DNA of 63,996 bases, the filler included, from Collodictyon triciliatum (lineage: Eukaryota): assembly GCA_043381765.1 (NCBI GenBank). It is 7 parts of 7 records of this genome, joined end to end, with 100 filler letters (N's around TTAATTAATTAA, not from the genome) between each part and the next. Parts side by side here need not be neighbours in the genome. Positions count along the whole stretch, not along the records: positions 9,443 to 18,783 come from JBHJMP010003059.1; 6 more parts are not named here. One strand, given 5' to 3'. Below are positions 1 to 63,996 of this stretch, piece by piece. The notes under the pieces are model-generated. The model saw only the letters and a program-made list of their open reading frames with translations. It was not told the origin of the DNA and searched no databases. Positions within the stretch are counted from its first letter, which is position 1. The number at the start of each line of letters is the position of its first letter. Both the position numbers and the translations under genes were made by a program.

Positions 1-250
1 ATCAATATCTATATTGAACTATAAACCCTTTAATTGTGTCTGGGGCGGAGCGGGATGGTGTGTGTTTTGTTTGTTTTTGGGGGGGCTTTTTTTTTTTTTT
101 TTTTTGAAAATTGCATAATTGAATGATATTATATCAAAAAAAAAAAAAAGAAGGAAGAGGAAAAATGAATGTAAGAGTGTTACAACTAAAGTGGGGAAAG
201 GTCTCATTCTAAACAATACGTTATGTTAAGCGATAAAGTTTCATTCTTAC

Positions 251-5568
<5,318 letters not shown>

Positions 5569-6264
5569 CTATGTAGTGTAATACATTATAAATCATTATC
5601 GGATAATGGGATTTTAAGATCGTACCATTAAAATAGTNNNNNNNNNNNNNNNNNNNNNNNNNNNNNNNNNNNNNNNNNNNNNNNNNNNNNNNNNNNNNNN
5701 NNNNNNNNNNNNNNNNNNNNNNNNNNNNNNNNNNNNNNNNNNNNNNNNNNNNNNNNNNNNNNNNNNNNNNNNNNNNNNNNNNNNNNNNNNNNNNNNNNNN
5801 NNNNNNNNNNNNNNNNNNNNNNNNNNNNNNNNNNNNNNNNNNNNNNNNNNNNNNNNNNNNNNNNNNNNNNNNNNNNNNNNNNNNNNNNNNNNNNNNNNNN
5901 NNNNNNNNNNNNNNNNNNNNNNNNNNNNNNNNNNNNNNNNNNNNNNNNNNNNNNNNNNNNNNNNNNNNNNNNNNNNNNNNNNNNNNNNNNNNNNNNNNNN
6001 NNNNNNNNNNNNNNNNNNNNNNNNNNNNNNNNNNNNNNNNNNNNNNNNNNNNNNNNNNNNNNNNNNNNNNNNNNNNNNNNNNNNNATATTATTATTATGA
6101 AAATATGCATATATATTAGAAAAATTATTCCTGTCTCCGTGTCGGTCTTTGATCTGATTCGATTCTCTGCGCGGCTACGAAGCTGCTAGGAAAGCGGGTC
6201 TTGAAATGATTTTCAAAGGTGGTTTTCTTGCGCGCTCTTTCTTTTATGTATCCGGGATTTAAAG

Positions 6265-6340
<76 letters not shown>

Positions 6341-6618
6341 TTTTTTTTTCCTATCATGACTTCGTCGCTCCCTTTTGAATAGCAATCTCTCACACAAAAT
6401 AATAACAATAATAAAGTAACAGGACAATGCAGACCGAAGGCTTGATGCTGCCGCCACAACCCCTGGCTTCCTCAGCACAAACTGTTGGCTTTCTTTTTCC
6501 TTTTTTTTTTTTTTTCCTTTTCCTTTCCTGCTACACATGACTTTATCTTTTGTATTATTTTGATCTCTTTAGTGTTGCCTGAGTTGTCATATTTTTTTGA
6601 AAAGAAAAAGAAAAAAAG

Positions 6619-8702
6619 ATGCGTGCCTTCACAACAGAAACAAATAAAATGAAGGTTTCAGTGGCTAGCGCGATAAATTACGAGTATGTGAAGCCAAGCA
6701 AGAAGATTCACAGCCAGGAAGATCTCAAAAGGTTTTCAGTCTCTCAGACGGCGAAAGACTTTGTTGACTGGCTTGTTCAACTTAATGACAGTGTGAAAGG
6801 AATGATGATTTCTCAAGCCCGGCCAACAAATCCAGTTTGCAATTACTTCATGATTACCATATTTTTTCTTTTTATCTATCTATCTATCTATCTATCTATT
6901 ATTTTTTATCATTAAATCATTCAGGTAGTTATTAAAGCACTTGAAATCCTTGAGACTTTGGACAAGTGGGTTGACGAGATTCCACCAATCGAGCAACCTA
7001 TGCGATTCGGCAACAAGGCTTTTAGGGTGTGGTTAGATAAAGTTACTGAGGTCTGTACCATTTTCACTGAAAATATGTATCACTTCACCGGCAATTATAA
7101 GGTTACTAATGATAATTATAATAATAAATAAATAAATAATCTAACATATCTTTGGAACAGAACTCAATCGAGCTGATGAAATCTGTTCTCCCTGAAAATC
7201 TCAGTGATGCATCCATCGAAATCTCCTCCTACTTTAATGATAGTTTCGGAAACAGAGTTTGTGACATTTACTATTGAAATCGGTTGCTGATAGTTTATAG
7301 TTCCACGTGAAACTGCAATACCGATGAGTTGGATAGTATCTTACCAGAATATATGAATATATAATGTGTGCTTCACTTTTTTCTGATTTCCATAAATAAC
7401 AGGTGCGTATTGATTACGGAACAGGACACGAGACTAACTTCGCAGCATGGATGTATTGTTTGACAAAATTACAGGTTCAAATTATAGTATATTTTCGGCT
7501 CGTTATGTTCATCATTCTATCGACAGCCATGCTAGTAATTTATATGTTGAATGAATTTGCAATTCTCCATATGTAGCTGATCGAACCAAAAGATTATCCC
7601 TCCTTGGTATTGAACCTATTTAATAGGTAATAGCTGTGTTCTAGCATTCTTCCCGCCGATTTTATTTCACCACATGATATGATTTCCTTAGAATAAATTA
7701 CGATATAATATCTACAGATATTTGCTGTTGATGAGACATATACAAAAGCTTTACTGGCTTGAGCCTGCTGGAAGGTGAATCCGTATAATAAATCAATACC
7801 TGTACTTCACACATATGTCTAAATTTAAATCCATGCATAGTCATGGTGTCTGGGGTCTTGATGATTACCAGTTCCTTAGTTTCTACTGGGGAAGTTCTCA
7901 ATTAATTGGTAGATGCAATATAAGAATCAGTCAAATTTAATAGACTTTATGACATATGTTTGGTTGTTGAGGAGTTCATTAATATCAATCCCCTTTACAC
8001 TACTCTCATTTAGGGCACCCTACTATAAAACCTAGTTTTGTCAGGCAATTGGATATGATTGAGGAGCACGCAAATGAATACATGTATTTTGCCTGCGTGA
8101 AATACGTCCGTCAGGCAAGCACACCATATTATCTGAACACATGGAATGAAATGCGTCATATGTCTTTAAGAAAATATCATCTTGCCACTTACATATTATT
8201 ACTTTATACAATATTGAAATATCTGAGCCCTATGTTGAATACTAACGCCGTCAATGACGGAAAAAAAAAAGATGAAAACTGGTCCGTTTGGCGAGCATTC
8301 GCCAATCTTGAATGATATCGCCAATTTACCCGTATGGGAGCGTGCAAACGCTGGGCTGTTGAAAATGTACTCAACCCATTTTAGTATCATATTAGCATCA
8401 TTATCACTCTTTTATTCATTCATATGGTCATCCTCTCTTCTCTCTTCTTTTTTTTTTTTTAATCCTCTCGTTTTCACTTCAATAACAAAATGTGATTGTC
8501 AATATCGAGTGGAATTTATTTGCGTTTGAGGTTTTTATATACCACCCACAGTTTGAGAAATAAGACAGAAGAGAGTTCGATTTATGTATTTCTGTCCCTG
8601 TGTTAACCTATGCAATCACTTTACAGGTACATGGGGGAGGTTTTCAACAAATATCCTGTGATTCAGCACTTCCTTTTTGGCTCCATTATCCCAGTTTCAT
8701 AA
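6619..8702 (+). CDS. PTPA: Serine/threonine-protein phosphatase 2A activator (PTPA/Rrd1-2 family), 10 exons
   Basis: The spliced translation has the family motifs [68 protein letters not shown] and EVFNKYPVIQHFLFGSI. ATG at 6619 (or 6649), TAA at 8700-8702. The 8th intron is GC-AG. Confidence 0.96.
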
Positions 8703-9342
8703 ATGCTGTTATCTTGTCTTTTTTCTTCTTTTTTTCTTTGCAAGAGAAGCAATACAGAATAAACAAACAAAACAAACAAAACAAACAAACGGCAGGAAAA
8801 TTCCTTTTGAACGACACGGTTTCCCTTCGTCGGGATTTGCGTCACAGAGCGAAACACGTTCAAAATGACCCGCTCTAAACAAATAAGAATCGTGAAAACA
8901 TGCAAAGAACACGCAGGACATGGTTATTTCGAATGTGTTGCGGAGCACTATTCGTGACAGGGTGATAGCTACACGCGGGCTGACAAGGAAAGAAGTAGAC
9001 AGATAAAAAAAAAGTTGTGCCTTTTTTGACTTTTCTTGTGCTGACGCATTTTTTTCTCCCCTCTGTGTTGTCTGTGTCTATGCTTTTTTTTTTTTCGATG
9101 GGTTTAACGTTTTAGTTTTTATTTATTTGTTTGTGCGCTTGTGTATGGCAAAAATAAAATGATTTAAAATATCTTTGAATTAAATAAAGTTATACTCCTG
9201 ATTTTATTTGTCGTTTATCGAAGCACACCATCCTTCTCTTCTTTTCTTTTCTCTTCTTTTCTCTTCTTTTCTCTTCTTTTCTCTTCTCTTCTCTTCTCTT
9301 CTCTTCTCTTCTCTTCTCTTCTCTTCTCTTCTCTTCTCTTCT

Positions 9343-9442
9343 NNNNNNNNNNNNNNNNNNNNNNNNNNNNNNNNNNNNNNNNNNNNTTAATTAATTAANN
9401 NNNNNNNNNNNNNNNNNNNNNNNNNNNNNNNNNNNNNNNNNN
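9343..9442. other. Artificial contig-joining spacer N44-TTAATTAATTAA-N44
   Basis: The identical 100-nt spacer, with stop codons in all six frames, recurs at 18784-18883, 28225-28324, 37684-37783, 47110-47209 and 60265-60364. Confidence 0.97.
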
Positions 9443-10214
9443 GGTTTTTGGTTTTTGGTTTTTGGTTTTTGGTTTTTGGTTTTTGGTTTTTGGTTTTTGG
9501 TTTTTGGTTTTTGGTTTTTGGTTTTTGGTTTTTGGTTTTTGATTTTTGATTTTTTGTCTTTTGTTTTTTGTTTTTGTCTTTGAGACATAAGGACTTCGCA
9601 GCTGGGAAGTGTGGATATAATTCTAGAAGCGTTGATATTTATGGAAAATATTGTTATACCATCAAATAACCGCAAACGGGTCAATAAAATGGGTTATGAT
9701 AATATATTCAGAACACATGTGTATAGAATACTGAATATAATTTATGTGCGGGCACATTTTGACATGGTGTAGCGAAAAGTGCTGCCACTAGTCTCCAGAA
9801 ATGGAACAGATGCGGTAGCCGGACAAAGGGCGATGGAGACGACTTTTCTGCATCTGCGAGGGTTTAGTCCGGAATTCGGGTTGACCATCGCCCATCAAAA
9901 AGATAAAACACCAGCTTCGCGTTTCCTTTTCTCTTTGGAACATCCATTGCCACCTTAATTGATTTTTGCTAAACATTAGGCTCCAGAACCCAACAGAAAA
10001 GAAAAAAAAAGCTTTCCTGCTCATTCGGTCTCCAATGTCCCTGAGGTTGGTTCTGTTTTTGGAGTGGTGTATTAGAAATGGTTGTGCTGCTGGAAGAAAA
10101 AAAAAAAGGGCAAATATCAAATCGAGTGTTTTTTTTCTGAAAAAATTACTTCATAGTGAATCACTGCAACGAAGGAGAAGAGAAGAACTCACTCGTCGTT
10201 GTTCTCAGGAGCTG

Positions 10215-11826
10215 ATGGATAAAATATCTTTCTCGCAAGAGAGAAATGACCTCGCTACCAACACCCCATCACAAAAGACGTCAAACTCGTTTTGCTACTC
10301 ACAGCCAACATCCTCCAATTTCACTGTAATCCATGACACACATGTCCATTTTTTTTTTTGATGAATCAATAAGCATTCATACAAAGAAAATCCCATGGCC
10401 ACTTTGTGCTCCAATCTTTTCAATCTCAATAGGAGCCGAAATCGTCTCAAAGTTACGGCAGCCAACGCTTGGCCCAATCGAAATTGGAAAATAAAGTTCG
10501 GTTTATCCTCAATCTTTAGAGACCCATCATAATTCCATGGCCCCGCACATTCTTTTCCTTTTCTGACATCGTGTTCTGAAATAAAATAATTTCATAGCCC
10601 ACACAAGGTAATATGCAACATATGAGCGTTGCAGGTTTAAAAGACAGAGGCGCTTTGGGAAATACAGGCACGATTCAACAAGTGGGGTCCTTCAGATATC
10701 GGGGTAGAAACAAACATGAGGGGTTTTTTGTAGAGCTTCCTAATCGGAAAACACATTAATCATGCAAAGCATTTTTCAGTGTCTCAAAATCGTCATTTTT
10801 CTATAGAAATAGAGGAGAGTATATCGAGACTGGTTTCTGAATCAGAGGTTGTAAAGAAGCTGATACAATCATCCGTAGAGAAGATTGAGTCACACACATC
10901 GGCAATAAATTTGATTTCTCCGTCAGTTTTGGAATTGAGAAATGGTATGGGTGGGAATTAAAAAAAAAGCATAGAGGATAGCACAGCTGCATTTATAGTT
11001 TACAATCCATAGAAATTCACCGGAATCAGGAACTAATCATTGAAGCCCTGAATATACTGTATGATAGCCAAAAGGTATGTATTCTCATCGCTTTTATGAA
11101 CTTGAAATGGAAAAAAAATAGATTCAAGCACTAACCGGACATATTGCCACACCCCAAACTAAAATCAGAAGGTCTACACTGCTGAAAAAAATCTGGTAGA
11201 TAAAATGTGCCAAACTGTTAATCCAAACGACCCTGGCGAAATAGGCACAACCAGCTTGCATTCCAAAAAAGCTCATATGCTAATGGATAGGAGAGAGGTG
11301 TGCTGATTGAAGAGGAAATCTATTTCATTTTAAATTTCCTTTAATTCTCTGCATCGTTGTAAGGGTAATCACAGTCTTCAAGGGATTCGTAAAAATAACC
11401 GTATTGCACCTACTGCAAAAAGGTTTGTAGCAATCCATACATAGAATTTTGATTGATATTGCTCGAAATGTGGTATTGATCATATCTGTCAAAGAAATCA
11501 CGGAAAAGAGCAATTCGGACGTTCTCCCAGCGTGGATGAAAGTTGGTCCAAGACCGCTCACCTTCCCAACCCGGCTGTTTTTCATGAAAATTATCACTAC
11601 CTTGAGATAACTGAAAAACATGGAACAGATAGGTTTGGCTTACGAATGTATTTGAAACTGACGCAAGATAGTTCTTTTTTAAAATGAAAATCTGTATTGC
11701 TATAGCAGAGATGAATCATTTAGCATTTGGGATGAAGTTGAATCAACAAATACATCATCCACTAACGCGTGGGAAACACGACAAAAGGCCATTGCGAAGG
11801 TTCTCCGACAAGCAAAAAGGGCATAA
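10215..11826 (+). CDS. Multi-exon hypothetical protein
   Basis: ATG at 10215 (MDKISFSQERNDL...). GT-AG-bounded exons such as SIEIEESISRLVSESEVVKKLIQSSVEKIES and IHRNQELIIEALNILYDSQK. Last exon RDESFSIWDEVES...AKVLRQAKRA*. No homology recognised. Confidence 0.55.
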
Positions 11827-12882
11827 ATTAGTAGTGATGCAATCACGAGTATATGCTTATTGTTCTCTTGCTTATTCAATAAGTGATGTAACTTTTAGTT
11901 CCAATTAGGAATGAAAAAATCATATTAATTTGAAGGGAACCTGTTATAATGATAGTAGCGTTCTAGTTTGGGTGTAAGACAATATTTTTTACAGCACGGT
12001 GCTCTCCATAAAAAAAAAAATTAAAAAAATTGTTAGCCACACAATTTCTTACAGTATATGCGCGCCTTACATCAACCCAACGATTCTTATGAACAAGAAA
12101 CTAATATATTGAAGCTGGGTAGCCTTGAACAAAAAAGGTACTTGAATAACTTACTTAAACACACCCTCATTATTTAGCCACTCTGACTGTAAGCAAAGAG
12201 AGATGTTAGATTATGCCGTAACATATCTCCCATCCCAACATTCAGCATTTGTTAAAATTACAATCAATCTATCAATATATTTTTCTTCGCGACTAACTCG
12301 CTATAGCTGATTCACTTCTCATGCTCCCCCTCCTCCTTACTAGTTTCACTTTCCTACATCTGCTCTCTACTACGCGCACTTAACCTGCCAACAGTTTGGC
12401 TAGAGTCTGCCACTTTGAATCACTTTGAAATGATAACATCGTGCAGGATTTTTTTTATTGTTATTTTTTGCCAGACCAGTCATGCAAGTGCAGAAGCTGC
12501 CTTTCTGTATCGTGGCTCCCGGTGCTTCATGATTCACACAGTCGTATGTTTTTTCCAAGTTATGTATAATCATACGACGAAAGCCCCTGTTCGGTATTCC
12601 ATGTATTCCTACTTGACAATCCAGATGTGTGAGTCGATGTTGCTTCCATTCATATAGCCAATCTGCTCTTCGGCCACGTCTTTATCGACAGTGGGTTGAT
12701 ATGCGGTTTATGGGCATCATCGTAAACATCCTGTCGCTGTGATTCTCTCCTTCAAGTAGGCGCCACGACAGGTTGTCAATTTTCTGCGCGCAGCATCCCT
12801 CGTTGCTTGAATCAAAGGAAAAGATTGAATCTGACACACAGAGCCGAAAACCAACAGGCACCAAGCAACAAAGACAGAAACC

Positions 12883-14094
12883 ATGAGCAAACGCATCTTC
12901 CCGACGCTCGGTGCGCTGTGCGAGTCACTGGGCTCGTATTTGTCCGAGGTAGCCGCTGAGGCTATTGCCAAGCACGGTGAGTTCCGCGTCGCTGTGTCTG
13001 GCGGCTCTCTTCCTTCGCAGCTGAAGCAGGCTCTGATCGAATCCCCCAAAGTGCGAGACAGCATCGACTGGAGCCGCTGGAAAGTACAGTCCACAAACCA
13101 CCTTCACGCACTCGCCCGTCTAAAGCAATCCCCTCTTCTTTTTTTTTTCAATAATTCTATCGCTTTTTTTTTTCTATCTGTGTGACTTCTGTGTAACTCG
13201 GAGTGCAAAGCGCGCGCCTGTCGTTGCTCTTACTAAACCCAAGTCAACCTGCTTCTGCTACATGCACATACAATTCGGTAGGTTTATCTTGTGGACGAGC
13301 GCGTTGTCCCTCTCGACCATGCAGACTCCAACTACAAGGCTTTCGTCGATGCCGTGGCCGAGCCTGCCGGAATCCCACGGTATTTCGCCTGCACCCGCAA
13401 ACGCCATCGCAGCACCCGATTTCATTCCAAAACCTTCGTCTCTGCACACAACCACGCCTGACTCACAAACACAAACACAACACAAACACAACACAAACAG
13501 CACAAACTTGTTCGCCATCAAGCCGGAGCTCGGAGCGGAAGGAGCAGCCAGCGACTATCTGCAGCAGCTTGCACAGACATTCGGACCCGAGGTTTGACCC
13601 ACGACGCTGCCCGTCCATCGGGCCTTTCTTGACCGTGATTGATGAACCACAACACAACCCGCAGCTGCCTGTCTTTGACCTTGTGCTGCTTGGGATGGGG
13701 CCGGACGGCCACACAGCGTCGCTCTTCCCCGGCCACGCGCTTCTACACGAAACAAAGTGGGTTGCGCACATCACAGACTCGCCAAAGCCGCCGCCCGAGC
13801 GAATCACGCTGACCTTCCCGGTTCTGAACGCAGCAGCACACGCGGCGTTTGTGTGCACCGGCAAGTCCAAGCAGGAGGCCGTGAGTCCCGCCACAACTCC
13901 CACCATGACCGATAAGCCTGTCGATACCGCACGATATGTCGCAGACAACGCGGTGAGATTAACACGCATCTCATCCAACGTAGCTGCAAAGCGTCTTCAC
14001 AAAGAAGGAGCTGCCTGCGAGCCTCGTGGCACCAGCCAGCGGGAAGCTCGTCTGGTTCCTGGACGAAGATGCGGCTGCCAACGCGCCCAAGTAG
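12883..14094 (+). CDS. PGLS: 6-phosphogluconolactonase (pentose phosphate pathway), 5 exons
   Basis: Motifs [68 protein letters not shown] and [10 protein letters not shown]. Exons approx. 12883-13083, 13282-13379, 13501-13591, 13665-13880 and 13984-14094. Confidence 0.96.
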
Positions 14095-14170
14095 CCGCCC
14101 CGCCCAACCCATGAAGCAGCCTCTGTCCCGTCCGCTGGGCGTTTGCGTGTTGGGATGTCTGTGTCTATGT

Positions 14171-14416
14171 TTATGAGCGCAGGACAGGCAGCATCGCGTT
14201 CTGGTGGAGCAGCTCTGCAGTTGCGCGGGGCAGATGCAGCTCGTTCCAGATGCGGTCGAGCGTGGCAACCAATGTGTGCATCATTTCGTCTGTGTGGATG
14301 GGGCCCGCAGTGATGCGCAGGCGCTCGGTTCCGCGTGGGACGGTCGGGTAGTTGATCTGTAAGGTGTGGACCGCCGAGGGAGATGAGTCTTTGACTTTCG
14401 TCAAGAGCAGAGGCTG

Positions 14417-14456
<40 letters not shown>

Positions 14457-16874
14457 AGTGCTTACCGGTTGGATGTAGATGTTGCTTCGGAGGAGCTCAT
14501 CGGAGGCCTGGCGACAGAGTTTTGCGTCGCCCACAAAGACAGGTAAGATGTGGCTGACCTAGAGATATGCGACTGAGTAAGTAAAGGAAAGGGAAGGAGA
14601 ATGGAAGATGAATGTGGCCTGCTTGTGTTGGTATGGGTAAGGAGTGCGCACCGAGGGCATGACAGGGAGCTTCTTTTCCAGCAGGAGCTTGCGCAGCTTC
14701 ATGACGTTCAGCTTCTGGGTGTCTCGCTCGAAGGTGGACTGCTTCAGATGCTGGATGGATGCGATGGCTCCTGCGCAGAGGGCTGGCGGGATGGACGTGG
14801 TGAAGATGAACCCGGAGCCCATGCTGCGGATGCAGTCCACGAGGGTCGCGTCTGCTGCGATGTAGCCACCTGTAGGAAAGCACACAGCATTGGTCGCATT
14901 GGGTTTAGACACAGCGGCAAGGGGTTTGTCGGGTTCGCGTCTCAGTGAGATGAGATGAGATGAGATGAGATGAGATGAGATGAGATGAGATGAGATGAGA
15001 TGAGATGAGATGAGATGAGATGAGATGAGATGAGATGAGATGAGAAAGGCGTACCCATGATTCCAAAGGCCTTCCCGAGGGTTCCCTGGATGACTGTCAC
15101 GCGGTCCATCAGACCCTCGCGCTCGACAACGCCGGCTCCGTGGGCGCCATACATTCCAACGGCGTGAACTTCGTCCAAGTATGTCATGGCACCATATTTG
15201 TCTGCGAGCTGGATAAAAAAATAATTTTTTTTTAAGAAAAAGAGTAAAGATATAAAAAAGGAGGCGTTACTTATTGTGAGCCATATGATTATGAACGGTC
15301 GGTTTTCCATTAAAATGTTGCAGTGCAATAATATTCATAAGTATTTTTTCTTTGGTCTTCCTCAGTCAGTATTGAATTGAGTGGGCTTTTGCTCTTCTTT
15401 TTTTTTTTTAATATAATAAAATCATGTAAACCAACATCGCAAATTTCCTTGATGGGTGCAATGTGGCCGTCCATGGAGTAAACACTCTCGAAGGCAATCA
15501 GCTTAGGCACAGACGGGTCAGTCTCCTTCAACAGCTGCTCTAGGTGCTGAAGGTCGTTGTGGCGGAAGATTTTTTTGGGTCCGGCATTGCGTCGGATTCC
15601 TTGGATCATGGATGCGTGGTTCTTCTCATCAGAGTATACAACACAGTTAGGAAACAAGTTGGAAAGGGTCGATAGAGTGGTTTCATTGGCGACATAGCCC
15701 GAGGTGAAGACCAGGGCTGCGTCTTTGTTGTGCAGTGAAGCCAACTCTTTCTCGAGCCTCACGTGGAGGTAACTGTTTCCCGAGATGTTTCGAGTTCCTC
15801 CAGCCCCGGCTCCTGACTTGCGGAGGACATCAACCATGGCGTCAACAACCTGGCATTTGATATAATGGAGGTCGGTGAGTAACAAGTATCTCCTGGACGA
15901 TGTTTGGGAATGCCAAGCAAAACGGACGTGGAGAGCAGGATTAAGTTGTTGGACGACTTGCCTTGGGATTCTGGCCCATTCCAAGATAGTCGTTGCTGCA
16001 CCAGATGGTGATGTCTTCGGTATTGTCGTCGACATGGCGCAACGCACGAGGGAATGACTCACGCTACGAGTAAGAAAAAAGAAAAAGAAGCGCGTTTTCT
16101 TCGATTAGAGCTGGACATGGGTCTACATGGTGCCGATAGCTTCACGCTCGCGCTCAGTGGATAATTAAAAGGAAGAAGAAGTAGAAAGAAAAAAAAAGGG
16201 GGGAGAACAAATGGGAGTTGGGTGGAGAAAAGACAGGCATGCGGCTGGCGGCTTACACGACGCTCCACACTGGCGAATGTGCGGTAGCGGCCCTCGTGCT
16301 TGATGCTGTCGATGACCTTGCGGAAGTGGCTTTGGTAGTCCTCCAGGGTGGGGACGCGGTCCTTCACGGCAAAGGGGGAGGGGTGCGACGGCTTCGTGGC
16401 GGCCTTGTCGTGGTGGCGAGGGTGCGTCCGGCCGTGCCTCTCGTGGGCAGCCTTGTCGGCGGATGCGGGCGCCTCGCCGGGGCTGCTGGGCGCTGCGGCC
16501 TCCTGCTTGAGGCTCTCGTCCTTGGCCGCCTGCAGACCCGCAAAGCCCGCCTGCACGATGGACTGGCGCATCCCGGGCGGGACGTCGAGTGCGTGGAGGC
16601 CGGCAGCCTCTCCCGGTATCTTTGCGCGGGCGAACAGGACCCCGGGCGCGTCCACCGGGGCAGAAGCGCACTCCTCCGCTGAGGCTGAGGCTGAGGCTGA
16701 GGCTGTCGGGGTCACTTCGCAGGCGGCGGCCCGCACCTGCAGCATCCGCATGAAGGGGCAGCGGCTCTCCAGGCCGGCCTGCAGTGCTGGCAGCGCCGAG
16801 GCGAGGCCGCCCGCCTTGGGCACGGTCGAGTTGAGGAGGAACGGGCAGCGGCTGAGGGTTCCTGCGAAGGCCAT
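14171..16874 (-). CDS. ALAS: 5-aminolevulinate synthase, mitochondrial precursor (heme synthesis, Shemin pathway), 7 exons
   Basis: Motifs [82 protein letters not shown] (PLP lysine), FIFTTSIPP and [18 protein letters not shown]. The N-terminal extension carries two RCPF motifs. Confidence 0.97.
14946..15044 (+). repeat. (GAGAT)n microsatellite inside an ALAS intron
   Basis: Perfect pentamer array. Confidence 0.95.
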
Positions 16875-17694
16875 GGATGCGGTGCGGTGTGGCTCGGTTG
16901 GTTTGTGGGTTGGTTGTGCGACGGCTTTTTCTGCTTGCAGAAGCCGGGGGCAAAAAAAAAGAAAGAGGGAGGTTTAGTATTTCTGGGCTCAGACGGGTTG
17001 CTTGTGTTGGCTCTTGGTTGTTTGGACTGGATGCGGTCGGGCTAGAATGTTTGCCGTTCTGATCGGTTGCTCGCGCTTTTCCCAGCTCGTTGAGTTGCGG
17101 GTCTCGCGTCTCCTCGTGTGATGATCACCGCTGGATGGTTCGTTATCTCTGATCATTGTGCCTAAGGGAGCCATTTCGATGATGACAAGCATATATATGA
17201 AAAGGCCTTGGGGACGCGGCTATTTTTGTAGTGGAGATAGCGATTTTAGTTGAACTAACTTTTCTGGAAAAAGAATTTACCATTTGCGGATGTGGCTGTT
17301 GTGGTTGTTTGGTGACGGATTGATGCGAAATGTGACGTAATATATGGTCTATTAAGTATGGTATGAAAGTCTGTTGTGGAAACTAGACTGAAGCATTCTT
17401 CTCGTGTCTCCTATTGATGAATGTCGCCACTAATTAACACAAACTGTACTTTTTTTTAAAGCTAACAAGGTATATACAATTAAGTGAACATTACAAATTT
17501 AGTTCTAACGGATGGCACCAACTGACCTGTGACTGCTGTTCGCTCCGATTCTGGAGAAAAGAAAAAGAAAAAGAAAAAGAAAAAGAAAAAGAAAAAGAAA
17601 AAGAAAAAGAAAAAGAAAAAGAAAAAGAAAAAGAAAAAGAAAAAGAAAAAGAAAAAGTAAAAGGCAATAGCAACTTCTTTTTCGCAGCCTATAT

Positions 17695-17718
17695 TTTTTT
17701 CCTTTATCCGATTCAAAG
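17695..17718 (-). mobile_element. Micro-retroposon copy C: CTTTGAATCGGATAAAGG(A)n with a 16-bp TSD
   Basis: Perfect direct repeat TTTTCGCAGCCTATAT at 17679-17694 and 17719-17734. The insert matches the other copies as its reverse complement. It lies about 47 nt downstream of the PQ-loop stop. Confidence 0.85.
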
Positions 17719-17764
17719 TTTTCGCAGCCTATATATTTTCACTATATCAAAAATCTTTAATATC

Positions 17765-45812: not shown

Positions 45813-46603
45813 CTTCAAAAAGTCATGTTTCTATGACAAAAATCGAACCATCTGTGGTTGATTCAGCGCGTTGATATACGCTAGATTTTTTAGACTTAAT
45901 GTGCTCATAATGAGGAACAGCCAGGTTTGAATCTCTGTAATAAGCACTTGTTCATAGTAACAGCCAATGTCATTGAAGCGGAATGTTGCTCTCCACTTCA
46001 TCCTATCGTGCAAAGTGTTTATGTGGACAGACATGTTCGAGAGATTACACCTGCTTTGTCTCGAATATTGCAGGAGCAGTGTTGATTTCAATCTTTGATA
46101 AATCGATTGTTCTTCACCAACTCCCTATGCCGTTTTACGCATGTAAAATATTTTAAAGAAAAGACAAAGAAAATGCCGACGGTAGCACCCCAAATACTTT
46201 GCCAAATACGAGCCAATTGCAATCTTGACCGATGAGCTATGCTACGTCATTTCATGTATCCTCCAGACGAGCTGAATGCTTGACTCACGAAGGGCTCATT
46301 CCACGCAAGCACTCATCTTTGCGTTATGCTCTCTTTTCCGAAGGCATACTTTTTTTTCCATGAATGCGTAATTTTGGGAAAGAAAATAAAGAGTTGATCT
46401 TCTTAACAAGGTATGTATGCGCAAGTTCTGACGTTTCCCAAAAGAAAAATGAAGACTCAGTTTCTCCGTAAACACAAAACGCCCAGATCGAAACTCGATG
46501 CTGTCCGCCAACCAACTCGGCAAGTTTTGGGAATAAAGAGAGGAATTGTAGAGGAAGGTCAGTAGAATACATGTTTTCATACTTCGGGGCTGCCCAGGTA
46601 CAG

Positions 46604-46652
46604 ATGAAGGTGTTGGTCGTTCTGGTATCTCTGCTGTTCGGCTCCGCTATGG
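46604..46652 (+). CDS. Possible first exon (signal peptide) of a secreted protein, cut by the contig end
   Basis: MKVLVVLVSLLFGSAMG followed by a GTATCT donor and a T/C-rich intron-like tract running to the spacer. Confidence 0.35.
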
Positions 46653-46890
46653 GTATCTTTAATGCTTTCTTAGTCGGCTCACTTTTTCTTTGTATTTACT
46701 TTTTCCACTTCTTTCCTTTTCTTATCTTTTCTTTTCTTTTCTTTTCTTATCTTATCTTTTCTTTTCTTATCTTATCTTTTCTTTTTCTTTTCTTTTTTTC
46801 TTTTTCTTTTTCTTTTTCTTTTCTTTTTCTTTTTTTCTTTTTTTCTTTTCTTTTTTTCTTTTCTTTTCTTTTCTTTTCTTTTCTTTTTTC

Positions 46891-46921
<31 letters not shown>

Positions 46922-46998
46922 CTTTTTTATTTTCTTTTATTTTATTTTCTTTTTTCTTTTCTTTTCTTTTATTTTCTTTTTTCTTTTCTTTTATTTTA

Positions 46999-47031
<33 letters not shown>

Positions 47032-47044
47032 CTTTTCTTTTTTC

Positions 47045-47075
<31 letters not shown>

Positions 47076-47209
47076 CTTTTTTCTTTTCTTTTTTCTTTTC
47101 TTTTTCTTTNNNNNNNNNNNNNNNNNNNNNNNNNNNNNNNNNNNNNNNNNNNNTTAATTAATTAANNNNNNNNNNNNNNNNNNNNNNNNNNNNNNNNNNN
47201 NNNNNNNNN

Positions 47210-47588
47210 TACTTTTTTATTACTTTTTTTATTACTTTTTTTATTACTTTTTTTATTACTTTTTTTATTACTTTTTTTATTACTTTTTTTATTACTTTTT
47301 TATTACTTTTTTATTACTTTTTTATTACTTTTTTTATTACTTTTTTATTCCTTTTTTTATTCCTTTTTTTATTCCTTTTTTTATTCCTTTTTTTATTCCT
47401 TTTTTTATTCCTTTTTTTATTCCTTTTTTATTACTTTTTTATTACTTTTTTATTACTTTCTTATTACTTTCTTATTACTTTTTTATTACTTTTTTATTAC
47501 TTTCTTATTACTTTCTTATTACTTTCTTATTACTTTCTTATTACTTTCTTATTACTTTCTTATTACTTTCTTATTACTTTTTTTATTA
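47210..47588 (+). repeat. Degenerate (TTTTTTATTAC/TTTTTTATTCC)n minisatellite at a contig start
   Basis: 11-12-nt units with block-wise variants. Confidence 0.9.
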
Positions 47589-48770
47589 CGCCTCAAGTCT
47601 TAGAGTGATGGTACCCTCGGCGTAAGATGGCTTGCCATCTTTGCTCCGCACATTTTTCGGGGGTGGGTGTCCAGAATCGTTGTCTATTCATTTGCATCCA
47701 CATATGGCAGGCACTATTTTCAGGACATGAGGAACCCTGTTTCTGTTATAATAACCCAATAACAGATCTGTCCCGAGATTCATAAAGGAATTTGGCAGTA
47801 TGAATTGTCAATTGATATTTGATTTAATAACCAAATATATGACATTATAACTTAGATAAAAGTTTTAAAAAGATATAATTATATTCCACATATGAATATA
47901 GGTTCGAATACAACAACTTCCAAAAGCAGGAAGTATTTTTGCGGAAAAGATGCAACGGAAAATCAGCCGTTACAATTACAATTCAGCCAATAAGCGAGAG
48001 ACAACATCTATTTATTCCATAAATAGGAATTTTCGCACCTTAAAGTAACGGACGGAGGTAACGGACAGTACTGAGGTATAAATTGTTTTCGCAACGGACA
48101 CTTTCACAAGGCCTTAGTATATATAGAATTTCTTAACTGAAGGTCGTCCTGGGAGAAAGGGTCACGAAGAATAAAAGCCAACATTTCTCTGTACGCGAGA
48201 ACAAAGCATCCTAAGTGGGCGGGCACATATATATGCGCAAACGCAACCATCTGCAGTTCTTGGGGATTTGGCCCCGTGCAGGAACATTCGAAAGGCCAGC
48301 CCAAGAGATCCGCGAGGGGATATAAATATGTCTGTATGTACTGCCGGTAATGCTTGAAAGAGGACACGTTAGCGAAGGGCGCCAAATACGAAAAACACGG
48401 GACAACCAAAGTCCAAGGAAGCACGAAGAAAGCAAGGCAAAAGGCAGCAGGCCTGTCTGGCGAGAGGACTTGGTTGGACCAACGACTAGTCGCCTGAGGG
48501 GCGACCCTGGGCGGACCAGCAAGGCACGAAGCCCCCAGACATGCGCTTGTGCCCAAACGGGGCATTTTCATTGAATTGCGGACCGATGCATCTGTCAAGC
48601 ACCAAGCAGCCGCCGCGTGATCAACCCCCTCGCTGACCGTTCCACCCTCCACGCACCTAGAGCCCTGCCCCCTGCCTCCCGCCTCCCGCCTCCCGCCTCC
48701 CGCCTCCCGCCCGAGCAACCCAGCCGCAGAAGACTAGTCGCCTCCCTCGCCGCACAGCCCCATCCTTGCA

Positions 48771-49244
48771 ATGGTTTCCGGCCCTCTCATCTCTGGGATT
48801 GCGTCCCTGATTGTCGGCATCATCGCCATCATCATCGTATGCGCTTATCTGAATCTGCACCACCTCCATTCGCTTAAGCGAGCACTTTAAGGACTTTTTC
48901 TTTTTTTTTTCTTTTCCTATTTCCATTCTTTTTTCATTTTCATGTCTGTGTTGCGATGCTTACTCTCGCCTGTGTGGCACCATGCCGCTCACATTTCCAC
49001 AAATGACATCTACGCGCGGCTCCAGGGTGTCGTCATCTCCCAAGCCGTGAAGACAGCCATCCACGACGGCGTGGAAGCTGCGGTCAAGATCAAGTCCAAT
49101 ACCTCGGAGAACTACGAAGGGTGGAAGGCCAACACCGCCGGTGTAGCCGCACAGGCCTTCCGCAGCTTCTACCTTTACAACATCACCAACATGGCCCAAG
49201 TCGTGGTAAGCATTTTGCACAGTCTACTTCTCTGCTGCGTTGTA

Positions 49245-49303
<59 letters not shown>

Positions 49304-52300
49304 TCCTTCCTTCCTTCCTTCCTTACTTCAAGCAGAGGCCCTCCTTTTCTGACCTGCTGCCCCTTGTTCAGAAACTCAACGCAGTCCCTACCTACGAAGA
49401 AGTCGGGCCATTCGTCTACCAGTATCTATACGTAAGACTATCTGACGAATCACGTTGAAGCCTGCTGTAACACTTTCGATTACTCCGCTGTTTTCTTTAT
49501 ATCATACGATTCTGAAACTCTGCGTGGCATCATGCAGGAGAAAATCGACGTGTCAATTAACAAGTCCACCCACTCCGCTAAATTCCGCAATTACAATCGC
49601 TACATCTTCAGGGAAGACAAGTCTGTGTCCAGCGACAAAGTGGATATTTTTCAGGTGGGTCCACAAAAGCGGCCATTTCCATTAGGCGTTAATCCTAACT
49701 ATGCTCATTTGATTTTTTTTTTTATATCTCCTATACCCTAGTGACAGTTTATCAACGAATGGTTCATTTACACGCCCCTCTAGGTGAATCCTGCATATAT
49801 CCTCGCAGCTTACACGAACCTAAGACCGGACCAACCATCAAAGCCGGTGCCTGCTGCGGAACCGGGAGTCCTTGCCAGTATAGTGAGCGGTGCGTTCAGT
49901 CAAGTTTATGGCTCCATAGGACCTTCATCGTCCTTCCCAGGCCTTGTGAGTACCTGTCTTTATGTACCTCCCATTCCTAAGGAACATACCGTGAAAAAAA
50001 ACACAAACAAGAAATGCATTATACAAGGGTTCTGTTGAGTTAGTTACAACTCACTTTTACCATACATTCACACCCTTGACTACAACCTTGATTCCACTGT
50101 AGATCAAAACAAACTACTTTCAACCTACATTCACCAATTACCGTAAGCTCATCATTGGGTATAAATACGGGGGAAATACTCCTAACTTTGTTGCTGCTCT
50201 CACTGGCACGATTAACGTGAGTCTTACTTCACACCGCCCTTGTATCCAAATTAATTTCGCAAGAGGCCTGTGTTGACGAGGTTTATTTCCCCAGTGGTCT
50301 GCCGACAACTGTAGTGCTGTCCCGGCTGCGGCGCAGGCATCATGCAATATGTTCAATGCGGTTTACTCAGTATGTGCTTTTGATATAGTAGCGTTGACTA
50401 GAACGTTGGCTGGGAGTCATAATTATATTGTCTTAGCTTGTATGTAACCTTGTATTGGAAATAGTATCCGATTACTTTCACCGATGTGCGTAGCGCAGTT
50501 GTGGCCAAACTCATGGATGACACAAATGTAAGCCCCTATTATAAGTTGCTCGTTATCCTGCTTGCACAAAGAAATCCCGGAGCAGCTGATGAATGCATAT
50601 ATTCTCGTACAGGTCGGGGGTCTGCTGCATTCCAATAATTTGTGGATAAAAGCCTTGCTTAACAAGGTGAACGACTCTCCCAATCCCATATACTACAAAC
50701 CAGCCGCTCTTGCGGTGGAAGCCACCAGTACCGAAGTCATGAAGTGAGTTTGAAGTTATGTAGTATGCCCAATCAATCTCAAGGTCTCGATAATATCCCA
50801 TCGGCTGGAGTGACGGCTCTCTGTATCTAACAATTTGTATACCTCTCCCAGAATTTTTGCATGGATTGAATCGTATATCAATAAGCAAGAATTGGCAGTA
50901 CGTTATATTCTCTACTTAGCCTTTACATTACGATGAGTTCTATACGTTTTCTTTCCCTATTTAAAGTAATACACTAATGAACAAAGTGCACTTCCTTCAT
51001 CATTAGATTCTGAGGTACTGGCTGGGGTGGGGTAGCGGATTTACATATGAGAAAGCAGGATATCTTCAATTTGCTAGTTTAAAGCCACTCAATGGGCTAA
51101 GCCTGCGCCACCAGAACCCTTCCACTGCGTTCTATCCTGATTTCCAAGGGTAACTGAGCCTTCATCATGTTAACATTTTGGGCGGTTAGTTCAATGCCCC
51201 TCAATTGAGAGAATATTCCTCTACCAGATATTACAAGTATGAGATTGGGGCTAATGTTCCGATGAGCCAAGACACTGCAGAGGCTCTCTTCTCCCCGATG
51301 ACTGTCAATGGGGTTTTATACAAGGAAGGAATTAGAAACCCATTCATTGTACATTTTATTCATATAAACATATAATACTTCTATGAATCGAATTGAGGGA
51401 AAAAAAAAGTATACCCATGTACTTCACCGGAAATTCGAATATGTATTTTATGTTCGTGGCTTTGGTAATTCTCACGGAAATTTTGCATGCTTCACCTTGA
51501 TTTGTTGATTGATTGTATTCCGGTACTTCATTACAGATTGGTACCATTCTTAATCAAAATCCAACCGTAATGGCGCAAGTTGGATTTGCAAACATCCAAC
51601 AGGTACCCAATCATTCATTCAAACATGACATGATAATTGTTGAGTTTGGACACTAGGGCTTTATCTAACCACAGTATATCTTACACTCGAGGCTGCGGCA
51701 TTCGTTCCTTTTGCGGTAAGCATTTATCTGGCTACGATTACCCCGCTCTGCAATCAGATGAATGCGTACGGAACATGCTTCTATCGCCGCACGAGTGTAC
51801 AGAATCTTCTCTTTGGGACAACAGAAGATCCGATGGTCGTGTTCTTTTCCAAGGGGCTACGCAAGTCTGCCGGTATCTTCACGAATCACACTGACGTATG
51901 TACAATTAAGTCCAGTCTACACTCCAAATAGTGATGTGAGCCGCTTTATATAAAATGACTCATGAATTCACACTCTCTAGTACACCGCTGCCAGAAGCAA
52001 TAATATGTTCGGAGACGAGGTGGACATAGGCACCAGTGATGTCGATGACATTGGAAAGATATACAGAATCAATGGGTAAGCAAATCTGCTACGAAAATTC
52101 TATTGGGTGTCATACTTTGTATCTTTATACAGGCTTGTTCACGTGTATCACAATTAGAGCAAAGAACATTGTCCGTAATGACGGAATTACAAATTCCTGG
52201 AACGGAACGGTCGCTATCACCGGTCGTGGTGTTCAATTCCCTCCCTTCTCCAAGGATAGTTACACACAGGCAATCTACTCGACATCCCTCTATCGTAATC

Positions 52301-53515
52301 TGAACTTGAAAAAGATTGGCGATGCCACCGTGAAAGGAGTTGATATGCGGCACTTCCAAGTCGATCCTGCCAACTACGCTGCGACGACCGATAACAAGTT
52401 AACCTACTTCATCAAATATGGTAAGTTATTAGTCTTTAACATTCCAGTGGTTGGGCAATACGATTGCGTTTATACTGCCAAACGATTAAAGAATCAAATG
52501 GCGATTAATGTGCATGTTGACATTTTTAGATGGTGTGATGGACTTCTCTTACACCGAGCTCGTGGCCGGAGCTCCGAACATTCCTATCCTGGGCACAAAT
52601 CCTCATCTTTTCGATACCGACCGCACCCTTTTCCAGGTGCCCCCAACATTCACATACACCACGACTTTGTTTATCATTATCTGGAAAGACGGGAGAGGGC
52701 GCCTGTGAACATTGAAACACTGGGGACACTCAATGTAGGAAGAAACTAATTAATACATTTTGAATCCAAAAATAAAGGGGATCAGTTGCAAAGTGTCCAG
52801 TGTCGACAGTGACGACGATGAGTGCTTCACTGATGAGACTCAGGACTCTAACCCGACGCTTCGTAACAAGTTCACGACCAATTTTTACATCGAACCCATC
52901 ACCGGAATCCCGATGAAAGGAAATGCTGCGCTTCAGTTCTGGATTAACGTCGATGCGACAGGTTGGAGAGCATCCTTTTTCTATCTCACCAGACCCTATG
53001 TTATTCTGATGGAAGAATGGATAGAGACACTCCAATGAGAGCATACCAACCCTTAAGTCTTGTAAAGGTTTGACGGGTATGTTCGCTCACACCCACAACC
53101 ATCATTAGCGAAGGAAAATGTCTTCAGTCTCAAGGCTCTCCTAACCGGGACACCCTTCAGCACCCTTGGCGTTCTTGACAACCACATCCCCGACAGACCC
53201 ATTCCCGTGGTTTATCTCCGCGACACCGTGGAGCTCACAGACGACAACGCTGACGACTTCAAGAACTCCATCTACGCCGCACAGAAGATGGGCAAGACCA
53301 TCGGAGTTGCACTCCCTGTAATCGGAGCCTTCCTCCTGGTCTTCTCGTTCGCTCTGCTCTACTGGCACGTGAAGCTCGTCAAGGAAGGCAACAGCGGTGA
53401 GTAGGCCGAACCGCGGCTGTGTGTCTCCCATCACCATTATCCCATGCACTAAGAAACGCCCACCCATCCCGGCCGCTAATCCCTACTCTCACGTAACACA
53501 GTGAACAAGCCCTAA
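48771..53515 (+). CDS. CD36/LIMP-II (scavenger receptor class B) family membrane glycoprotein, multi-exon
   Basis: N-terminal TM MVSGPLISGIASLIVGIIAIII; family motifs FRSFYLYNITN, PTYEEVGPFVY, ITNSWNGTVAITGRGVQFPP, PILGTNPHLF and FYIEPITGIPMKGNAALQ; C-terminal TM IGVALPVIGAFLLVFSFALLYW. The end is TAG at 53404 if unspliced, or TAA at 53515 if the GTGAGT..GCTAAT..CAG intron 53397-53501 is used. Confidence 0.9.
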
Positions 53516-53962
53516 TTGACGATTCGCCGGATGCTGTCCTGTCCTTGCACTGCCAGCTCGACCTGCCCCTGCGCGTCCCCACTAGACTTCTTGTTCTCTC
53601 TCTCTCTCCTTCAAAAATCTAGTAACACGCACCTGGCACAACTGCAAAGTCCTTGTCTGCCTCCCCAACACCATCCCCTTCTGTGTTTTGATAAACTTTC
53701 GCTTCGTTTCACCCCAGACGCCCGTCCATCTGCGCAACACCCTCACACACTCCCTCTCGTTGCCAGCCAGTGACCGGGCCTCTGTTGTCCCGCGCTTGTG
53801 GCGTGCGAGCCCTGGGCCGCCCTCCCCTTATCCTTAGCTGCAATAAAGCCAAATAACTATTTCCCCTGGAAACAAAGCAGACAGCGAGATGGCCACCTCA
53901 CCCGCCGCACGAGGAAACTCAGGCGAGAAAGAGCACTTTATTCGGGAGGATGTATATGTACT

Positions 53963-54207
53963 TTAATCATTAGCCGGTGGTCGCTCCCTGCGTAGATACC
54001 CCATCGTGAAGGGGCCTTTGGTTCGCAGAGCAGGAGGGAATGTGTCTGCGTTGTCCCGCAGGATTTCGACCAAGTCGACGATTTCTTCGTAGGCGTAGTA
54101 GCAGTTGTCCAGGGATGACTCGTCCTGCTCCCACTGGTCGATCAACCTGGAGTTTTCAACACAGGTTTGTGCTGAGAAGGGCGTCTTCAAATAGAAATAA
54201 TAGAAGG

Positions 54208-54259
<52 letters not shown>

Positions 54260-56931
54260 TACATCCAAGTAATCCATGAATAATAATATGGTTTCATCAA
54301 AATTCCAACATCTTCCACATACTGAAAGGAATAATAACAAAAAACAAAAAGTCTTCGTCAAACGAACCCAGCAAGCTCTGTTGATGACTTGATACATGCA
54401 TGGAATTGAACCTTCAAGACTTGGAATGGCTCTGAGGTGTTGTATATAATTATTTTATTTTCTTCTTTTTATAATTCTATGTAGCAATTTTGCGTAATCA
54501 AAGAAATGTTTGTTTATCTGTTATCATAATATACGCGCATTTTTTTTAAATTAATCTTCATATTTTTTTTTTCATAGGAAAAAGGATGATTTGTACAGAA
54601 AAAAATGTCTAACAATACCTGGTGATTCGCGCTGAGGATTGAGAGGATTTTCACAAAGGTATTTTTTACATATTATGGTATTATTCCACCCCAGAACGCG
54701 AATCTATTTGAGGATATCGCAACTGTGTGAAATCCAGGAAATACCACAAACAAAACAACGGGTATCATTAAAATGAAACGGCGACAATAGGGATGTTTTA
54801 CCAAAAGCATCGGCCTTAAGGATCCGTGGGGTATGACGAAATATCTGTAGCAAGATTGAGAGGAGCATCTGTATAAAAGGTCGCTTGCACAAAGATTCTC
54901 GAGGGTTTGATGCCTACAGAGATATAAATACATGTTTGTTTATTTAAGCAATGAAAAGCTAATACATATCCGCCTGATAGGGATCGTTCTACGTCTTACC
55001 TCAGTGTTCAGTTATATGAATACAACATAGACATCAATAGCTACGTCTGTATTAAAAAAAAAGAAGGAAGAGGAATACATTTTCTTTGTTTTTGTTGGTT
55101 TATCCCCGTAAACATCATACTTTAAAATGGAGGTTAAAATAAAGTCGATCAGAGTTAAACCTGAAAATATTTTCGACGCTACTTGGTGTTGTGGACGTCG
55201 AAATACAGTATTTGCTGAGCATATAACAAAGAGTGCCTTCATATGAAAAAAAAAAACTATTTTTGTTATAGTGGTTATAGAGGAAAGTATGACTGTAGTT
55301 ATATATGGATATTATATTGTGGTTGGATAACTATGGGTAATTAATCTCTTTATTTATAAAATTCGATGGCTGGGCAGAAGAAGCAAAAAAGAAAAAAAAC
55401 AAAACAAAACAAAACAACGTTTCGACCAGTTTAGTGGGCGATAGAAAAAAAAGGAAATGGCAAAAGTGAAACGCACAAATTTGGGACTATATTGAGTTAT
55501 ACATACCTTTGTTTGAATAGTATCCTAAAGGACTTTCGCATCTTGTACAAAAGAGGCGGCCATCAATTTTCATTGACTTTTACATTTCGAAATAAACGAA
55601 ACGAAACAAAACGGAACAAAACGAAAAAAACAAAACAAAACGAAAAACAAAACAAAACAAAACAAAACAAAACGACAAAAAATAAAAAACAAAAAATAAA
55701 AAATAAAAAACAAAAAATAAAAAATAAAAAACAAAAAATAAAAAATAAAAAATAAAAAACAAAAAATAAAAAACAAAAAATAAAAAATAAAAAACAAAAA
55801 ATAAAAAATAAAAAACAAAAAATAAAAAATAAAAAATAAAAAACAAAAAATAAAAAACAAAAAATAAAAAACAAAAAACAAAAAACAAAAGCAAAAGCAA
55901 AAGCAAAAGCAAAAATAAAATCAGTTGCGGTCTATAAGAAAAGACTTGTCAAAAACTGCTGTCACATATATATAATCAACCTTTTGAACTTCTGGATGGT
56001 CTGTTGTAAACTCATCTAGCTTAACGATATTGTGTATGATGTTTGCCGTGTGAATCATCAAGTACGTTTCCCCCACAAAGCAAAAAAAGGGGCGGGCCAC
56101 TATTTCTTCTCTTGGAAATGCATCAAAACCACCTTGCTCGCATGTCCACAAGTCAGATAATTCGAGCCTTTGGTTATGCGATAAAAGGAGAAAATATGTA
56201 TGAGCCAAATATTTCCTCGATGTTCTTGTTATCTCTTATCATCATTATAATCCTTCGTTAAACTAATGGGATTTGTTGATTTATACCAATTAGGGGACGG
56301 TAGAACCAAAGCCTTCTGAAATCCGCCCTGGACCAATGAAGCGGAGCAGAACCTGCAATACAGTTTCTGAAACTTTGGAAGAGCTACGAAAGTGATAGAA
56401 TCAACCCATTAAATGTTGAAGAATATTTTATAAACTATATCGTTTATAACTTTGTTCTGTTTTTTTTTTTTTTTGAATTTATACCTTTTTATTTTTTTTT
56501 TTTAATTTTTTATTTTTCCCTACAATTTTTTTTTNNNNNNNNNNNNNNNNNNNNNNNNNNNNNNNNNNNNNNNNNNNNNNNNNNNNNNNNNNNNNNNNNN
56601 NNNNNNNNNNNNNNNNNNNNNNNNNNNNNNNNNNNNNNNNNNNNNNNNNNNNNNNNNNNNNNNNNNNNNNNNNNNNNNNNNNNNNNNNNNNNNNNNNNNN
56701 NNNNNNNNNNNNNNNNNNNNNNNNNNNNNNNNNNNNNNNNNNNNNNNNNNNNNNNNNNNNNNNNNNNNNNNNNNNNNNNNNNNNNNNNNNNNNNNNNNNN
56801 NNNNNNNNNNNNNNNNNNNNNNNNNNNNNNNNNNNNNNNNNNNNNNNNNNNNNNNNNNNNNNNNNNNNNNNNNNNNNNNNNNNNNNNNNNNNNNNNNNNN
56901 NNNNNNNNNNNNNNNNNNNNNNNNNNNNNNN

Positions 56932-57026
<95 letters not shown>

Positions 57027-57623
57027 TATGCATTTTTTTTTGCAGTTGTTCATAAATTTAAAGGTTAGAGGAGAAGATACTAGCGGCGCATCTTGCAAAG
57101 GCGTATTATTAGAGGTACCTTGATGATGCATTTGGATGGGTCCACTGGAGCAGAAAGAGGGATATGTAAATGATGCCCTTGATACAATATAAGAATACTT
57201 TTCTGGCTCTCTCCAAAGAGGACTTCGTATTCGTTGGTCTGTTTATGAAGGTTAAGAGAAGAGAGCGTTCCATACGTATTTTGTAAAATCAATTTACTGT
57301 GATCTAGGAGAGTCGAAAGTAACAAGAGTAAGTGTTATCTTTTACCTTGAGGGAAAAAAAAAGTATGGAGTGGCATGAAAAGAAAGAAAATCCGAAGGTG
57401 AATATGGCATTTACTGATTAAAAAAAAAGAGAGAATTGTTTAACCATAAAAAACCAGAGTATCAGTTGAAGTCGCATATGCAAAGAAAATCGAACATCAA
57501 TCCCTTAAAATAGATAAAAATAAAAACCCTTACCTGAATCGAGTTAACAAGCTGAACATACACGTAAATAGTCTTGAGTGTCTCTAGAGATTCCACTAGA
57601 AAGGAGGAGAAAGGGGAGGCCAT
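53963..57623 (-). CDS. UBE3D: E3 ubiquitin-protein ligase E3D / Ipa1 family (HECT_2 domain), spanning the N gap 56535-56931
   Basis: LYCRFCSASLV...ALVLPSPNWLELSDLWTC matches the family CxxC...LPSxNWxExxxxWxC signature. The C-terminus LVEILRDNADTFPPALRTKGPFTMGYL matches the family L..N..LP..R....f..afL tail. Probable ATG at 57623 (MASPFSSFLVE). Confidence 0.85.
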
Positions 57624-57914
57624 TCCTCTTTCATTTTGAAACTCAGTCAGAACATACTCAACGAGCCACCCCTCTTCTTTCGTTTTTTTTTTTGTTTTCA
57701 AGTAATGAAAATACTGATCAAAAGAAAAACAAAAGCATAACACCACACAGCACAAGAAACAAAGCAAATGGGGACATGGTTTGATTTGCGACTTTATAAA
57801 TTTCATTCGCACATCTTTGCGGCCGAAAAAAGAAGAAAAAGAAGAAAAAAGAACAGATATATATCTAAGAATTGAGTGGGGCGATGGCAGCGGCGATTTG
57901 CAGGGTTTTGTTCT

Positions 57915-59686
57915 TTATTCTCTAGCTTGTCTGTGCGTTGTTACGTCTGTTGGCCTGGAGAAACGTGACACGTAATAGCGCGTATGGGAATCCCGACGGT
58001 ACCCTTTGTTGTAGGGCACAAGGTTTAAAAAAAAGATGAATAATANNNNNNNNNNNNNNNNNNNNNNNNNNNNNNNNNNNNNNNNNNNNNNNNNNNNNNN
58101 NNNNNNNNNNNNNNNNNNNNNNNNNNNNNNNNNNNNNNNNNNNNNNNNNNNNNNNNNNNNNNNNNNNNNNNNNNNNNNNNNNNNNNNNNNNNNNNNNNNN
58201 NNNNNNNNNNNNNNNNNNNNNNNNNNNNNNNNNNNNNNNNNNNNNNNNNNNNNNNNNNNNNNNNNNNNNNNNNNNNNNNNNNNNNNNNNNNNNNNNNNNN
58301 NNNNNNNNNNNNNNNNNNNNNNNNNNNNNNNNNNNNNNNNNNNNNNNNNNNNNNNNNNNNNNNNNNNNNNNNNNNNNNNNNNNNNNNNNNNNNNNNNNNN
58401 NNNNNNNNNNNNNNNNNNNNNNNNNNNNNNNNNNNNNNNNNNNNNNNNNNNNNNNNNNNNNNNNNNNNNNNNNNNNNNNNNNNNNNNNNNNNNNNNNNNN
58501 NNNNNNNNNNNNNNNNNNNNNNNNNNNNNNNNNNNNNNNNNNNNNNNNNNNNNNNNNNNNNNNNNNNNNNNNNNNNNNNNNNNNNNNNNNNNNNNNNNNN
58601 NNNNNNNNNNNNNNNNNNNNNNNNNNNNNNNNNNNNNNNNNNNNNNNNNNNNNNNNNNNNNNNNNNNNNNNNNNNNNNNNNNNNNNNNNNNNNNNNNNNN
58701 NNNNNNNNNNNNNNNNNNNNNNNNNNNNNNNNNNNNNNNNNNNNNNNNNNNNNNCGGGCGTGGAACATGAGGGTGGCGGAGGCAGAGCTGAGGACAAGGA
58801 GGAGGGCGACGGGGAGGGCGGTTGCGAGGCTGTGGAAGCAGAAGAAGAGCAGGGTCCAGAACTGGTAGAGCGAAAAGCAGGCAAAGAAGACAAAGAGGGC
58901 GGGGGCCTGGCGAGCGAGGCCACCCACACGCCAGACGCGCCAGGCGGCACGCGCATGCAGCAGGCAGACGAGCGCCAGGGCGCCAAAGTGGACGGCGGCC
59001 GAGGGCGCGTAGGCGGGGAGGCGCAGGCGGGCGTACCAGTCCGAGGCCGTCGACCCGTTGGGCGAGGACTGCCCCATGGTGAAGAAGGGGAACAGCAGGC
59101 CCTGCGAGACCGTCGCCGCAGCCCATGCCGCCTGCGTGGCCGCCCGCATCACGCCCCGGCTGCACTGCGACGCTGCCAATGGTGCTAATGACGCTGCTGC
59201 TGCTGCTGCGGCTGATGATGATGATGATGATGGTGATGGCGGTGATGGCGGTGATGGCGCCGCCGCTCTCGCCTCTCCACTCGCGATTGTGGGCCGTCCA
59301 GCCCGGTCTGCAGCCTGCAAGCCCATGCGCCCTTTCCACGAATGCAGGTCGTGTGCCAGCTGCCGGGCCTTTTGCCGCAGGAGCTGCTCGCTTGCGCCGT
59401 GGCCACCATCATCATCATCATCATCATCACCATCTTCTCCGCTCTCTCTGGGCGGCTCGTGGTGATGCACTGCGCTCGGGCGGCTGCGGCGGGGTGCAAA
59501 GGATTCTGTTCGGCGGGGATGCTCTGCACTCTGCATCGGCAGGCTCTGGTAGCGTCCCGCCATCCCGGCTTCGTGCTGCTCCGTTTCGCTGGTGGGCGAC
59601 TGCACAGACGGGCTGGAGCTGCGGTATGAGGCGATTCCCGTATTGTTGCTGCTCGGTCCGCTTGAGGCTGGTTTGTCCGAGGCCAT
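57915..59686 (-). CDS. Divergent TspO/MBR (translocator protein) family membrane protein with a long low-complexity N-terminal extension; interrupted by the N gap 58046-58754
   Basis: DWYARLRLPAYAP, AAWRVWRVGG, ALFVFFACFSLYQFWTLLFFCFHSLATAL and ATLMFH follow the TSPO helix pattern. The putative tail FIFFLNLVPYNKG...* after the gap (stop at 57915) is inferred. Confidence 0.75.
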
Positions 59687-60364
59687 GGCAAGGGTTTTGG
59701 CGGTCTGCGAGTTCCTCTTTTTTTTTCTTTTTCTTTGGTGGAAGAATGATTATTATTATTATTATTATTTTTGTTTTGTTATTATTATTTTCCATTTCCT
59801 TTTGTTTTCTTGAGGAAGTTTGGTCTTGTTGGCTTGTGTTGATTGAGGAAAGGGGGAATGGCGATCACTCAGCGCTGCGATGTGCTGGTGGGTGTTTGTT
59901 TCTTTGTTTCTTTGCTTGGCTGTTTATTGATCTTGTTTGGAGGCAACATGTGGTGAGAACGGAATTGGTTATTTTCTGACTTGTTTTGGCATTTGTGCAA
60001 GGAACTATTCGCTGTCGAAATATCCGTGGCTCTTTGTGGGTAATAATATCTTTTTTTTTTTTCTTCCCTTCGTCTGTGTCTGCCTCTCGCTTTAGATTTC
60101 CAGAAACTTCGCAACTCTAATTTTTCATTTTTAAAGAGGAAGAAAAAGTCCTGTGACATCGACATTAAAAGAAAAAGAAAAAGAAAAAGAAAAAGAAAAA
60201 GAAAAAGAAAAAGAAAAAGAAAAAGAAAAAGAAAAAGAAAAAGAAAAAGAAAAAGAAAAAGAAANNNNNNNNNNNNNNNNNNNNNNNNNNNNNNNNNNNN
60301 NNNNNNNNTTAATTAATTAANNNNNNNNNNNNNNNNNNNNNNNNNNNNNNNNNNNNNNNNNNNN

Positions 60365-60625
60365 TATGTGTTTTATGTGTTTTATGTGTTTTATGTGTTT
60401 TATGTGTTTTATGTGTTTTATGTGTTTTATGTGTTTTATGTGTTTTATGTGTTTTATGTGTTTTATGTGTTTTATGTGTTTTATGTGTTTTATGTGTTTT
60501 ATGTGTTTTATGTGTTTTATGTGTTTTATGATGTGTTATATGTGTTTTATGTGTTTTATGTGTTTTATGTGTTTTATGTGTTTTATGTGTTTTATGTGTT
60601 TTATGTGTTTTATGTGGTTTATGTG
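60365..60625 (+). repeat. (TATGTGTTT)n 9-mer tandem repeat at a contig start
   Basis: Near-perfect array. Confidence 0.95.
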
Positions 60626-60704
60626 TTTTTTTGTAGTTGTGTTTTATGTGATTGAGGTTGTGTGTGGATAGGACAGTTTTTTTCGTTGGCTGGTATTTGG
60701 CAGA

Positions 60705-60750
60705 TGACGTCACTGGAGGACTTCAAAGGAAACGGAGTAATGTGACGTCA
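60705..60750. promoter_or_regulatory. Pair of palindromic TGACGTCA (CRE/ATF-type bZIP) sites
   Basis: Perfect octamers at 60705-60712 and 60743-60750, about 450 nt upstream of ATG 61199. Function is inferred only. Confidence 0.35.
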
Positions 60751-61198
60751 TATACATTACATGTGTGGAATTTATTGTATATTACATTCTTTGACATTTT
60801 AAATAACATAAATCAATATATTTTAATCTCAGCTCTCATAATATTTAGTTTCATTCAACAAAATTGCTTGTATCGTATGTTAACAAAGAAGCACCAACAT
60901 ATACATGATACTGGCCGCAATCTGTTCATATGGTCGCAAAATAACGGATTCTATCCTTTTCTGGATAAAGTATGTTTATTTTTTGGCCTTTTCCACCTTC
61001 GTGTGTGGTTCGATTCTCGCCCTGGTCAGCTTTGACTTCACATCCCTGCGCGAGTGATTCTGAGCATCCGCATCCACCCCACGGGCCGAAGAAGAAGAAG
61101 GAGAAGAAGGGCAAGAGGCAACCCAACCAAGTCCAACTCTTCTTTTATTTTGTGCAGGAAAGAAAAAAAAAGAAAAAAGAAAAGGAAGCCAGGCACCG

Positions 61199-63800
61199 AT
61201 GAGTCGTTTGCGTGTAGAAAGCGCGCCTGTCCACAGCAAAGGGAGCCAACAGAAAACCTCTCTGGGGCGCAGCTATTATCCTCCGTTGCGAGCGAACTCG
61301 TCTCGACAAGCGGTAATTGATTCTAAGCACCTCTTTGTCTCTCTTTCTCTCCGTTGTGACAAACTCAATGCTTCTTTTATGCGCTAATTCTTCTGTTTGT
61401 CCAAATGATTCAGGCTACCCCCTATTTATTTGTTTATCGTGCATTTATTTAGTTACTGATCTTAAGCAACAGAGGTCGGCAGCCGTGGAAAACGTGGAGG
61501 ACTACTATGACCGCGATCAACGTCAACGAATGATTCAGCAATACCGCCCGAGCACAGCACTTGGCCATACACGAGATCAGGTTTGTCATATATATTTTTT
61601 CCCCCCTTCCAGATAATTATGCTCTCGACATCTCATTCAAATTCTTGGAGAATGATACAGGCATGTCTGAGATATGTAATGTGTTTAGCAGGCTTCTATG
61701 TCATCTACTTCCAGCTTTTCCGACATAGCACAGGGAGATGTTTCCAAAACGAAAGGCATGACCAAGAAGGATACGCAGAGAACACACACTCCAAAGCAAC
61801 AAACGCAAGACAAAACACATCTTTTATCCACGCCAGAAATCCTTCAGCAGAATGCTGATAGTTTGGTTCGTCTCCAAAAGTAAGCACCGCCGCAACATAA
61901 AACTTCTATTTTAAACTAACTATGATTCTCCCTGAAATCGAGCCTTTTCTATTTTTTTTTCCTTTTCTCTCATTTTTTTTTTTTGGTCTGTGTAATAATT
62001 GCTGTTTGCAAGTCGTGAACTTTGCCTTTCGTCATAAGGACCTGGGACGAGCTTGATTCCGTCCAGCGAAAGCTCGAATTGCTCCGAGTCAACCTAACAA
62101 CATCCACTTTGAAACCTAAATCGGCTCGGTCAACAAAGCCGCATTTTTATAACAACCCGAACGCATCTTTCACCTCCAGCACCACTTACTCATCTGAACA
62201 GGTCGGTACTTTGTGTCTAAAAATCACATATAACTTTTAGCTTTTTTGCCCTTCTATTAAGTGAGCTCTGTGCTTTTTTTTTTTTAATAAATTCATAGAG
62301 GAAATTATCATCACGTCCCAAGGAGCGCTCCTTTATCAGTGATGATACCGACCTGAGTTCTTTGATCTCTGATGTACCAAGTGGCCTTTTCACTGGAGAA
62401 GACGATGATTTGACGAAAAAAGGTGGATGTCCAATTCCGTCATCTTTCATATTTTTTTTTTTACCACAAACATGTATTCTTAACCTTGCAAGATTCATAA
62501 CTTATCGCTTGTAAGCAAACAAGTGAATGTTTTGGTCAGTTGCCTAATAATTTAATCCAATGGATACTACTTTTAGCATTAAAAGAATATTATCGTCGCC
62601 GAAAAGCAGGAGAACTGACAGATAGATTGAGTTTCACGTCAAGCCTTAATTCTTCAACAAAAGTACCAGTAACGATTCTTTTAAAAGTTTTGTCTATCAT
62701 CCCGTTCTTTGCGGGTTTACCCTCGTAAACATAATATCAATAGCTTCGCACTATCTCTCATTTAACAGCAGAAAAGCTCTAAAGCTTACCAAAGCCGTCC
62801 CCTACCGCATCATGACCCGGGTTTTGGGGCACAGCCAAAGCCCAGACATATCAAGCGTTTCCAACCAGCAGATGACAATACTTCTGTTTCTTTGAGCAAT
62901 TTAAGCGACGACTTGAAGCGTGAGATAATGGTAAAGAAAAAAAATGTCACGGACATCATCTTTACAATACAACCATTAATGTTATATCAACACCCATTCT
63001 CTCAGCCAAAAAAAGAAAAAGGAAAAGAAATTATAGTTGGTCCGTTGTCAATGTTTTTTTTTTTAATTCAATTTCCAAATGAACTATTCAGTACAAAGAT
63101 GAAATTCCGCCTTATGTCGATGTTTCCCTCGTTGGACGTCAAGATGCTAAAAAGGTTCTTATAGTTCAGTCGTTTCAGTAGAAAGTGACATTTTATGAAA
63201 AAAAATTAGAAACCTATATTTAGAAAGAAAAAAACCTACATATGTATAAATCGTAGCTCTTTCTCATCAATCTTTTGCTTATTATACCTTTTGTAGCATC
63301 CAAAATCAGGGAGCCCGGTTGCAGCTCGAAGGAAAGAATCAAAAGGTTACTCAAGCATTCTTATTTTTTTTCATGAACAGGCTCAATACTAATCGAATGG
63401 TTTCAATCTCTAGGAATATTGAGAAAATGTCAATTTTTATGGATTAATTGCTATTGTTCTTAGTGGTAATATATACCTAAACCGTTTTACACACCACTAG
63501 AAATCCAGAAAGAATCAAAACAGCAGGGAGCAGACCAACAGCTTCGGTTGATTTCTATACATCACACGCCCAAGTTTATTTTGCAAATCTCTTCAAAAAT
63601 ATATTAATTGCACTGTTTTTTAGTTCCTTTTTTTCTTTTTTAAAAAAAACACAATCATGAAGTTATTGTTAATGTTTTGAAATGTGATATTGTGATTTCA
63701 TTCAAGTTAACCCCACTATTTTTCTTCAGTAATTTGCAAAAATTGGATGGTTATACCGATGATGAATCCAACTTCTCATTCGTTTCCGAAATTTCTCAGA
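61199..63800 (+). CDS. Multi-exon Ser/Lys-rich hypothetical protein (3' end not in the window)
   Basis: ATG at 61199 and a chain of GT-AG-bounded exons (VENVEDYYDRDQRQRMIQQYRPSTALG; WDELDSVQRKLELLRVNL; LKEYYRRRKAGELTDRL; YKDEIPPYVDVSLVGRQDAKK). No family recognised. Confidence 0.65.
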
Positions 63801-63996
63801 GTAATTTTTCTTTTTAAAGTACTATTTCATTATAGAATAATAAACAAATGCTTGATGACAATTTCTGAAGGTGGAATCAAACCATTTTTTCTCTTATGAT
63901 TGCTAACATTTTTTTTTTTTTTTTTTTTTTAAATCAAAAAAAATTAAAAAAAAAAAAAGGGGGTTTTTAAAAAAAAAATTTAAAAAATGCCCCGGG

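What the first reader, a model, noticed from the sequence alone, without database searches (positions are those of the whole stretch)
17695..17718. The micro-element has a near-fixed 5' end and a conserved mini-hairpin
Seen: four of five copies begin within 2 nt of one another (CACTTTG/ACTTTG/CTTTG) and share nothing further upstream. The core can fold as a CUUUG/UAAAG stem with a 7-nt loop. All four substitutions among copies A, C, D and E fall in the loop (AATCGAA, AATCGGA, ACTCGAA, AATCAAG). Established: random 5' truncation of LINEs gives a broad length distribution, and several LINE/SINE pairs use a 3' stem-loop for RT recognition. Inference: the template may be a discrete ~20-nt polyadenylated RNA (small RNA or a defined cleavage product of a LINE transcript), or RT may be aborted at a fixed point. 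The sample is very small, the stem is weak, and one change is CpG-type.
Basis: inference. Interest (0 to 1): 0.7.

Follow-up and report, generated by a model that had tools for sequence, protein, structure and literature searches.

The report
LINE tail tips with sharp cutoff
The tiny insert is the last 17 bases of a jumping gene, and about two thirds of roughly two thousand copies stop at nearly that same base, which is unusual and could help explain why such genes get cut short, but the proposed mini-hairpin is not what is conserved.

Summary
The insert is real but is not a separate element. It is the 3' tip of an L1/Tx1-type LINE (endonuclease, RT, zinc knuckle), inserted with a G+A tail and a target duplication of about 17 bp. 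The scan noted this before on other pieces of this genome.

The near-fixed 5' end holds genome-wide: 1978 exact 17-mers, 608 21-mers, 471 26-mers. In a 3'-anchored sample, 53 of 126 copies stop at 16-18 nt (p=6e-13 against flanking positions). It is a spike on a continuum: a smaller spike lies at 10-11 nt and longer copies run into the RT gene.

The conserved hairpin is not supported. It is -0.3 kcal/mol, no better than shuffles, and displaced in native context. Stem and loop mutate equally. A ~285-nt SINE shares the last 15 nt, keeps the loop and breaks the stem; a slipped-register hairpin stays possible. The SINE shows a weaker cutoff, and a sister LINE shows none.

Best reading (0.45): reverse transcription aborts at the edge of the ORF2p-recognised tail motif. 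Rival (0.28): a protein-protected short RNA is the template. RNA data could not decide between them.

The parts
17702..17718 (-). Copy A: last 17 nt of the L1/Tx1-type LINE (one A>G change)
   Evidence: same tip as long LINE copies
17694..17701 (-). Tail of copy A: one G and seven A
17719..17733 (-). Upstream copy of the target-site duplication (15 bp exact); its last A also matches LINE position 18
17679..17693 (-). Downstream copy of the target-site duplication
22001..22012 (+). Copy B: last 12 nt of the tip, two extra 5' bases, G+A tail, flanked by a ~15-bp duplication; belongs near the 10-11 nt class
28039..28055 (-). Copy C: 17-18 nt tip in an A-rich repeat; duplication not clear
30389..30405 (+). 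Copy D: 17-19 nt tip, two loop changes (one at the CpG); duplication degenerate
34353..34371 (+). Copy E: 19-nt tip with an exact 17-bp duplication
37784..37953 (+). Older, longer copy of the same LINE 3' end (~170 nt up to an assembly gap, 75% identical), with three changes in the proposed stem
   Evidence: blastn
51381..51397 (+). Tentative diverged tip with three stem changes and a GG+A tail; no clear duplication

Best explanation
Shown: these inserts are target-primed reverse-transcription products of an L1/Tx1-type LINE, reduced to the last ~17 nt plus a short G+A tail, with duplications of about 15-20 bp. All retro-inserts examined in this genome are very short, and this family has in addition a sharp stop at 17-18 nt and a smaller one at 10-11 nt. 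Inferred: the LINE protein (ORF2p) grips the last 15-18 nt of the RNA by sequence, the segment that the SINE also carries. It primes in the first few A's and copies through that segment. Most complexes then fail as they leave it (abortive initiation), and host end-joining or a template jump seals the short cDNA. The stop marks the 5' edge of the recognition motif rather than a conserved CUUUG/UAAAG stem.
For: Parent LINE: Pfam endonuclease E=2.9e-12, RT E=3e-26, zf-RVT E=1.6e-7 on overlapping copies; one locus carries RT and tip together; best solved relatives are human L1 ORF2p (E~1e-32) ahead of R2 (1e-19). Filled versus empty sites inside other LINE copies: 9 of 9 and 4 of 4 comparison copies lack the insert and have one copy of the duplicated stretch. 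Cliff: per-base retention 0.745 from 17 to 21 nt, then 0.950 from 21 to 26; mutation explains little, as 13 of 16 long copies keep those four bases. The stop coincides with the LINE/SINE homology boundary (15 nt shared, position 17 also equal). The SINE, with different upstream sequence, also has excess stops there (14 in 142 position-exposures at 17-19 nt, 6 in 212 at 20-25). The sister LINE with another tail has no cliff (724 to 527 over 6 nt, 0.948 per base). Length does not track tail length (rho 0.03, n=73), so no total-length ruler is seen. Host end-joining shortening LINE inserts is reported (PMC2666801, passages).
Against: No experiment shows ORF2p binding or stalling. The SINE cliff is clearly weaker (128 to 63 over the same 4 nt, odds ratio 2.2 against the LINE). 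It is only suggestive when limited to SINE-diagnostic lengths 18-19 (p=0.063), and some 17-nt 'SINE' copies may be mutated LINE tips. The 10-11 nt spike is not explained. Junctions do not separate abortive synthesis from run-off: microhomology is at chance level in both the peak class (32 of 64; null 52%) and the long class. A slipped hairpin with its foot at position 17 fits both LINE and SINE. A-tails change after insertion, which weakens the ruler test.
Confidence: 0.45

Rival explanations
1. The template itself is short: 5'-to-3' decay or a defined cut trims LINE RNA to the part protected by bound ORF2p (17-18 nt, less often 10-11 nt, plus tail), and RT runs off its end.
For: Very sharp end, mostly at position 17 (25 of 89 duplication-delimited inserts). 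No excess microhomology, and extra untemplated-looking bases in 19 of 83 peak junctions, as expected from run-off. Two discrete sizes would fit two protection boundaries.
Against: Long truncated copies show the same junction types, and about 40% extra bases and 50% microhomology are reported for ordinary truncated ZfL2-2 inserts (PMC2666801). No RNA of this size was seen; the available RNA runs are contigs and cannot show ends. The bases before either start are not AG, so splicing is not the source (columns).
Confidence: 0.28
2. A small terminal hairpin defines the end, either the reader's register or a register slipped by one base that uses the first tail G (pairs 17:+1, 16:1, 15:2, 14:3), stabilised by protein.
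For: The hairpin foot is at position 17, the main stop. In the slipped register the single LINE/SINE difference is pair-compatible (U-G in 27 of 30 LINE copies, C-G in 22 of 28 SINE copies), and the SINE form is -2.8 to -6.1 kcal/mol. In stringent LINEs the loop is the specific part (PMC4176376, abstract), so an invariant loop does not exclude a hairpin.
Against: In 50-150 nt of native context its pairing probability is 0.02 or less. The element with the stronger hairpin (SINE) has the weaker cliff. RT melts the 3' arm first, so a template hairpin cannot stop it at its far end (inference). The sister LINE lacks the stem and still retroposes in hundreds of copies.
Confidence: 0.13
3. An upstream RNA structure of the LINE (a weak hairpin at positions 39/35 to 20/18) stalls RT just before it.
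For: An inner hairpin ending at position 20 appears in the predicted folds; the common A/G variant at position 20 (14 versus 13 copies) pairs with U either way.
Against: Only -1.9 to -2.6 kcal/mol; the region folds no better than shuffles (z -0.11 and 0.51); the SINE lacks it yet shows some excess stops.
Confidence: 0.07
4. Ordinary random truncation whose apparent peak comes from assembly collapse of long copies, selection against longer inserts, or small samples; or an independent micro-SINE with its own master gene.
For: The assembly is fragmented (14,576 contigs) and many long copies sit at contig ends, so long copies are undercounted.
Against: Neither effect can distinguish 17 from 21 nt; the sister LINE in the same assembly shows no cliff (p=5e-86). 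The micro-copies equal the LINE tip base for base and grade into longer copies.
Confidence: 0.07

Closest known systems
5'-truncated insertions of L1/Tx1-superfamily LINEs (human L1 as reference)
   Same: APE endonuclease, RT and zinc knuckle; A-tail; variable duplication of about 15-20 bp; insertion at T-rich/A-rich junctions; 5' truncation with blunt, microhomology or extra-base junctions.
   Different: Median insert under 20 nt, a near single-base stop taking about two thirds of copies that reach 17 nt, tails of only 5-10 nt with 0-5 G before the A's. The broad, much longer length range of human L1 truncations is recalled, not looked up.
Stringent-type LINE/SINE pairs sharing a 3' tail (eel UnaL2, zebrafish ZfL2; monocot LINE1-1_ZM with ZmSINE2/3; Chlamydomonas L1-1_CR)
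   Same: A SINE and a LINE share their extreme 3' end. [quoted passage not shown]
   Different: The shared part is 15 nt rather than about 50, and no compensatory stem changes were found in the proposed register, whereas that paper reports them for the monocot L1.
Maque of Anopheles gambiae (Tu 2001, PMID 11223264)
   Same: By title, 'extremely short interspersed repetitive elements' (seen only as a reference-list entry). Recalled: ~60-bp retroposed pieces with a common 5' end ascribed to incomplete reverse transcription.
   Different: Paper not held, so the comparison is from memory. Here the piece is about three times shorter, the parent LINE is identified, and longer copies grade into it.

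Membership tests
L1/Tx1-superfamily LINE (parent element) | N-terminal APE-type endonuclease in ORF2 | tested here: met
   PF03372 E=2.9e-12 on L148, linked to the tip through overlapping copies 88-93% identical; no PDB sequence match for this part
L1/Tx1-superfamily LINE (parent element) | RT most similar to L1/Tx1 RTs | tested here: met
   Human L1 ORF2p E~1e-32 versus R2 1e-19; named hits include LINE-1-like and Tx1-like proteins at 27-35% identity
L1/Tx1-superfamily LINE (parent element) | C-terminal zinc knuckle | tested here: met
   PF13966 E=1.6e-7 on L149
L1/Tx1-superfamily LINE (parent element) | A-tail and variable-length target duplication | tested here: met
   89 of 137 anchored sites have a duplication, mode 17-18 bp; mismatched-pair control 0.7% or less; empty sites
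L1/Tx1-superfamily LINE (parent element) | ORF1, an intact full-length copy, and placement in L1 versus Tx1 by phylogeny | not tested
   All copies examined are broken or cut by contig ends; no tree was built
Stringent LINE/SINE pair with 3' stem-loop | SINE shares the LINE's 3' terminal sequence | tested here: met
   Last 15 nt identical, upstream unrelated
   Pair 16:2 canonical in 3 of 28 SINE copies; no two-sided change among the commonest pair types; sister LINE lacks the stem
Stringent LINE/SINE pair with 3' stem-loop | Stem in a slipped register | tested here: inconclusive
   One pair-compatible one-sided change (U-G to C-G); LINE form about 0 kcal/mol
Stringent LINE/SINE pair with 3' stem-loop | Tail is required and bound by ORF2p | not testable with these tools
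   Needs binding or retrotransposition assays
Independent micro-SINE / small-RNA retroposon | Own sequence and promoter distinct from a LINE | tested here: not met
   The whole insert equals the LINE tip and grades into longer copies; no Rfam or tRNA match in the window
Independent micro-SINE / small-RNA retroposon | A discrete RNA of that size exists | not testable with these tools
   Only contig-level RNA runs were served
tRNA-derived SINE (the ~285-nt partner) | tRNA-like head with A and B boxes | tested here: inconclusive
   Common 5' start and box-like motifs by eye (box consensus recalled); ARAGORN found 0 in 8 loci and Rfam 0 in 6 loci

The most novel reading that the evidence does not exclude
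The genome holds a base-resolution fossil footprint of an L1-type ORF2p on a 15-18 nt sequence-specific tail motif. The host trims LINE RNA down to this protected piece, so that most retrotransposition events yield harmless ~25-bp inserts copied from a discrete short RNA: a defence by template trimming, and a very short stringent recognition signal for an L1-clade element.
Probability: 0.25. Interest if true: 0.72.

Novelty: new variant of a known kind. Interest (0 to 1): 0.48.

Why it matters
Why LINE insertions are 5'-truncated is still unsettled (PMC2666801 calls the mechanism unclear). Here one family stops at nearly one base in well over a thousand copies, a SINE sharing only the last 15 nt shows a weaker stop, and a sister LINE in the same genome shows none. 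That three-way contrast gives a small, defined test of whether RNA recognition by ORF2p, RNA decay or DNA repair sets the end. It also points to a minimal 15-nt tail that may be enough for mobilisation by an L1-type protein. The hairpin idea itself adds little.

Tried and rejected
Rfam and tRNA scans of the window and of the SINE loci: nothing.

RNA evidence: 20 runs listed, none with half of the words; the 4 laid were contigs only. They cover parts of the LINE 3' region but cannot show ends, strand or level, so they are not used as evidence.

Total-length ruler: no link of length to tail length (rho 0.03) or to G-run; a weak negative trend with duplication length (rho -0.21, p=0.07).

Microhomology-driven joining as the cause of the peak: not enriched in frequency; mean 1.02 versus 0.80, p=0.06, owing to a few junctions of 4-8 nt.

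cDNA hairpin: not predicted with DNA parameters.

Splice-acceptor origin and small-RNA slicing register: considered by inspection, no fit.

A long-range stem pairing the tail with a pyrimidine run 37-45 nt upstream is the predicted fold but is no better than shuffles, so it is not claimed.

The antisense reading frames upstream of some SINE copies gave no meaningful Pfam match. One search failed on a filter bug and was redone.

Literature searches (listings and abstract starts only) listed no paper on a LINE with a sub-20-nt fixed truncation. The library lacks most subscription journals, so this is weak.

Full report
Observation. The minus strand at 17718-17695 holds a 17-nt core, a G and a run of A, between exact 15-bp direct repeats at 17679-17693 and 17719-17733. 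Three more window copies start within 2 nt of the same base, and a fifth starts inside the loop. The exact core occurs 1978 times in the 75.4-Mb genome and the reversed control 0 times. Two micro-copies sit inside other LINE copies, so their empty sites can be read: 9 of 9 and 4 of 4 comparison copies lack the insert and carry the duplicated stretch once. The inserts are therefore real.

What it is. Copies with more 5' sequence form a ladder of 25-42, 95, 142, 236 and about 600 nt and on to 2 kb. The long ones reach coding sequence: endonuclease PF03372, RT PF00078 and zinc knuckle PF13966, on overlapping copies, with one locus holding RT and tip together. The RT is closest to human L1 ORF2p among solved structures and to L1-like and Tx1-like proteins among named hits. 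The micro-element is the 3' tip of this LINE. The window itself has a ~170-nt older copy at 37784-37953. Eight earlier scan notes on this genome reach the same identification; I had reached it before opening them and tested it here.

The 5' end. Positions are counted back from the last G of the core. Genome-wide exact counts are 1978 for 17 nt (one position allowed A or G), 608 for 21 nt and 471 for 26 nt. That is a retention of 0.745 per base and then 0.950. Mutation accounts for little of the first drop: 13 of 16 long copies with an exact core keep the four upstream bases. To avoid selecting on the 5' side I took sites anchored only on the last 7 nt and the tail: all 100 listed of 421 hits and 37 of 134 hits, 137 sites. 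Eleven matching only 7-8 nt were dropped as mostly chance (reversed controls 14 and 1 hits). Of the remaining 126, 18 stop at 10-11 nt, 14 at 12-15, 53 at 16-18, 11 at 19-22, 19 at 23-37 and 8 beyond; 3 stop at 9. Per-base stop rates are 0.076, 0.035, 0.253, 0.082 and 0.078. The main peak against its flanks has p=6e-13 and the small one p=0.025. This sample comes from low-numbered contigs, pools LINE and SINE tips, and holds at least one duplicated locus; long copies are undercounted in this fragmented assembly. So the distribution is a continuum with a sharp spike, neither smooth nor a single fixed end.

The hairpin. The proposed stem is -0.3 kcal/mol and 110 of 200 shuffles fold as well. Within 50-150 nt of native sequence its pairing probability is 0.02 or less. 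Stem versus loop changes: 15 of 300 versus 13 of 210 cells in 30 long LINE copies (p=0.56; 9 of the 13 at the CpG), 27 of 280 versus 16 of 196 in 28 SINE copies (p=0.63; 2 of 30 loci dropped). In 37 inserts found from their duplications alone the figures are 11 of 370 versus 4 of 259 (p=0.30; many of the 37 were exact copies that earlier searches had targeted).

Comparison between families is the better test. A second element of about 285 nt, with a common 5' start and a tRNA-like head by eye only, shares just the last 15 nt. It keeps the loop and has C at position 16, leaving that pair canonical in 3 of 28 copies. A sister LINE (RT 70-75% identical in DNA; tail linked through L145 and L380) has a related tail that cannot form the stem. 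In favour of a hairpin: shifted by one base and using the first tail G, four pairs form in both LINE and SINE, the single difference being U-G versus C-G. That form is about 0 kcal/mol for the LINE and -2.8 to -6.1 for the SINE. In stringent LINEs the loop is the specific part (PMC4176376, abstract and outline only). A protein-stabilised hairpin is thus not excluded, but a conserved stem with a variable loop is not what the data show.

What sets the stop. The sister LINE also leaves very short inserts (35 found as bystanders, most under 60 nt) but has no cliff: 724 to 527 exact copies from 16 to 22 nt (p=5e-86 against the first LINE). The cliff is therefore not a host-wide ruler. The SINE drops from 128 to 63 between 17 and 21 nt. 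Among the first 55 such sites, 2 were set aside as LINE mutants; 14 of 53 stop at 17-19 nt and 6 at 20-25. Limited to the SINE-diagnostic lengths 18-19 this is p=0.063. The SINE cliff is weaker than the LINE's. Junction microhomology is at chance level at the peak (32 of 64 with one base or more, null 52%), 19 of 83 peak junctions carry extra bases (at least one a mis-called duplication), and long copies look the same. Similar shares are reported for ZfL2-2 (PMC2666801, passages), so junctions do not discriminate. Length is unrelated to tail length. Target sites have T or C before the duplication in 101 of 116 and A at its start, the latter partly built into the detection.

Mechanism. Shown: TPRT origin, LINE parent, cliff, shared 15-nt tail, contrast among three families. 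Inferred: ORF2p binds the terminal motif by sequence, copies through it and usually fails on leaving it, and the short cDNA is joined (0.45). The main rival is that RNA decay or a cut leaves a protected short template (0.28). A hairpin-defined end (0.13), an upstream structure (0.07) and artefact or an independent element (0.07) follow. The RNA runs served were contigs and cannot decide.

Comparison with what is known. It is a member of the L1/Tx1 superfamily by domains and insertion signature; L1 versus Tx1 was not resolved. It works like a stringent LINE/SINE pair but fails the compensated-stem test. Ohshima 2012 (PMC3472496, part 1 of 3 read) reports such pairs as rare among L1s, with about 50 nt shared. 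Maque is the nearest short-element analogue, seen as a title only, with details recalled. The bioRxiv preprint opened (passages) gave nothing on very short inserts; its supplements were not seen and are not relied on. Eight searches listed no report of a sub-20-nt fixed truncation, in a library lacking most subscription journals.

Verdict. A real and unusual truncation pattern of a known kind of element, already noted by this scan; the hairpin part is unsupported. New variant of a known kind, interest 0.48.

Noticed in passing
G000, e.g. L311, L320, L321, L327, L333 (last ~285 nt before the tail): A SINE-like element with a common 5' start and box-like motifs shares only its last 15 nt with the LINE; most of its copies are also cut to 17-70 nt.
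   Followed up: partly
L311, L315, L316, L322, L323, L326: In six loci the SINE is the 3' end of a repeat longer than 1.7 kb (84-87% identical; 3' flanks differ in the four printed) whose upstream part has a broken antisense frame. It looks TnpB/Fanzor-like by eye (recalled; Pfam gave nothing). Possibly a 5' transduction or composite retroposon.
   Followed up: partly
G000, e.g. L380, L152, L151:3981, L317: A sister LINE family with a related but different tail (724 exact tips) also makes 15-60 nt inserts with duplications, without a cliff at 16-22 nt.
   Followed up: partly
tails of all first-LINE and SINE copies, e.g. L084, L305, L008: Zero to six G's, sometimes mixed G/A, lie between the fixed end and the A-run and vary per copy. 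Source unexplained (mixed tailing, slippage or A>G change).
   Followed up: no
L182, L197, L358: A few junctions show 4-8 nt of target homology to the tip, with the upstream duplication copy apparently converted to element sequence, suggesting cDNA annealing to the target overhang.
   Followed up: no
window 12091-12232 (+) and 12488-12623 (-): Two old LINE fragments about 71% identical to the reference copy.
   Followed up: no
window 15310-16973 (-) and 13197-14114 (+): Intron-containing, GC-rich genes: a 5-aminolevulinate-synthase-like protein (PF00155; the name is by eye) and a 6-phosphogluconolactonase-like protein (PF01182). Copy A lies about 700 bp upstream of the former, beside an (AAAAGA)n array.
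   Followed up: partly
L148 5646-9899 (-) (G000:C929): An open frame of 1418 aa with an RT match, LTR-retrotransposon-like by eye, next to a LINE copy.
   Followed up: no
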